64,000 nt of DNA from assembly GCA_965198235.1 (NCBI GenBank), contig OZ240248.1:4064001-4128000 (forward strand). Reading direction: 5' to 3'. This DNA comes from Candidatus Poribacteria bacterium (GTDB lineage Bacteria > Poribacteria > WGA-4E > WGA-3G). The translations under genes and the position numbers were made by a program. This document shows, in pieces, positions 1 to 64,000 of the stretch (positions are counted from its first letter, which is position 1; each line of letters begins with the position of its first letter). The notes under the pieces are model-generated. The model was given only the letters and a program-made list of their open reading frames with translations. It was not told the origin of the DNA and ran no database searches.

Positions 1-3000
1 CCAGTCACTCCCGGCATGCGAATCTTAAGTTGTGCCGGAGGTTGTAACTGGAGGTTTTTATTTTGGTGGACTATCTCAACGAATTTCTTCACATTAATTC
101 GTGGTTTTCTTTCATCAAAGGTAACCTTCACCTGTTCCTTTCCAGCAACAATGGCTGTGACACCGAGATGTTGGCTGAGTTGTTTGATGTCAGCGACTTC
201 CAGTAACATCTCAGCCGGTTCGGGTATCGCACCGTATCGATCTTTCAACTCCTCTCGAAGCTCATTCAGGGCTTCTCGATCCTTCAGCCCAGCAATTTTC
301 TTATAGATAGAGACCTTTTGACGGCTATCTGGGACGTAGTTATCGGGCAGATAGGCTTCAACGGGTAGGCTGATACGCGTTTCCACGGTTTCCTCAACCT
401 TTTCACCCTTTAGTGCCATCACCGCTTCTTCAAGAAGTCTACAATACAGTTCATAACCGACAGTGACGATATGTCCATGCTGTTCCGAACCGAGGATATT
501 TCCAGCACCCCGAATCTCTAAATCTCGGAGGGCTATTTTGAAACCTGAACCAAGGTCTGTGAATTCTTCGATAACGCGGAGCCGCTTCTGCGCGCCTTCC
601 GTGATTGCCCGGTCCTGTGGATAGAAGAGGTATCCGTAAGCCTGGGCAGTAGCACGTCCGACGCGTCCTCGTAACTGATAGAGTTGCGCCAAACCGAGTG
701 CATCCGCTCGATTAATGAGGATCGTGTTAACGTTGGGAATATCCAGTCCTGATTCAATAATCATTGTGCAGACAAGGACATCATGTTTATGCCGGACAAA
801 CTCCAGCATAACGGTCTCTAATTCACGTTCAGGCATCTGTCCATGTGCAACAGCAATGCGTGCATCCGGTGCCAGTTCTTGAATTGCTAAAGCGATACTC
901 TGGATATCCTGAACGCGGTTGTGGACAAAAAACACTTGCCCGCCGCGCCCTAATTCTGTGGTGATGGCTTCGCGAATCACATCACTGTCATAAGGCATGA
1001 CGTACGTTTGAATCGGCAATCGATCTGCTGGTGGTGTGTTAACGACGCTAAAGTCTCGTATGCCAACAAGCGACATGTGGAGTGTACGTGGAATCGGCGT
1101 AGCGGTTAATGTAAGGACATCAATGGTTTCTTTGAATTGTTTTACTTTCTCTTTATGCTTAACGCCGAAGCGATGTTCTTCGTCAACTATTAAGAGCCCG
1201 AGGTTGTCGAACTCAACCGTTTTGGATAGTAGGCTGTGTGTTCCAATAACAACATCAATAGTACCCTTCGCCAACCCCGCTTTAATCTCTTTTATCTCTC
1301 TCGGTGTGCGGAATCGGTTTAACATTTCAATGTTGACGGGAAAAGGTTGAAAACGTTTTTCAAAAGTGTCGTAGTGTTGGAGAGCGAGAATGGTCGTAGG
1401 GACAAGAATCGCCACTTGCTTTTCGGACATGACCGCTTTGAAAGCGGCACGTAACGCTATCTCAGTTTTTCCGTATCCGACATCTCCACAGACGAGTCTA
1501 TCCATCGGACGTTCATCTTCCATATCTGCTTTGACATCTTCAATTGATTGGAGTTGATCGTCAGTTTCCTGATACGGAAAAAGTGCTTCAAATTCGGTTT
1601 GCCATGGCACTTCAGCAGGAAAACTGAAGCCTTTGCGCGCTTGACGAAGGGCGTATAACTTGAGGAGTTCACCCGCCATTTGTTCGATTGATTTTTTAAC
1701 GCGTCCCTTTCGCCGACTCCAAGCTGTCCCCCCAAGCCGATCCACACGTGGCTTATAGTTGTTATCTTTGCTGCCAATATACTTCTGAACGAGGTCGACT
1801 TGATAGGTCGGTACATAAAGAATGTCATCCGCGTTGTATCTGAGTATCAGAAAATCTTGTGACTTTCCGTCAATTGCCAATCGACGTATCCCATCATAGA
1901 TAGCGATGCCGTGCGAGACGTGTACGACATAATCCCCAACTTTTAGATCGATGAGACTGAGAATTGGTGTTCCGTCTGTAGAAGGGCGGTGTCGGGTGGG
2001 ACGGCGATGACGACGACTGCCAAAGAGTTCATCTTCGGAAATAACAGCGAGATGTAGTGATTCATTGAGAAACCCTTCACTAATTGTTCCGACACTGGTT
2101 TCAATATCTGGAGGAAATAAGTCGCGTTCCGCTAAGATTTCAGATACGCGTTTTGACTGTTGAGGGGTCTCACAGAAAACATGAACCCGCGTTCCCTCCT
2201 CCGTCCAAGTTTTCATCTGATTGATGATCGTTTGATAGTTGCCGGATGGCAGTGCAAGCGGTTTCATCTCGAAATGCAGAGGCGGCATCTTATTGTCCAT
2301 GACCTCACGGGGTGGTGCTAAGGACGACGAGACAACGGAATACTTCTCTAATTCGGTGTTGAGTGTTTCAAAGGAGGCGAGCAGCTTATCCGGCGGGACC
2401 ATGAGGTCAGATCCCTCTAACTTCTTCTGGTACAACTCCTGTATCCGTTCGTGCATTTGCGAGGCTTCGCGCTTCTGCCATTGAGGCTCTATCAAGCAGA
2501 CAATCGTGTCATTGGGCAGATAATCGGGGAGCAATTCGGTTTCTGGAATGAGCATGGGCAAAAAGCCCTCTATCCCATCATTCAGTGGACATTCCTCAAA
2601 CCGATATTGAGAAGATGCCGCTTCTGTTAAACATTGTGTTATCTCCCGAACCGTGTTTATCAGTTGTGGCGTTGCGTGTTCTTGGATGAGGGCATCCGCT
2701 TGGGTTTGCCAATAGTCAACAGATACATCAGCAGAAAGGACTTCCCGCAAGGGCGTAAGCGTAACCGATTCGATGGGTTCAGTCGAACGTTGCGAAATCG
2801 GATCAAAAGCACGGATAGTATCAATTTCATCGCCAAAAAACTCGACGCGCATTGGGGTGTCAGTCGTCAGCGGATAGACATCTAAGATGTCGCCTCTACG
2901 CGCAAATTCGCCCTTGACTTCTACAAGTTCAACATTTTGGTATCCCCCGCGGATAAGCGTCGCCGCGACATCGTCTGGATCTATCTCATCTCCGAGATTA

Positions 3001-3455
3001 AGGACGCTACAAGCATCGGCAAAACGGTGACGTGGTGGGAGTCTATAAAGCATCGCTTGACTTGATGTTACAATGACACTCCGTTCTTTATATATTAAGT
3101 GCTCCAGACATCGAATTCGATCCGCGACGGTTTCCTTGGGAGGCGCGATGCCATCAAAGATTTTTCGGTGCCAGCCGGGAAACAGATTCATCTTGGACTG
3201 TACATCGAGCATATGTGTCGTTTCTGAAGCAGGATACGCCGTGTATGTACATATTTCTTCTAAAACTTGCTCGGCTTCACGTTGTGAAGGAAGGATAATG
3301 AGGAAGGATTTATTTGGAAAATCGTCAATAAGGGTTGCCAAAAGATACGAGGTTGATGCGTTTGCCAATCCTCTGAGCCATGGAAGTTTCTTGCCATCTT
3401 TGAGGCGTGCCACCAATGTTTGATAATTTTCTGTTTTGCGTAAAAACTCTATCAC
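1..3455 (-). CDS. mfd: Transcription-repair coupling factor (3' end runs off the window)
   Basis: Manual minus-strand reading from GTG at 3455 (AAGGA upstream): MIEFLRKTENY... It shows a UvrB-like region, a CarD/RID region (GDYVVHVSHGIAIY), helicase motifs CGDVGYGKTE, DEEHRFGV, TATPIPRT and QLRGRVGR, and TRCF-type DRYGAIP. No stop before position 1, so it is absent from the ORF track. Confidence 0.97.
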   Translation of the reverse strand, partial: MIEFLRKTENYQTLVARLKDGKKLPWLRGLANASTSYLLATLIDDFPNKSFLIILPSQREAEQVLEEICTYTAYPASETTHMLDVQSKMNLFPGWHRKIFDGIAPPKETVADRIRCLEHLIYKERSVIVTSSQAMLYRLPPRHRFADACSVLNLGDEIDPDDVAATLIRGGYQNVELVEVKGEFARRGDILDVYPLTTDTPMRVEFFGDEIDTIRAFDPISQRSTEPIESVTLTPLREVLSADVSVDYWQTQADALIQEHATPQLINTVREITQCLTEAASSQYRFEECPLNDGIEGFLPMLIPETELLPDYLPNDTIVCLIEPQWQKREASQMHERIQELYQKKLEGSDLMVPPDKLLASFETLNTELEKYSVVSSSLAPPREVMDNKMPPLHFEMKPLALPSGNYQTIINQMKTWTEEGTRVHVFCETPQQSKRVSEILAERDLFPPDIETSVGTISEGFLNESLHLAVISEDELFGSRRHRRPTRHRPSTDGTPILSLIDLKVGDYVVHVSHGIAIYDGIRRLAIDGKSQDFLILRYNADDILYVPTYQVDLVQKYIGSKDNNYKPRVDRLGGTAWSRRKGRVKKSIEQMAGELLKLYALRQARKGFSFPAEVPWQTEFEALFPYQETDDQLQSIEDVKADMEDERPMDRLVCGDVGYGKTEIALRAAFKAVMSEKQVAILVPTTILALQHYDTFEKRFQPFPVNIEMLNRFRTPREIKEIKAGLAKGTIDVVIGTHSLLSKTVEFDNLGLLIVDEEHRFGVKHKEKVKQFKETIDVLTLTATPIPRTLHMSLVGIRDFSVVNTPPADRLPIQTYVMPYDSDVIREAITTELGRGGQVFFVHNRVQDIQSIALAIQELAPDARIAVAHGQMPERELETVMLEFVRHKHDVLVCTMIIESGLDIPNVNTILINRADALGLAQLYQLRGRVGRATAQAYGYLFYPQDRAITEGAQKRLRVIEEFTDLGSGFKIALRDLEIRGAGNILGSEQHGHIVTVGYELYCRLLEEAVMALKGEKVEETVETRISLPVEAYLPDNYVPDSRQKVSIYKKIAGLKDREALNELREELKDRYGAIPEPAEMLLEVADIKQLSQHLGVTAIVAGKEQVKVTFDERKPRINVKKFVEIVHQNKNLQLQPPAQLKIRMPGVT

Positions 3456-3514
3456 TACTTTTTCCTTGACAAACCGTGCTGGCGATTGAAGTTACAAAAT
3501 GTATATTAGGCGTC

Positions 3515-4282
3515 TTAGTCTGTAAATTCGATGTCGGTTAAAGTGACTTTCACTGTCAATTGTCCTATTTTGCTCTCCGCTTTGACAGGTAACCGACGTT
3601 CATCATCCGTGAGCCAAAAGCGGTCGCCTGCTGAAGTTTGCAGGACGAGGGTTTTGACGGCACCCAATGCCTTATTTTTTACCATCTCTCTACGCTCAAC
3701 AGTGAGCGTAACCTTCTGGACTTTTCCCTTCGCGATAATTGGAAAGAAATAAGTTTGACCGAGTTCAAACTTTTTAGAACGTAGAAAGTAGAGCGTTGAC
3801 AGTTCATCCTGTGTGCCAACGGGTATGTCTATGACCTTTGCCTCGCGCTTTTGAGGCGATTTCGGCTTCGGGCGTGAGATTTTTTCATATGCTGCCGTTG
3901 CCTCTCGAAAGTCAACCGTGACAGTAGCGCGATATTTTTGATCCCGCAACTGGTTCCGAAAACGGACGGGTGAGAGGGTCGTCGGATTTAGATACGTTTC
4001 TTCCTGTCTCTGGAAACTATAGACTCTGAAAAGTGCACGAGTTTTCATTTCAGACTGGATATGATAAACGTCCTCCCCGTTCACCGATTCCTCTCTGACA
4101 ATCCAGTCTGTCCGCTGGGCGGCAGGTATTTTTTTCCAACTAATATTATAGGTTAATTTTTCACCGACCCTTAGCGGATTGGGAAAGATATTTGGACTTT
4201 CAACAAGTGAGCGGGAAGCACTATTTACGGCAAGAGTTCCTATGAGTAAAAAGATGAAAATCAGGTGTTTTGCATACTGCAT
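3515..4282 (-). CDS. DUF3108-family exported protein
   Basis: Signal peptide; GEKLTYNISW, QDELSTLYFLR and WLTDDERRLPVK are typical of DUF3108. Confidence 0.8.
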   Translation of the reverse strand: MQYAKHLIFIFLLIGTLAVNSASRSLVESPNIFPNPLRVGEKLTYNISWKKIPAAQRTDWIVREESVNGEDVYHIQSEMKTRALFRVYSFQRQEETYLNPTTLSPVRFRNQLRDQKYRATVTVDFREATAAYEKISRPKPKSPQKREAKVIDIPVGTQDELSTLYFLRSKKFELGQTYFFPIIAKGKVQKVTLTVERREMVKNKALGAVKTLVLQTSAGDRFWLTDDERRLPVKAESKIGQLTVKVTLTDIEFTD

Positions 4283-4397
4283 TTTTTAACTATTAAGTTT
4301 CTGTACCGATTTTTCCGTTGTCAAAATCGGGTTTTCGGTGTACTCCGATTGGATTTGAGAATGCTCGAATTTTTCTTTTTTTCAGTACCAGTAGGTG

Positions 4398-5039
4398 TTA
4401 GAACCTATGTGTAAAGATTAGAGAACGGATACCATTATCCCTTTGTTCCACTTGTACGGAAAATCTTTGATTATTATACGCCTCGGCTGTCTTCGGGGCA
4501 TCAAAAATATTCCAAATGTGGATTCCGATGCCTGTTGCGAGAAAAACACCGCTGAGAAACGCGTGGCTCTTCATTCGGGTGCGCCCCTGCTCGTACGTTA
4601 AGAATTCACCCGTTCGGATGTCTTGAAATCCTGTCTCGAAAACACCTTGTTTGTTGTAATGCAGGGCGCGCGCGATGTTATAGCCGGCAAGTGCGAAAGT
4701 CCCTAACTCGGCAGTAAGGAAAAGCGTCGCTTTCGTATAATTGCCGGCGTAAGCTTGTCCCAATCCGGGCATAAACGTTGACAGCCGCGATGCTTTCTTG
4801 AGATCAAGTGCTGGATAGTAGCGTTCTGCATGTGACCGAAACAGCGGATAATCCGATTCAGGTTCAGGCGTACCCAAATAGTTACGCAGAAGCGGTTGCG
4901 TTCTGCGATTTTTCGCGTCGGATTTCTCATCAGTAGGCGCGGTTTCAGCGTTTCCAGTGACGAAAAGAAACAGAAACGCAAGAAGTATGTATAATGGCGG
5001 CACCCATGCCGCCCCAACTTTTTTTAGCATGAAGCGCAC
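4398..5039 (-). CDS. Hypothetical membrane protein (DUF5683/TM2-like)
   Basis: S-x-x-x-PGLGQAYAG motif followed by hydrophobic segments and IWNIFDA. Confidence 0.6.
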   Translation of the reverse strand: MRFMLKKVGAAWVPPLYILLAFLFLFVTGNAETAPTDEKSDAKNRRTQPLLRNYLGTPEPESDYPLFRSHAERYYPALDLKKASRLSTFMPGLGQAYAGNYTKATLFLTAELGTFALAGYNIARALHYNKQGVFETGFQDIRTGEFLTYEQGRTRMKSHAFLSGVFLATGIGIHIWNIFDAPKTAEAYNNQRFSVQVEQRDNGIRSLIFTHRF

Positions 5040-5045
5040 TCCTTA

Positions 5046-5840
5046 TCAAGGGATCTTGAGAGATGGAGCCAATTGTACGTTATCAGGATCGGTTTGGTAT
5101 GCCCAATCAAAGATGACAGCATCATCAGAAAGCTTGCGCACCTGAATCTTGGCGAAGTTCCCATCAGGTGTATAGATGGCATAGATATGCCCCTCAATGA
5201 GTTCAACAAATAGCGTGGTATACCCAAATTCCGGAACAATGTCAACGCCATCAAAGTATTCACGATACCCCAAATCTTGCATGAACGTATCATTGTCGGA
5301 ATAGAGGTAAGTGACGTTTACTTCAGTATCAAAACCAAAATAGACATCGGTTGCGGGTGTGTCCCATGGGATACTTCCCTTTTGCGGTTGTGAGAAATCG
5401 AATCCACTTCTTCCAGGGGACAGATTGTAGTCATCAAGGATGATGTTCCGTCCTTCTGGTCGCGGTGTATCCCAAGCATCTTCGGGACTCAACTCACTCT
5501 CGTTTCCCTCAATGTCATAAGCGGAAACCGCGTAGTAGTAAGTCTCCCCGTTTCGCACCGTCGTATCTGTATAACGCGTGGCACCTTCCGACACCTCTAC
5601 TAATGCATCAAAGTCTGTGCCGTCGCGTCCACGCCACACTGTGTAACCTGCCAAGTCATATTCGCCATTCGGATACCACTCGATGATGACCTGCTCATCG
5701 CCTGTAATGGTTTTGACACCGCGAGGCGTAGCGGGTGGCTCATCATCAGTATCGCTGGTATCAACGTAACATCCACCGATATTACCAAGTAACATAACAA
5801 AGAGTAGTATTGTGAGAATTCCGTTAATCTTGAATAACAT
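5046..5840 (-). CDS. Fibronectin type III domain lipoprotein
   Basis: Lipobox-like IGGC; FN3 pattern PPATPRGV...W...GYTVWR...YTDTTV.NGETYYYAVSAYD..GNES; GGAGG RBS. Confidence 0.8.
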   Translation of the reverse strand: MLFKINGILTILLFVMLLGNIGGCYVDTSDTDDEPPATPRGVKTITGDEQVIIEWYPNGEYDLAGYTVWRGRDGTDFDALVEVSEGATRYTDTTVRNGETYYYAVSAYDIEGNESELSPEDAWDTPRPEGRNIILDDYNLSPGRSGFDFSQPQKGSIPWDTPATDVYFGFDTEVNVTYLYSDNDTFMQDLGYREYFDGVDIVPEFGYTTLFVELIEGHIYAIYTPDGNFAKIQVRKLSDDAVIFDWAYQTDPDNVQLAPSLKIP

Positions 5841-6028
5841 GTTCTATTTCCTCCAGAGTTTGAATTGTGTTGAACTCTGTAACGGATATCCTCTTAAATG
5901 CGTTGACAAGCTCTTTATAAAATAATATCACAAAAGGCTTGGGAATGCAAGTCAAAATTTTCCTACGTTTGCGTGGTTATCCCTTCCTACAGAAAAACTG
6001 AATAGCCCTGCCCCCATAAATCTCCTAA

Positions 6029-6057
6029 TTGACATTCCATCCCGATTGTGATATGAT
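6029..6057 (+). promoter_or_regulatory. Sigma70-type promoter for sixA
   Basis: TTGACA-N17-TATGAT. Confidence 0.6.
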
Positions 6058-6094
6058 ACGAACAGATACAAAAGAACTCTACAGAGGGAATATC

Positions 6095-6592
6095 ATGAAA
6101 ACTCTTCTGATTCTGCGACATGCCAAATCGAGTTGGAATTATCCAGAACTCTCTGATTACGGCCGACCTCTTAATGCACGGGGTAAACGGGACGCGCCGC
6201 GCATGGGAGAATTTCTGCGTGAACAAGGGTTAATTCCCGACAGGATCCTCACTTCATCGGCAAAGCGTGCAAGAAAAACGGCGAGTAAAGTTGCAAAAAC
6301 GTGTGGTTATACGGGTAAAGTCAAAAAGGTAGATGCGTTTTATGATAGCGTCGCTGGAGTCTACTATGAAACATTACAAGCACTGCCAGACAAATATCAG
6401 CGCGTCATGGTCGTGGGACATAATCCGACCATGGAACAACTCGTCCGTTCCTTGACGGGAGAGTTCAGACAGATGCCAACCGCAGCACTTGCCCATATCG
6501 AACTTCCCATCCAACGTTGGGAAGCACTGAACGTGGATACAGAGGGAACCTTAGTCAACTTATGGACACCCAAAACGCTTTTCACCGATTGA
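6095..6592 (+). CDS. sixA: SixA-like histidine phosphatase
   Basis: MKTLLILRHAKSSW...RPLNARG...VVGHNPT; ATG at 6095 after GAGGG. Confidence 0.88.
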   Translation: MKTLLILRHAKSSWNYPELSDYGRPLNARGKRDAPRMGEFLREQGLIPDRILTSSAKRARKTASKVAKTCGYTGKVKKVDAFYDSVAGVYYETLQALPDKYQRVMVVGHNPTMEQLVRSLTGEFRQMPTAALAHIELPIQRWEALNVDTEGTLVNLWTPKTLFTD

Positions 6593-7956
6593 TCCAATTG
6601 TTATCAGTGGTGACGCTTCTCCTGCTTGCGGGCTTTTGCACACTATGTAAATCTTCTTCGGCTGAGATCCCAGTTTCGACGGCTAAAGATGGACAATTCC
6701 TCCCATGGGTCGTGGACGATGGTGAGGGTGGCGTTATTGTTATGTGGGAGGATTACCGCACCGGTAAGGATTGGGATGTCTATGCACAGCGCGTTGATAG
6801 TCGTGGCACAACACGTTGGGAAGAAAATGGTGTCGCAATCTGCAGAGCGGATAGGAATCAACGTCGCTTACGAATGATTCGACACGAAGGGCATGCGATC
6901 GTCGTTTGGAACGACAGGCGCGACAGAAGTAATTGGGATATCTATGCACAAGCGGTGAATCTTGAAGGTGAGGTGCTTTGGCAAACAGAGGGTATACCTA
7001 TCTGCGTAAACAGTGCGGACCAATCAACACAAGCGATCTTGAGTGACGGTGAAGGGGGTGCCATCTGCGTTTGGGAAGATGAACGCCGAAGTTCCGAATT
7101 CCAAGATTTGTACATCCAACGGATCAATGCCAGAGGCGAACCGATGTGGGAACCCGACGGAATTCCCGTTTTTCCATCGGAATCCCTCCAGAGCAATCCG
7201 ATTCTGCTTGCAGACAGGGTTGGCGGCTTCTATGTTGTTTGGTGGGATGTCATCGGATATGACGCGTGGCACATCATGGCATACCGACTGAGCTTAGATG
7301 CGAAACCGTTGTGGGACGCGCCGCGCCTCATTTCACCAGCAGAAGGGATACAAGGCGAACCGCGGGTGATTCCCGATGGTGAAGGCGGATTTGTCGTCTT
7401 GTGGCAGATGTACGAAAATTTTATCAACGATCAACTTTACGCCCAACGGGTTGCACCTGACGGTAGCAAATTGTGGGAAGACACAGGGGTTCCTATTTGC
7501 ACTGCACAGGGTATCCAGAAACATGCCTCGGTTGTGAATGACGGAGAAGGCGGTTTCATCGTCGTCTGGAGAGACGAACGCGATGTCTATTCCGATTTAT
7601 ATATGCAGCGTATCCGCGCCGACGGAACCCCCGTCTGGAAGAAAGATGGTATCCCTCTTTGCACAGCCGGTGGACATCAGGACAAGCCTTTCATTGTCCG
7701 AACTGCGGAAAACCGTTTCTCTGTGGTGTGGTTAGATTATCGAGAGGACTTCGGTGAAGAGAGTACCGATGCCATTTACCGCCAGCAAATTGATTTAGAA
7801 GGCAAACCGTTATGGGAAAAAAACGGTGTTGCTATTTCTACAAGTGAGGGAACACATTATCCGCCGTTTGTGGTAACTGTTGAAAAGGGGAAATGGATTG
7901 TTGTTTGGAGTAACACCCAGCAGGACAACGGAGATATCTATCTTGAACAGTTTTAG
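6562..7956 (+). CDS. Secreted repeat protein (probable beta-propeller)
   Basis: Signal peptide, then about 8 repeats of DGEGGxxVxWxDxR...DIYAQRI...G...W..G..IC. Confidence 0.7.
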   Translation: MDTQNAFHRLIQLLSVVTLLLLAGFCTLCKSSSAEIPVSTAKDGQFLPWVVDDGEGGVIVMWEDYRTGKDWDVYAQRVDSRGTTRWEENGVAICRADRNQRRLRMIRHEGHAIVVWNDRRDRSNWDIYAQAVNLEGEVLWQTEGIPICVNSADQSTQAILSDGEGGAICVWEDERRSSEFQDLYIQRINARGEPMWEPDGIPVFPSESLQSNPILLADRVGGFYVVWWDVIGYDAWHIMAYRLSLDAKPLWDAPRLISPAEGIQGEPRVIPDGEGGFVVLWQMYENFINDQLYAQRVAPDGSKLWEDTGVPICTAQGIQKHASVVNDGEGGFIVVWRDERDVYSDLYMQRIRADGTPVWKKDGIPLCTAGGHQDKPFIVRTAENRFSVVWLDYREDFGEESTDAIYRQQIDLEGKPLWEKNGVAISTSEGTHYPPFVVTVEKGKWIVVWSNTQQDNGDIYLEQF

Positions 7957-8118
7957 GCAGCTATCCCCGCTCAAATAGGTAAGAGAAGGGCACTGTTCTC
8001 ATGAATTTGTATCTTTTTTATGAGGAGACCATGACAACTTGACTTAAGTCAAATTGATTCTGGAACCGCTTATGAAATGAACGGTAGCAAGGTATAGAAG
8101 GACCCCACTTAGCCCTAT

Positions 8119-9993
8119 CTACAACTGCGGTCTCATCTCAATGAGATGCGCGCCTTCTAACCCGACGCGGACATCTTCATCATAACTCGTCACAACCACC
8201 TGATGTTCTTCAGCGAGTTGACGGATAAAATCTACCATCAACGCCTTCCGTTCTTCATCTAAGTGGAGCGTTGGATCGTCGAATACAAAGAAGCCGGGGT
8301 TGCCTAATACCTTGGCGAGGGCAACTTTGAAACAGAGGTAGAGGAACATCTTTTCGCTACCACTGAGGAGCATCAAACTCCGATCGACACCATCAATCGT
8401 GAGCGAAGGGAGTAAGTGTTGACGTTGTAAGTCGACGCGAGTTTGTCCCCCGCTCCCGCGAGAAATAGAAAAGAGTTGCATCTTTTCGAGCCAGTGATGC
8501 AACTCCTCTTCAGCGGGTTTGAGGATCTGACGTTGGAGGGTTTCGATGGTTTTGTCAACCCCAGCGCACGCGAGTTCTAAACTCAGGAGCGTCTTTTCAA
8601 TCTTGGCTGCGTCTCTGTTAGTTCGCTGGAGCGCACCAAGCCTATCTAAACGGACAGCCTCTTGCTGCTTGAGTTGCTCCAGACGTTTCCGCTCCTGATC
8701 GATTTGGGCTTTCAACTTCGGTTTATCTAAATCTGTAGGTGTTTCAGAAGACAACTGCTCGTCTTTTTGGATTCCCCTCTCCGTTAATCGGGAAGTCAGA
8801 TTGCTGAGTTCGCTCTGAATTTCCTCAATTTCGCCGGAGTGTTGTTCAAACCGTGTTAAACGTCCCTGCAAAGTCTGGAGCCGTTGTTCAAGCTCACGCC
8901 GACTCTTTAAATTCTCGGTTTCTGTATCCAATGATTGCCTGTGGGTCTCTAATTCGGTGCAGCGTTGAGATTTTTCAGTTTCCTTTTCATCAATAATCTG
9001 TTGCACAACTTCACGCTCAACCTTCTGATAACAGGTTGGACAGTGCTGTTCATCGTTCTCAATTAGAGTGCGGAGGGTGTTACAGACATTTGTCAACGCC
9101 GCAATTTGCGACTCAAGGCTACCAATTTGCTGTATAAGTTTCTCCCGTTTTGTCTCTAATCCGGCGGCTCCCTGAATACTATTTTCGATTTTAGCCATCA
9201 TTTCTCGCAACTGATCGATGCCTTTGAATCCGCTCAATGCCTCGCGTTGCTCGTGTGTGAGCGTGTCCAAACGTTTTTGTAAACGATCCTGGTGCTGTAG
9301 CCATTCTGCGATTAACGCGGTATCCCCCGTTTCAGCACCGTAAGCGGCTTCCAAGCCCTTCAACTTTTCTTCAATTCGTGCGATTTCGGCTTGATCCACA
9401 TTTTGCGCATTGAACCGCAAACTATTTTGATGCGCACGAATTCTCCCCTGTTCACGTTTCGCGATGCGGCGTGTGTCAATGAACCGATCCCGTACTTCAA
9501 TTAGCCTGTCAATACCGAGAAGTGTATGGAGAATATCGCGCCGACTCGTGGATTGACGGGCAAGGAACTCAAAAATCTCGCCTTCGCGGAGGAACGTGGT
9601 AAGGGCAAGCTGCTCGTGCATAATGCCAAATCGCTCCTGTAACAATGTTTCCGTCACCCTAACACGTTTCTCATCAAAGACGATCTGCCACGCGCCGTTT
9701 CTTTCTGAGCGGAGTTGGATACGTTTCCCTGTCGCTCGATAGAGGAGGTAGCGTTCGCCATTCTCAACGAATTGAAGACCCGCCGTGCCGCTATAGGCTT
9801 TGGCATTTTTTATAGCGGAGGTATCCACGCGTGGGACAATCGGTTTTCCGGTTAATGTAAAAAAGATCGCATTGACGAGCGTGCTTTTCCCACTGAAATT
9901 GGGACCGAAAATGAGATTGACACCGTTGTGAAGCTCAAAATCTCGCTGTTGGAAACAGCCGAAAGCCTTAAGGCGGATCCGCTCTAACTGCAT
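8119..9993 (-). CDS. Rad50/SbcC-like SMC-family ABC ATPase with zinc hook
   Basis: Walker A GPNFSGKST, coiled coil with central CPTC, signature LSGSEK, Walker B FVFDDPT; start MQLERIRL at 9993. Confidence 0.85.
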   Translation of the reverse strand: MQLERIRLKAFGCFQQRDFELHNGVNLIFGPNFSGKSTLVNAIFFTLTGKPIVPRVDTSAIKNAKAYSGTAGLQFVENGERYLLYRATGKRIQLRSERNGAWQIVFDEKRVRVTETLLQERFGIMHEQLALTTFLREGEIFEFLARQSTSRRDILHTLLGIDRLIEVRDRFIDTRRIAKREQGRIRAHQNSLRFNAQNVDQAEIARIEEKLKGLEAAYGAETGDTALIAEWLQHQDRLQKRLDTLTHEQREALSGFKGIDQLREMMAKIENSIQGAAGLETKREKLIQQIGSLESQIAALTNVCNTLRTLIENDEQHCPTCYQKVEREVVQQIIDEKETEKSQRCTELETHRQSLDTETENLKSRRELEQRLQTLQGRLTRFEQHSGEIEEIQSELSNLTSRLTERGIQKDEQLSSETPTDLDKPKLKAQIDQERKRLEQLKQQEAVRLDRLGALQRTNRDAAKIEKTLLSLELACAGVDKTIETLQRQILKPAEEELHHWLEKMQLFSISRGSGGQTRVDLQRQHLLPSLTIDGVDRSLMLLSGSEKMFLYLCFKVALAKVLGNPGFFVFDDPTLHLDEERKALMVDFIRQLAEEHQVVVTSYDEDVRVGLEGAHLIEMRPQL

Positions 9994-9994
9994 A

Positions 9995-10228
9995 TCAGTC
10001 GTCTCTCTTTTGGTGAATAAGGTCGTAAAGCATTTGGGCTCGAACTTTTTCACGCCCGTTCGTCAACGTCAGTTCAAATGCGCGCACAATCGCTTCAAGT
10101 TCAGCGGGACCGAGGGTTTTATACTTCTCTTCCTGCTGAATCAGTGCCTCAATTTCTTTTCTGTAAATATGTTGCGTCTCGTTTTCAAGGGAGATGTCCA
10201 TAGTAGTGTCTTTCAGGAGCAGATTCAA
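9995..10228 (-). CDS. Small hypothetical protein
   Basis: Exactly fills the gap between the aminotransferase (overlapping its stop) and the SMC-like gene; helical, charged composition. Confidence 0.6.
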   Translation of the reverse strand: MNLLLKDTTMDISLENETQHIYRKEIEALIQQEEKYKTLGPAELEAIVRAFELTLTNGREKVRAQMLYDLIHQKRDD

Positions 10229-11421
10229 ATTTTCGCTTTAATCCCCATTAGGCGTTCGACGGCTTCGGCGAGGATGTCGTCCGCCATACTAAACATGAAC
10301 CGAAATTTCGTCCTACCGAGGTGTGGACGACTGTAGAAACTCGATCCCGGCACACCGCCTACCCCGATTTCCTTCACCAACCAGTGGGCAAAGGCTGTAT
10401 CATCAGGAAACCCAAAATCGGTGATGTCGGTCATGATGTAATACGCGCCCTCCGGCTCATGACAGTGGAACCCGGCTTTCGTGAGGTTATCAACGAGATA
10501 TTTACGATTCTTGTCATATTTCGCGACCAAGGTTGCATGGTAACTCGGCGGCAAATTGAGCGCAACGACTCCAGCACGCTGCAGTGGATGCGGTGCACCG
10601 ACTGTCAGGAAGTCATGCATTTTGCGGATGGCATCGGTCAAAGTCTCCGGTGCGATGACATAACCTAATCGCCAGCCCGTCATAGAATATGCCTTGCTCA
10701 ATCCCGACACGGTGATCGTCCGATCCCGCATTTGCGGCAGTGAACCGATACTGAGATGGGATTTATCATCATAGATCATGTGCTCGTATATTTCATCGGT
10801 GATAGCGAGGCAGTCGTATTCACAGCAAAGGTTAGCAATCTCTTGAAGCTCGTCTTGGGTAAAAACCTTGCCGAGTGGGTTATTCGGGGTGTTTATGACG
10901 ATCGCTTTTGTGTTGGCAGAGAAGGCATCTCGGAGTTCGGTTGCGTCGTAGGTAAAACGGATAGGGTTTCCGTCAGATGCGGGTGTCTCCTGCAATGCCA
11001 CATAGACGGGTTTTGCACCAGAAATGATGGTATCCGGTCCGTAGTTCTCATAAAAGGGTTCAAAAATAATAATCTCGTCGTCGGGATTGATGATTGCGAG
11101 AAGCGAGGAGAGCATGCCTTCGGTTGAGCCGCAGGTGACAGTCACGTTTCTGTCAGGATCGGTAGGAATGCAGTTGAACGTCGTCATTTTATGAGCGATT
11201 GCTTCACGAAACGCCGGTGCTCCCCAAGTGATGCTGTACTGATTATATCCTTCTTGAATTGCTTCAATCGCTGCGGTTTTGACTTCGGGAGGGGGTTGAT
11301 ATGCTGGTGTGCCTTGGGAGAGATTGATTGCATCATAGCGCAGGCAGAGCTGCGTCATGCCGCGGATGACGGATTCGGTGAAACGGGTGGATTTGTCTGA
11401 AAGTTTAGATTGAACGGAAAT
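10225..11421 (-). CDS. Class I/II PLP-dependent aminotransferase (YbdL/kynurenine-aminotransferase-like)
   Basis: INLSQG, NTPNNPLG, DEIYEH, SGLSKAYSMTGWRLGY. Family-like RFTESVIR lies upstream of ATG 11358; probable ATT start at 11421. Confidence 0.9.
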   Translation of the reverse strand: MSVQSKLSDKSTRFTESVIRGMTQLCLRYDAINLSQGTPAYQPPPEVKTAAIEAIQEGYNQYSITWGAPAFREAIAHKMTTFNCIPTDPDRNVTVTCGSTEGMLSSLLAIINPDDEIIIFEPFYENYGPDTIISGAKPVYVALQETPASDGNPIRFTYDATELRDAFSANTKAIVINTPNNPLGKVFTQDELQEIANLCCEYDCLAITDEIYEHMIYDDKSHLSIGSLPQMRDRTITVSGLSKAYSMTGWRLGYVIAPETLTDAIRKMHDFLTVGAPHPLQRAGVVALNLPPSYHATLVAKYDKNRKYLVDNLTKAGFHCHEPEGAYYIMTDITDFGFPDDTAFAHWLVKEIGVGGVPGSSFYSRPHLGRTKFRFMFSMADDILAEAVERLMGIKAKI

Positions 11422-11605
11422 TTTGGATACCTCTTTTTAATTTTACCTTGCGGTTAAACGACATGGTTTGGGGATCGATCGTTCTCCGCTCAAGAGCCTC
11501 CCTCCACTTCGTTACGGGCTAAGTTTTTGGTGGAACGGATTTGATTTTTTTTCATCAGCAACGGCACACGTCTCACCTTCATCAATATTAATGCACTATT
11601 AACAC

Positions 11606-12156
11606 CTATTCTTCGGTTTTATAACTCAAAATGATACCGTCATCTAAAGGAATGTCAACAGAGTGTAGTAGTGGGGTGCTAAAGACGAATTCGACATAGT
11701 CGGGCATTTCATCGCGCATTGTTACGGTGTCATCAGCGACAATCAGACCCCCAGGACGGATGTTAGGCAACGCCAATTCGAGATAACGTCGATACTCATT
11801 TTTCTCCGCATCAAGGAATACAAGATCAAAGGTAGCATCGCATTTCGGTATTTCGTCAAGTGCGTTCCCGATGCGGACATCAACAATGCTGTCTAACCCG
11901 ACTTCCTGAAGATGTGCCTGTGCTTCTTCTGCTCGTTTCCGATCAAACTCAAGGGTAATGAGCCTACCCCCTGTCTCCTTCAACGCGGCAGCGAGCCAGA
12001 TTGTGGAGTAGCCGTTGCTTGTCCCGACTTCGAGCACATTTCGCGCCTGAATGGAACGGATGAGGATGGAGAGCAATTGTCCATTTTCCGGCGCGATATT
12101 GGTATACTCTTTTGCTGTCTTCTCGAGGCGTTTTAAGACGGATTCGTAATTTCCAT
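11606..12156 (-). CDS. O-methyltransferase (Methyltransf_3/COMT-like); apparent 1-nt frameshift after the ATG
   Basis: VLEVGTSNGYS, FDLVFLDAEK, PGGLIVADD. ATG at 12156 is one base out of frame with NYESVLKRLEKT... Confidence 0.85.
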
Positions 12157-12185
12157 AGTGTCCGGTGTCTCGCGGGCTTTCAGAA

Positions 12186-12217
12186 AAGAAAGAGGCGACA
12201 AAAATTGCCGCCTCGTT
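12186..12217 (-). terminator. Rho-independent terminator after the LamG gene
   Basis: GAGGCGAC/GCCGCCTC stem with a T-rich tail on the minus strand, immediately past the stop at 12222. Confidence 0.55.
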
Positions 12218-12221
12218 TCAG

Positions 12222-13004
12222 TTAGCGAAGTTTCTTAATTTTGCCCCAAGACGTGGCGAGTTTATCTTTTGGATTCACAGCCAAAAACTCATCAGCCCCC
12301 ATCTCCATACTCTGTTCCATCTCGTCATCAGAGAGTACGCGATTCCAGAGCCGGACCTCGTCAACCATACCGGGCCACGCTTCACCAGCCCATGTGCCGA
12401 TCTGAACTCGGCTCGTAGCACCTGCAGGTGCGACAGGATTGTTAGAATCCTGCTCGTGCGTGACTTTGCCGTCCACGTAAATCTTGACTTTGCCTTTGTT
12501 GTCGCTCGTATGGGTATAGGACAGATAATACCATTTACCGGTATCAAGAGGGGTCTTGTTATCGTTGATGTCCAAGAATCCGCCACCGGCACCATTCGTC
12601 CAGACTTTGATGCCGTTTCCGGGGTTCATCCCATAGCCGAATCCGATGTGTCTTCCACCGCCACCCATGCGTGTGCCAAAAACGATAGCGTGTGCACTCG
12701 GCAGTCGGTCGAGATTAATCCATGCGGCTTGTGTGATTTCGTCTTCGATGTGGAAAGCCCCGTCGTCCTCAACAGCGACGAAATCGCTGGACGCACTGAA
12801 TTTAAGAGCCTTTCCGAATTTACCATCAACCCACTTGGCACCACCATTGAGTTCACCTTTAAAACCGTTTTCTGAAAAGCCCTCAACCTTATTGCCGGCA
12901 CCCTCATCAAGCGGCATGTACAGGACAAGCCCTTCCAGCAAATCGGCAGCGGCAAACGTGCTGCAAACCAGGGCGAGAATTAAAACAATAAACAGTTGTT
13001 TCAC
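12222..13004 (-). CDS. Secreted LamG-like jellyroll domain protein
   Basis: Signal peptide; GLVLYMPLDEG, WVDGKFGKAL, KIYVDG, GMVDEVRLWNRVLS; C-terminal AVNPKDKLATSWGKIK. Confidence 0.9.
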   Translation of the reverse strand: MKQLFIVLILALVCSTFAAADLLEGLVLYMPLDEGAGNKVEGFSENGFKGELNGGAKWVDGKFGKALKFSASSDFVAVEDDGAFHIEDEITQAAWINLDRLPSAHAIVFGTRMGGGGRHIGFGYGMNPGNGIKVWTNGAGGGFLDINDNKTPLDTGKWYYLSYTHTSDNKGKVKIYVDGKVTHEQDSNNPVAPAGATSRVQIGTWAGEAWPGMVDEVRLWNRVLSDDEMEQSMEMGADEFLAVNPKDKLATSWGKIKKLR

Positions 13005-13279
13005 GAGTTACCTCCATCAAATTCTTCAGGCTGGGAACTCCATGCTTCAGTATGGAGGGGAAAGCCTGTTCCTTTAATCAATTATTTTTTTGTAAATTGT
13101 GGTGTACATAAATGCACACCACAATCACAACGTGAGTTTGTAGGGTCCCGCCTTGGCTGACGATATGCTACAATCTCCAGTCTTTAGACTGGAGATACTG
13201 AAAATAGATAGTTATACGTATAATAATACCACAAAATGTAGCACCTGTCAAGGATGTTCCCATTATGAAGTAAACAGGT

Positions 13280-14116
13280 TTACTGGAATAACTGCCAACT
13301 TCTGCCGGGCAGGTCGGCGCGGAACACTTCTACATTCCCCCTGTCTGCCATCGTGACGTAACAGGTGTGTCCGTCTAGACCGCCGAAAGCGATATTTGAG
13401 CAGAGCTTACCCGTTAACGGCACTTCCAACAAAACCTCACCTGCGGGTGAGAGTTTCGCGACTGTGCCTTTGCCGTGCCGAGTGACGTAGAGATTGCCTT
13501 CAATATCGCACCGCATTCCGTCCATGTTGAAATCCGGGAACTGAATCAGGAGGCGTTTGTTGCTCACCTCCCCTTCAGGGGACAAGTCATAACCCCAGAT
13601 ATTACGTTGTACGGATTCGTTGACATAAAGCACCTTTTCATCGGGACTCACTTCGATACCATTTGTAGTGCCCATGTCTGCTTCCAGTAAGGTCATCTCT
13701 CCATCTGTATTCACTCTCCAGATTTGTCCGGTTGACGCGCCCCAATTCGGATCGCTCGCGTAGAGAATATCGTTCGCGCCAATAGCAAGATCGTTCGGCT
13801 GATTCATTGTCGGTTCATGGGCATGAACAGTGATGTTCCGTGTGTCCATATCCACCTTGAGAACATTGTGGTTCGTGTAGTCAGCGATGAACATAAAACC
13901 TTCGCTGTTGAAACGGATGCCATTGCCGATGCTACCGGTTGGAAGTTCGACAAAAACGCTGGCTATGCCATCGGGTGTCACCTTGCCGATAGTGTGTTGC
14001 CGCTCGTAGTTAACAGCGTATAGATTGCCTGCTGCGTCACAGGCGGGTCCCTCAATTCCTGATGTAAATCCGTTAGCAGGTGTAAATTCTTGACTGACAA
14101 AAAGCGCCTCGTTCAT
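13280..14116 (-). CDS. SMP-30/gluconolactonase/LRE family protein
   Basis: IEGPACD, QPNDL, TNGIEVSPDEK, DGMRCDIEGNLYV, SNIAFGG. Confidence 0.9.
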   Translation of the reverse strand: MNEALFVSQEFTPANGFTSGIEGPACDAAGNLYAVNYERQHTIGKVTPDGIASVFVELPTGSIGNGIRFNSEGFMFIADYTNHNVLKVDMDTRNITVHAHEPTMNQPNDLAIGANDILYASDPNWGASTGQIWRVNTDGEMTLLEADMGTTNGIEVSPDEKVLYVNESVQRNIWGYDLSPEGEVSNKRLLIQFPDFNMDGMRCDIEGNLYVTRHGKGTVAKLSPAGEVLLEVPLTGKLCSNIAFGGLDGHTCYVTMADRGNVEVFRADLPGRSWQLFQ

Positions 14117-14133
14117 TTTTTGATTCCTCGAAT

Positions 14134-15306
14134 TCAGTTTGCGGTGCAGAGCACAAACACACCGGTATAGGCATGCGCGAAGTTACGTCCACCGATCGGT
14201 GCGAACTCTGAATTCCCAAAAAATCCGATAACAGGAAGTCCCGGAAATTTCTCTTGGATAACACTAATGTCGTGATTTGCCGCGCCATATAGTCCTTTAC
14301 CACGACCTAAGCAGTTAAAATAGAGTCCGAATGCGGGTGGATGTTGCCGTGTTTTCTCAGCTAATTGTGTGATAATCGCCTGAATTTCTTCTGCGGCGGC
14401 GTTTGGATTTCGCAGATGGAACTGCACCAATTGTCCTTCCGTTACCTCCTCAGATACAGCCAGTGCAGCATGCTGCTCATTGATACCGACAAGATTACGA
14501 ATCAGAAAATCACCCCGGATCGGATTTTTGTTTTCAGGATCCATTGCGATTCCGACAAAAACCGTGCCGCCTGACCGCCGAATATCGTCTTGGGTTAGCA
14601 GTTGCAACGTCCCTTTAAAGTTTTCCAATGCGGGTTCACCATCCAATTCAAAAATAACGCGCCCCTCCGCTCTCGTGATCTTGCGCGGTTTACCGATGGG
14701 TTGACATCCTTGTGCAACGCCGATCTCCGTATTGAAATCACCAGTTAAGAGGATACCCGTCAATCCTCCTTCTGTTGCCTCTTCTCCTTGCCAATGATAC
14801 ATCTGTGCCCCTGTTGCATCGCCAGAAACAGCGGCACCCACGACAGGCAGCGCGGTCCCATCGCTACCAATATGTTCCACGAGTTCTGCTGGGTTCACCG
14901 CTCGAACATCCGGGAAGATTACGAGAAGTGAGTCATCACCGAGTTCAGACTGAATGTCTTTTTGTATCTGCTCGCTCACTTCAGATGCCGTGCCTCGCGC
15001 ACTGAACGATACCGCCGAAAGTTGCTCACTACGGATAACCATTACTGCGAGAGCCGGTTCTTCCTCAAACTCTCCTGCTGAAGTCAGGACGCTCATCCCA
15101 CTACACCCGATGAGTTCATCACAATTGGAGTTAGATTGAACCGCTTGGTACAAGTCCTCATATTCTGTCTGATAGTTGATGGTTGCGAATACGATGGCGA
15201 GATCGGCTTTAGCGATACCTGCGTTCCCCATTGCCATCAGCGTTGCGCGCTCCGCTGCTTCCACAGTTGAGAGGCTTTGGGAATGTCCCACACCTACATG
15301 AATCAT
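14134..15306 (-). CDS. FIST-domain sensory protein
   Basis: LIGCSG, VAQGCQPIG, ELDGEPA, FLIRNL, YFNCLGRG, GFFGNSEFAP. Confidence 0.9.
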   Translation of the reverse strand: MIHVGVGHSQSLSTVEAAERATLMAMGNAGIAKADLAIVFATINYQTEYEDLYQAVQSNSNCDELIGCSGMSVLTSAGEFEEEPALAVMVIRSEQLSAVSFSARGTASEVSEQIQKDIQSELGDDSLLVIFPDVRAVNPAELVEHIGSDGTALPVVGAAVSGDATGAQMYHWQGEEATEGGLTGILLTGDFNTEIGVAQGCQPIGKPRKITRAEGRVIFELDGEPALENFKGTLQLLTQDDIRRSGGTVFVGIAMDPENKNPIRGDFLIRNLVGINEQHAALAVSEEVTEGQLVQFHLRNPNAAAEEIQAIITQLAEKTRQHPPAFGLYFNCLGRGKGLYGAANHDISVIQEKFPGLPVIGFFGNSEFAPIGGRNFAHAYTGVFVLCTAN

Positions 15307-15584
15307 CTTTCTCACCTACCTTTTTGCGATAATAATACAGTATCCACGAGAAAAGGTCAACAATTACTCCCCGAAAAAACAGTGCCTGAAAACAGAGATA
15401 TATGGTATACTCATTATATAGCATACCATAGTAGAGTACGCTGAAGTATTTGGTTCTCATTTATATTCAGCAGTCTGCTGTTCAGAATGAAGCGTCCTGA
15501 CTCGTCGCCCGTCCTACCGGAGAACCGAATAATTCTGTGATACCACATTGAGTCAAGAGAAGCGTAAATTGGAGGAACAGGGAT

Positions 15585-16418
15585 TTGTCAGCCGAACTCC
15601 TTAATGGCAATCGTCTTGCGAAGCGCGTCCGGAACCAGATCCGGCGAAAAATAAAAAAACTCACATTCACACCAGGCCTCGCTGTTGTTCAAGTAGGCGA
15701 TGATCCTGCATCAACGCTCTATATCAAACACAAACAACGTGATTGTGAAAAGGTGCATTTCCACTCCGAAGTCCATCGCTTACCAGCAGATATTAACCAA
15801 GACACCCTGATTGAGCACGTTGAAGCCTTAAATGAGCGAACGGATATCCATGGCATACTGGTGCAAATGCCGCTACCAGAGGACATAGATAAAGAGGCAG
15901 TCATTGACAAAATTACCCCACATAAAGATGCAGACGGGCTGAATCCAGTCAATTTAGGGAATCTCCTCATCAACCGCGAGGGTGTGACACCTTGTACGCC
16001 GACAGGAATTATCCGCCTGATTGAACTGACAGGTGAACAGATTGAGGGCACACATGCCGTCTGTATCGGTAGAAGTCCGCTGGTCGGCAAATCTGTTGGG
16101 ATGATGCTCCTGAATCGAAATGCTACCGTTACTTATTGCCATTCCCGTACGGTAGACTTGACGGTGGAGGCACAGAAAGCAGATATCCTCGTCGCCGCTG
16201 TCGGTAAGCCGGAGTTTGTAACTGCGGACATGGTGAAGTCCGGTGCTATCGTCATTGATGTCGGTATTAACTATGTCAATGGACATGCTGTCGGGGATGT
16301 TAAATTTGAGGAAGTTAAAGAGGTAGCTGGATTTATTACCCCTGTCCCGGGCGGTGTTGGTCCTATGACACGTGCAATGTTATTAGAAAATACTTTGAAA
16401 TTAGCGATTGGAGGCTAA
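15585..16418 (+). CDS. folD: Methylenetetrahydrofolate dehydrogenase/cyclohydrolase
   Basis: HGILVQMPLP, KDADG, PCTP, GRSPLVGK, IDVGIN, TPVPGGVGPMT; TTG start after GGAGG. Confidence 0.97.
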   Translation: MSAELLNGNRLAKRVRNQIRRKIKKLTFTPGLAVVQVGDDPASTLYIKHKQRDCEKVHFHSEVHRLPADINQDTLIEHVEALNERTDIHGILVQMPLPEDIDKEAVIDKITPHKDADGLNPVNLGNLLINREGVTPCTPTGIIRLIELTGEQIEGTHAVCIGRSPLVGKSVGMMLLNRNATVTYCHSRTVDLTVEAQKADILVAAVGKPEFVTADMVKSGAIVIDVGINYVNGHAVGDVKFEEVKEVAGFITPVPGGVGPMTRAMLLENTLKLAIGG

Positions 16419-16421
16419 AAT

Positions 16422-17186
16422 ATGGCGTTTCCAGGATTTGAATTGAAAGATAAGGTAATGTTAATCACAGGTTCCGGCAAAGGCATCGGCAGGGGGATTG
16501 CGCTCGCCGCCGCACAGATGGGTGCGAGAGTCATCTTGAACAGCCGTACCCCGTCTGATCTTGAGGAGGTTGCGAGCGAGATCCGTGCGAACGGAGGTGA
16601 AGCGGAGTCGGTTGTGTTTGACGTTAGCGATATGGCGCAGGTTGCGATAGGGGCTCAAGCGGCACTTGATGTATGGGGTAGAGTAGATATCCTCGTCAAC
16701 AACGCAGGTACGAACCGTCCGAAACCCGCGCTTGAGTTAACCGAGGAGGATTGGGATGCGATCTATGATCTCAATCTTAAAGGACTGTTCTTCCTAACGC
16801 AGGCACTCGTGAAACCGATGATAGAGCGGGAAAACGGGAAGATTATCAATATTTCTTCGACGATGGGCTTGGTAGGCGGTCCATTGCGCACTGCCTATTC
16901 CGGGAGCAAAGGCGGGGTCGTTCTGTTAACCAAAGGGCTCGCTGTTGAATGGGCCCCTCATAACGTCACAGTGAACGCTGTCGCACCGGCGTTTACTCGG
17001 ACCCCGCTCGCCGATGTTCTTTTACAACGCAAGGAATTTTATGAAGACGTTGTCCGCCGTATCCCCATGGGACGTGTCGGTGAAGTGGACGAGGTTGTCG
17101 GCGCGGTACTGTTCTTAGCATCCGATGCGGCAAACTGGGTGACTGGGCAAACAATCGCCGTTGATGGTGGCTGGGTTGCTTGGTAG
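16422..17186 (+). CDS. Short-chain dehydrogenase/reductase (gluconate 5-dehydrogenase-like)
   Basis: TGSGKGIG, NNAG, YSGSK, VTGQTIAVDGG. Confidence 0.92.
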   Translation: MAFPGFELKDKVMLITGSGKGIGRGIALAAAQMGARVILNSRTPSDLEEVASEIRANGGEAESVVFDVSDMAQVAIGAQAALDVWGRVDILVNNAGTNRPKPALELTEEDWDAIYDLNLKGLFFLTQALVKPMIERENGKIINISSTMGLVGGPLRTAYSGSKGGVVLLTKGLAVEWAPHNVTVNAVAPAFTRTPLADVLLQRKEFYEDVVRRIPMGRVGEVDEVVGAVLFLASDAANWVTGQTIAVDGGWVAW

Positions 17187-17636
17187 TTTTCACAGTTCTC
17201 AAAATTGCAGGCGCGGTTCGAGCCGCGCCTATTTTCTGTACAACACACCCGAAAACACACTATCAGAAAAAAGGACGTGCGTATGGGACTCCGTAAAGAT
17301 TCAAAATTGTGCTATCACAGTGGTTCTACTGCTACCTAAACCCAGAGCCTCATGTAATCCTTTTGTGTAATGGAACATTTTGCAAGAAACAGCATGCAAA
17401 AAACGACTCCATTACACAATTTTTTTGATACCATATACTACAATTTTTGCGTTATATACCACAATTTTCGCACATCCACAGTGGGAAGCAGACTTCGATC
17501 GCTCTCACAGGCGATATTTTTTGAAAAACGAATGCTTTCATGAAGTCAGTGAGCATCTGTATTTTCGGAGAATGCTCATGAAAAACCGCTGAAATTTAAG
17601 CAATTTCGATAGAAATTGTTGGCTCTTTTAAAGGAA

Positions 17637-17653
17637 CTGGCACGAAACTTGCC
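17637..17653 (+). promoter_or_regulatory. Sigma-54 (-24/-12) promoter
   Basis: CTGGCACGAAACTTGC matches the TGGCAC-N5-TTGC consensus; lies upstream of the SpoIVB-like gene. Confidence 0.7.
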
Positions 17654-17969
17654 TAAAATCGCAGCATGCTGCGATTTTAATTTCAATAGATTTGTTAATT
17701 GAAATCCACTAACCCAACATAATCACAGTTATGCGGTCACAAGACTGCATGTATTGGATATGAACAATCGGAATGATTGAACATTTCGTTTTACTTTTGT
17801 CCGATGCTATAGACATGTTGCTCCGCTGGAGCAAAAGTATACGTTTTGGATGTTGTATTATATCTCACTTTCGTTCAATCGAACCTACACGATGAACCAA
17901 TTTCTTATATCGAACTCACGTTAAAATAACAAAAACAGATAGAGGAAACTCTATTCTGGAGGAATATAA

Positions 17970-20126
17970 ATGAAAACGTTTTTTGTACTGGCAGGTATTG
18001 CTATTGTGGTGCTCTGTCAATTGAGCTGCTCTCCCGATGAAGAACAGACACAACTTGAAAATCCCGTGGCAGGAGACCTAATAACCGGGTTCAGTGCCGC
18101 ACCGCTCTTAGGCGATGTTGTTTTAGAAAACATGTATGAAGATGAAGCGCGGAAACTAACAGATAAAACACCCGTTCAAATCGTTACAGTGCTTGAGGGA
18201 ACGAGCAGAGTCGTGCTTCAGGCTCGGTTCCGGGGCGTTCGGGATTTCGGTTTCGGATTTCCGCTTTACGAGTGCGAACTGATGGACGAATCGGCTGAGG
18301 CTATGGGCGGCATCGCACAAGGGATGTCAGGGAGCCCTGTTGGTCCTCCGGGACGTATCATGGGCGCGCTTGCCTACGGTGACGGCTTCTCAACAGCACC
18401 GACCCGGTTCTGGGTTACATCTATTGATGCGATGGAGGCTGCAATCGATCACCAAACGTTTGGTGAACTCCTTGCGCAAGAGGCTGCCCCTGCTGCCCCC
18501 GCTGCCGGGATCAATGCGACTTACACGCCCGTTAAAACACCTGTGATGATTACCGGAATACAATCACACAGAATTCAAGAACTTTCTTCGTATCTGGCTA
18601 ACTCACGATACAATTTCGTTGAACTCTTTGCTGACATCGGTGGCGCGCCTGGTGCACCTCCGGTAGGGGCTTCACCGACACTCGCACCGGGGGATATGAT
18701 TGGTGCTGCTATAGCAACAGGCGACATCGCCAACGCAATAGGTCTTGGAACCGTCACACAAGTTTATGATAATAAATTTGTAGCGTTCGGGCATCCAATG
18801 TTTGGCAATGGGAAGTCCGCATTACCGGTATATAGAGCCGTTGTCAATGGTATCGTTCCGAACCTTATGATATCCTATAAATCTGCCTCCGCTTACGGTA
18901 ATCCAATCGGGACGATAACAAAAGACCTCACACCAGCGATCGTTGGTGAACTTGGTGCGCCGCCACCAATGATTCCTGTCAAGACCTCTTACCATCCGGC
19001 TAACAGTCCAACAGCGATAGAAAAACACCATCGCGTGGCGTATGGGCAAGAGTGGTATATTCCGCTTGTTGCTGCGATCACTATGGATGCCCTTCGGATG
19101 GAATTAAGCAATGCTACAGTGGACGGCACTGTTACACTCCAGTTTCAGGAAACCGATACCGTCTATACTGAACCATTCAGGAGTGCTTCTCCGGTCCCAT
19201 TCCTGGATGTACTGATAAACGTCGATCGGATTGTTCAGTCTTTTAGCAATACGCTTACAAACAGCGCAGGAAAAGCGACATTGAAAGCGGTATCCATCTC
19301 TATCACAGACAAACCGCAAATCACGAAAGCGGAGGTCGCAGAAGTTATTGCGCCTGAAGAGATTCTACCGGGTGAGAGTGTTACTGTCTCAGTCGTTCTT
19401 GTTCCGCACTGGAGCACCGCTGGAGACGAACGGACGATTCAGCGAGAGGTCACCCTTGAGGTACCTGAAGATTTCCCTGCCGGTGAAGCAAACATCAACG
19501 TTTCTGGAAGTGCGTTAGACTTTTTCTTCCCGGGGGAACTTGGACCACCGCCTGGTGCCATCTTAGATTTCGGATTTGGCGGATTCGGTGACGAAGAGGA
19601 GAGACCCGTACCCAAAAACCTCGACGAACTCATCAAACAGATGGAAGAGGATCAGGTGGATCCGGGTTTAATCACGGTAACTCTAACGCCATCCGGTCCT
19701 GGCGGTGGTTTCCCACCACTACCACCAGGTCTGTTACCACCAGAGGGTCTCTTACCTCCCGAAGGGATTTTACCACCAGAGGATGGTGAAATGCCAGAAG
19801 ACGGTGAGGAGGATGATAATGGTGATGACGAAATGCCAGAAGACGGTGAAGAGGATGATAATGGCGATGACGACGGAGGGGACGACGGTGAAATACCAGG
19901 AGACTTCCCATTGCCCGAAGGTTTCCCACCGTTAGACGGACTTCCGTTTCCAGAAGACATTGGACCACCACCGACTGTTGAGGCAGAACTCACTATCGAT
20001 GGTTTTATTGTAACGGGTTCCAGAGATACAACAGTTACGATAAAAGGCGAAGACATGGGTGATGGCATGATGCCAGCAGAAGCGGAACAACCCATGGAAC
20101 CTGCGGAACCCGTAGAAGAGGAATAA
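17970..20126 (+). CDS. SpoIVB peptidase S55-domain lipoprotein with acidic/proline-rich tail
   Basis: Lipobox LSC; GIAQGMSGSPV...GRIMGALAYG; AFGHPM; low-complexity C-terminus. Confidence 0.85.
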   Translation: MKTFFVLAGIAIVVLCQLSCSPDEEQTQLENPVAGDLITGFSAAPLLGDVVLENMYEDEARKLTDKTPVQIVTVLEGTSRVVLQARFRGVRDFGFGFPLYECELMDESAEAMGGIAQGMSGSPVGPPGRIMGALAYGDGFSTAPTRFWVTSIDAMEAAIDHQTFGELLAQEAAPAAPAAGINATYTPVKTPVMITGIQSHRIQELSSYLANSRYNFVELFADIGGAPGAPPVGASPTLAPGDMIGAAIATGDIANAIGLGTVTQVYDNKFVAFGHPMFGNGKSALPVYRAVVNGIVPNLMISYKSASAYGNPIGTITKDLTPAIVGELGAPPPMIPVKTSYHPANSPTAIEKHHRVAYGQEWYIPLVAAITMDALRMELSNATVDGTVTLQFQETDTVYTEPFRSASPVPFLDVLINVDRIVQSFSNTLTNSAGKATLKAVSISITDKPQITKAEVAEVIAPEEILPGESVTVSVVLVPHWSTAGDERTIQREVTLEVPEDFPAGEANINVSGSALDFFFPGELGPPPGAILDFGFGGFGDEEERPVPKNLDELIKQMEEDQVDPGLITVTLTPSGPGGGFPPLPPGLLPPEGLLPPEGILPPEDGEMPEDGEEDDNGDDEMPEDGEEDDNGDDDGGDDGEIPGDFPLPEGFPPLDGLPFPEDIGPPPTVEAELTIDGFIVTGSRDTTVTIKGEDMGDGMMPAEAEQPMEPAEPVEEE

Positions 20127-20322
20127 TTCCGAAGTAAGCGCGATCCTCGATCGCCATACATACATTTTCTGGATAGGTTTCTGTACTTATCCAGAAAATC
20201 GTGTTGTCCTTGATGTCAAGTATAAATGAGGCATCCATGCAATATAATCTCTTAGAAATGGTATAAGCACACAACCGGAAGGGGTCGTTTATGTGTTCAC
20301 GTGCTATGTGCGACTACCCACT

Positions 20323-21441
20323 TTAACATGGAACAGGTTTTCGTTGTACATAGCACCGCACAATGTCAATAATGAGTGCGATATCGTTCCGCGCAGATTC
20401 CAGCGCCGTATAACACGGCTCACCTTCTGTGATACACGCATGGAAATGACGTAACTCCTGTACAAACGCGCTCTCCCATTCGACAGCCGGTGTCTTGCTA
20501 TAGGTCGTGCCATCGGGATCTATCCCGTGTATCGTTACCTCTGACAGGATACCTCGTGAAAAACCGGTCGGATAGGATACGATCACGCGTTTGGTATCGC
20601 TGTAGATTTCCAGCGTCTCTTTAAAGTCCCAGAGATCTGGTAAGTCAACCCATGTCGCGACGCAGCGTGCGCCATTCGGATAGCCAAACACGATCGTCAC
20701 ACCGCGCCCATCAGCCCAGACTTCCGCGCTAACTACCTCGCTTGGTGAACCGAGCATTACCCTCAAGCTGTAGATGTCGTGAATCATGCTACCGGCAAGC
20801 AAGTAGAACACTCGTGCTGCCTTGCTTTGGACATCGCTTTCAAATCCCGTTTGTGATAACAGATCTCCGATGGCTTCTGCCTGTGCTTTCTCACGCGCGA
20901 CACCAGCAGGCTCAAATGCGTCCGATGGAACATCGTCGAACCGTTCGACATCAAATTGGCTCAAGTGTAAGCTATTATTCGGATGGAGATGGTTAATCTG
21001 AACGAAGCGGTAACTTTCCATTGCATCCACTTCACGTTTGGCGAGTTGGAAAGCTGGATCATGCACCTTCATATATCCGGCTTGCGCAACGGTGCCTGCC
21101 TCGCGCTGTGCAGCGAGCATCGCATCCATCTCTTGAAGTGAAAAGCAGACGGGTTTTTCAATAAAAACATGCTTTCCCGCCTTAAATGCAGCGAGTGCGA
21201 CTTCCGTCTTTGGGTCGCCATGGCAAAGCAAAACAGCATCCACATCTGTGCTTAGCAACTCATTGTAATCTGTCACATATTGCGGAACATGGAACCGCTT
21301 TGTGACGGCTTGCGCTGCACCCCGCGAAAGATCACAAACGATAGATACCTCAAATTCTCGATGAAGTGCGGTAAGATTGGGGAGATGATGTACTTGTGCG
21401 ATTGCACCACATCCGATAACACCTATCCGTATACGACTCAT
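20323..21441 (-). CDS. Gfo/Idh/MocA family oxidoreductase
   Basis: RIGVIGCGAIAQ, GKHVFIEKP, MIHD; ATG at 21441 with GGAGG RBS. Confidence 0.92.
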   Translation of the reverse strand: MSRIRIGVIGCGAIAQVHHLPNLTALHREFEVSIVCDLSRGAAQAVTKRFHVPQYVTDYNELLSTDVDAVLLCHGDPKTEVALAAFKAGKHVFIEKPVCFSLQEMDAMLAAQREAGTVAQAGYMKVHDPAFQLAKREVDAMESYRFVQINHLHPNNSLHLSQFDVERFDDVPSDAFEPAGVAREKAQAEAIGDLLSQTGFESDVQSKAARVFYLLAGSMIHDIYSLRVMLGSPSEVVSAEVWADGRGVTIVFGYPNGARCVATWVDLPDLWDFKETLEIYSDTKRVIVSYPTGFSRGILSEVTIHGIDPDGTTYSKTPAVEWESAFVQELRHFHACITEGEPCYTALESARNDIALIIDIVRCYVQRKPVPC

Positions 21442-21509
21442 ATCTTTTACCTCCAACAGATAATGCTTTCTATATACGTTTATCGTATCATATACACGAA
21501 ATAGATGCA

Positions 21510-21781
21510 ATGTGTAGTCTTTATGATATAGAGGAGTTATGTCCACGCTTGAGTTCAAAGCACGTCGTCATCCTTGATAATGCGCGTCTTCACAAGACAC
21601 CTCAGACGCGAGAGTTGATAGAAGGTTCAGGGGCGACGTTGATGTTTCTGCCACCGTATTCTCCGGATTACAATCCTATTGAACATGATTTTGCCAACTT
21701 TAAGCGATACCGAGAATATCACCCCGAAAAGTCCCTTGAGAATATTATTCAAATGTCTACTTAATTCTCAAATCTACCATA
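21510..21781 (+). mobile_element. IS630-family transposase C-terminal fragment with probable right end
   Basis: VILDNARLHK...LMFLPPYSPDYNPIE (DDE_3 motif); N-terminus missing; ends ...AATCTACCATA. Confidence 0.85.
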
Positions 21782-21898
21782 AATGACCCTACTGACGACT
21801 GATAACCCCTTGACAAAAAAGCGAATTTCGTTAAAATAAAAAAAATTGTTATTTCACTACATCAATTTGCTCATGCACAGCATGCGAAAGGAAAACTC

Positions 21899-22525
21899 AT
21901 GACACAAACTCCTCCAGAATCCGCAGTCATCCTCTTTGACGGCACAGACCTCAGCAACTGGACAAGTTTAGATGGCAGCGAACCCAGTTGGCAAGTCGAA
22001 GGCGACGCAATGCTCGTCGTCCCACGCTCCGGCGATGTAATAAGCAAGGAAACCTTCACGGATCACTTCGTTCATGTCGAATTCAGGTGCCCCGATATGC
22101 CCGAAGCGACCGGACAGGCAAAAGGCAACAGCGGTGTCTTCCTCCAAGGCAGATATGAAGTCCAAGTCTTAGATTCCTACGGCATCGAAGTCCCTGGGAT
22201 GGGCGATTGCGGCGCAATTTACAACCAGTTCGCGCCTCTCGTCAACGCCTGCAAGCCACCCCTCGAATGGCAGACCTACGATGTCATCTTCCGGGCACCC
22301 CGTTTCAACGACGCAGGTGAGAATGTCGAAGGTCCCCGCATAACCGTTATTCAGAACGGTTTGGTAATCATCAACAACGCGCAGATGGCTGGCACAACAG
22401 GTGGAAGCACCGATCCAGAAGCCGCTACACCGGGGCCACTCCGTCTGCAGGATCACGGCAATGACGTTAGGTACCGGAACATCTGGGCAGTGCCACTCCC
22501 ACTTGAAGGTTCGGACCAGTACTAA
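21899..22525 (+). CDS. DUF1080 / 3-keto-disaccharide hydrolase family protein
   Basis: LFDGTDLSNW, GNSGVFLQGRYEVQVLD, LQDHGNDVRYRNIW; TTGACA-N16-TAAAAT upstream (21810-21837). Confidence 0.92.
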   Translation: MTQTPPESAVILFDGTDLSNWTSLDGSEPSWQVEGDAMLVVPRSGDVISKETFTDHFVHVEFRCPDMPEATGQAKGNSGVFLQGRYEVQVLDSYGIEVPGMGDCGAIYNQFAPLVNACKPPLEWQTYDVIFRAPRFNDAGENVEGPRITVIQNGLVIINNAQMAGTTGGSTDPEAATPGPLRLQDHGNDVRYRNIWAVPLPLEGSDQY

Positions 22526-22600
22526 ATCGCATTTCGATAGGAACTTTCGGTTTCCAGTCGTCAGTGTATTAACCATCAACCGTCAGAGCAGTAATGCGTT

Positions 22601-22750
22601 AAGGAACTTCGATTCCCGACTCTTAACTTATTCCCCCCTGATAAGGGGGGTTAGGGGGGTTACTGATAACTGACAACTCTGTAGGAGGGAACTCCGATTC
22701 CCGACTCTTGCTGACCGCTGATGGCTGACTGCTGACCGCTAACTGATAGA
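22601..22750. repeat. Compound intergenic repeat (GTAG-REP plus GCTGAY heptamers)
   Basis: GGAACTYCGATTCCCGACT occurs twice, plus CCCCCCTGATAAGGGGGG; near-identical motifs recur at 61591-61657 and partly at 56448-56496. Confidence 0.75.
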
Positions 22751-22760
22751 GAGGAACTTT

Positions 22761-23708
22761 ATGGCAAATCAAGATCTTCCCACAATTCCGAGGCGACGAC
22801 TCGGAAGAACGGAACTGAGCATCCCCGTTATTCCGTTCGGCACGCAAGGGTTTGGAAACAACTTCGGCTTCGTCTCAGATGAAGAGGCTGTGGATCTCGT
22901 TAAACACGCCGTGTCTATCGGTGTGAACCACTTCGATTGTGCACGCTGTTATGGGGATTCAATGCGGAAACTCGGTTTGGCGTTGAAGGAAATCCCGCGC
23001 GAGGATGTTATCGTCACCGCAAGGCTCTGTTGCCATTCCGCATCAGATTGGGGTGGCTACGGAGAAGGCAGACCCAACTATTCCGCCGAACGCGCAATCG
23101 CCGACCTCGAAGACCAGCTCGAACTCCTCGGCATAGACTACCTCGACGGTATGCTCATCCACGACCCAGGCGAGATTGATCCTACGCTCGAAAAGGGCGG
23201 CACGCTTGACGGTTTGCTCCAGTGTAAAGCGCGCGGACTCGTACGCCACCTCGGATACGGGATGCGTCCCCACGATTTCCATCTCAAGGCGATGGCAACA
23301 GGTGATATAGACCTTATCCTCTGCTTCAACGACTACAATCTCGTTCGGCAGACCGCCGCTGACGACATCCTTCCCGCCGCCGCTGAAGCCGATATCGGAG
23401 TCATGAACGGCTGGTCGATCCTACGCGGTATCCTCACAGGTGTCGATATTGACGCTGAAATCGAGAGGGGACGTTGGCGTAACGACGGCGATGTGCCACG
23501 TGCCAGAGAAATTTGGAAGTGGTGTCTCGAAGAGGACATCAGTCTGTTGCAACTCGCGCTTCAGTTCTGTCTCCGAGAAGAACGGATTCACGGCAACAAC
23601 ATCGGGAATCTCAACGTTGAGCAACTTGAGGCAAACCTCCGAGCCGCCAGTACCCCGCTACCCGATGAGGTATGGGAGAAATACGAGGCACGCTTCGGAT
23701 CAAATTAG
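22761..23708 (+). CDS. Aldo/keto reductase
   Basis: RRRLGRTELSI, GVNHFDCARCYG, LGIDYLD..LIHDP, QLALQF. Confidence 0.9.
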   Translation: MANQDLPTIPRRRLGRTELSIPVIPFGTQGFGNNFGFVSDEEAVDLVKHAVSIGVNHFDCARCYGDSMRKLGLALKEIPREDVIVTARLCCHSASDWGGYGEGRPNYSAERAIADLEDQLELLGIDYLDGMLIHDPGEIDPTLEKGGTLDGLLQCKARGLVRHLGYGMRPHDFHLKAMATGDIDLILCFNDYNLVRQTAADDILPAAAEADIGVMNGWSILRGILTGVDIDAEIERGRWRNDGDVPRAREIWKWCLEEDISLLQLALQFCLREERIHGNNIGNLNVEQLEANLRAASTPLPDEVWEKYEARFGSN

Positions 23709-23798
23709 CCATCAGGAATCGGCTGTCAGCAGTCGGCTATCAGCAGTCAGTAAGAGGATTCTGATGGCTGATAGCCAATTCGCTGACCGCTGATGGCT
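23706..23798. repeat. Inverted GCTGAY-heptamer array between convergent genes
   Basis: TCAGC-type units followed by GCTGA-type units can form a long hairpin; similar arrays at 24905, 41400-41520, 42601, 56800 and 59467. Confidence 0.7.
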
Positions 23799-24882
23799 AT
23801 TCCCCAATTAACTTCCCCAAAAACTTATGCGTCACACGCGGAAGCGGATAATCCTGCAGTGCCGCAACCGCGACCCACTTCGCATCCCGCGGACCCTTCA
23901 GAACCACCTCACCCGCCTGATAATCGCACTGAAACACATCCACAACAACCTTGAAATGGGTGTAGGCGTGCCTGACACGCGTGAGGGACCGCACATTGGT
24001 AACAGAGAGGTTGACGACATCGGTGATGTGCCGAACACAAGCCGCCTCGGCGGTTTCACCCTCGGTAAGCTGCCCACCCGGAAACTCCCAGAGTCCACCG
24101 AGCAGACCGTCCAGTTGCCGCTGCGTGAGTAAAACCTCGTTGTCCCTATAGATAACCCCAACAGCGAGATGGTGTTCCGGGACAGGTTTCGTCTCACGTC
24201 GATACGGAAACTCGTCTTGCCGTGCCGTGTGGAACGCCTCACAAAACGAATTCACAGGACAAACGAGACAAATCGGCGATTGCGGACGACACACAGTCGC
24301 TCCTAACTCCATCATCGCCTGATTGAAAAATCCCGGTGCATTCGGATCCAAAAGTTCATCCGCTTTCTGCTGAAACAGTTTGGCTGACTTGGCATCGTTA
24401 ATCGGTGCCTCCATCAGAAACAGGCGTGCCAGCACGCGTTTGATGTTCCCATCTACAGCCGCATACGGCGCATTAAAAGCGATACTTTGCACCGCCGCCG
24501 CGCTATAATCCCCGACACCCGGCAATTTCCGAAAGGTCCCATAATCCACCGGTATTTCCCCGTCCAGTTCATCCACAATGATCTGCGCTGCTTTGTGGAG
24601 ATTCCGCGCCCTCGCGTAATACCCCAAGCCTTCCCAGACCTTCAGCACATCCTGTAGCGGCGCGGCTGCCAAATGCTGCACATCTGGAAACCGTGCGATG
24701 AATCGCTCATAGTACCCCACAACCTTCTTGACCTGCGTCTGCTGGAGCATCACCTCAGAGACCCAAATCCGGTAGGGATCATCTGTGTGTCGCCACGGCA
24801 TATCGCGTTGATAAACTTTGAACCACGCCAACAACGCCCCTCGAAAATCTTGGTAGTGTTCAACTAACTTCATCTTCTGCAT
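23797..24882 (-). CDS. mutY: A/G-specific adenine glycosylase
   Basis: WVSEVMLQQTQV, WEGLGYYARARNL, HhH LPGVGDY, VDGN, CxxxxxxCxxCxxxxxC Fe-S motif, NUDIX-like C-terminus. Confidence 0.97.
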   Translation of the reverse strand: MQKMKLVEHYQDFRGALLAWFKVYQRDMPWRHTDDPYRIWVSEVMLQQTQVKKVVGYYERFIARFPDVQHLAAAPLQDVLKVWEGLGYYARARNLHKAAQIIVDELDGEIPVDYGTFRKLPGVGDYSAAAVQSIAFNAPYAAVDGNIKRVLARLFLMEAPINDAKSAKLFQQKADELLDPNAPGFFNQAMMELGATVCRPQSPICLVCPVNSFCEAFHTARQDEFPYRRETKPVPEHHLAVGVIYRDNEVLLTQRQLDGLLGGLWEFPGGQLTEGETAEAACVRHITDVVNLSVTNVRSLTRVRHAYTHFKVVVDVFQCDYQAGEVVLKGPRDAKWVAVAALQDYPLPRVTHKFLGKLIGE

Positions 24883-25118
24883 ATTGAAATCACAGTATTT
24901 TTGGATACTGACTGCTGATGGCTAATCGCTGACCGCCATTCGCAGTAGGTCAGTTTCCTAACCGCACCGGATTACCCAAACCGCTTCACCCCCGCTGGCG
25001 AGGTTTCTAACCTCGCCCTCTTTGTAGGAGCGAGTTGCGCTCGCGATTTTCCTGTACAAGCTGCTTCGTTCGTAGTAGTGCGATTCATCGCACATTGTGA
25101 AGCGCAAGATTACCCAAC

Positions 25119-25838
25119 TTAAAGATCCGTGGCCACCCGAAAACCGACACTATGCAGTCCTCGGATCGGCTCATACGCCGCACGATTGGCAGAGCGCGCA
25201 GCGAACTCCCCACGCGCAATCCACGAACCGCCGCGAATCACCTTACGCCGCCCCTCACTCGCACCCAACGGATTCTCCGCTGGTGAGTACTTATACGTCT
25301 CGGCATGAAACCAGTCGTAGCACCAATCGTAAGCGTTGCCTGCCATGTCATAGCACCCGTAAGGACTCACACCCGATGGATAATTCCCAACAGGCATCAG
25401 CCGCTTATTCCCCGATTCCGATGTGTTCGCTCGACTCGCATCCCACGTATCTCCCCAAGGATACTCCCGAGCATCCGTGCCACGTGCCGCTTTCTCCCAC
25501 TCCGCCTCCGACGGCAAGCGATATTCCACGCCTTCAAATCCGCTGAGCCATCGCAAAAAATTCGTCGCATCGTGCCAACTCACCCCGACGATAGGAAAAT
25601 CGGGCGCGTTGAGATGCGCCTCGTTCCAGAACAGCGGTTGTGGGTTCCCTGTCTCCTCAACAAACTGCGCGTACTGCACATTCGTGACCTGATACGTCCC
25701 GATAGCGTAAGCATCGAGCAGAACACTCCGTTGCGGTTCCTCTGGATCCGTCTTCCGCAATCCAGTCGGAACCGTCCCCATCGTGAACTCACCAGCAGGG
25801 ATATGGATTAAAGGGTAATCAAGTGTATTGATGTGCAT
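25119..25838 (-). CDS. Formylglycine-generating enzyme (FGE-sulfatase/SUMF1) domain protein
   Basis: IPAGEFTMG, RLPSEAEWEKAARG, YPWG, DMAGN, RGGSW, GFRV. Confidence 0.92.
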   Translation of the reverse strand: MHINTLDYPLIHIPAGEFTMGTVPTGLRKTDPEEPQRSVLLDAYAIGTYQVTNVQYAQFVEETGNPQPLFWNEAHLNAPDFPIVGVSWHDATNFLRWLSGFEGVEYRLPSEAEWEKAARGTDAREYPWGDTWDASRANTSESGNKRLMPVGNYPSGVSPYGCYDMAGNAYDWCYDWFHAETYKYSPAENPLGASEGRRKVIRGGSWIARGEFAARSANRAAYEPIRGLHSVGFRVATDL

Positions 25839-25992
25839 GGTAGGTGCGCAGATCCTCTGATAAAAAATTGCAGTAAACTTTCCACTTGCAGTATAACACA
25901 CCTTCTATCTCCAATGCAATCCTCCAACATTATTACATTACTTTCCCAATGACCCATAATTTGACAACGCATCAAGAATATATTATACTTAA

Positions 25993-26114
25993 TAGGGCTT
26001 ACGCAGGCTGCTGTTTGTAGCATAACCTGTTAGGTTGTGCCAGGACCCCGTGTGCGCTTTGTGTCGGTTCGCCCTCTCAGAGAGCGTCATATGATCAAAA
26101 TTGCGTAAGTCCTG
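25993..26114. mobile_element. MITE-like non-autonomous element (122 bp)
   Basis: Terminal IR TAGGGCTTACGCA / TGCGTAAGTCCTG (11 of 13 match), flanked by CTTAA direct repeats at 25988-25992 and 26115-26119. Confidence 0.75.
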
Positions 26115-26122
26115 CTTAAGAT

Positions 26123-26230
26123 ATGCAAATCATCGCCAGAGAGGTCCGAAACTATATCACATCAAACGGGCGGAATCCGTTCCGCGAGTGGTTGACACAA
26201 CTTCAAGATGAACATGGAAACTCTACTTAA
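26123..26230 (+). pseudogene. Truncated RelE/HigB-type addiction-module killer toxin
   Basis: MQIIAREVRNYITSNGRNPFREWLTQLQD resembles the killer-protein N-terminus; the frame runs into the antitoxin and stops after 35 aa. Confidence 0.7.
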
Positions 26231-26534
26231 GCAAACGACCAGTTTTAGAGATGACCTTCTGAAAGACCTCGCAGACATGGAGTTCGCGATGTACTACTTG
26301 GAAGTTGCCCTATCAGACTATAAGGAAGATAGTAATACAGAAGCACTCTGGACAGCACTGTATGATGTTGTAGCGGCACAAGGCGGAATAGGAAAACTCG
26401 CTGAAAGGGCAAAGGTTAATCCTGAACATCTCAACGATATACTCGCCTCTAAACCGGACCCGCGCTTAGATAATCTGCAAAACATTCTTTCTAGACTCGG
26501 ATTTCAGATTCGCTTGGAATTCGCCGAAAGCTAA
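26208..26534 (+). CDS. Addiction-module antidote HTH protein (HigA/HI1420-like)
   Basis: YLEVAL...ALYDVVAAQGGIGKLAERAKVN...L...DPRLDNL..IL..LG. Confidence 0.85.
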   Translation: MNMETLLKQTTSFRDDLLKDLADMEFAMYYLEVALSDYKEDSNTEALWTALYDVVAAQGGIGKLAERAKVNPEHLNDILASKPDPRLDNLQNILSRLGFQIRLEFAES

Positions 26535-26572
26535 CCGTGATACCCGTAACTCGCCCCGATCGTTCATTACGA

Positions 26573-26784
26573 GATGAACCTCGACCTAAATATGATTTGA
26601 GAAACCTACATGTCAAAAAAATAGACCTGAACGCAAGCACTGTGGGAAGTCTGTTGTCTGTTTAGAACCCGACGTTGCTGAGGCATTTCCAGACGCTGCA
26701 TCTGTGAACGAGGTATTGAGATTTTTGATTCAAGCTACCAAAGAAAACAGTACGGCACCACCTCACATAGATGACGGCACTTAA
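26573..26784 (+). pseudogene. Frameshifted BrnA-like antitoxin remnant
   Basis: DEPRPKYDLRNLHVKK / PERK...VVCLEPDVAEAFPDAASVNEVLRFLI, split by a frameshift near 26622. Confidence 0.6.
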
Positions 26785-26828
26785 CATCCTGCATCAAATA
26801 ACCATCAGGACAAAACACTATTTCAGTC

Positions 26829-27025
26829 GTGGATAGAATATGGGAAAAAGTGCCAGCGGTGAGCGAAGAAGAAACACAAGCAGATATTGAACAGGCAATT
26901 GCTGAGGAACGCGCAGAGAAAGCAGGTAAAAGGAGTAAGTTGTCTCCCTGATGCGCGTTGTACTGGATACAAACCAGCATATTAGTGCGATTATTCAACC
27001 TCCGATGTCTAATAAATTACTTTAA
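26829..27025 (+). pseudogene. VapBC-like remnant: antitoxin C-terminus plus PIN-toxin N-terminus
   Basis: VDRIWEKVPAVSEEETQADIEQAIAEERA...* then a TGATG overlap into MRVVLDTNQHISAII, which ends after 24 codons. Confidence 0.65.
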
Positions 27026-27042
27026 GGGAATTTACATCTCGA

Positions 27043-28218
27043 CTATCCAATCTCTTTATCCAACTCCTCCTGACTCATTTCCTGTACAAATTTGAGAGTA
27101 ATTTCCGAGTCTTTTCCCTCTTCAAAAATCCCCTCTTCAAATGCTCTTATCAACACATTACCGCACCGCTTATTCACGTCTCTCGGTGTTCCGCGTTGCA
27201 AGTTAGACAGGAGTGCCCGGAGTGCCTCTTCCGTAAACGGAAAATAAGGTGTTTTTGGCTTTTCTTGGGGTCTGTAGTAAGAGAGAAGCTCACGGACATA
27301 TTGCAGCATCTTTTCTTGATCTTTCATTTCGTCAAAGAAAACATGTCGAGTAATCCGGTCAGTGAGATAACCTCCAAGAATCAGTTCAATTTCTTCATAC
27401 TCCTCCGGCGAAGTAAGCGTGAAATTCATGAAAAGTGTGAAGAAATAGGGAAGCCGATCTACGAGTTCACGCAATCCTTGTCCAAAAGGCCGGTATTGTG
27501 GCGGTGTAAAATAAATGAAATTCTCCATTTCATCAACCCATAGGCAGAATCGATTGTGCTGGGCTACATCAGTGGATTCAGATAACCCTATAAGACAGTG
27601 AAAAACGCCTGCCAATACCCGAAAATAGTCTTGCGTTTTCGCAATGTTTCGGTTTAAGCCAAGTTTTCGCAATTCCGTAGTCGTGCATTTGCCAAGGAAG
27701 TAGGCACTTAACAGCGAACTAGGCCCCGGAGAGATTGGTGAATCTTCAAATAAATTAAGCAATGCATTCGCGAAATCACCACTCACCATAATTTGACGAA
27801 GGTTTCGTTCAACTATATCCCGCCCAATAGATTCCACATTTTTTTTCACTGCCTCCGCTATTCGATCAAGTCCAATCTGTTCCATGACATCCAAATAAAA
27901 ATCCCTTGCAGGATTCCCAGCTTCGGTAGGTGCCTGAACTCTGAGAACCTCCACATTCTGGACGCTCGGTGATGTCTCAGGAATATTTTTGTCGGAACTA
28001 AAGAAAAGTGAAGCATGTGTTTTACCTCCACCAATAGGACCTCGGCATAACACCACCTGCGTTGGTGACGATGCTTTGGCTTCCCGAAAGACCCTATTAA
28101 ATTCACCTCTGATCACATCCATACCTGCCCAAATTACCTGTTTAGGGTCAGTTGGAGGACTAATCGTAAAGGGGTTTTCCCGTAAACAGGCTATATTCCA
28201 ATCAACCAAGAATTTCAT
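27043..28218 (-). CDS. P-loop AAA+-type ATPase (candidate defence effector subunit)
   Basis: ENPF N-terminal motif, Walker A GPIGGGKT, Walker B LWVDEME, YFPFTEEA...GTPRDVN; ATGA overlap with the upstream gene. Confidence 0.8.
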   Translation of the reverse strand: MKFLVDWNIACLRENPFTISPPTDPKQVIWAGMDVIRGEFNRVFREAKASSPTQVVLCRGPIGGGKTHASLFFSSDKNIPETSPSVQNVEVLRVQAPTEAGNPARDFYLDVMEQIGLDRIAEAVKKNVESIGRDIVERNLRQIMVSGDFANALLNLFEDSPISPGPSSLLSAYFLGKCTTTELRKLGLNRNIAKTQDYFRVLAGVFHCLIGLSESTDVAQHNRFCLWVDEMENFIYFTPPQYRPFGQGLRELVDRLPYFFTLFMNFTLTSPEEYEEIELILGGYLTDRITRHVFFDEMKDQEKMLQYVRELLSYYRPQEKPKTPYFPFTEEALRALLSNLQRGTPRDVNKRCGNVLIRAFEEGIFEEGKDSEITLKFVQEMSQEELDKEIG

Positions 28219-28850
28219 GACTTACCTCGTTTTCTCACAGATGGCAAAACTTTAAGCATACTCTCTAATTCCTTGAGACAATCGCGACACTTACTAAGAC
28301 GCTTCGTCATCTCCTGTTGCGTTCCGGCAATATGAGGATTTATAAGTCGTAAAGCCGAATCAGCCTGAGCGTACGACCACTTTGGAAACATAACAAGATA
28401 GATATGCAGCAGCAACTCCAGCGAAGTCCAAGTTCTTGTTGTTTTGAAGCGATTCTTGTACCAATCAATCAGACCTCGATGTGCCTTCATGTCGTCTGTC
28501 AACATAATAACTTGTCCTGCATATCGTCTCCGAACCAGATAAAGCGCAAGCGCACAGTTATAACGTTCTCCACGATTGTTAGATGGGTTGCCATTTGGCG
28601 AAAATTTGTTAAAAATCAAGTCCTCATAATCCTGCTCATGGGGAAAATATCGCCTCGCTTGACGCACGAATTGTAGCATCGGTTTGTCGTAGCATCCTAA
28701 TTTATTTCTATTTCGCCTGATTTCGTGTGGAATTTCTCGTGAGACTTGCACATTGAACAGTTGATTTAAAATATCAATAATGTGGGATCGGCCTACGTAA
28801 ACCTCATGTATGTTTATGAGCGAAGATGTATCAGGAATCAGAATATCCAT
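28215..28850 (-). CDS. PIN-domain-like putative nuclease
   Basis: MDILIPDTSSL...RGERYNCALAL...MLTDDMKA reproduces the PIN acidic motifs; start taken at ATG 28850. Confidence 0.65.
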   Translation of the reverse strand: MDILIPDTSSLINIHEVYVGRSHIIDILNQLFNVQVSREIPHEIRRNRNKLGCYDKPMLQFVRQARRYFPHEQDYEDLIFNKFSPNGNPSNNRGERYNCALALYLVRRRYAGQVIMLTDDMKAHRGLIDWYKNRFKTTRTWTSLELLLHIYLVMFPKWSYAQADSALRLINPHIAGTQQEMTKRLSKCRDCLKELESMLKVLPSVRKRGKS

Positions 28851-28860
28851 AAGCCTTGGG

Positions 28861-29958
28861 TTAAGTTGGCAAAAAAATAAGATATGACTCATTTTCACGG
28901 TGGGAAAACCGGACTGCATACTGTGTATCAGGCTCTTTAGAACACGCGTCTAGATCCGCATGAAGCTCCTCAAGGTTCACCGCGATTCTGTTATCCCCTG
29001 TGAGAAGGAGTGCCATATAAATGAGTGCCGGATATAAAGAAATCTTCGGCGTAGGTGTGTTCCGGAGCGTTTCAAAGGCTTGAAAAGTGAGTTTGTGAAG
29101 CAGATATTTTTTTTCTAAATCATGTATTTCTGTCCATCGTCGATCAATTGTGCCCATAAGGACCTGTGCAGCAATGCCAAAGAATTGCTCCCGCAACCAC
29201 ACCGGACTTGTGTGAAAAGTCGGCATTCCTTGAATGTTCGGAAGAGACCGAGAAAACTGAATCCCCATCTCTGTTAATCGAGACCGTGTTTCCCCGTCAT
29301 TCTCAACTGAGACCAAACCAAGGTCTGCCAACCAATGAATCCGCGGTGGTACAATATTTTCGATAGAACGTCTTGACCCTTCCTTCCAATGTGACACGCG
29401 GTTCCGGACTGCCAAGATGTCACGTGCTACATGCTCTTCCGCTGTCAGCATACGGGCTTGCAATTGTTGCAGATAAAACGCGGGGAAAGCGTTTTGCAAA
29501 TCGGATAGAGGTTGAGAACGCTTTCCTACCAACATTCTAATAATTGTGAGCAGTTGATCGCTATCCTTCAAAAGAAGCCAATATAGATACGCACAGCGTT
29601 CCGCGTTCGTCAGTTCAAACGGATTTTGATGAGGAGCTCGACACAGAAAAGGGAGCAATGCCTTTCCAAATCGAGTCACACGGTACGCGCCAGCGATTCT
29701 ACCGACGAGGCCCAACGAAACTGCCAAATTAGTGTAGCGTTTTGGACCCGTTTGCCCGCGTGTCGCTTTAATAAAGCCCTGTTGATTCGCGTAAGCCATC
29801 AAATTTTTCTCACGATCAAGGCTCCATTTTTCAAGCCGAGTATAAAGCATAGATTCGCTTAATGTACTATGCTCAAGTAATTGTAGAATTGCAGAGACAT
29901 AACCTAAGCGGCGAACAAGTACATTAATGTCTGTGATTCCAGCTTCATATTTAGGCAT
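28861..29958 (-). CDS. Hypothetical protein with two winged-helix-like motifs
   Basis: LGLV...YRVTRFG and WLADLGLV...LTEMG resemble wHTH wings; first gene of the operon. Confidence 0.6.
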   Translation of the reverse strand: MPKYEAGITDINVLVRRLGYVSAILQLLEHSTLSESMLYTRLEKWSLDREKNLMAYANQQGFIKATRGQTGPKRYTNLAVSLGLVGRIAGAYRVTRFGKALLPFLCRAPHQNPFELTNAERCAYLYWLLLKDSDQLLTIIRMLVGKRSQPLSDLQNAFPAFYLQQLQARMLTAEEHVARDILAVRNRVSHWKEGSRRSIENIVPPRIHWLADLGLVSVENDGETRSRLTEMGIQFSRSLPNIQGMPTFHTSPVWLREQFFGIAAQVLMGTIDRRWTEIHDLEKKYLLHKLTFQAFETLRNTPTPKISLYPALIYMALLLTGDNRIAVNLEELHADLDACSKEPDTQYAVRFSHRENESYLIFLPT

Positions 29959-30108
29959 TTGGCAACCTGCCTGTCAGGGTGTAACCATGAAGAAACTTAG
30001 TCAGACAAAGGGAACAACGACCCACCATTTGGAGGGTCTATCTAACTATTAGTATTGCAGAAGTACGAGGAAACTTCTTAACCACGCGCTACTACAATCA
30101 AGAATAAT

Positions 30109-30137
30109 AGTATACCAAATTTTCCAAACAATCTCAA
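30109..30137 (-). promoter_or_regulatory. Sigma70-type promoter for the three-gene operon
   Basis: Minus-strand TTGAGA-N17-TATACT with extended -10 TG. Confidence 0.55.
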
Positions 30138-30381
30138 GAAAAAGATTAATAATCTACGGGCATATAGCTTTCGATCTATAATTCTTAAGTTCAGAGTAGT
30201 GTAATTCCGGCAGTAATGGCAGTGCTACGGAATACTGCTCTCCTGATATTGTGCCTTGAAATACAAATTTACTGTGCCGATGATGCGTTATTTCGCCTCA
30301 TATTCACAGCAGACGCTCGCATTCATCGAAAACGATTTTAAGACTAATTGTTCCTGACACTTCGCGCATGTCCAATGCACG

Positions 30382-30411
30382 TTGACTTCTTTTGAACATA
30401 TAAAGTATAAT
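30382..30411 (+). promoter_or_regulatory. Sigma70-type promoter for sspB (probably leaderless mRNA)
   Basis: TTGACT-N18-TATAAT ending 7 nt before ATG 30419; no SD sequence. Confidence 0.55.
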
Positions 30412-30418
30412 AAGTTAT

Positions 30419-31357
30419 ATGGAGAATTTCTTAACAACTGAACACATAACTCCACCACAACTGACGAATCCTTCTTTCTCGGGTCATCAGACTTTTCCGT
30501 TTCGGTATACATGGCTGAAAAAAGGTGTTGATGCTGTAATAGAAAATCCGACTGTCTTTTCATCGGAAGATGCCTCCGTTACTTTAGGCGTTGGAAAAAA
30601 CATGGTAAGCTCTATTCGACATTGGTGTACCGTCGCTAGACTCATTAAGGCGGATCCGCACCAGCGTAGAAGGCTTGTTCCGACTGAACTCGGCAAAGCC
30701 ATTTTTAACGACAAAAATGGCTTTGATCCATACCTTGACGATCCAGCAACCCTGTGGCTGATTCACTGGCAGATCACAACGAACATCAACCAAGCAACTG
30801 CATGGTATTGGGCATTTAACGTTTTGAGAAAAAATCAATTCACATCCGATACATTTAAAAAACAAGTGTCCGAGTGGACACAGCAACATAAAGCCTCCGC
30901 GCGACCGGTCTCTGACAACACACTTCAACGGGATATCCATTGCTTTATCCGAACCTACTGCCAGTCACGTCATACCACTGCCGTAGTCGAGGAGAGCTTT
31001 GACTGTCCGCTCGCCGAACTTAACCTAATCGCCGAATCACCAGAAGGTAATGGGTATGAATTCCAACGAGGAGAAAAAGAGACACTATCGTTTGAAGTTT
31101 TTACAGCGACGCTCGTCGCATTTTGGGATCTTTGTTTTTTGGGCAGGGATGCCTTACCATTTTCAGACCTGATGTATGCCCCCTTAAGTCCCGGACGAAT
31201 CTTCAGGTTAGACGAAGACACAATGACAGCATATCTTGAAAACCTTACGCAACTTACTAATGAAGCCCTGCAATACGATGAAACCGCAGGTTTGAAACAG
31301 GTCTATCGACGGGACAATCTAAACCTGATGAAACTCTTAGAGAGGCATTATGGATAA
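30419..31357 (+). CDS. sspB: DUF4007 protein, SspB-like
   Basis: FSGHQTFPFRYTWLKKG, LGVGKNMVSSIRHW, DPYLDDPATLWLIHW, CPLAELNLI, ETAGLKQ; context with an ATPase and a PAPS-reductase-like gene. Confidence 0.85.
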   Translation: MENFLTTEHITPPQLTNPSFSGHQTFPFRYTWLKKGVDAVIENPTVFSSEDASVTLGVGKNMVSSIRHWCTVARLIKADPHQRRRLVPTELGKAIFNDKNGFDPYLDDPATLWLIHWQITTNINQATAWYWAFNVLRKNQFTSDTFKKQVSEWTQQHKASARPVSDNTLQRDIHCFIRTYCQSRHTTAVVEESFDCPLAELNLIAESPEGNGYEFQRGEKETLSFEVFTATLVAFWDLCFLGRDALPFSDLMYAPLSPGRIFRLDEDTMTAYLENLTQLTNEALQYDETAGLKQVYRRDNLNLMKLLERHYG

Positions 31358-34300
31358 CACCCCTTTGTCAAAACTTTTTCAGATTAAGGGTCGTTTTAAG
31401 CGTTCAGTTCATCTGGAACGCGATTTCTACACGGAGAACGCCTTAGATGGGTACATTTTGACCGTTACCGCGCGCGAGATGCTATCGCGTGTCATTGCGA
31501 CGCTTGAAAATGAGACAACATCGAAAGTTTGGTCCCTCACCGGTCCTTACGGGTCAGGAAAATCAGCATTTGCACTTTTCATAGCGAAACTCCTCGGAGA
31601 TCCTAATATTCCCGCAACTCGACAGGCTTTAAAAGTCTTAAAAGATGGAGATACCGCACTACATAAGCAATTTATGGATGCAAAGCTTAACGGAAATTGG
31701 TCGTTATCGGGATTTTGTCCTGTGCTTATCTCTGGAGAGCGCGCCCCACTCTCAATTGCCCTTCTGCGTGGTTTAGAACAAGGACTCAAAACCTCTGAAT
31801 TTCTGTCTGTTGGCTCACTTCAACGGAAGATCAGAAAACTATTGAGAACAGCAGCGAACGGCACACCTCCACAGGCATCTGAAATTACTGCTCTTTTTGA
31901 ATTAGCAACGAGTACTATTGGGGAAAACGGTGGCCAGGGTTTACTATTAGTGATCGATGAACTTGGCAAGTTCCTCGAGTATGCTGCACAAGACCCTGTA
32001 CAAGGCGATATTTTTGCGCTACAAACTCTTGCTGAATTTGCTACACGAAGTGAGCAAACACCACTATTCTTACTGACAATTCTTCATCAAGCCTTTGAAC
32101 AGTATGCAAGTAAAGCAGCCAAATCGCAACAGGAAGAGTGGGCAAAAATACAGGGACGGTTTGAAGATATAGCATTTATGGAACCTACAGAACAGGTACT
32201 CCGTCTGATCGGTTCTGCTATCGAAAGGACTTCAGAAGGTAAAGAAGAAAATTTATCTTTGCCCATTCAATTCGACCTCAAACCGAGCCAACTTACCCAG
32301 GACGAATTTAGCGAACTCCTGAGAAACTGCTTGCCACTCCATCCAACCGTTGTACTTGTTATAGATTCAATTTTCCGGCGATTCGGACAGAATGAACGTT
32401 CCCTCTTTGCCTTCCTCAGTTCAAGCGAACCTCATGGACTCCAAGACTTTCTTTTTAATCAGCGTTACAACAGAGATACATTACCTCTGTTCTCAATCGC
32501 CGACCTGTACGATTACCTCAAGACTAATATGGGGAATCGGCTGTATATCTCACACAATAGCAAGAAGTGGGCAGAAATTGAATCAGCAATAGGTCGACTG
32601 TCAGACTCATCCGCTATGTCAGCTAAGCTGATTAAAACGATCGGGATACTTGGCATCGTTGGTGAATCAATTCCAAATCTGAAAGCCTCAGAACCGATGC
32701 TCCGTTACACGTTAGATGATAAAACAAAAGGGTTTGCCCATGAATTTGAGACAGCACTTACCACGCTGAAGGAGCGTTCAATTGCCATTTATCGCCGTTA
32801 CAATAAGGCTTACGCGCTTTGGCAAGGAAGTGACATCGACATTGAAGCAAAACTCCGTGAGGCAGAAGGAAGCGTTTATACAAAAGCCAACCTCGCCACA
32901 ACTTTGTCGCGCTATCTGCCGATACGTCCCCTCGTCGCCCGACGACATCTATTTGAAACAGGCACCTTTCGTCATTTTGCCCTTCGGTACACCGATCTTG
33001 AAAACTTTGATGCGGATATTAAAAAGCCACTTGGTGATGCAGATGGATTTGTGCTCTACACGCTTCCAGCAAATGAATATGAAGTTAACCAATTAGTTGA
33101 AAAGGCAAGTGAGGATGCTCTTGCTTCCCTTCAAGAGGTGTTAATTGCAATCCCCCAAGCTATAGGCACTCTACAAGATGCTGTTACCCAACTCACCCAC
33201 CTATATTGGGTTTCCGAGAACACACCTGAATTAGAAGGAGATCAAATAGCAAGACTTGAACTCTCAGTGCAGCAAATACAAGCGGAAAAGGAAGTGTCTG
33301 ATAGACTAACAACAATCTTTGGCAAAGACAGTAAAAATGCTTGTACATGGTACCACCAGGGACAGCCCGTAAACATTAACTCTCAACGCTCAAAAAACGC
33401 TTACCTCTCAAAAATCTGTGATGATATCTACGATAAGACCCCCATTATTCGGAACGAACTAGTCAACCGACGGGAAATCTCTCGTGCCGCAACAACAGCA
33501 AGAAAGAAATTAATTCAAGCGATGCTTGAGAGTGATGATCAGAGAAATCTCAGAATCATGGGTTACCCTCCTGAAATGAGCATCTACCGCTCCCTCTTAT
33601 GGAAGACCGGAATACATCGCGAAGCCTCAGGTGTATGGGGATTTTACCCACCCAAAACAGGCGATAAGAACAGAATGGAGTACACCTGGAAAGCAATCGA
33701 GGCGTTTCTTACTGAGTGTGAAGGGAAACGACAACCTATTGAAGCACTCTATAAACGTCTGATGGCACCGCCACTCGGTGTGCGAAATGGTCCACTGCCT
33801 ATTCTTTTGTGTGCTGCGATGATGCATTACAAAACCGAAATTGCGCTCTACGAAAACGGTTCTTTTATACCAGACTGGTCAATGCCAGTTTTTGAAAGAC
33901 TGCTCAAAGTGCCTCAACAATTTGAACTGAAACGTTTTCAAATAGCAGGTATCCGTGCAAATCTGTTAGCACAATTTTTGGAGAGACTCAATCAACCAAT
34001 GGCGGTAGAAGACTCTGATTTGTTGATGGTCGTCACGCCACTTATTCGCTCTATAGCACAACTTCCAAAGTACGCACTAACAACACAAGAATTGAGTGAC
34101 ACCTCAAAAAATGTAAGGGAAGCCATTCTGAATGCGCGTGAACCCGACGAACTCCTCTTTAACCAATTGCCTGAAGCACTCGGATTCCCTGTCTTTGGCA
34201 CAGAAACAGCAATAGATGCAAAGGTTGTTTCGGATTTCTTCACCACACTGCAAGACGCTCTGTCCGAGTTAGAGCAGGCTTACGAAGTGCTACTGAACTC

Positions 34301-34847
34301 CATTGAGCAGTTGCTCGCGAAAGCCTTCAATTTGACCCCGAAGAAAGAAGAACTCCAAACAGAATTGGTCGCCAGAGCTGAGCCCTTGTTAGAAATAGTA
34401 ATCGAAACTGATTTTAAAGGGTTTTTAATTCATATCTGTAGCAGCGGACATGATTTCACCAGTTGGCTTGAGGCAATTTCAACCTATCTTACCAAAAAAA
34501 CACCTGCATCGTGGGTAGACTTGGATAAAGCACAATTTCAAAGCAATCTCTCTCAATTCACGAGGAAATTTCGGCATTTTGAAGCGGTGTCTTACGAAAA
34601 ATGGGAGCATACTGAATTATCAGCAGGTGAGCCAATTCGCATCGGCATTACAAGACCTAAACACCCCGAACAGGAACAGGTTGTCATTTTGCCTTCAACT
34701 GCTGAGGAACAAGTAAATAAATTGGAACGCGCAATTGAGAAAGCTTCTGACGAAATTGATACAGATGGAAACCTTGAATTCCGTCTTGCAGTTTTAGCAC
34801 GAATCTCGCAAAAATTGATGTCCAAGGATAAACAAGAAACATCTTGA
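31350..34847 (+). CDS. sspC: Large ATP-binding protein, SspC-like
   Basis: RFKRSVHLERD, Walker A TGPYGSGKS, Walker B LVIDELGKFLE, EWAKIQGRF, FGQNERSLFAFL; overlaps the sspB stop. Confidence 0.8.
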   Translation: MDNTPLSKLFQIKGRFKRSVHLERDFYTENALDGYILTVTAREMLSRVIATLENETTSKVWSLTGPYGSGKSAFALFIAKLLGDPNIPATRQALKVLKDGDTALHKQFMDAKLNGNWSLSGFCPVLISGERAPLSIALLRGLEQGLKTSEFLSVGSLQRKIRKLLRTAANGTPPQASEITALFELATSTIGENGGQGLLLVIDELGKFLEYAAQDPVQGDIFALQTLAEFATRSEQTPLFLLTILHQAFEQYASKAAKSQQEEWAKIQGRFEDIAFMEPTEQVLRLIGSAIERTSEGKEENLSLPIQFDLKPSQLTQDEFSELLRNCLPLHPTVVLVIDSIFRRFGQNERSLFAFLSSSEPHGLQDFLFNQRYNRDTLPLFSIADLYDYLKTNMGNRLYISHNSKKWAEIESAIGRLSDSSAMSAKLIKTIGILGIVGESIPNLKASEPMLRYTLDDKTKGFAHEFETALTTLKERSIAIYRRYNKAYALWQGSDIDIEAKLREAEGSVYTKANLATTLSRYLPIRPLVARRHLFETGTFRHFALRYTDLENFDADIKKPLGDADGFVLYTLPANEYEVNQLVEKASEDALASLQEVLIAIPQAIGTLQDAVTQLTHLYWVSENTPELEGDQIARLELSVQQIQAEKEVSDRLTTIFGKDSKNACTWYHQGQPVNINSQRSKNAYLSKICDDIYDKTPIIRNELVNRREISRAATTARKKLIQAMLESDDQRNLRIMGYPPEMSIYRSLLWKTGIHREASGVWGFYPPKTGDKNRMEYTWKAIEAFLTECEGKRQPIEALYKRLMAPPLGVRNGPLPILLCAAMMHYKTEIALYENGSFIPDWSMPVFERLLKVPQQFELKRFQIAGIRANLLAQFLERLNQPMAVEDSDLLMVVTPLIRSIAQLPKYALTTQELSDTSKNVREAILNAREPDELLFNQLPEALGFPVFGTETAIDAKVVSDFFTTLQDALSELEQAYEVLLNSIEQLLAKAFNLTPKKEELQTELVARAEPLLEIVIETDFKGFLIHICSSGHDFTSWLEAISTYLTKKTPASWVDLDKAQFQSNLSQFTRKFRHFEAVSYEKWEHTELSAGEPIRIGITRPKHPEQEQVVILPSTAEEQVNKLERAIEKASDEIDTDGNLEFRLAVLARISQKLMSKDKQETS

Positions 34848-34872
34848 TATCTCGGGAAGTATATGGTACAAT
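34844..34872 (+). promoter_or_regulatory. Internal promoter for sspD
   Basis: TTGATA-N17-TACAAT with extended -10 TG; AGGAGG RBS before 34914. Confidence 0.5.
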
Positions 34873-34913
34873 TGGGAACATAGAGTTACAAAACAACTAC
34901 CTCAGGAGGAAAC

Positions 34914-35795
34914 ATGGCACAAAAAGTTCGCCATCTGCTCGGCCTCTCCGGTGGTAAAGACAGTTCTGCCCTCGCTGTCTACATGAGGGATAGGGTGCCT
35001 GAGATGGAATACTTCTTTTCTGACACCGGTAAGGAGTTGCCAGAGACCTATGAGTTTTTGGATCGGTTAGAGGTATTCCTCGGCAAACCGATTGTCCGCC
35101 TTAACATGGACCCGGATCCCAATACCAACCGAGATTTCGATCACTGGCTGACAGTATACGAAGGTCTGCTCCCGTCGTCTCAGGTCCGCTGGTGCACCGT
35201 TGACCTCAAAATCAAACCATTTGAGGCGTACGTGGGCGAAGATAAAGCATATCATTACATCGCTATCCGCGCCGACGAAGATCGTGTCGGTTATAAACCG
35301 CCGAAGATTTCCTCCCTTCGCAATATCAAACCCAAATACCCATTCAAACAGGATGGCATCACCAAAGAGGATGTCTACCGAATTTTGGAGGAAAGCGGTA
35401 TCGGTTTGCCTGACTATTACAAGTGGCGGACGCGTTCGGGGTGTTACTTCTGTTTTTTCCAGCGCAAATCCGAGTGGGTAGGACTGTTAGAGCAACATCC
35501 AGACCTCTTTGAACGCGCCAAGGAATACGAAAAACCCAATCCAAAATCAAAGACAGGAGAATTATTTACGTGGTGTCAGGGTGAAACTTTAGAAGAGTTG
35601 TCTAAACCAGAACGGATAGCAGAGATCAAGGCAAATACCGAAAAGGCGATAGAAGATAAGAAAAAAGCAATAGAGGACAAGAAAATGACTAAACCAAATC
35701 AAACCCTGATGCAAATTCTCACCCGAGCTGAAATCCTTACTGAGGTGCTTGACGATGAGGATGATGAAGAACCGTGTTTGATTTGTCATAAGTAA
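34914..35795 (+). CDS. sspD: PAPS-reductase-family protein, SspD-like (phosphorothioation)
   Basis: PP-loop SGGKDS, DTGKELPETY, RWCT..LKIKP, RSGCYFCFFQ, C-terminal PCLICHK. Confidence 0.85.
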   Translation: MAQKVRHLLGLSGGKDSSALAVYMRDRVPEMEYFFSDTGKELPETYEFLDRLEVFLGKPIVRLNMDPDPNTNRDFDHWLTVYEGLLPSSQVRWCTVDLKIKPFEAYVGEDKAYHYIAIRADEDRVGYKPPKISSLRNIKPKYPFKQDGITKEDVYRILEESGIGLPDYYKWRTRSGCYFCFFQRKSEWVGLLEQHPDLFERAKEYEKPNPKSKTGELFTWCQGETLEELSKPERIAEIKANTEKAIEDKKKAIEDKKMTKPNQTLMQILTRAEILTEVLDDEDDEEPCLICHK

Positions 35796-35814
35796 TGCCA
35801 TAGAGAACCCACAA

Positions 35815-35952
35815 GTGGATAGAGATTTATTCTTCAGAAATTAGAAACTTGAAACCATAACATAGAGATGGGAAAAGGTATATCGTAAAATGTTGTCAGT
35901 CCTATATCCAGCCGGAAAATTGCTATGCAATAAAAAGCAGCTTATTCCATAA
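35815..35952 (+). pseudogene. Heavily decayed N-terminus of a probable SBD-type PT-dependent HNH endonuclease
   Basis: Mosaic reading across frameshifts: MDR-FILQKLET-KP*HRDGKRY-RKMLSVLYPAGKLLCNKKQLIP*, resembling the recalled RAPHKPLLxLYAIGKL...LIPY pattern. Confidence 0.4.
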
Positions 35953-36168
35953 TTGAATTGTAATACCGTGTTCGATTCAATTGGTTCGACTCACCCAAAA
36001 TTCCCAACATACGATATAACAATAACCAAAGAATATCACAGATCGAAAAACGGGAGACAACACTCCATTCCGCTTTTTGCGAAGTCAGGAACTCTCACCA
36101 GCAACATCTATCCTGACACATTCCACATACCTTCAAATCTCACCATAAATATCCCTACCCAAAAATTC

Positions 36169-36400
36169 AATATTCCCCTTGACTTTATGCTTTATATATG
36201 TTATACGTATAGTATATTATGCTAACGATTTGAAGAAAACCAAAATCGAAAATGTTACACTTTTCGTCAAATTATTTTTTTCACAACGAAAATTTACAAA
36301 AAACGGTCATGAACCCTTACGGTTACTGGATTCCATGCCAATAACCAATGTACACAAAATGTTACACTGGTGTAACATTTTAAGGGGAATTTCCATGTAA
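36169..36400 (+). repeat. ~240-bp direct repeat, copy 1
   Basis: Aligns with 39861-40120; contains a promoter, AAAATGTTACACT, GAACCC-N11-GGATTC and the palindrome AAAATGTTACAC-TG-GTGTAACATTTT. Confidence 0.85.
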
Positions 36401-36616
36401 TTCCCAGTCAGAACCAGTTAGGACACAAACAGCCAAAAATCCGCGTGATCCGCGTAATCCGTGATTCAGACAACCGATAACCCACAACCACATCGAAGAG
36501 AAACAACAATCCTGTAAATCCTGATTCAGACAATCCTAAAATTCTCCTCGCAATTTCGTATGACTCCGTTTATAATGTGGTATCGTTCTTATGCCAACAA
36601 CACACGGAGAAAATAG

Positions 36617-39600
36617 ATGTCCGACCTGAACATCAAGCCTACGCATAAACCTATCAAAACCTACTACGCCGAACTCGAAAAATACGCGCAACTCGGTGAA
36701 GAAAACGAAGGTACCGTCCGCGCCGCATTCCAAAACCTTCTCCAACATTATTGCCACCAATCCGACTTCACACTGCTCTGTGAAAAGACACGCGCCGCCT
36801 CTGATACAGGGACCCAAGGCGGTTACAGACGCATTCGACCGGACGGGGAAGTCGTAGATGCCTTCGGACTGCCACACGGCTACTGGGAAGCCAAAGATAC
36901 ACAAGACGACCTCCGCCTTGAAGCGTCCAAGAAGTTTGCTGCAGGTTATCCGTCGAAAAATATTGTTGTGCAGTCACCCACCCACGCCCTCCTCTATCAG
37001 GATGGGCAGCTGCAGCTCGATGTGGACATCACCGATCCGAGAAACCTCGTCCGTATGCTACAGACCTTCTTTGCGTATCAGGAGGCAAATATCTCGGCAT
37101 GGCATGCGGCAGTCTCCGAATTCAGAGAGACGGTGCCGGAACTCGGCGAAAAGTTGGCAGCACTCATCGAAACAGAACGTCAAAACAATCCACACTTCCG
37201 AGAGGCGTTCACCAATTTCCATCAGCAGTGCCAAGCCTCCATTAATCCAAACCTCTCGATTGCCGCTGTAGAGGAGATGCTCATTCAACATCTCCTGACG
37301 GAGCGGATTTTCGCTACCGTTTTCAAGAACCGTGATTTCACTCGCCGTAACATTATTGCCAGGGACATCGAGAAAGTGATTGATGTGCTGACAGAGCATG
37401 CCCTGAACCGCGACCAATTTCTTCAAAGTTTGGATCCGTTCTACGTTGCGATTGAGAAAACCGCGGCGACTATCACGGATTTCTCACAAAAACAGGGATT
37501 CCTCAACGCCGTCTACGAGCAGTTTTTTCAAGGCTTCTCCGTCAAGGTCGCCGATACACACGGTATTGTCTACACACCGCAGCCGATCGTCGACTTTATG
37601 GTGAAAAGCGTCGAGCATATCCTACAGACCGAATTTAACCGCTCACTTTCAGAGAGCGACGTGAATATCATTGACCCATTTGTTGGCACGGGTAACTTCA
37701 TCGTGCGTATCATGCAGGCACTCGATCCCATTTCGTTAGAGCGAAAATACACTGCTAATCCGCCGGAACTCCAGTGCAACGAGGTGATGCTGCTGCCCTA
37801 CTACATCGCCTGTCTCAACATAGAACAACAATTTTACGCCGCAACGAACCGATACGCCCCTTATGAAGGTATCTGTCTGGTGGACACGTTTGAGATGGCA
37901 GAAGAACGACAGATACAGATGTTTACGCCTGCCAATACAGAGCGTGTTGAGAAACAGAAGCAGACACCGATGTTCGTCGTTATCGGTAACCCGCCCTATA
38001 ACGCAGGACAGATCAACGAAAACGATAACAACAAGAATCGGGAATATGAGACGATGGATGAACGGATCGCGGACACTTACGCGAAAGACTCCAAAGCGAC
38101 CCTGAGAAATAAACTCTACGATCCCTATGTCAAAGCCATCCGATGGGCTTTGGATAGAATTGGCGATGAGGGGATTGTCGCTTTTGTGACAAACAACAGC
38201 TTTCTCGACGGGGTCGCATTTGACGGCATGCGAAAACACCTCGCCGCAGACTGCGACGCGATCTATATTCTGGATTTAGGAGGGAACGCAAGAAAGGGAT
38301 TGAAGGTCTCCGATGCGAATGTGTTCGGCATTCGTGTAGGGGTGAGCATCAATCTATTTGTGAAAAATAGGCAGAATCCATCAGAACCACCTCGTATTTT
38401 TTACTACTGCACAGATGATTTATGGAACAGAAAACAGAAATTTGATTTTCTGAATGAACGAGAGCACGCGGGCAGAATTGAATGGCAAAATATCCAACCG
38501 GATGCGCGACATACGTGGCTCAGCGAAGGTCTCCACGCTGAATTTGAAACCTTTATTCCGATGGGAAGTAAGGCAGCAAAGACGGTAAAAGATGACCCCA
38601 CAGATGTAATATTCAAAACCTATAGCAACGGCGTAAAGACCAATCGTGATGCGTGGGTTTACAATTTCAACCGAAACGTGCTGACAGAGAACATAAAGAG
38701 AATGATTGAAAATTACAACGCGGAAGTTGCTCGGTGGGTGCAACGGACAGATCGAGAGACTAAACTTGATAATTATGTCGTTTCCGATGACACGAAAATC
38801 AAGTGGAGTCGTGATTTAAAAGTGAAATTAGACCGAGGAACAACGTCCGAATATACTGAACACAAGGTAAGAACAGCCCTCTATCGTCCGTTTACGAAAT
38901 CCAACCTCTACTTTGACCGAACAATGAGTGATGTGGTCTCCGTATTTCCATCTATTTTTCCCACACTTTATACAGAAACGGAAAATCGGGTGATATGGCT
39001 TAAAGTCGGCAAAGAGTGGCCGATGTTTGGACTGATGGCCAACCAATTTCCTGATCAGTTGCCACAAGGGGGTTCTCAATGCTTCCCTTTCTATACCTAT
39101 GACGAAGACGGCACAAACCGCCAAGAAAACATTACCGATTGGGCATTGACACAATTCCAAACGCACTACAAGGATAATGCCATCACCAAGTGGGACATCT
39201 TCCACTACAACTACGGCATCTTACACCATCCCGACTACCGTGAGAAGTATGCCGCCAACCTCAAGCGTGATCTGCCCCATATCCCCTTCACTGATGATTT
39301 CTGGGAATTTGCAAAGGCAGGTGCGCGCCTCGCAGACCTCCACGTCAACTACGAATCTCAACCTGAATATAGCGATCTCAAATTCATTCAGAACCGCGAT
39401 GTTCCGCTTAATTGGCGCGTTGAGAAGATGAAACTCTCAAAAGATAAAACCTCGCTTATCTACAACAACTTCCTAACGATAGCCGGTATTCCCATAAAGG
39501 CTTTTGACTATCGGCTTGGCACCCGCTCCGCGTTAGAATGGGTAATAGACCAGTATCGCGTGAAAACCGATAAACGGAGCGGTATCGTCAACGATCCGAA

Positions 39601-39709
39601 CCGTGCCGACGATCCGCAGTACATCGTCAAGTTGATTGGGAAAGTGACAACAGTAAGTTGGGAGACAGTGGACATTGTAAACGAACTGCCGGCGTTAGAC
39701 CTTCGCTAA
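36617..39709 (+). CDS. Type ISP/IIG-like restriction-modification enzyme without helicase
   Basis: N-terminal RPDG...GYWEAK (PD-(D/E)xK); MTase GIVYTP, IIDPFVGTGNF and IGNPPY; ISP-type C-terminus (GVKTNRDAWVY, YRPF, RSALEWVIDQY). Confidence 0.88.
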   Translation: MSDLNIKPTHKPIKTYYAELEKYAQLGEENEGTVRAAFQNLLQHYCHQSDFTLLCEKTRAASDTGTQGGYRRIRPDGEVVDAFGLPHGYWEAKDTQDDLRLEASKKFAAGYPSKNIVVQSPTHALLYQDGQLQLDVDITDPRNLVRMLQTFFAYQEANISAWHAAVSEFRETVPELGEKLAALIETERQNNPHFREAFTNFHQQCQASINPNLSIAAVEEMLIQHLLTERIFATVFKNRDFTRRNIIARDIEKVIDVLTEHALNRDQFLQSLDPFYVAIEKTAATITDFSQKQGFLNAVYEQFFQGFSVKVADTHGIVYTPQPIVDFMVKSVEHILQTEFNRSLSESDVNIIDPFVGTGNFIVRIMQALDPISLERKYTANPPELQCNEVMLLPYYIACLNIEQQFYAATNRYAPYEGICLVDTFEMAEERQIQMFTPANTERVEKQKQTPMFVVIGNPPYNAGQINENDNNKNREYETMDERIADTYAKDSKATLRNKLYDPYVKAIRWALDRIGDEGIVAFVTNNSFLDGVAFDGMRKHLAADCDAIYILDLGGNARKGLKVSDANVFGIRVGVSINLFVKNRQNPSEPPRIFYYCTDDLWNRKQKFDFLNEREHAGRIEWQNIQPDARHTWLSEGLHAEFETFIPMGSKAAKTVKDDPTDVIFKTYSNGVKTNRDAWVYNFNRNVLTENIKRMIENYNAEVARWVQRTDRETKLDNYVVSDDTKIKWSRDLKVKLDRGTTSEYTEHKVRTALYRPFTKSNLYFDRTMSDVVSVFPSIFPTLYTETENRVIWLKVGKEWPMFGLMANQFPDQLPQGGSQCFPFYTYDEDGTNRQENITDWALTQFQTHYKDNAITKWDIFHYNYGILHHPDYREKYAANLKRDLPHIPFTDDFWEFAKAGARLADLHVNYESQPEYSDLKFIQNRDVPLNWRVEKMKLSKDKTSLIYNNFLTIAGIPIKAFDYRLGTRSALEWVIDQYRVKTDKRSGIVNDPNRADDPQYIVKLIGKVTTVSWETVDIVNELPALDLR

Positions 39710-39860
39710 ATCAGGAAACACATCAAACAAAAAACACAAAAGTGTGATACAATCTTCCGCTATGTTTATCTCCTAAGATATACGCAAGATTGGCAAAACA
39801 CGCCAATCCGCGTCATCCGCGTCATCCGTGTAATCCGCGATTCAGACAACTAAACAATTG

Positions 39861-40120
39861 AATATTCCCTTGATTTTTTGCTTTATATATGTTATACTTA
39901 AAATATAATAGCAATTTAAAGAAAACGAAAAAACGAAGCAATCTAACGGAACAGTCGACAACCATAATCGCAAAATGTTACACTTTGCACCAAATTATTT
40001 TTTTCCACAACGGAGATTTACAAAAAAACGCCTCTGAACCCTTACAGTTACTGGACTCCATGCCAATAACCACCGCACACCAAATGTTACACTGGTGTAA
40101 CATTTTAAGGAGAATTCTCA
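39861..40120 (+). repeat. ~240-bp direct repeat, copy 2
   Basis: Same elements as 36169-36400, with a short insertion. Confidence 0.85.
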
Positions 40121-41086
40121 CGCAACTATATCAGACACCTAACCCTGAAAGTTGACATCCAAATCAAGAAGGAACTTTAATCCCGGTAAGATTGAAGAGG
40201 TTTCCTGTAAATCCCGGTTCAGACAACCGACAACCGATAACTAATAATTGCAGAGCCATTGAGTTTTCGGTTTTCTGTCCGTTTTAGATGGCGTATCGCC
40301 ACCTGGAGGTCGCTCCTACAAGAATGTGTGTTTTTGCGTGGGGTGTTTTTGCGTGGGTATTTCTGCGTATTGATAGGGTGTTTCTGCGGATTTCCCCTCC
40401 TATAGCAGAACGGAGTGCCTCAGATGACAAATCGTCGAGGATGCCCGAAAAGATAAGAACCTCCGGTTCTAAAAACACCGATACGATACGTTAATTATAT
40501 TTTCACATTCGTTTTTTCACGGAGAGACGGCATGTTGCATCTTGGAAACCCACGGCTCGCCTATGTCCGTAAAAACCTCCGTGAAGCCTCCGTGAAAGTG
40601 AGAGTCCTTCGGAACATTTATAGGAAGATATACAATTATCACTCCAGCACCGAGAAAGTTTTATGACGGATAGAGACCCGTGTGAAATTTTCATAGCAAC
40701 TTTCATAGCAACTTTCATAGCACGCTGTGATGAAAACCGTCTAAAACCCAATCGTGGTCAGGGTTTATCCCCTTTCACGCACTTATTGATTTCTCGGATT
40801 TGCTATGAAAACTGTGAAAGTATGGTCAGATTTGCGAATCTGTAGACATTACAGGAAACACAGGATTCCTCCTTTTTCGCTGGCAAAGTTAGAAACCGCG
40901 CCAACCGACGCTGTATAACGGATTGTAGGTGCTGCTGTCAAAAAAAGGCGTGAAATCCGATAATTTCTTAAAACTGAACGCCTCTGGGCAACCAATAACT
41001 AATAATTGACATCCGTCTGTCAGATATGCTATCATTTTCACACTCGCGAGAATTATCGGTTTTCGACAGATAGGAATCACCTGACT

Positions 41087-41236
41087 ATGAGAGAACAACG
41101 CACACTTTTCGATCTGACACAAGACGGCTTGGTCATCGGCAAAAAGCTGCAGCGTATCTATCCTGAATTCGATGTGTCCACCTTCGTTTCGGACGTTCGG
41201 ACGGCGATGTGCTTGGCAGTTTCGACTTCGAAGTGA
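41087..41236 (+). pseudogene. Short truncated ORF (possibly an AlkD-like alkylation-repair N-terminus)
   Basis: Has a promoter (TTGACA-N18-TATCAT) and AGGA RBS but only 49 codons; IGKKLQRIYPEFDVSTFVSDV. The family guess is weak. Confidence 0.35.
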
Positions 41237-41543
41237 CGGCACCAAAAGACCGAAAAGTTAAGAGTCTTCCGCTCCAGCGGAGCGGTATGTGAATAACCCA
41301 GTTAATTGGGTATTATGCCAGAAACTTTACACACCCGTCCGGTTTTATGGAGTTTACGAAATATTTCGGTAATGCTATAATGGATTGTCGTCAATCAAAT
41401 CCGACTACTGAAGACTGACCACTGACGGCTGACGGCTGACCGCTCTTCTGTAGGAGCGAGCTGTGCTCGCGATTCTTACTGACTTGCTGACAGCTGACAG
41501 CCAATTCCCTGACGACTAACACCCAAAAAAGGAACTTTCACAC

Positions 41544-42278
41544 ATGACTGGTGAAGAAAAATTTGCAGTGGATCTTGATGGCTATCTCGTCATAAAGAAT
41601 GTGCTAACCGAAGATGAAGTCGCTGAGATGAACGCCATTATCGACAAAGGCGATCTCCAAGGACCGCCAAGTCTCTGGGGTGAACCCTTCAGGAGACTCA
41701 TCGATCACCCGAAAATCCTACCGTATCTCATCGACCTGCTGGGTCCAACTGTCCGACTCGACCACGATTACGCCCTCTTCATGGAAAAAGGGCAAGGGCG
41801 CGGCGGATTACACGGCGGCGAGGACGGCGGACGCGCCGGTGGAAGCGTCGGCGATCATTGGTACAAATACCGAGACGGATACATGCGAAACGGGTTGTCC
41901 GTGATGACATACAACCTTGTGGACGCGCCAGCGGGTGCGGGCGGGTTCGCCTGTATCCCAGCGAGCCATAAGAGTAACTTTGCACCGGAAATTCCAACGG
42001 ATGTGCGACGTTTTGAGCGTCCGGCACACTATGTCGTCCAACCCCCACTTGAAGCCGGAGACGTGCTGTTTTTCACCGAGGCACTCATCCACGGGACAAT
42101 GCCGTGGACAGCGGAACATCAACGCCGTTCATTGCTCTATAAATACAGCCCCGGACACTCCGCATGGTCGGAACACTATTACGACATCAGTAAATACGAA
42201 GGGTTGACGGAACAACAGAAACGGATGCTCTTACCGCCCTCAGTCGGTAGACGACCCCGCGTCGTAGATGAGAATTGA
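41544..42278 (+). CDS. Phytanoyl-CoA dioxygenase (PhyH) family protein
   Basis: DLDGYLVIKNVL, LHGG, GGFACIPASHK, GDVLFFTEALIHGT, RRSLLYKY. Confidence 0.9.
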   Translation: MTGEEKFAVDLDGYLVIKNVLTEDEVAEMNAIIDKGDLQGPPSLWGEPFRRLIDHPKILPYLIDLLGPTVRLDHDYALFMEKGQGRGGLHGGEDGGRAGGSVGDHWYKYRDGYMRNGLSVMTYNLVDAPAGAGGFACIPASHKSNFAPEIPTDVRRFERPAHYVVQPPLEAGDVLFFTEALIHGTMPWTAEHQRRSLLYKYSPGHSAWSEHYYDISKYEGLTEQQKRMLLPPSVGRRPRVVDEN

Positions 42279-42433
42279 AGAAATCCGGTGCGGTTACATG
42301 AAGAATTAAGAATTTAATCGGGTAATCTCTGAACGTGCGATAAATCGCACTACTACGAACAACCCTGTTTGTAGTAGGGCAATTCATTGCCCGTCAATTC
42401 TACATTATTTTTTTCCAAACCGCACCTACCGTT

Positions 42434-42586
42434 AACCCAAGTTGCTACTAACGAATTTTGGACGTTTTAATGGAGTTTTTCAGACATTTTCCCACCCCGT
42501 AGGGGTGATATGTCTATAGAAAACGGTATATTCAGGTTCACCGCACTCCGTAGGAGTGCTATGTCAAATAGGTGGCAACTTGGGTT
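42434..42586. mobile_element. MITE-like element (153 bp) carrying GTAG-REP motifs
   Basis: Perfect 12-bp IR AACCCAAGTTGC/GCAACTTGGGTT flanked by 6-bp direct repeats ACCGTT. Confidence 0.75.
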
Positions 42587-42661
42587 ACCGTTACTATAAA
42601 TACTGCTGACGGCTGATTACTGACTGCTGATGGCTGATCGCTGACGAAGGAGTTTCTACAA

Positions 42662-43417
42662 ATGACCGGTGAAGAAAAATTCACAGTAGACCTTGAAGGT
42701 TACCTCGTCATAAAGAACGTCTTGACCGAGGATGAAGTCGCTGAGATGAATGAGATTATCAATAGAGAATCCAGCGATAGATTGAGAGGACATCGCGATA
42801 GAGTGTCAAGTCTTTGGGGTGAACCCTTTAAGAGCTTAATTGACCATCCGAAAATTCTCCCTTATCTACTCGAGTTATTAGGTCCGCACGTCCGTTTAGA
42901 CCACGATTATGCCCTCTTTATGGATGAAGGGCAACAAGGTGGTAGATTGCACGGCGGTGAAGACGGTGGTGGTCCCGGCGGTCCTGAGGCGGATCACTGG
43001 TACAAATACCGCGATGGTATCGTGCGAAACGGATTGTCTGTGATGACCTATAATCTGGCGGATGCACCAGAAGGTGCAGGTGGATTTGCCTGCATTCCCA
43101 GCAGCCACAAGAGCAATTTCTTGCAGGAATTGCCGTCAGATGTGCGGCATTTCGAGCGTCCCGCACACTACGTTGTGCAACCTCCTGTCGAAGCGGGAGA
43201 CGTGTTGTTCTTCACTGAAGCCCTTGTTCATGGGACGATGACTTGGAGGGCAAAACATCAACGACGCGCACTGCTCTATAAATACAGTCCCGGACACTCG
43301 GCATGGTCGGGAGAGTATCACGATCTCAGCGAATACGGCGAACTCACCGAACAACAGCAACGGATGCTCTTGCCACCATCAGTCGGCAGCCGTCCCTACG
43401 TCGTAGATGAAAGCTAA
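42662..43417 (+). CDS. Phytanoyl-CoA dioxygenase (PhyH) family protein, tandem paralog
   Basis: Highly similar to 41544-42278 along its whole length. Confidence 0.9.
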   Translation: MTGEEKFTVDLEGYLVIKNVLTEDEVAEMNEIINRESSDRLRGHRDRVSSLWGEPFKSLIDHPKILPYLLELLGPHVRLDHDYALFMDEGQQGGRLHGGEDGGGPGGPEADHWYKYRDGIVRNGLSVMTYNLADAPEGAGGFACIPSSHKSNFLQELPSDVRHFERPAHYVVQPPVEAGDVLFFTEALVHGTMTWRAKHQRRALLYKYSPGHSAWSGEYHDLSEYGELTEQQQRMLLPPSVGSRPYVVDES

Positions 43418-43422
43418 AACCA

Positions 43423-45297
43423 ATGCCAAACGTTCAACTTACTGGAAACCAGAGCGACTTCCTCAAAATCGTCGTCGCAGCAGCAGGACGCGGTGACCTC
43501 GAAACCGTCCGACAATTGGTCGATGACAATCCAGCGTGGATTCACACCGTCGGTTCACACGGTCGGACGATGCTGTGGGAAGCGGCATATCGGGGCAAGC
43601 TGGAGGTCGTTCAATTCCTCCTTGAACGCGGTGCCGATATAAACGTGCCGGGTTGCTACCATATCGAGCATCGCCTTGAAATAACACCCTACTGCGCCGC
43701 ACGGCATAAGGGACGCGACCGCGTCGCGGATTACCTACGCCAGCACGGCGCGACAATCGACATTCATACCGCCGCCTACCTCGGAGATTACAATACTGTC
43801 CGCTCGCATCTCGACAACGACGCAAATCTCATCAACAGCGGATACCTTCAGGCAGTGATGCTACCCGCAGGGAAACCCCATACCTTTGAACACCGAAAAA
43901 CGGCATGGGCAACGCCACTCTGCTACGCCGTCATGGGCGGAAACCGGGCGATTGTCGAATTGCTCATCTCACGAGGGGCGACAATCACGCCACACAGTGA
44001 ACGATTGCTGGATTACGCCGTCTCGGAAAATCGGGTAGAAATCGCCAAGTTGTTGCTCGAAAACGGTGCAGATCCGAGTAAAGCCCCGCGCATCTTGGAC
44101 GACACCTCTGAAATGAGCGTGTTACTCAAGGCACACGGTGTCCCACCTAAGGACATAAACGCTCAGAACCACATGGGATGGCCCCCACTTGTCTATGCCT
44201 GTCGTGGCGACAACGGTGAACATCCAGACGACATTCAGCGACTGTTAGAACTCGGTGCCGATATCGACGTTCGGAATTACAAAGGGAAAACGGGGTTGCA
44301 TTGCGCGGCGAAGGCAGGTTTTCTCAAAGTCATCAATCTGCTCATCGAAAACGGTGCGACCCTCGATGCCACCGACAACGATGGCGAAACTCCACTGTTT
44401 GAGGCAATCCGATCAACGATTAAGAGCGGTGAAAAACAACGAGCATCAATAGAAGCGTTGCTTGTCAAAGGTGCCGATCCAAACGCTAAGAATCGGAAAG
44501 GGCTAACCCCGCTACAAGTCGCGAAGCGGATGCGACGGACAGACGCAAGCAAAATTGTCGAATTGCTGAAAACACCTTACACACGCGAAAAACTCACCCA
44601 AGACTTTACCAATCTCGGCATTCAAAAAGCAGACACACTTTTTATCCATTCATCTTTTAAGAGTCTCGGATCCGTTGAGGGTGGGGCTGGCACAGTCATC
44701 TCTGCGTTAGAAGCGGCAGTCGGACAGGGAGGACTGATTCTGATGCCGACCTTCAGCCTTCTACCGAGTCGCGAAGAACGCGTCGCCGCGTGGAATATCG
44801 ACAAGACGCCGTCCACGGTGGGATGGCTGACGGAGTTTTTTCGGCAGATGCCCGACACCCATCGCTCCGACCACTATTCACACGCCGTTGCCGCTCGCGG
44901 GAAAGAGGCGAAGGCTTTTGTGTCTGACCACCTCCAACGCGAAGGCTACCAATCACCGTGGGATCATCACCCGTGGGGAAAGACTTACGGCACACATTCA
45001 CCGATGTTCCGTGCCTACAAGGCGAACGCCAAACTCCTCATGATCGGTGTCGATTATCAGACCTCGACCTATATCCATCTCGTTGAGGTTATCCATTGGA
45101 ACAAACGCCTCATCGGTGACTTGCAGGCAGAGTACATTGGGTTGAAGCGTCCAGAACTTGGTGAATTTTGGGAGAGGCTTGGTCAGTTGAGACAAGAGAA
45201 GGTGGGAGATTCCATCTGCCGGTTGTTCCACATTAAGCCGTATGTGGACACACTTCTGGCGGAGGTCGAGCGCAATCCTAAACCGTATGTCGCCTAA
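43423..45297 (+). CDS. Ankyrin-repeat protein fused to an AAC(3)/Antibiotic_NAT acetyltransferase domain
   Basis: Multiple ankyrin repeats (GRTMLWEAA, GKTGLHCAA, GETPLFEA), then LFIHSSFKSLG...GLILMPTF...GWLTEFFR...RSDH..H...LLMIGV....TYIHLVE. Confidence 0.85.
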   Translation: MPNVQLTGNQSDFLKIVVAAAGRGDLETVRQLVDDNPAWIHTVGSHGRTMLWEAAYRGKLEVVQFLLERGADINVPGCYHIEHRLEITPYCAARHKGRDRVADYLRQHGATIDIHTAAYLGDYNTVRSHLDNDANLINSGYLQAVMLPAGKPHTFEHRKTAWATPLCYAVMGGNRAIVELLISRGATITPHSERLLDYAVSENRVEIAKLLLENGADPSKAPRILDDTSEMSVLLKAHGVPPKDINAQNHMGWPPLVYACRGDNGEHPDDIQRLLELGADIDVRNYKGKTGLHCAAKAGFLKVINLLIENGATLDATDNDGETPLFEAIRSTIKSGEKQRASIEALLVKGADPNAKNRKGLTPLQVAKRMRRTDASKIVELLKTPYTREKLTQDFTNLGIQKADTLFIHSSFKSLGSVEGGAGTVISALEAAVGQGGLILMPTFSLLPSREERVAAWNIDKTPSTVGWLTEFFRQMPDTHRSDHYSHAVAARGKEAKAFVSDHLQREGYQSPWDHHPWGKTYGTHSPMFRAYKANAKLLMIGVDYQTSTYIHLVEVIHWNKRLIGDLQAEYIGLKRPELGEFWERLGQLRQEKVGDSICRLFHIKPYVDTLLAEVERNPKPYVA

Positions 45298-45339
45298 AGG
45301 TTTACAATACCCACTTTTTAACACTCCAAGGAGAGCCGG

Positions 45340-46941
45340 ATGAAAGGAATTTATCGTGGACTGATTTTGGTTTGCTGCACCCTGCTCCTCTGTAGCGAAA
45401 TAAGGGAGTCCGCCCTGGCAGACGATTCCAATCAGCAGGTGGGTGTAACGGATAAATCGGATGGAAACAGGCAAAATGCGCTCATGCCCAGTTGGGTGCC
45501 ACAACCGAGCGACATAGGACGCGTCGAAGAACAGCGACTTTTGACTGCCGTTACAGCCGCACAGAAAGCATTGATTGAAACTCCTAAAGATGCAACGGCG
45601 TGGGGACGGTTAGGCAATATCTATTTTGTTCACGGATGGGAGGCAGAAGCCTCCCAGTGTTACCGAAGTGCCGTTGAGATTGCGCCCAACGCATTCCACT
45701 GGTTATACTACCTCGGATTGACCACCTATAAAGTCAATCCACAAGCCGCTGCCCAAACGCTTGCCCAAGCAATCAAACTTGACCCTCAATACGCGCCCGC
45801 CCATATTTACCGCGCCGCCGCGCTCCGAAGCCTCGGACACCTGAAGCAAGCGAAAGTGCACCTTGAAACCGCTAACAAATTGGATCCTCGGAACCCATAC
45901 GCGTCCTTATGGCTCGGTGAACTCGCACTCGCCGCCCAGCAGTTTGAAGCCGCGCAAAGCCACTTACAACGTGCCTTAAAACTGAATCCAGAACAGAGCG
46001 AAGCACACGCCGCAATGGCACAAGTTGCGAGGGTACTCAGAGACATGGACACCGCCACCCAGCATGCACAAGCATCGCGAAAACGAACAAAATACATACA
46101 GATGCGCGATCCGCTGTGGTGGGATGTGCTAAAGCTCGGCGTAACAGCACAACGGTACGCTGAGCGTGGAAACCGATACCTACAACAAGGGGATTTCAAA
46201 CGTGCCGTCAGTGAGTTAGAGACCGCAATATCAGGGCTCGATAAGGACCCGCACCTCTGGCTAAATTATGGAATCGCACTGCTGCTTAACAAGCAATACA
46301 GGGACGCCATCGCTGTTTTAGAGAACACACTGGCTGTTATCCGCGACACCGAGAACACAACCCGGAATTCAACGGAAATCGTCGATTTAAAAGTTCAAAG
46401 CCACTACAATTTAGGACTCGCTTACTATCACGGCGGTAAAACCGGAAAAGCGACTGCCGCTTATCAAGAAGCGATTGAACTTGAACCGAATTTCGCTGAT
46501 GCTTATGGTGGGCTTGGGGTCATATACTGGCGAACTGGAGACCTTGATGCAGCGATTCGCCACTGCCAAAAAGCGATTAAGATTGCCCCTGAAAATATTG
46601 AGTTTCATCAAAACTTGACACGGATTTATTGGCAGAAGGGGATGTACGATAGAGCCGCAGTCGGATATCGGATTCTCCTTGAACTGAATCCTTCAGACGA
46701 AATCGCGCTGCACCATCTCGGCATAATTTTGCTGTCGAAACAAGAGTACGATGAAGCCATTTCTTGCTTTCAAAAAGTGCTTCAACGCAACCCGGACAGT
46801 GCGCTAACGCATGGGGCTTTGGGAGCCGCTTACTACAGGTTGGAAGAGGAAGGTCCCGCTATCCATGAATTTCAAGAGGTGCTACGTTTGGATCCGCAGA
46901 ACCAAAATGCGCGCAAAATGCTCAAACGCCTCGGACGTTAA
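45340..46941 (+). CDS. Secreted TPR-repeat protein
   Basis: Signal peptide followed by many TPR motifs (AWGRLGNIY, HYNLGLAY, AYGGLGVIY). Confidence 0.9.
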   Translation: MKGIYRGLILVCCTLLLCSEIRESALADDSNQQVGVTDKSDGNRQNALMPSWVPQPSDIGRVEEQRLLTAVTAAQKALIETPKDATAWGRLGNIYFVHGWEAEASQCYRSAVEIAPNAFHWLYYLGLTTYKVNPQAAAQTLAQAIKLDPQYAPAHIYRAAALRSLGHLKQAKVHLETANKLDPRNPYASLWLGELALAAQQFEAAQSHLQRALKLNPEQSEAHAAMAQVARVLRDMDTATQHAQASRKRTKYIQMRDPLWWDVLKLGVTAQRYAERGNRYLQQGDFKRAVSELETAISGLDKDPHLWLNYGIALLLNKQYRDAIAVLENTLAVIRDTENTTRNSTEIVDLKVQSHYNLGLAYYHGGKTGKATAAYQEAIELEPNFADAYGGLGVIYWRTGDLDAAIRHCQKAIKIAPENIEFHQNLTRIYWQKGMYDRAAVGYRILLELNPSDEIALHHLGIILLSKQEYDEAISCFQKVLQRNPDSALTHGALGAAYYRLEEEGPAIHEFQEVLRLDPQNQNARKMLKRLGR

Positions 46942-46948
46942 TTAAAAA

Positions 46949-46981
46949 AAGGTGGGCATCACACTCGCGATGCCCACCTTT
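46949..46981. terminator. Bidirectional Rho-independent terminator
   Basis: AAGGTGGGCATC...GATGCCCACCTT hairpin with a flanking A-run, between convergent genes. Confidence 0.75.
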
Positions 46982-46998
46982 GGTTGCGGAGACGGTGG

Positions 46999-47829
46999 CT
47001 ATTGCCAATTGGGTCCTCTCGGAGTAAACGATTTAGGCACTCTAAGATACCCGCCTTTTATCGCACCCCATCTCGTGGGTAACTTGCCTTCTGGCTCGAC
47101 AGCATAAACCCGATCCATTGCCTTCTGGATTTCGTCTTCATCAAGCGCAACGCTCCAGATTGCAACCTCATCGACGCGTCCAATGTAATGTTCCCGATTC
47201 CCTTCGCTGTTGCGTCCAATCGACACGGGAACATCGTTTTTATCCATCTTACCCTTGGCATCCCCCTCCACTTCTACTTCACCATTATAGTAAAGTTTCA
47301 TCTGGCTTCCATCGTAGGTGGCGGTTACATGCGTCCACTTCTTCGGGGGCAAGTTTGAAGTCGTAGCATCGCCGATCCGCTTTTCTGTCCCCTTATTCAC
47401 AGAGATAATAAAACCCGTCTTTCCATTATTACCGCCAAACTCATAGAATCCATAGACCATCCACGGAGCGGTATCGCCTGCCCACGTCTTCACAATAATA
47501 CGGAACCACTCATTTGTGAACTCGGTCGGATACACCCAACACATCAAGGTGATTTCATCCGTAATATCCAAAGAATCGGAATCTGGCACTTCAATCCAAC
47601 CGCCGGCTTCGCCGCTCAGTTCGACTGCCTGACCAATTTTGCCCTTTACGCGCTTTCCTTTGTGAATTGTCCCATCATTTTTATGTTTGGACTTATCTTT
47701 GGCTGTATCACCTTTCGCTTCGTCGAAGGAGAGATAGAGTGCCAAATCGCCTTCCCGAACAGCCTCGCTCATCGCGCTGAACGCAACAATGCAACCCAGT
47801 GATAAAAGAAATATGGCTAAAACCTTCAT
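46999..47829 (-). CDS. Secreted LamG-like jellyroll domain protein
   Basis: LALYLSFDE, WTHVTATYDG, GRVDEVAIW; AVEPEGKLPTRWGAIKG. Confidence 0.9.
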   Translation of the reverse strand: MKVLAIFLLSLGCIVAFSAMSEAVREGDLALYLSFDEAKGDTAKDKSKHKNDGTIHKGKRVKGKIGQAVELSGEAGGWIEVPDSDSLDITDEITLMCWVYPTEFTNEWFRIIVKTWAGDTAPWMVYGFYEFGGNNGKTGFIISVNKGTEKRIGDATTSNLPPKKWTHVTATYDGSQMKLYYNGEVEVEGDAKGKMDKNDVPVSIGRNSEGNREHYIGRVDEVAIWSVALDEDEIQKAMDRVYAVEPEGKLPTRWGAIKGGYLRVPKSFTPRGPNWQ

Positions 47830-47974
47830 AAAGTTTACCTCCTGTTATAGTGTAACTTGCTATGAAAATTTAGACGGATTCTGCATAATGCAGCATCCTT
47901 CAGGTAACGCACCCATTTTAGCACAGTATAGTAAAATCCGATAATCAATTCACTTTCTATATTTAGACAAATTT

Positions 47975-48304
47975 TATAGTAAAATCCGATAATCAATTCA
48001 CTTCTACGTCCTAACCCATCCGAGAAAGATTTTCCTTCTACTAAAACCGCTGCGGCGAAGAAACACCAATAGGTTACAAACCAACCTGTAAAAAAAGGTA
48101 CGATCACTAAAATAAACAGTGGATCGTCGAAAAAAACATTGAACTCACGATGAGCAGCGCAAGGCAGTAACCGGCGGATATTCCAAGAAACAACAGAAAA
48201 TGCTGACGATAGAGGCTGAACGTCGTATCAAGAAGTTCCCCAAACCCCATCGCATGTAGTTTCGGGAATTTATTCTTACTGTTGCTCCGCAGGTCACGTC
48301 CCAT
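47975..48304 (-). pseudogene. Internally deleted paralog of the 55464-56342 membrane protein
   Basis: LHAMGFGELLDTTFSLYRQHFLLF matches LQPMDFTDILDGMFSFYRNHFRLF; the next frame gives VLVEGKS...LGRRSELI matching VLLEGTT...LRRSTELV. Confidence 0.7.
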
Positions 48305-48308
48305 AACG

Positions 48309-49130
48309 TTATTCACCTGCGACGGATCCATCCGTTCTGACATCTGTATTTTCCCGATTACCGTCAGCCGTTTTTGAGGTCTTAAGCACGTAGACCTCCT
48401 CCAAAAATCTATCGTAGCCAATAGAACCAGTACCCCCCATCTTTTCAACGATAGGACTGGCTATGACGCGTGCGAGTTCCGATCGGCGGTGCCCGGGAAG
48501 CATTGCCCGACGCGCAAGATATTCACGTATTACCCCCATCTCCGTCTCTGTGACCAACGCAGGTTGTATCCAAGCAGTATAGACAAATTCTCGTGGTGGA
48601 ATGTTGATAGATGGGTTATCCGCTTGTGAACCCCTGCCGGTAAGTTTCAACGCCGTGCGCGCTGTTTTAATAACAAGCGTCCCCGCCGCAAGGTCGCCTA
48701 ATCGCAGCGAATTTCTGTTTATCAGCATACAAAGCAAACCCGCCCCATAAAAGAAAGGGAGAAAATCGACGATCCGCACCAGATTCCGGATCGCAGAATC
48801 AGCGAAACCGATCGGATAGCCACCCTCCTTGATAACACGTAAACCGAGTACACGTTTTCCAAGGGTTTGACCATTTGTGGTAACCTCGAATACTATATAG
48901 TAACCCCAGAACAGCGCGAAGACAACGATCCCTCCCAACGCCCCAAGCCAATTGCCGACAACATCTCCAAGCTCGGAGATAAACCGCCTGTTGACGTAAT
49001 ATCCAACAAGTGAAATCAGTGTGAGTAACACCGTATCAATGAGTGCCGCATAGAAACGAGAGCCGATGCCCGCCTGCTGAAAGTTTATATTAATCTGTTC
49101 AGGTGTTTCCACGGATACTTGTTCGTTCAT
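48309..49130 (-). CDS. RDD family protein
   Basis: ETPEQI...AGIGSRFYAALID, GQTLGKRVLGLRVI, RNLVRIVD, RLGDLAAGTLV. Confidence 0.92.
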   Translation of the reverse strand: MNEQVSVETPEQININFQQAGIGSRFYAALIDTVLLTLISLVGYYVNRRFISELGDVVGNWLGALGGIVVFALFWGYYIVFEVTTNGQTLGKRVLGLRVIKEGGYPIGFADSAIRNLVRIVDFLPFFYGAGLLCMLINRNSLRLGDLAAGTLVIKTARTALKLTGRGSQADNPSINIPPREFVYTAWIQPALVTETEMGVIREYLARRAMLPGHRRSELARVIASPIVEKMGGTGSIGYDRFLEEVYVLKTSKTADGNRENTDVRTDGSVAGE

Positions 49131-49423
49131 TTGTAGAAGTGAGTGACCTTTCTCTGTAAAATAGGTTGATTTTCAATTTTTCTAACTATGTGCCTCTGCT
49201 CATCGTTCCAAATATAAAGCAAAGACAAATTTTGCCGCGTGTGGGCAAAATTTCGTTCCACGATGGTGTCTGGTGAATTCCAACGCGACTGAGGAGATGG
49301 ACGGTTTTTAAGAGGACAGGCACAAGACAAATTTCCCCTACAACATAAAATAGGTTGATTTTCGATACGAATCGGTGTTTAATTAGTTGTCAGTTACCGG
49401 TTAAAAGGACAATCATTAAAAAT

Positions 49424-50362
49424 ATGACCCCAACAGAATTCATTGCAAAAAAACAGAAGACCTGGGATGAACTTGAGGCATTGCTAAACCATTCACGCCG
49501 TGCGAGTGCGGGTCAACTCAATCGACTCGGGTATCTATACCGGCGCGTTACGTCCGATTTAGCGGTAGCCCGACGCGATTTCCCACAAGATCAATGCGTC
49601 TCATATCTCAACGCCCTCGCTTCACGTGCACACGCCGCTGTATACCAGACCTCTCCTTTCAAGCGTGGCACACTTCGTCAGTTTCTTCTCTCCGGTTTCC
49701 CGAAAGTATTTCGTGAAAACCTCAATTTCATCGTAGCAGCGTTCCTGATGTTCACCCTCTCATTTGCAGCAGCATATTGGATCGCTTTCAGCACTCCCGA
49801 ACTTGCGGAACAAATCGTCCCTGAACGCATCGCGTCTCACATCAAAGAATTGGAGGACGGTGCGTGGAACGATACTTCAGCAGAAAATCGAAACCTATTT
49901 GCATCTTTCGTGATGACGAACAACATTCGGGTCGCGTTTTTTGCCTTTGCTGGCGGCATTATATTCATGGTAGGCACCGCCTACGTTTTAGTTATCAACG
50001 GTATCCTCATCGGTGCAGTCGCAGGCCTGTGTCATGCCAACGGGGTTGCGCTCGCACTCTGGTCGTTTGTGTCGCCGCACGGCTATATCGAACTCACAAC
50101 GATTTTCATTGCTGGCGGCGCTGGGCTGAAATTAGGATACTCACTCATCGCCCCATCGCTTTTTACGCGGAAACGGACTTTGACAGACGCTGCGAGAACC
50201 GCCGTCCAGCTGCTTGGTGGGTGCATTGCGCTGCTTGTCGTTGCGGGGATTATTGAAGGTTTCGTATCGCCGTCCAGCCTACTCCCCGCCGTCAAAATCG
50301 GATTCGGTGCTTTGACGGGAATTTTACTGTTCACCTACCTTTTTGCAGTGAAAGCGCGTTAA
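49424..50362 (+). CDS. Stage II sporulation protein M (DUF95) family membrane protein
   Basis: YRRVTSDLAVAR, NNIRVAFFAFAGG, PHGYIEL, AGIIEGFVSP. Confidence 0.92.
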   Translation: MTPTEFIAKKQKTWDELEALLNHSRRASAGQLNRLGYLYRRVTSDLAVARRDFPQDQCVSYLNALASRAHAAVYQTSPFKRGTLRQFLLSGFPKVFRENLNFIVAAFLMFTLSFAAAYWIAFSTPELAEQIVPERIASHIKELEDGAWNDTSAENRNLFASFVMTNNIRVAFFAFAGGIIFMVGTAYVLVINGILIGAVAGLCHANGVALALWSFVSPHGYIELTTIFIAGGAGLKLGYSLIAPSLFTRKRTLTDAARTAVQLLGGCIALLVVAGIIEGFVSPSSLLPAVKIGFGALTGILLFTYLFAVKAR

Positions 50363-50541
50363 TCTTTTTAATTTTACCTTGCGGTTCGGTCAGATGAGTC
50401 TGAAACGTTGACGTCCCTTTCCGTATATCCGCTCTCCATTACATTACGAGCTACGAACTTTGGTTTCCTTTTTTCACTAACCTCCTCAACTCCAGTCGTC
50501 CGAGATAGACACAGCATCTCAGGTGCCATAAATCGCTACCT

Positions 50542-51942
50542 TCAAATCTGAGACTTTGCTTTCAACTCCAAATACTTATTCACCACCGCCATTGTCAACT
50601 GATGCGCAGGCACATCAATCGTGATGACCCCTCGACGACGCAAAATCTCTAATGTCGCACGCTTCTCCTGTAACAATCGCTCGGCGATCGCTTTCTGGTA
50701 AACCGACTTGGAATCTGTAGATTTCTGTTCCGCCAATTCAACGATACCCGAGTCTGTCAAGGTCACACAAGCAACGAGGTGATGCTTAGAGAGTTGCGAC
50801 ACATAGGCGGCGATCCCTTCAGCAGAATCGCTATCCAAGATGTCCGTAAATAGGATGATGAGCGCACGTTTGCGCTGCTTTGAAGCGAGATACTTGAATG
50901 CCGCTTCAAAATCCGGTTCAACCGAGTGAACAGGGAGTGCATAGATCGTTTCCAGCATCGTGAGAAACTGCTTTTTGCCGGGCTTCGGCGCAAGGTATTG
51001 ATGAACGGTATCCGCAAAAGCGATCAACCCAACTTTATCCCCCTTAAGTGTCGAGACATACGCAGTCATCAAGGTGGTATTAATAGCATAATCCAATTTA
51101 AGCATCAACGGAAGCATGCCATCACGATGATCGTGATCGCGTGACTTCCGAGCCTTTTGCGATGTAACTTCTGCCGAGGGGAGTGTGGTCGCTTCCAAAA
51201 GGATCGGCGATGCCATCAGTCTCCCGGTGTCCAACATAATGACGATATCTTGGCTCCGTTCGGTCTCAAATTCCCGAACAATCGGTTTCCGTTGCCGCGC
51301 AGTGGCATTCCAATCAATACGGCGGAAATCGTCATCAGGAAAATACTCACGGAGTCGCTCCATCTCCGTGCCTTCCCCGAATCGCCGTGAATTCTTAAGC
51401 CCGATCTGATGGAGCATCCCACGTTTTACTAAGAGTTCATATTGTCGAACCGCTTGTAGGTTTGGATAAACTTTTATTTCCGTCGCCGCCGGCACCCGAC
51501 GTTGCCGGACCACAAGTCCCAAGATTCCCTGACACCGTAGATGGACATCTACGAACTGATAAATGCCGCGTCGCAACGGCGTGAGACGATATGATATATC
51601 TGTCTGGTCCATCGGGGAAACATAGCAGTCGTGGACAACCGCATCGAACAGAAACTCGTCGGGGAAATCGTCTTTGAGACGCACCTTGAGTTGGTAGCGC
51701 GAGCGATTGATTACTTCCAGCGTCACGACGTTCTCCACTCCCAACGAAAACTTGGAATTCATCTCGCGGTGAACCTCAACGCCTTTAAAGAGCGGATTGG
51801 TAAGGTAATCCACGGTACTGACGACGAAAAGTACCACCACATAGGCACCACCGACAAATAATAGGTTCGGTGAAACGCTGCTCAGCGCAATCGGAACGGC
51901 TACTGGAAGTAAGAAGATGAGGAGACGGTTGCTTAAATGCAT
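50542..51942 (-). CDS. DUF58 (vWA-like) protein
   Basis: GEGTEMERLREY..DDDFRRIDWNATAR, IMLDTGRLM, GDKVGLIAF, LFTD. Confidence 0.92.
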   Translation of the reverse strand: MHLSNRLLIFLLPVAVPIALSSVSPNLLFVGGAYVVVLFVVSTVDYLTNPLFKGVEVHREMNSKFSLGVENVVTLEVINRSRYQLKVRLKDDFPDEFLFDAVVHDCYVSPMDQTDISYRLTPLRRGIYQFVDVHLRCQGILGLVVRQRRVPAATEIKVYPNLQAVRQYELLVKRGMLHQIGLKNSRRFGEGTEMERLREYFPDDDFRRIDWNATARQRKPIVREFETERSQDIVIMLDTGRLMASPILLEATTLPSAEVTSQKARKSRDHDHRDGMLPLMLKLDYAINTTLMTAYVSTLKGDKVGLIAFADTVHQYLAPKPGKKQFLTMLETIYALPVHSVEPDFEAAFKYLASKQRKRALIILFTDILDSDSAEGIAAYVSQLSKHHLVACVTLTDSGIVELAEQKSTDSKSVYQKAIAERLLQEKRATLEILRRRGVITIDVPAHQLTMAVVNKYLELKAKSQI

Positions 51943-51951
51943 TCTTTTTAT

Positions 51952-52905
51952 CTAACGCGGAATTTCTGCCTCGGCGAGCAACCTATCGATCACGTCGTCT
52001 GGAGTCAATCCCTCAATTTCAGCATCCGGCTTCAGGAGAATCCGATGCCGATAGACTGGCGGTGTCAAGAATTTAACATCGTCAGGCAGAATATAATCCC
52101 GTCCTTGAAGTGCCGCATAGGTTTTGCTCGCCAACAAAAGCGCAATCGAGGCGCGTGGACTTCCCCCTAATACTAACTCATTCGACGCACGCGATGCCTC
52201 CGCCAAACCGACAATATACCTGAAGATTGAATCCTCTACCGTGACCGCTTGGATCGCATCCTGACACGCCTGAAGGGTGGCACTATCAACGACACTTTCG
52301 ATACCGACTGTTTCCAAGCGTGTGGCATTAAAACCGTGATGATAGTTCATCAAAATCTCTGTTTCCACTTCTGGAAGGGGGTAATCCACGCGTAATTTGA
52401 ACAGAAACCGGTCAAGCTGCGCTTCGGGAAGTGGATAGGTGCCTTCATATTCGATAGGATTTTGCGTTGCCAAGACCATAAATGGTGGTGGGAGTTCATG
52501 ACGGACACCGTCAATGCTTACCTGCCGTTCCTCCATACATTCTAAGAGTGCCGATTGCGTCTTCGCGGGCGTACGGTTGATCTCATCAGCGAGGAGAACA
52601 TTCGTGAAAACAGGACCGCGCTTGAGGTTAAATTGGTTCGTCGTCAAATCGTAGACGCTGGTACCGACAATGTCTGACGGCATCAAGTCAGGGGTAAACT
52701 GCACACGGCTGAATTGTCCAGAGACTATCATTGCCAAGGTTTTCGCAACGAGTGTTTTCGCTGTCCCGGGTACCCCTTCTAACAACACATGACCCCCTGA
52801 AAACAGGCTGACGACAATCAGTTCAAAAAGCTCTGTTTGTCCAACAATAACTTTTTGTGCCTCTTGCTTCATTTTTTCAAAAACTGTTTGAACGAGATTC
52901 CTCAT
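51952..52905 (-). CDS. moxR: MoxR-family AAA+ ATPase
   Basis: [63 protein letters not shown]. Confidence 0.95.
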
Positions 52906-54062
52906 ATCTTAATATACCTTCCAATGTTCGCAACTTCACGATAGGCATCAACTCGCTTTGCAATGTTAAGCAACTGTGTCTCTGATATATCACCGGACGG
53001 TTCCAAGTCCGTCACCAGATTTGTCAGTTCTTCGTTCTCATCAACAGCACCGCGTTCCGTCAATTCCTCCAAAAAAGTCGGAGTGTCTAAATTAGCATTG
53101 ACATGCCAACGGTTACCAAGATCCGCCCTGAACTTGTCGCGAATGTGCCTTAAAATCTCCGAGCGCGTGTCGCCTTTTTGATACAGTACAGTCATCGCGT
53201 GGACGTACTCGGAACTCAAACGTCTACTTCTCTCCTGCACATCTAACGGTTTTCCAAACCGACGACCCCTCAGCATCAGAAAAACGAAAAGCGTAAGGCA
53301 GATATAAACAGCTCCCAAACCACCCGATGTTCCGAACACAAGTGCCGCAAACGGATTCGGAGGTCTGGTCTCAACCGTGTAGTACCTCTTTTCAGCCAGT
53401 CCGATCCGTGCGTTGCGTGGAAGTGTTGACATGAGGTTATAGAGGAACATGGCGTTATCCTCATCATACCGCAGCCCATTTTTGCTGAATAGATAGACTG
53501 AGGCGATGAAGAAAACGCGTCCTTCACCATCGCGTAGCGTCACAACCACTGCTCCATCCTCTGTCTCATAGAGCGCAGCGACCTCGCGCGCCACAGGTTC
53601 AAGAACAAAATTTGTACGGACGCGAACCTCGTCAACCGGATGCCGCGGAAAGAACGGCTTGTCCGCAATTCGCCGTGAGAATTCCTGACTTTTTGGGAAC
53701 TCGCGCAACTTCAAGCCATACACACTGAAAAGTCCATCCAGCACTTGATCGTTTCCAGCCACAATTAAGGTGCCACCGGTATTGACGAAATCCCGTATAT
53801 CCTTAACTTCCGTCTCAGTCGGAGCCTTGTTGAGGTCTTGCAGGAACAACGCATCGTACCTCTCCAGACGTGCAGGATATATCTCGGATATTTCCGTGAC
53901 GCGGAACTTTAGTTTGCGTAAGGTCCGATGAAGGACCGTGCCATCCACTAATGAATCACACGAAATCTGAAAACAGATAAGCGCAATTAAGATGAAACTG
54001 ACTTTTAACCGCAAGTTTTGGCTTGCAAGCTGCGCCAAAAAAGAGACTCGCACGATTCGCAT
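52902..54062 (-). CDS. DUF4350-like membrane-anchored protein
   Basis: [27 protein letters not shown], a TM segment then RRFGKP and EYVHAM; overlaps the moxR start. Confidence 0.75.
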
Positions 54063-54133
54063 ATTTGTCTTTGCCCACACTGATATGACTGTCGAAAACA
54101 CCCAGGATACCTAAATCCAACATTATTAAGCGC

Positions 54134-54354
54134 GTAGGTTGGGTTGAACGGAAAATCACTGAAAATTTGACACAGAAGACGAATCTCAAAGTTCACCCAG
54201 AAATCACAAAAGACGAGTGAAACCCAACTCTTTTTACTTCCACAGCAATGGATTGTTGGGTTTCGCTATATCTATCTACACGAACAAGACATCGAAAATC
54301 AATGTTTTCCGTATAAAAGAGGATATGGCACATTTATCGCTCAACCCAACCTAC
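54134..54354. repeat. Paired inverted GTAG-REP element
   Basis: GTAGGTTGGGTTGAACG...GAAACCCAAC / GTTGGGTTTC...CTCAACCCAACCTAC; same family at 56687-56788, 61859-62090 and, degenerate, 17710-17888. Confidence 0.8.
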
Positions 54355-54400
54355 GCCATATCTACTCGTATTATCAAACTCACGTAAGGCTGTAGCAAAT

Positions 54401-55027
54401 TCAGTTCCTTGTATAGACTTCTTGCAATAGGTTCCGATAATCCGCGACCGTCTCCGCATCGCACGGTTTGTGCCCGTACCACACCTCATCGAAAACGGTA
54501 ACTGCGGGTCCGAGTGTCGCCTGCAGGTCGATGTCCTCTTGTGCTTGATGGAGGTATTCGCGATTGGTGAGACTTTTATCGTAAGGGAGTACGCCGCGCT
54601 CCTGAAGGTGCAAAATCGCAGAGAGATACAGGAAACGGAGTGCGCCGCGAAAGTCGTTCGACGCTTCTGCTGTCTCCGCGTGGGCAAGGGCAGCTCTCTC
54701 CGTCTCTACCCGCTCCTGCGCGGTCCCTGACACATCGTCGCGCGCTTCAATAATCAGGTTCATCCGGATTTGTCGGACAAAAAAGGCGACCACAATCCCC
54801 AATGCGATGGCTCCAAGCGGGAACAACACATACCTGAGATCCCCATCCCATCTCCCTCTGGGTTCAAGGATCTTCGCCAAAGCTTCTCGGTATTCTTCGT
54901 AAGAGACATCCATTTCTGCACGCGCCTCTAATTCTTCGCGAAACGCCTGTTCTTCAGTCTCCATCGCACAAAGAGTAGAAAAACCGATAAGACACACTAT
55001 GACACAAAAACAAACCCTTTTTTTCAC
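54401..55027 (-). CDS. DUF4129 domain protein
   Basis: ALRFLYLSAI..L...G.....SLTNREY...FDEVWYG; GTG start at 55027 with GAGG RBS. Confidence 0.85.
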   Translation of the reverse strand: MKKRVCFCVIVCLIGFSTLCAMETEEQAFREELEARAEMDVSYEEYREALAKILEPRGRWDGDLRYVLFPLGAIALGIVVAFFVRQIRMNLIIEARDDVSGTAQERVETERAALAHAETAEASNDFRGALRFLYLSAILHLQERGVLPYDKSLTNREYLHQAQEDIDLQATLGPAVTVFDEVWYGHKPCDAETVADYRNLLQEVYTRN

Positions 55028-55029
55028 AG

Positions 55030-55418
55030 TTACGCCGCCTCTCTTATAGCATCCTGTTTCACACTGACCCGTTCCAGATACAGAAGTGTCGTTAAAATTG
55101 CCCATATCGGTACCAGAAAGGTAGCGATCAAACCCTTGACAATTAGGATCGCCACCGTAACAGGAGGACTCAATAACTTCGGCAATACTACCTCAATATC
55201 ACCACCGATGAAGAGACTCAAGAATTTGAGAGGCAGTAACGCATCGCGAACCTGTGCAAGATCCGGAACGAACACAGAAAACACTAACAACATAACGCCG
55301 AGTAGCACCGAGGTAACGACCGAACCGGTATCACAATCCGCCAGAACAGCCCACAATGATTACGATACAGCGTGACAATTGTTCCAGCAAGTTTCTTGAT
55401 GTGCTGATCAGCAGGCAT
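55030..55418 (-). pseudogene. Second internally deleted paralog of the 55464-56342 membrane protein
   Basis: ATG 55418 (AAGGA RBS) gives MPADQ...LYRNHCGLFWRIVIP, joined out of frame to a C-terminal PIWAILTTLLYLE segment. Confidence 0.65.
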
Positions 55419-55463
55419 TCCGATTTCCTTGACGTTGTGCGTGAAAAGTGGGGAAGTGAGTTC

Positions 55464-56342
55464 CTAATCCGTTACCCGCATCTCAATATCAAAAGCCTCT
55501 TTCCGAATGCGTAGATCGAAATAGATCAGTGTAGAACCGATGACACTGATCGGCATCGTAAGGGTAGCAATACTTAGGCTAACCAAACGCCGAATCGTAT
55601 AAGAGAACCACCCAATTTCGCTTGGAGTTGGAACAAATAGCTGACGGAGTGTGTCTAAAAGACCCGTAAGTTCCTCGGCTTCAGTCAGCCCCATCCAAGA
55701 GAGGAGAAACCCTGAAGATGCTTCAAGTATAAAATATATCATGAAAGAGATTAGGGAAATCGCCAACATAATTCCAAAGACTCGCCACCAAGTGTTTTTA
55801 ACCAATTCGGTGCTACGGCGCAAAGCATTCCTCGCCGTGGTCCCTTCAAGCAGCACAGGAAGCGGATAGAGACCCCATCGAACTGAAAAATAGATTGCAA
55901 ACGGAATACCAATAATTGTAATCGTCAAACCACCTACAACTAACGACCAGAGAATTAAACTGCCGAGGTACGTCCAAAACCGTTGCCACGCTCGCTGCAA
56001 AGCGATCCCCTGGATAATCTCTCTTCCTAAATAGACATGTGCACTCGCGTATGCCAGCCCAGCAACAACGAACGTAGACACCGCAACACTAAATAAGATA
56101 GTGAATACCAATATCACCAAACCTGTACCCGCCGTGGTATCTGTCTCAAGCAGAAACACAGAAATGAGATCGACACCAAATGACAAAACCAGATAAACGG
56201 CTGCGATTGCTAAAAACAAACGGAAGTGGTTCCGATAGAAACTGAACATCCCATCCAGAATATCCGTGAAATCCATCGGTTGTAGAGGTGTAGTCCCGGT
56301 TTCATTGCTATTCACCTGTGCTAAATCGTTGTGTTCTTGCAT
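55464..56342 (-). CDS. Polytopic membrane protein (GPDPase-membrane/DUF975-like)
   Basis: LQPMDFTDILD...YRNHF, ALRRSTELVKNTWWRVFG, LIYFDLRIRKEAFD. Confidence 0.8.
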   Translation of the reverse strand: MQEHNDLAQVNSNETGTTPLQPMDFTDILDGMFSFYRNHFRLFLAIAAVYLVLSFGVDLISVFLLETDTTAGTGLVILVFTILFSVAVSTFVVAGLAYASAHVYLGREIIQGIALQRAWQRFWTYLGSLILWSLVVGGLTITIIGIPFAIYFSVRWGLYPLPVLLEGTTARNALRRSTELVKNTWWRVFGIMLAISLISFMIYFILEASSGFLLSWMGLTEAEELTGLLDTLRQLFVPTPSEIGWFSYTIRRLVSLSIATLTMPISVIGSTLIYFDLRIRKEAFDIEMRVTD

Positions 56343-56913
56343 ATTTTCCCACCCTTGAAAAGATTTATCGGAATACGGTTATTGTATCACATCTTCTGTT
56401 TATCATCAAGGTTCCGCGGCGGTATTCCAGAGCCATTCAATTCTTCTGTAGGAGGCGGAACATCCAATCAAAAATACTCCGATTCCCGACTCTTACTGAT
56501 TGTTTCTGGAGGTATTTGCCCTCATCTCAATATCATATGATTCTAACCTACATCCCGCCTCACCAGCAGTACCAGTATTATACAATGTAAACTTGACTGC
56601 AGGACTCAGGACACAGAAGCGGATAACTTGGAAACCTTTAAGTTTTTATACAACGTAAGTTTGATAATAAAAATGCCCGTATAAATGTAGGTTGGGTTGA
56701 GCGGTAGGAGTTCCAGACCCTCTGTTTACCCCAGGAGCCCGATTGCCGATGAACCCTTGGTATACACACAGAGATAGCGAAACCCAACAATCCAGCTGCT
56801 TCTGACAACTTGATCGCTGATGGCTGACAAATAAAACCTAATGCGTTGTCTCGGACACAGAGGTGTGGTATACTCTATCTGTTATAGGATTTAGCCACAA
56901 AGGAGAAACCGGA

Positions 56914-57819
56914 ATGCATAGCGAGCGCGTGAGATGGAAAGATAGATGCATATACCGAATAGTGTCTATATTCGGATGGTGGTGCCATCGTCTTCCCAAA
57001 GGGTGGGCACTGCAACTCGGAAGCGGCATAGGGATGCTGTCTTATTATCTCATCAAAAAACGCCGGCAGATCGCCCTAAACAATCTACAGATTGCGTTCG
57101 GCAGCCACCTCACGAACTCGCAACGGACAGAGATTTGCAAGGCGAGTTTCATCAATGTTGGCAAAACCTGTATTGAATTCCTCCGGTTTCCCAAACTTAA
57201 CACCGCAAACATCTGGCACGAAGTCTCTGTAGAAGGGGCAGAAAATCTCCATGCCGCCTTGGCGGGTGGCAAAGGCGCGATAGTATTCCTACCACATTTC
57301 GGGAACTGGGAACTCCTCTCACTCGTATACGGCGCGCTGATTCCCAATCGGGCGAAAGCCATCGCTTTCCCTCTGAAAAACGCTCTCCTTAATACCTACA
57401 TTTGGCAACGTCGCGAGCAGATGAGTTTAAAACTGATCCCTCGGGAGCAAGCGATCCGAGAGACACTGCGTGCCCTCAAAAACAACGATGCAGTCGGTTT
57501 CTTCGCAGATCAGAACGCCGGTCCAGAAGGTGTATTCGTCAATTTTCTGGGGAAACCAGCGTCAGCCGCCCGCGGTCCCGTTACATTAGCACTTAAGACC
57601 GGGGCAGCCCTCCTCTTCTCACTAAGTGTCCGCCAACCAGACGACCGACATCACGTCTATATCTCATCCCCAATTCACCCCAATCCCTCCGGTGACTTTG
57701 AAATAGACATTGAAACTTACACAACACAGATGCTGAAACAACTGGAAGCATATATCCACAAATATCCAGAACAGTGGCTGTGGCTCCACAACCGATGGAA
57801 AACACAACCACATCCCTAA
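56914..57819 (+). CDS. Lipid A lauroyl/lysophospholipid acyltransferase (HtrB/LpxL family)
   Basis: HFGNWE, ADQ, FVNFLG, PEQWLWLHNRWK; AAGGAG RBS. Confidence 0.92.
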   Translation: MHSERVRWKDRCIYRIVSIFGWWCHRLPKGWALQLGSGIGMLSYYLIKKRRQIALNNLQIAFGSHLTNSQRTEICKASFINVGKTCIEFLRFPKLNTANIWHEVSVEGAENLHAALAGGKGAIVFLPHFGNWELLSLVYGALIPNRAKAIAFPLKNALLNTYIWQRREQMSLKLIPREQAIRETLRALKNNDAVGFFADQNAGPEGVFVNFLGKPASAARGPVTLALKTGAALLFSLSVRQPDDRHHVYISSPIHPNPSGDFEIDIETYTTQMLKQLEAYIHKYPEQWLWLHNRWKTQPHP

Positions 57820-57920
57820 AAATTGTGTTGCATCAACGCTGAATCCATGTTAAAATAGAGAGGATTCTCAAAAACAGTGAAAACGTTGCGTCATATTTTG
57901 AACCGCAGAGGGAAATTCTC

Positions 57921-59468
57921 ATGAAAAGATACACCTTGTCCTTCATCGTCTTAGTGTTTGCCATCGGTATCCCGTTTCTGCTCATTAACCCGAGTGGAAA
58001 AGACGCTATAAGCGGAGACGAACGCGTCACCCGTGTGATGTTAACCGACGCACTCACAACCGCCATCCGTATCGCCGAGAAAAACTACTATAAACCGATC
58101 GAAGATACCAATGACATGTTCCGTGGCTCCATCAAAGGGGCACTCGCCTCCCTTGATGACCCATATACATATTACATCAAACGGCGCGATCACCAGCGCG
58201 CTGTCGAAAATCTTTACAATGCCGAATTCGGAGGACTTGGTATTCATATCTACAGTGATCATCGAGGATTTATTAAGATTTCTAAACCGATTCCAAATAC
58301 ACCCGCTGCGCTTGCCAATCTCCAAGCCGGAGATTACATCACCAAAGTCAACAGTAAACGGATTCATCTCAGCGAAAAAACGGGCATAACGCGGGGCGAT
58401 GTCATCGATCTGCTCAGAGGAAAAGCCGGCACCGATGTGACAATCACAGTCCAACGCAAATTTCTTGAACCCTTCGAGGTAACGCTCACCCGTGCCATCG
58501 TTCCTATCAGGAGCGTGAAATCAACGATGCTTGAGGGAGACATCGGTTACATTCAGATCTCAGGGTTCATCGGAAACAAGGATGGCACAGAAGTAGAGTT
58601 TAAAAACGCGCTTGCCGCACACAAAGCCGCCGGTATGAAAGCCCTCATCTTGGATTTGCGGGACAACCAAGGTGGACTCCTGAATGCCGCATATCACATC
58701 GCCGATGCTTTTATTGACGAAGGGCTTATCGTGTCAACAAGAAGCGAAACAAATAGCCAATTTAATGAAGAATATCCGGCAACATCTAATATCCTGTGTC
58801 CACCAGATATTCCACTCGTCGTCCTCGTCAACGAATACAGCGCGAGTGCCTCCGAAATCGTAGCAGGTGCGATTAAGGATACGCGCCGTGGCATCCTCGT
58901 TGGAAAGAAAACTTACGGCAAAGGGGTCGTTCAAAAACGCTACGAACTCCCTGATGGCGGTTCACTGTCGCTCACCATCTCTACCTATTATACACCAAAT
59001 GGCTCCTCAATTAACGAGGTCGGGATTACGCCACAGGTCTCTGTTGATCTTGAGGAACCCGATGAGATAGAAGAGATAATGCTCAGAAAGGTCGATACAA
59101 CCGATTCTGTCGAAAATTTCGTCTCAAAATGGATTGATGATGCCCATCAGAATCCCGGTGAAATGCCCAAAGACTTCTCTCAGCTCGAAACTGAACTTCC
59201 GAAATTACAGCAAACGCTCAAAGAAGAAGAAAACATCACCACCAGTCTACGATGGCTGAAATTGCGGGCAGAGCGGCTCTTTAATCTATATGTCGGTATT
59301 GATCAGGTAGTGAATTTAGACTACGACCGACAATTGCGGGAGGCAATGCGCATTATTAATGCCGATGAAATTAGCAAGTATCTCAACCCTTCACCAGAAG
59401 AAACAGAACCGCCTTCGACGACGCAAGCGAACGTCCCCCTGGAAGATGAGGTTATCACTGAAGAGTAG
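57921..59468 (+). CDS. ctpA: S41 carboxyl-terminal processing protease (CtpA/Prc-like)
   Basis: LDDPYT, FGGLGI (PDZ), LDLRDNQGG, SASASEIVAGA, TYGKGVVQ, YYTPNG. Confidence 0.92.
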   Translation: MKRYTLSFIVLVFAIGIPFLLINPSGKDAISGDERVTRVMLTDALTTAIRIAEKNYYKPIEDTNDMFRGSIKGALASLDDPYTYYIKRRDHQRAVENLYNAEFGGLGIHIYSDHRGFIKISKPIPNTPAALANLQAGDYITKVNSKRIHLSEKTGITRGDVIDLLRGKAGTDVTITVQRKFLEPFEVTLTRAIVPIRSVKSTMLEGDIGYIQISGFIGNKDGTEVEFKNALAAHKAAGMKALILDLRDNQGGLLNAAYHIADAFIDEGLIVSTRSETNSQFNEEYPATSNILCPPDIPLVVLVNEYSASASEIVAGAIKDTRRGILVGKKTYGKGVVQKRYELPDGGSLSLTISTYYTPNGSSINEVGITPQVSVDLEEPDEIEEIMLRKVDTTDSVENFVSKWIDDAHQNPGEMPKDFSQLETELPKLQQTLKEEENITTSLRWLKLRAERLFNLYVGIDQVVNLDYDRQLREAMRIINADEISKYLNPSPEETEPPSTTQANVPLEDEVITEE

Positions 59469-59627
59469 CGGTCAGCGGTCAGCAAAGAAGCGGTCAGCAG
59501 TCAGCAGTCAGAAAGAGTTTTTTTGTGGCAGATTGAACGTTCAATTCCGCCACATACCGATGGTTTCTGATTGCTGAAAGTAAGCGCAGCGAACGTCCTG
59601 ACGGTTTCCGATAGCCATTGCCAAAAC

Positions 59628-61559
59628 ATGAATTCCAGAATCTCGAACCCACCGGATGTCATCAGAAAAAAAGCACTAATTGTCGGACTCATTCTGGTTG
59701 TTATTAACGCGTATTGGGTAGGGATAGCGAGTGAACTCTGGTATGCAGTCTATACACTCGTTTCACCGTTTTCCAACGCCGTTTTCACCCTATTTGTCCT
59801 GCTCGCGCTCAACGTCTTCCTCCGTAAAGGCGCGCCACGCCTCGCCTTCACCCCCGCAGAACTGCTACTCATCTATATTATGGTGACAATGGTGTCCACG
59901 ATCTCAGGACACGCGATGATGGCGATTCTCATGGGGACGCTCGCACATCCGTTCTGGTTCGCAAGCCCTGAAAACGAATGGGCACAACTCTTTCTACACC
60001 ACATCCCGTCATGGCTCACAGTCCACGAGTTCGAGTGGTTAGCGGGTTATTACGAGGGCGAATCGAGCATCTATTGGGCAGAACACCTCCGCATTTGGAT
60101 TAGACCCGCGCTTCTCTGGTCAGGCTTTATCTTTCTGCTCTACGGTTCATTGCTCTGTTTAGGGTTGTTCCTCCGCAAGCAGTGGATGGAACGCGAAAAA
60201 CTAAGCTTCCCGCTAACGCAATTGCCACTGCAAATGACAACCAATCGCAGTTTTTTCCGTTCCCGCGCCCTCTGGTTCGGATTTGGAATCGCCGCGCTAC
60301 TCCGTGTGATGGCTGGGTTGCACGACATTTTTCCCGTTATCCCCGCGTTGCCACCTAACTATCGGCTCGACCGACACTTTACGGAACGTCCTTGGAATGC
60401 GATCGGCTACGCCTCAATGTCCTTTAACCTCGCAATCGTCGGGTTAACCTATTTCATGCCGCTTGACCTTGCGTTTTCGACATGGTTCTTCTTTTGGCTC
60501 ACGCGTGCAGAACGCGTGATCGCAAGCACAGTCGGCGTAACAAACCTCAACATCTTGCATTTCAACGACCGGGCTTCTGGGGCTTGGGTAGGTATTGCTG
60601 TGCTGACGCTCTGGATGAGCCGTCGGCACTTTGTCCGATTTTGCCGACACGTGATCGGAAGAGAACGCGGGGACGACAGCAGAGAACCCTTCTCCTATCG
60701 GACAGTCGCAGTCCTGACCGTGCTGAGTGTAGGACTCGTCTTCGCATTCTGCTATGCCGCAGGTATGTCATTATGGGCAATCAGCGTATTTTACGCCCTA
60801 TTTATAGCGTTTGCCATAGCGATAGGACGCGTCCGGGCTGAACTCGGTCCGCCTTACCATGAAGTTATCGGTATCAATCCACGGCAGATGATGGTGGGTA
60901 TGTTCGGAACACGACAATTGGGTGCTGCAAACCTTACTGTCATGACGTTCCTCTACGCTTTCAACCGTTGCAACCGTTCACACCCGATGCCAAACCAGAT
61001 TGAATCCCTTCGGATCGGAGAACGTTCAGGGATGCCCGGCAAAACGTTGCTTGTCGGAATGGCACTCGCAATCGCAGTCGGTGCGTTGGCGACGTTCTGG
61101 ACGTATCTGCAAGTCGCTTATCATTACGGTGTGCTGGCGCAATGCCAAGGCGCTGTCGGACGCTTCGGATGGGAGAGTTTCAACCCGCTTCAAAGTTGGT
61201 TACAGCATCCCAAAGAACCGGATGTCAGCGCGATGATCTTTATGAGTGGTGGGTTCGCCTTTGTGTTTGTCCTTAACTTCCTACGGACACGACTGCTGTG
61301 GTGGACGCTTCATCCATCAGGTTATGTGCTTTCAGGAGCGTCATGGGGTGGACTCATCTACTTTTGGTTCCCCGTAATGGTGAGTTGGCTCATCAAGTTT
61401 TTGATTCTCCGTTTCTCAGGTTGGCAAACATATCGTAAAGCGATCCCGTTCTTCCTCGGATTAGTTTTGGGGGATTACATTCCGCGCAGCATTCTGAGCC
61501 TCATCAGTTTCGCCTTGCACCTTTATATGCCATCATCCGGTGCGGGACATACACTTTAG
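59628..61559 (+). CDS. DUF6785/DUF6784-like polytopic membrane protein
   Basis: ELLLIY, RKQWMEREKLSFPLTQLP, RVRAELG, WWTLHPSG, FFLGLVLGD; many TM segments. Confidence 0.75.
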   Translation: MNSRISNPPDVIRKKALIVGLILVVINAYWVGIASELWYAVYTLVSPFSNAVFTLFVLLALNVFLRKGAPRLAFTPAELLLIYIMVTMVSTISGHAMMAILMGTLAHPFWFASPENEWAQLFLHHIPSWLTVHEFEWLAGYYEGESSIYWAEHLRIWIRPALLWSGFIFLLYGSLLCLGLFLRKQWMEREKLSFPLTQLPLQMTTNRSFFRSRALWFGFGIAALLRVMAGLHDIFPVIPALPPNYRLDRHFTERPWNAIGYASMSFNLAIVGLTYFMPLDLAFSTWFFFWLTRAERVIASTVGVTNLNILHFNDRASGAWVGIAVLTLWMSRRHFVRFCRHVIGRERGDDSREPFSYRTVAVLTVLSVGLVFAFCYAAGMSLWAISVFYALFIAFAIAIGRVRAELGPPYHEVIGINPRQMMVGMFGTRQLGAANLTVMTFLYAFNRCNRSHPMPNQIESLRIGERSGMPGKTLLVGMALAIAVGALATFWTYLQVAYHYGVLAQCQGAVGRFGWESFNPLQSWLQHPKEPDVSAMIFMSGGFAFVFVLNFLRTRLLWWTLHPSGYVLSGASWGGLIYFWFPVMVSWLIKFLILRFSGWQTYRKAIPFFLGLVLGDYIPRSILSLISFALHLYMPSSGAGHTL

Positions 61560-61858
61560 TATTGGCTATCAGCAGTCGGAAACCATTCCTGTAGGAGGGA
61601 ACTCCGATTCCCGACTGTTCCTCTGTCCTCCTGATAAGGGGGATTGAGGGGGTTAGGTGGACTGACTGCCGACAGTTTCCGAAACACCTCGCCAGCGAGG
61701 TGAGAGGTTCTCAATTCCATGTGTTAACATATTTTCGGCTTTACTATAAATTCTGAATCTTCATGTAACCTTTCCAGCCCCTAAATGACATTAATCTTGA
61801 TTTGACAAAATGGGCATTTCACCATACAATTACTATATACCGACAGAAATCAGTAGAT

Positions 61859-62090
61859 GTAGGTTGGGCTGAGCGGAAAATGAAAAAACAACTCATTTCA
61901 TCCAGGACTTCGCATTTTCAAGAGACTGGAAGACGCAGAAATCTAAGCGAAACCCAACGCTGCTCGCACACCTGTCTGGTTCGGACGGATGTTGGGTTTC
62001 ACTCTCGCTCCTTTAGAGGAAAGATCACAGATGAAAACGCCGCATTTTGGATGTATAGCCTTTTATCCTCTCCCGTTCAACCCAACCTAC
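61859..62090. repeat. Paired inverted GTAG-REP element in the ABC-gene leader
   Basis: GTAGGTTGGGCTGAGCGG ... CCGTTCAACCCAACCTAC, downstream of TTGACA-N17-TACAAT (61802-61830). Confidence 0.8.
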
Positions 62091-62172
62091 GGGGCAATCC
62101 TTAACGTCGAATTCACGTTATATACCGAATAGAAACCAAACCAATCAACAGTCAAGATGAGACGGAAACCCA

Positions 62173-63222
62173 ATGCCGACACAATTACTCACCGTAAACG
62201 CAATTACAAAAGCGTTCGTAGCTAACCAACCGCCAATCGTTAGAAACATTAGCTTCAGCGTATACTTGGGCGAAATTTTCGCGCTTTTAGGACCCAGCGG
62301 TTGCGGAAAAACCACCACCTTGCGCCTGATCGCCGGTTTTGAGAAGGCAGACACCGGTACAATCTCCATGGCGGAACGCACACTTGCCGACAGTGATACC
62401 CACGTGCCGCCTGAATCACGAGGTATCGGCTTTGTGTTTCAGGACTACGCCCTCTTTCCACACAAAAATGTGCTTGAAAACGTCGCTTTCGGTCTCCGAA
62501 AAGTGCCGAAAAAAACACGGCAGGAAAGAGCGTTCGCGGTGTTGGATATGGTCGGAATGACGAACCTACAGTCGCGTTTACCGCACCATCTCTCTGGCGG
62601 CGAGCAGCAGCGGGTCGCATTGGCGCGTGCTATCATCGCGCGTCCGAAACTGCTCCTCTTAGACGAACCTTTTTCAAGTCTCGATCCGGGATTACGGCAG
62701 TCTACCCGTGAGGAGGTCCGCTCGCTCTTGAAAGCCGAAGGGATTAGCGCAGTGCTCGTCACACACGCGCAGGAAGAAGCATTGAGTTTCGCCGAGCGGT
62801 TGGGCGTGATGAAAGAAGGCACCCTTGAACAGATCGGCACCCCCGAAGCGGTGTATCGCCATCCGAAAACGGCTTACGTCGCAGATTTTCTGGGACAAAC
62901 AAACTTCATCCGCGCACACATCAAAGATGGGATCGCAGAAACCCCGTTCGGACATGTAAAAGTAGAAGGGGCTGACAGTGGGAACGCACTTCTCTCTATC
63001 CGACCTGAATGTTTGCAGATGATGACACCCGACACTCAAAGTAGCATCAAAAGTGGGCGCGTCGTTGAACAAGCGTTTAAAGGGCACGATTTTACATATC
63101 GGGTGGAGATGGATGGACAGCAGTACTTCGTCCAGACCGACTACCAGTGTCCGTTTCAGATAGGGGACACGGTTATGTTGAAAGCGGTTTCAGCAGTAGC
63201 AGTTACACCCGAAACCGAATAG
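62173..63222 (+). CDS. ABC transporter ATP-binding protein (FbpC/PotA type)
   Basis: GPSGCGKTT, VFQDYALFPH, LSGGEQQRVALARA, LLLDEPF, VTH; TOBE-like C-terminus. Confidence 0.93.
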   Translation: MPTQLLTVNAITKAFVANQPPIVRNISFSVYLGEIFALLGPSGCGKTTTLRLIAGFEKADTGTISMAERTLADSDTHVPPESRGIGFVFQDYALFPHKNVLENVAFGLRKVPKKTRQERAFAVLDMVGMTNLQSRLPHHLSGGEQQRVALARAIIARPKLLLLDEPFSSLDPGLRQSTREEVRSLLKAEGISAVLVTHAQEEALSFAERLGVMKEGTLEQIGTPEAVYRHPKTAYVADFLGQTNFIRAHIKDGIAETPFGHVKVEGADSGNALLSIRPECLQMMTPDTQSSIKSGRVVEQAFKGHDFTYRVEMDGQQYFVQTDYQCPFQIGDTVMLKAVSAVAVTPETE

Positions 63223-63448
63223 AAATAAACGCAAGAGGAAGCACTGACAGATGTCCGGGCAGGGAGATTCAAATATCTCTAAATCAAGGGGAATGGCATT
63301 GAGGGATGTCCACAGAAAGAGGCGAGGTTAGAAACCTCGCCAGCGGGGAAAGGCGTTTATTATACCTCTACTGATTTAAAGGTCTATATACTTCTAAAAT
63401 TTACCATAATACTTCCTTTAATTGCGAAAACAAAAGTAGAAGCACGAA

Positions 63449-64000
63449 TTACAACATACCCCGAATCTCATCAATCCCCCGAATCATTCGTGTGAATGCC
63501 TCAACCAACCGATCAATTTCCGCATGTACCGCGGCATCATCACTATTCTCCAACGCATCAAGAACTCCAGGAAAAACGACCGCCGCATAGCCAGTGTTGA
63601 GCCCCGGTGCATAAATAAGGTGCTTAAACCAAGGGCGTAACGGCAAGCCTGTCTCACTCGTCAAACGCCGCTCTAATTGGTACAATCGTTGGTTTATTTC
63701 CGAAATCTGAGAGAAATCGTCAGAAGCGAGATAACGTGCAAGCTCCCGATTGAGTCTTCCTGCCGACTGCTGCCACTCTGTGAGCAGACCGTCCAACCTT
63801 TCAATATCTTTGGCAATCTTGTTTTTCGAGCCAGAATTTTGCAACAGTTTCAAAGGGGTCATCAGGTCTGTCGCATAAGTCTCATAGTCGAAGGGTAAAA
63901 TATCGGCATTGGCGAGCTGCAGCGCAAGCGTGCCCCAGACTTGTGCCATCGCCGTCTGATACTGAAACGTCGGATCACCGAAGTGGGTCATCCAGTAGAA
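63449..64000 (-). CDS. M28 glutamate carboxypeptidase II-like protein, C-terminal dimerisation domain (5' part outside the window)
   Basis: FYWMTHFGDP.F, ILPFDY..YA, INQRLYQLER, GLPLRPWFKHLIYAPG..TGY....FPG. Confidence 0.88.
   Translation of the reverse strand, partial: FYWMTHFGDPTFQYQTAMAQVWGTLALQLANADILPFDYETYATDLMTPLKLLQNSGSKNKIAKDIERLDGLLTEWQQSAGRLNRELARYLASDDFSQISEINQRLYQLERRLTSETGLPLRPWFKHLIYAPGLNTGYAAVVFPGVLDALENSDDAAVHAEIDRLVEAFTRMIRGIDEIRGML

Follow-up and report, generated by a model that had tools for sequence, protein, structure and literature searches.

A compact operon encoding a predicted triple winged-helix (wHTH) protein, a VapC-like PIN-fold protein and a putative P-loop ATPase stands head-to-head with the phosphorothioation (PT) genes sspBCD in the window, the whole analyzed stretch of 64,000 nucleotides of a Candidatus Poribacteria genome. 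The neighborhood survey revealed that these three genes, here called the trio, form a conserved unit that is physically tied to PT genes far beyond the window's genome and in several phyla, and this tie is strong. On balance, we favor the view that the trio is one module working with PT writers, most likely as their effector arm, and it probably represents a new offensive component of PT anti-phage immunity.

The PT genes lie on the forward strand. SspB (30419..31357) belongs to the DUF4007 family (PADLOC E 8.8e-101, Pfam DUF4007 E 4.3e-90), SspC (31350..34847) is a 1165-aa BrxC/PglY-type ATPase (PADLOC E 0, 1082 bits), and SspD (34914..35795) is a PAPS-reductase-like PP-loop enzyme (PADLOC E 9.1e-115, Pfam PAPS_reduct E 1.8e-7). 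On the reverse strand, the ORFs of the trio were found as the original prediction had described them: the wHTH protein is encoded first (28861..29958, 365 aa), followed by the PIN protein (28215..28850, 211 aa) and the ATPase (27043..28218, 391 aa). The ORF of the PIN gene spans 28215-28919, with a likely start at 28850; a 10-nt gap separates the stop codon of the first gene from this ATG, and the ORF coordinates of the PIN and ATPase genes give a 4-nt ATGA overlap at 28215-28218. The motifs named beforehand are present in the translations, i.e., GPIGGGKT, LWVDEME and GTPRDVN in the ATPase and PDTSS, GE and LTDD in the PIN protein. Both arms had also been predicted to possess promoters in the divergent spacer of 460 bp (29959..30418). 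The two sigma-70-like sites with the highest scores in this part of the sequence are indeed located there (forward strand, 30382-30411, 11/12; reverse strand, 30137-30109, 10/12 with TG), but they are consensus matches only, as 18 such sites were observed between 26.5 and 36.7 kb compared to 17 expected by chance. An Rfam search of 25.8-41.6 kb gave no match at E ≤ 0.1.

As predicted, no SspE was found: model PDLC02783, the sole SspE model used, matched nothing genome-wide, and the one SspH model searched against the whole genome had no match either. The GC content of the island in the window is 0.44 compared to about 0.5, and other defense-type genes are present in it. Downstream of sspD, a gene on the forward strand (36617..39709) encodes a Type ISP-like protein of 1030 aa with coupler, N6-adenine methylase and specificity domain (Pfam Type_ISP_C E 6.8e-101, ISP_coupler, N6_Mtase). 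Its helicase/nuclease part is missing, and the PADLOC match covers positions 746-1640 of a model with 1646 positions. The gene adjoins sspD also in two further loci (L027, L031), and any link of it to the trio is hypothetical. Stretches identical to all three trio genes occur in four sponge metatranscriptome runs of one study, which indicates presence in RNA libraries rather than proof of transcription; stretches uncovered in these runs, including most of sspC, carry no inference.

The predicted structure (pLDDT 84) identifies the product of the second gene (211 aa) as a VapC-like PIN protein with conserved acidic residues forming a putative active site. Foldseek placed VapC/PIN proteins on top (VapC4, probability 1.00, TMt 0.68, E 0.026), and the best 27 rows of a VIA-align search were all PIN-domain proteins (Z 8.0-10.6, residues about 1-145), led by a VapC (Z 10.6, rmsd 3.2, 121 aligned). 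The nearest solved folds are those of RNases (VapC) and not of DNases. Among 108 family sequences, the acidic residues D7 (106), E43 (105), E95 (107), D119 (104) and D120 (102) are almost invariant, and position 145 is occupied by D in 95 and by E in nine sequences. At E ≤ 0.01 the protein matched none of the Pfam families, including the PIN models, and a search of solved structures with the PIN profile gave no match. Among 6,717 candidates, a search for longer proteins carrying the PIN as a fusion detected none; as evidence, this is weak.

The 365-aa protein had been described as double-wHTH-like. The structure model (pLDDT 85, pTM 0.89) corrects this number to three winged-helix domains (residues about 16-112, 125-245 and 278-365), and on the basis of this model the protein is assigned to the fold class of the multi-wHTH DNA binders FokI, SspB and BrxA. 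Foldseek matched it to FokI (E 2.1e-4), N.BspD6I and SspB (6juf, E 0.012), and VIA-align to the FokI recognition domain (Z 10.4, rmsd 4.8, 183 aligned), BrxA (Z 9.5), N.BspD6I (Z 9.1) and SspB (Z 7.6). In the family alignment, a C-terminal YxVRxSxRENExY motif is invariant. Within this class, DndG and SspB have been assigned to target recognition in the text available of Rakesh et al. (2024, PMC10853773). Pfam detected no match of the 365-aa protein to DUF4007, and the best hit of its profile among solved structures (E 0.028, covering a short piece of AspA) was unusable. A 387-aa ORF at the upstream position in locus L086 was considered as a wHTH relative, and a relationship was not detectable.

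The 391-aa protein is a P-loop ATPase, putatively of the ORC/BrxD-like class. It contains a Walker A (GPIGGGKT) and a Walker B motif (CLWVDEME), which are invariant in both ATPase alignments (A3 and A6), and a conserved TPRDxNKR motif; residues G60, G63, G65, K66, T67, D229, E230 and R346 are invariant in alignment A6. For 11 members of the family, Pfam gave only sub-threshold matches (AAA_22 in 8/11, TniB in 3/11). Neighbors of the protein in the atlas carry PF10923 BrxC_BrxD (27-74% of members) or KAP, which serves as a lead only, and a direct profile match of the 391-aa protein to PF10923 was not obtained. Searches of solved structures yielded no match with the ATPase alone and a best E of 0.35 with its profile. 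An origin of the trio from paralogs of SspB and SspC was considered and is unsupported by sequence, since neither hhalign comparison was significant: the wHTH and SspB families aligned with a probability of 3% over 39 columns, and the ATPase family and SspC in the P-loop alone with 6.5%. Taken together, the folds and the conserved catalytic residues agree with the predicted domain reading of DNA binder, PIN nuclease and P-loop ATPase.

None of the three proteins matched a family in PADLOC (0 families at E ≤ 0.01), Pfam, NCBIfam or PHROG. The claim that they are not SspE, SspFGH, DndFGH or PbeABCD was borne out, as there was no match to the PADLOC models of these systems. The same library recognized true SspF/G/H elsewhere (models PDLC02793-02806 with E 4.8e-167, 8.6e-203 and 0 in locus L061; E 6.7e-230 in L105), and therefore the trio is not SspFGH; it also found PbeA, PbeC, DndC, DndD and DndE in neighboring loci. 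Pfam detected FtsK_SpoIIIE in the true SspH of L061 (E 1.5e-35) and in none of the trio proteins. Pfam and PADLOC matches to DUF262, DUF1524, the SspE model, BrxA or BrxD were likewise absent from the trio. No named account of the trio was found in the literature; the supplementary tables of PMC10853773 and PMC12839542, which may list such neighborhoods, lay outside the search.

Within the phylum, the ATPase is present in 22 of 176 genomes, and the writers are far more common (SspD in 124, DndC in 64 genomes). There are 20 complete or near-complete trios including that of the window, the near-complete ones being L033, which lacks the PIN gene, and L037, whose PIN gene contains a stop. Nine are located head-to-head with sspBCD and seven head-to-head with dndCDE; one lies beside an sspB-like gene, one has no PT gene nearby and two are cut by contig ends. 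In L036, the intact trio is 1.4 Mb away from the sspD of the genome, and in genome G120, a MAG in which the contig ends beside the trio, SspD and DndC had no match at E ≤ 1e-30. Among 20 trio-less Ssp loci examined, seven have the same MutY/FGE-sspBCD site free of the trio, and it is also missing from the dndC borders of the Dnd loci examined. This argues for a dispensable cassette rather than a part of the writer, and the trio is a presence/absence cassette. The Dnd-linked trio loci contain a PbeA/C restriction arm, and DndB was matched in only one of the seven (L042). We also considered that the trio and Pbe-like genes replace each other after sspD; the distribution (0/9 versus 6/20, Fisher p 0.14, with kin that are not independent) did not support this. 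Since many trio loci are duplicates or closely related, the counts overstate independence.

Outside the phylum, we analyzed five of 21 loci in genome_contigs, the other 16 being Poribacteria-labeled or MAG records matching loci already included. Two loci from Acidobacteria have the order sspB-C-D-trio on a single strand, the cyanobacterium Pseudanabaena has sspB-sspC-sspD-sspF-G-H-trio-sspA, one locus has the arrangement seen in Poribacteria, and a Chloroflexaceae locus shows NACHT-PIN-ATPase with sspBCD on another contig. PT genes adjoin the trio in 16 of 28 metagenome loci, most commonly in the order BrxP-like PAPS reductase - trio - sspB - sspC - sspA; in one more locus (L097) the trio follows PglZ-BrxL. 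In two of all the loci (L061 and L105), it occurs together with SspFGH. In the ATPase tree (46 rows), three starred clades track the writer type, i.e., Ssp, Dnd and BrxP/BREX4. No co-variation was observed between the proteins of the trio and the alleles of SspB/SspC (r -0.27 to 0.03, n = 45 pairs), compared to r 0.82 for SspB versus SspC, which speaks against a sequence specificity common to trio and writer.

In the mechanism that we propose, the three proteins would form a complex that senses PT and acts against phage. The triple wHTH protein would bind DNA, and the ATPase, driven by ATP, would serve as a switch or clamp on this DNA; together they would license the PIN protein against DNA lacking host PT marks. 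Alternatively, detection of such DNA might direct the PIN protein against cellular RNA. Self DNA carrying PT marks would keep the module silent. Several observations argue against this mechanism, namely the RNase nature of the solved folds nearest to the PIN protein, the majority of writers that lack the trio, and the cases of L036 and G120. The trio adjoins dndCDE and BREX-type-4-like genes and often restriction arms (PbeA/C, SspFGH, PglZ-BrxL), and therefore it cannot be read simply as the SspE that sspBCD lacks here; since its loci often already carry such an arm, a restriction-modification pair would be complete without it. Tentatively, and with clearly less assurance than for the effector role as such, the trio may be a writer-agnostic PT reader-effector for Ssp, Dnd and BREX type 4 with its own triple-wHTH sensing, ORC-like ATPase switch and PIN nuclease. 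PT or its absence would then be sensed on DNA without the sequence specificity of the writer.

An accessory of PT writing, which sets PT site or density or processes or repairs PT sites as DndB modulates Dnd, would fit the many metagenome loci in which the trio is flanked, within one operon, by the PAPS reductase gene on one side and by sspB-sspC on the other, and also its divergent upstream position in Poribacteria; dndB often occupies the divergent upstream position of Dnd writers. We regard this role as quite unlikely, since most writers of the phylum and orthologous sites lack the trio, co-variation with SspB/SspC is missing, and a conserved, apparently active nuclease site, as judged from the residues, would be odd for a regulator. 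That the PT adjacency reflects nothing but defense-island clustering of an unrelated toxin-antitoxin-like or stand-alone defense cassette is very improbable: it recurs with varied gene orders, both strands, three writer types and several phyla, and no relative of the trio was found on plasmids (tblastn with the ATPase) or on viral contigs (pattern scan). The low-GC island of the window with its other defense-type genes would agree with such clustering, as would two loci in which the cassette is away from PT genes (L036, L070) and two in which it adjoins NACHT proteins (L070, L038).

Unlikely, too, is a backup abortive-infection module, in which the wHTH protein and the ATPase restrain a VapC-like RNase until the PT system is blocked or overwhelmed; the freed PIN would then kill or arrest the cell, and PT marks would remain unread. 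VapC toxins are the best structural matches of the PIN protein, and a primary restriction arm often co-occurs with the trio. Moreover, PIN/HEPN RNases at Dnd/BREX borders, sometimes on the opposite strand, have been proposed as suicide backups in the available text of two studies (Rakesh et al., 2024, PMC10853773; 2026 BREX survey, PMC12839542), and HEC-03, an ABC ATPase with a PIN, gives phage defense (bioRxiv 10.1101/2024.01.29.577857). However, a pure backup would need neither its own triple DNA-binding protein of the FokI/SspB class nor clades that track the writer type, and no other effector was seen among the ORFs scanned in the window and the two Acidobacteria loci.

An effector arm working with PT writers would bear on a question raised by Wang et al. 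(2021, PMC8092258), who, in the portion of their paper available, reported 2,211 of 2,678 sspBCD clusters without sspE or sspFGH nearby and asked after other restriction partners. The trio is a concrete, testable candidate for such a partner. It is found repeatedly together with Ssp, Dnd and BrxP/BREX-type-4-like writers, consists of proteins unnamed in PADLOC, Pfam and NCBIfam, and would equip PT biology with an ORC-like switch and a PIN nuclease. If PT is read independently of the motif of the writer, this could explain self-protection under partial, heterogeneous PT marking and could yield a compact PT-sensing tool. If the writer-agnostic reading is true, the trio would be the first effector that the three PT-writing systems have in common, and it would link an epigenetic mark of the DNA backbone to a PIN nuclease in a new way.

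Among known systems, SspFGH of Vibrio anguillarum FF-93 as described by Wang et al. (2021, PMC8092258) resembles the trio as a three-gene operon adjoining sspBCD with one Walker A member; the trio shares this layout of three tightly coupled genes beside sspBCD, and its co-transcription is predicted. Damage to non-PT DNA has been shown for SspFGH, whereas it is proposed for the trio, and the two have no sequence relation by the PADLOC models. Their sizes differ as well, SspH having about 1800 aa and an FtsK domain. DndFGH, as far as the accessible text of Rakesh, Aravind and Krishnan (2024, PMC10853773) describes it, likewise combines a triple wHTH binder (DndG), an NTPase and a nuclease with PT writers. 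In the trio, a PIN nuclease takes the place of the restriction-endonuclease fold and a small, putatively ORC/BrxD-like ATPase that of HerA/FtsK, and each of its proteins is far smaller. HEC-03, for which anti-phage activity was shown experimentally, also pairs an ATPase with a VapC-like PIN embedded in another defense system; its description (bioRxiv 10.1101/2024.01.29.577857, available part) sets it apart by an ABC-class ATPase, the lack of a triple wHTH and its location in Hma. Of the BREX proteins, BrxA binds DNA through several HTH domains of the FokI/SspB class and is matched by the model of the 365-aa protein, and BrxD is a stand-alone ORC/Cdc6 ATPase, a possible relative of the 391-aa protein as far as its atlas neighbors with PF10923 suggest. 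BREX has no PIN partner in such an arrangement in the accessible text of the survey (PMC12839542). Finally, VapBC shares with the trio a PIN with four acidic residues and, directly before it, a gene that encodes a DNA-binding protein. In the trio, however, this upstream protein is not a short antitoxin but comprises 365 aa with three predicted wHTH domains, and the two-gene pair is extended by a third gene, that of the ATPase, which is translationally coupled by ATGA.

The three plus-strand genes originally read as DUF4007, large ATPase and PAPS-reductase-like genes were identified by PADLOC and Pfam as those of the DNA phosphorothioation (PT) writer proteins SspB (30419-31357; PADLOC E 8.8e-101, Pfam DUF4007 E 4.3e-90), SspC (31350-34847; PADLOC E 0) and SspD (34914-35795; PADLOC E 9.1e-115, Pfam PAPS_reduct). 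Facing them on the minus strand, the ORF list contains the trio, i.e., the genes for the 365-aa winged-helix protein (28861-29958), the 211-aa PIN protein (ORF 28215-28919) and the 391-aa ATPase (27043-28218). Around position 28850, the TAA stop codon of the 365-aa gene is followed by ten bases and then by ATG GAT ATT; initiation there yields the 211-aa product. The TGA stop codon of the PIN gene is overlapped by the ATG of the ATPase gene (28215-28218). These features show that the trio is a translationally coupled operon; the predicted 10-nt gap and ATGA overlap were seen in the sequence and the ORF coordinates, respectively, and the motifs quoted for the three proteins were all found in their translations. 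The promoters proposed for the shared spacer are consensus matches only: the two top matches of a promoter scan fall inside this 460-bp stretch and serve one arm each, but the total of 18 sites versus 17.0 expected is not above chance. Between the FGE gene and the trio lies a 108-aa ORF (26208-26534, plus strand), which has a counterpart with 91% conservation in the same position of another Poribacteria locus (L033) and matches the antitoxin-like family dnstrm_HI1420 below threshold (24.7 bits versus a cut-off of 27).

For the trio proteins, PADLOC matched 0 models at E ≤ 0.01, Pfam gave nothing above threshold, and no NCBIfam or PHROG model matched. The nearest match of any of the three was TniB, which was sub-threshold with 20.8 bits versus a cut-off of 22.4. 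Since the same PADLOC library scored true SspF, SspG and SspH of a cyanobacterial locus with E 4.8e-167, 8.6e-203 and 0, respectively, and true SspF of a metagenome locus with E 6.7e-230, its miss counts as a genuine negative for SspFGH. Searches with the sequence profiles of the trio matched no chain among the solved structures and thus detected no relation to any of them at the sequence level.

The 365-aa protein was modeled with a pLDDT of 85 and a pTM of 0.89. Its winged helices were predicted correctly, but the model is made up of three such domains rather than two. It resembled the FokI recognition domain (Foldseek E 2.1e-4, VIA Z 10.4), BrxA (VIA Z 9.5), N.BspD6I (Z 9.1) and the SspB crystal structure (Foldseek E 0.012, Z 7.6), and the fold class of DndG, SspB and FokI is described as target-recognition modules by Rakesh et al. 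(2024; PMC10853773). A profile-profile comparison of the 365-aa family with SspB gave nothing but a recognition-helix stretch. The model shows a predicted DNA-binding fold with multiple winged helices.

According to its model (pLDDT 84), the 211-aa protein is a PIN domain, with an added helical hairpin at residues 142-205. VapC/PIN proteins occupied the top rows of the Foldseek search (TMt 0.68, E 0.026), and the 27 best VIA-align rows were all PIN-domain proteins (Z 8.0-10.6). A PIN profile search of 1.84 billion representatives gave 194 clusters at E ≤ 0.001. In an alignment of 108 sequences, comprising the window's protein and the 107 full-length ones among the best 150, the four canonical acidic positions were kept (D7 in 106, E43 in 105, D119 in 104 and D/E145 in 104 of 108), as was G94-E95 (107/108), and the site is apparently active. 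All relatives of the 391-aa ATPase have preserved Walker A and Walker B together with a TPRDxNKR motif, and its P-loop also appears to be active. Pfam gave AAA_22 and TniB for this family, both sub-threshold, a profile-profile comparison with SspC matched in the P-loop only, and the language-model neighbors, which serve as a lead only, were BrxC_BrxD and KAP-type clusters. The original reading is borne out by fold and conserved residues for the PIN protein and by conserved motifs for the ATPase.

The labels of close homologs and of syntenic loci assign the genome to Candidatus Poribacteria. To describe the distribution of the trio, we surveyed 176 genomes of the phylum, of which 22 contained the ATPase, 124 SspD and 64 DndC. 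PT writers are common in Poribacteria, and only a minority of genomes carry the trio in addition. The frequency of PT writers is unusually high, and SspD and DndC often occur together in one genome. Besides the window, 24 of 25 matching places were taken in, the one left out overlapping another locus (L049). A complete or nearly complete trio was present in 20 loci, window included. In nine of these, one of which lacks the PIN gene, it faces sspBCD head-to-head at a shared MutY/FGE site, and in seven a second subfamily (ATPase identity 41-48%) stands head-to-head with dndCDE, with PbeA/PbeC on the far side. In one locus (L038, 4529-7599), an sspB-like gene, an HD protein and a Mrr-NACHT protein come after the trio, and two loci are cut by contig ends. 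L036 carries the trio without a PT gene in the stretch, the sspD gene of that genome being 1.4 Mb distant. The remaining places comprised a lone ATPase beside dndCDE, decayed fragments and one weak match (L050), which was not confirmed by tblastn. The lone homolog (L047, 5965-7155, genome G067) has a degenerate Walker A without GK[ST] and lies head-to-head with dndCDE, with no wHTH or PIN gene beside it. In genome G007, the PIN gene of a decayed trio (L037, 6775-7401) contains an internal stop, and G066 has nothing left of its trio but wHTH and ATPase gene fragments (L045); SspD gave no match at E ≤ 1e-30 in either genome, G007 being 73% complete.

Outside the phylum, a scan of genome contigs yielded 21 loci, and the five not duplicating fetched loci were analyzed. 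Two Acidobacteria loci have the order sspB-sspC-sspD-trio on one strand, and Pseudanabaena sp. has a co-directional cluster of sspB, sspC, sspD, sspF, sspG, sspH, trio and sspA. The Poribacteria layout is repeated in one locus labeled Gammaproteobacteria, which may be mis-binned, and a Chloroflexaceae locus has the order NACHT-PIN-ATPase, with sspBCD on a different contig. In L070 (6714-11167), an 869-aa NNH1-NACHT protein stands in place of the wHTH gene before PIN-ATPase; L070 and L038 are trio variants with STAND partners. The proposed co-occurrence with PT genes was borne out by most Poribacteria loci and by 16 of 28 metagenome loci, several of which duplicate each other. The main order in these 16 is BrxP-like PAPS reductase, trio, sspB, sspC and sspA, and one runs on into sspF-sspG. 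One further locus has PglZ-BrxL directly upstream of the trio, and the other 11 are short contigs with at most about 2.6 kb of free sequence on either side, except for L081 (9.8 kb), where one side extends for about 7 kb.

The ATPase tree (46 rows, the partial row L088 left out) contained three starred clades matching the type of writer: an Ssp-type clade of 19 rows, among them those of the window, Acidobacteria, Pseudanabaena and Chloroflexaceae, a Dnd-type clade of 9 rows and a BrxP/BREX4-type clade of 16 rows. L038 and L086 fell outside these clades. As the Dnd clade consists entirely of Poribacteria, kinship contributes to this pattern. For comparison, we inspected 20 Ssp loci whose genomes had given no ATPase match and 20 Dnd loci without the trio at the site, two of the latter in genomes with an Ssp-type trio elsewhere. 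Seven of the 20 Ssp loci showed the FGE/MutY-sspBCD arrangement without the trio, with only 0.6-3.4 kb from FGE to sspB, and in several of the Dnd loci dndC directly adjoins the oxidoreductase genes that elsewhere flank the trio. The trio is a cassette and not part of the writer. Six of these Ssp loci (L117, L121, L122, L123, L130 and L133) have PbeA-like and mostly PbeC-like genes directly after sspD, with 21-34% identity to the Dnd-linked ones, which suggests an Ssp-Pbe pairing.

Among the ten head-to-head Ssp loci (L027-L034, L055 and the window), which lie within one genus, SspB and SspC co-vary (r 0.82) with identities down to 51-56%. SspD and the flanking MutY/FGE stay about 80-95% identical (SspD at least 81%), and the trio proteins do not co-vary with SspB/SspC (r -0.27 to 0.03). 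The divergence looks like an exchange of the specificity pair SspB/SspC, which on our reading was swapped while the trio stayed in place. Any DNA motif that the trio may read is therefore probably different from that of the writer.

The window gene following sspD encodes a 1030-aa Type ISP-like protein (36617-39709, plus strand; PADLOC, Pfam) that combines a coupler, an N6-adenine methylase and a specificity domain and has no helicase or nuclease part. In L027 (93%) and L031 (83%), sspD is likewise followed by this gene, and a 39-aa remnant and a piece of it occur in L030 and L117, respectively. On both sides it is flanked by a repeat, about 155 nt long and containing an internal palindrome (36250-36400 and 39957-40116, same orientation), which has at least seven genome copies at 74-87% identity, appears in RNA-library contigs with many different flanks and had no match in Rfam. 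Further downstream (43423-45297, plus strand), a 624-aa protein fuses ankyrin repeats to an aminoglycoside 3-N-acetyltransferase-like domain.

Whatever the gene order, the trio recurs in association with PAPS-reductase-based PT writers, of which three kinds are involved, and chance co-location in islands is a very improbable account of this. On balance, we lean toward the trio being a PT-coupled effector. Its three proteins would form a complex on DNA, which the ATPase would switch according to what the winged-helix protein encounters. On unmarked, i.e., foreign, DNA the PIN domain would be released and would either nick that DNA or abort the infection by cutting RNA. One study of sponges contributed four metatranscriptome runs in which pieces identical to all three genes were found; as contigs assembled from RNA libraries, they indicate presence rather than prove transcription.

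The main rival is a suicide backup that is blind to PT, a role proposed for PIN/HEPN RNases at Dnd and BREX borders (Rakesh et al.; 2026 survey of BREX, PMC12839542). The VapC-like fold of the 211-aa protein and the fact that PbeA/C, SspFGH or PglZ-BrxL often accompany the trio speak for such a backup, which we consider rather unlikely. That the trio, which is absent from many writer loci, is an accessory of the writer with a DndB-like role is doubtful.

Partners of PT include DndFGH, PbeABCD, SspE and SspFGH. The original prediction had set the trio apart from these, and none of its three proteins had a PADLOC match; in homology tests for the four PT-partner families covered by PADLOC, the trio failed all. 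TdpAB and BREX type 4 (PMC12914056) as well as DndI (PMC11662687) are also named as PT partners. We found no description of the trio in the literature, where supplements of comparative-genomics surveys may list such neighborhoods. In its logic the trio resembles DndFGH, which combines a triple wHTH, an NTPase and a nuclease, and it shares with HEC-03 the pairing of an ATPase with a VapC-like PIN protein.
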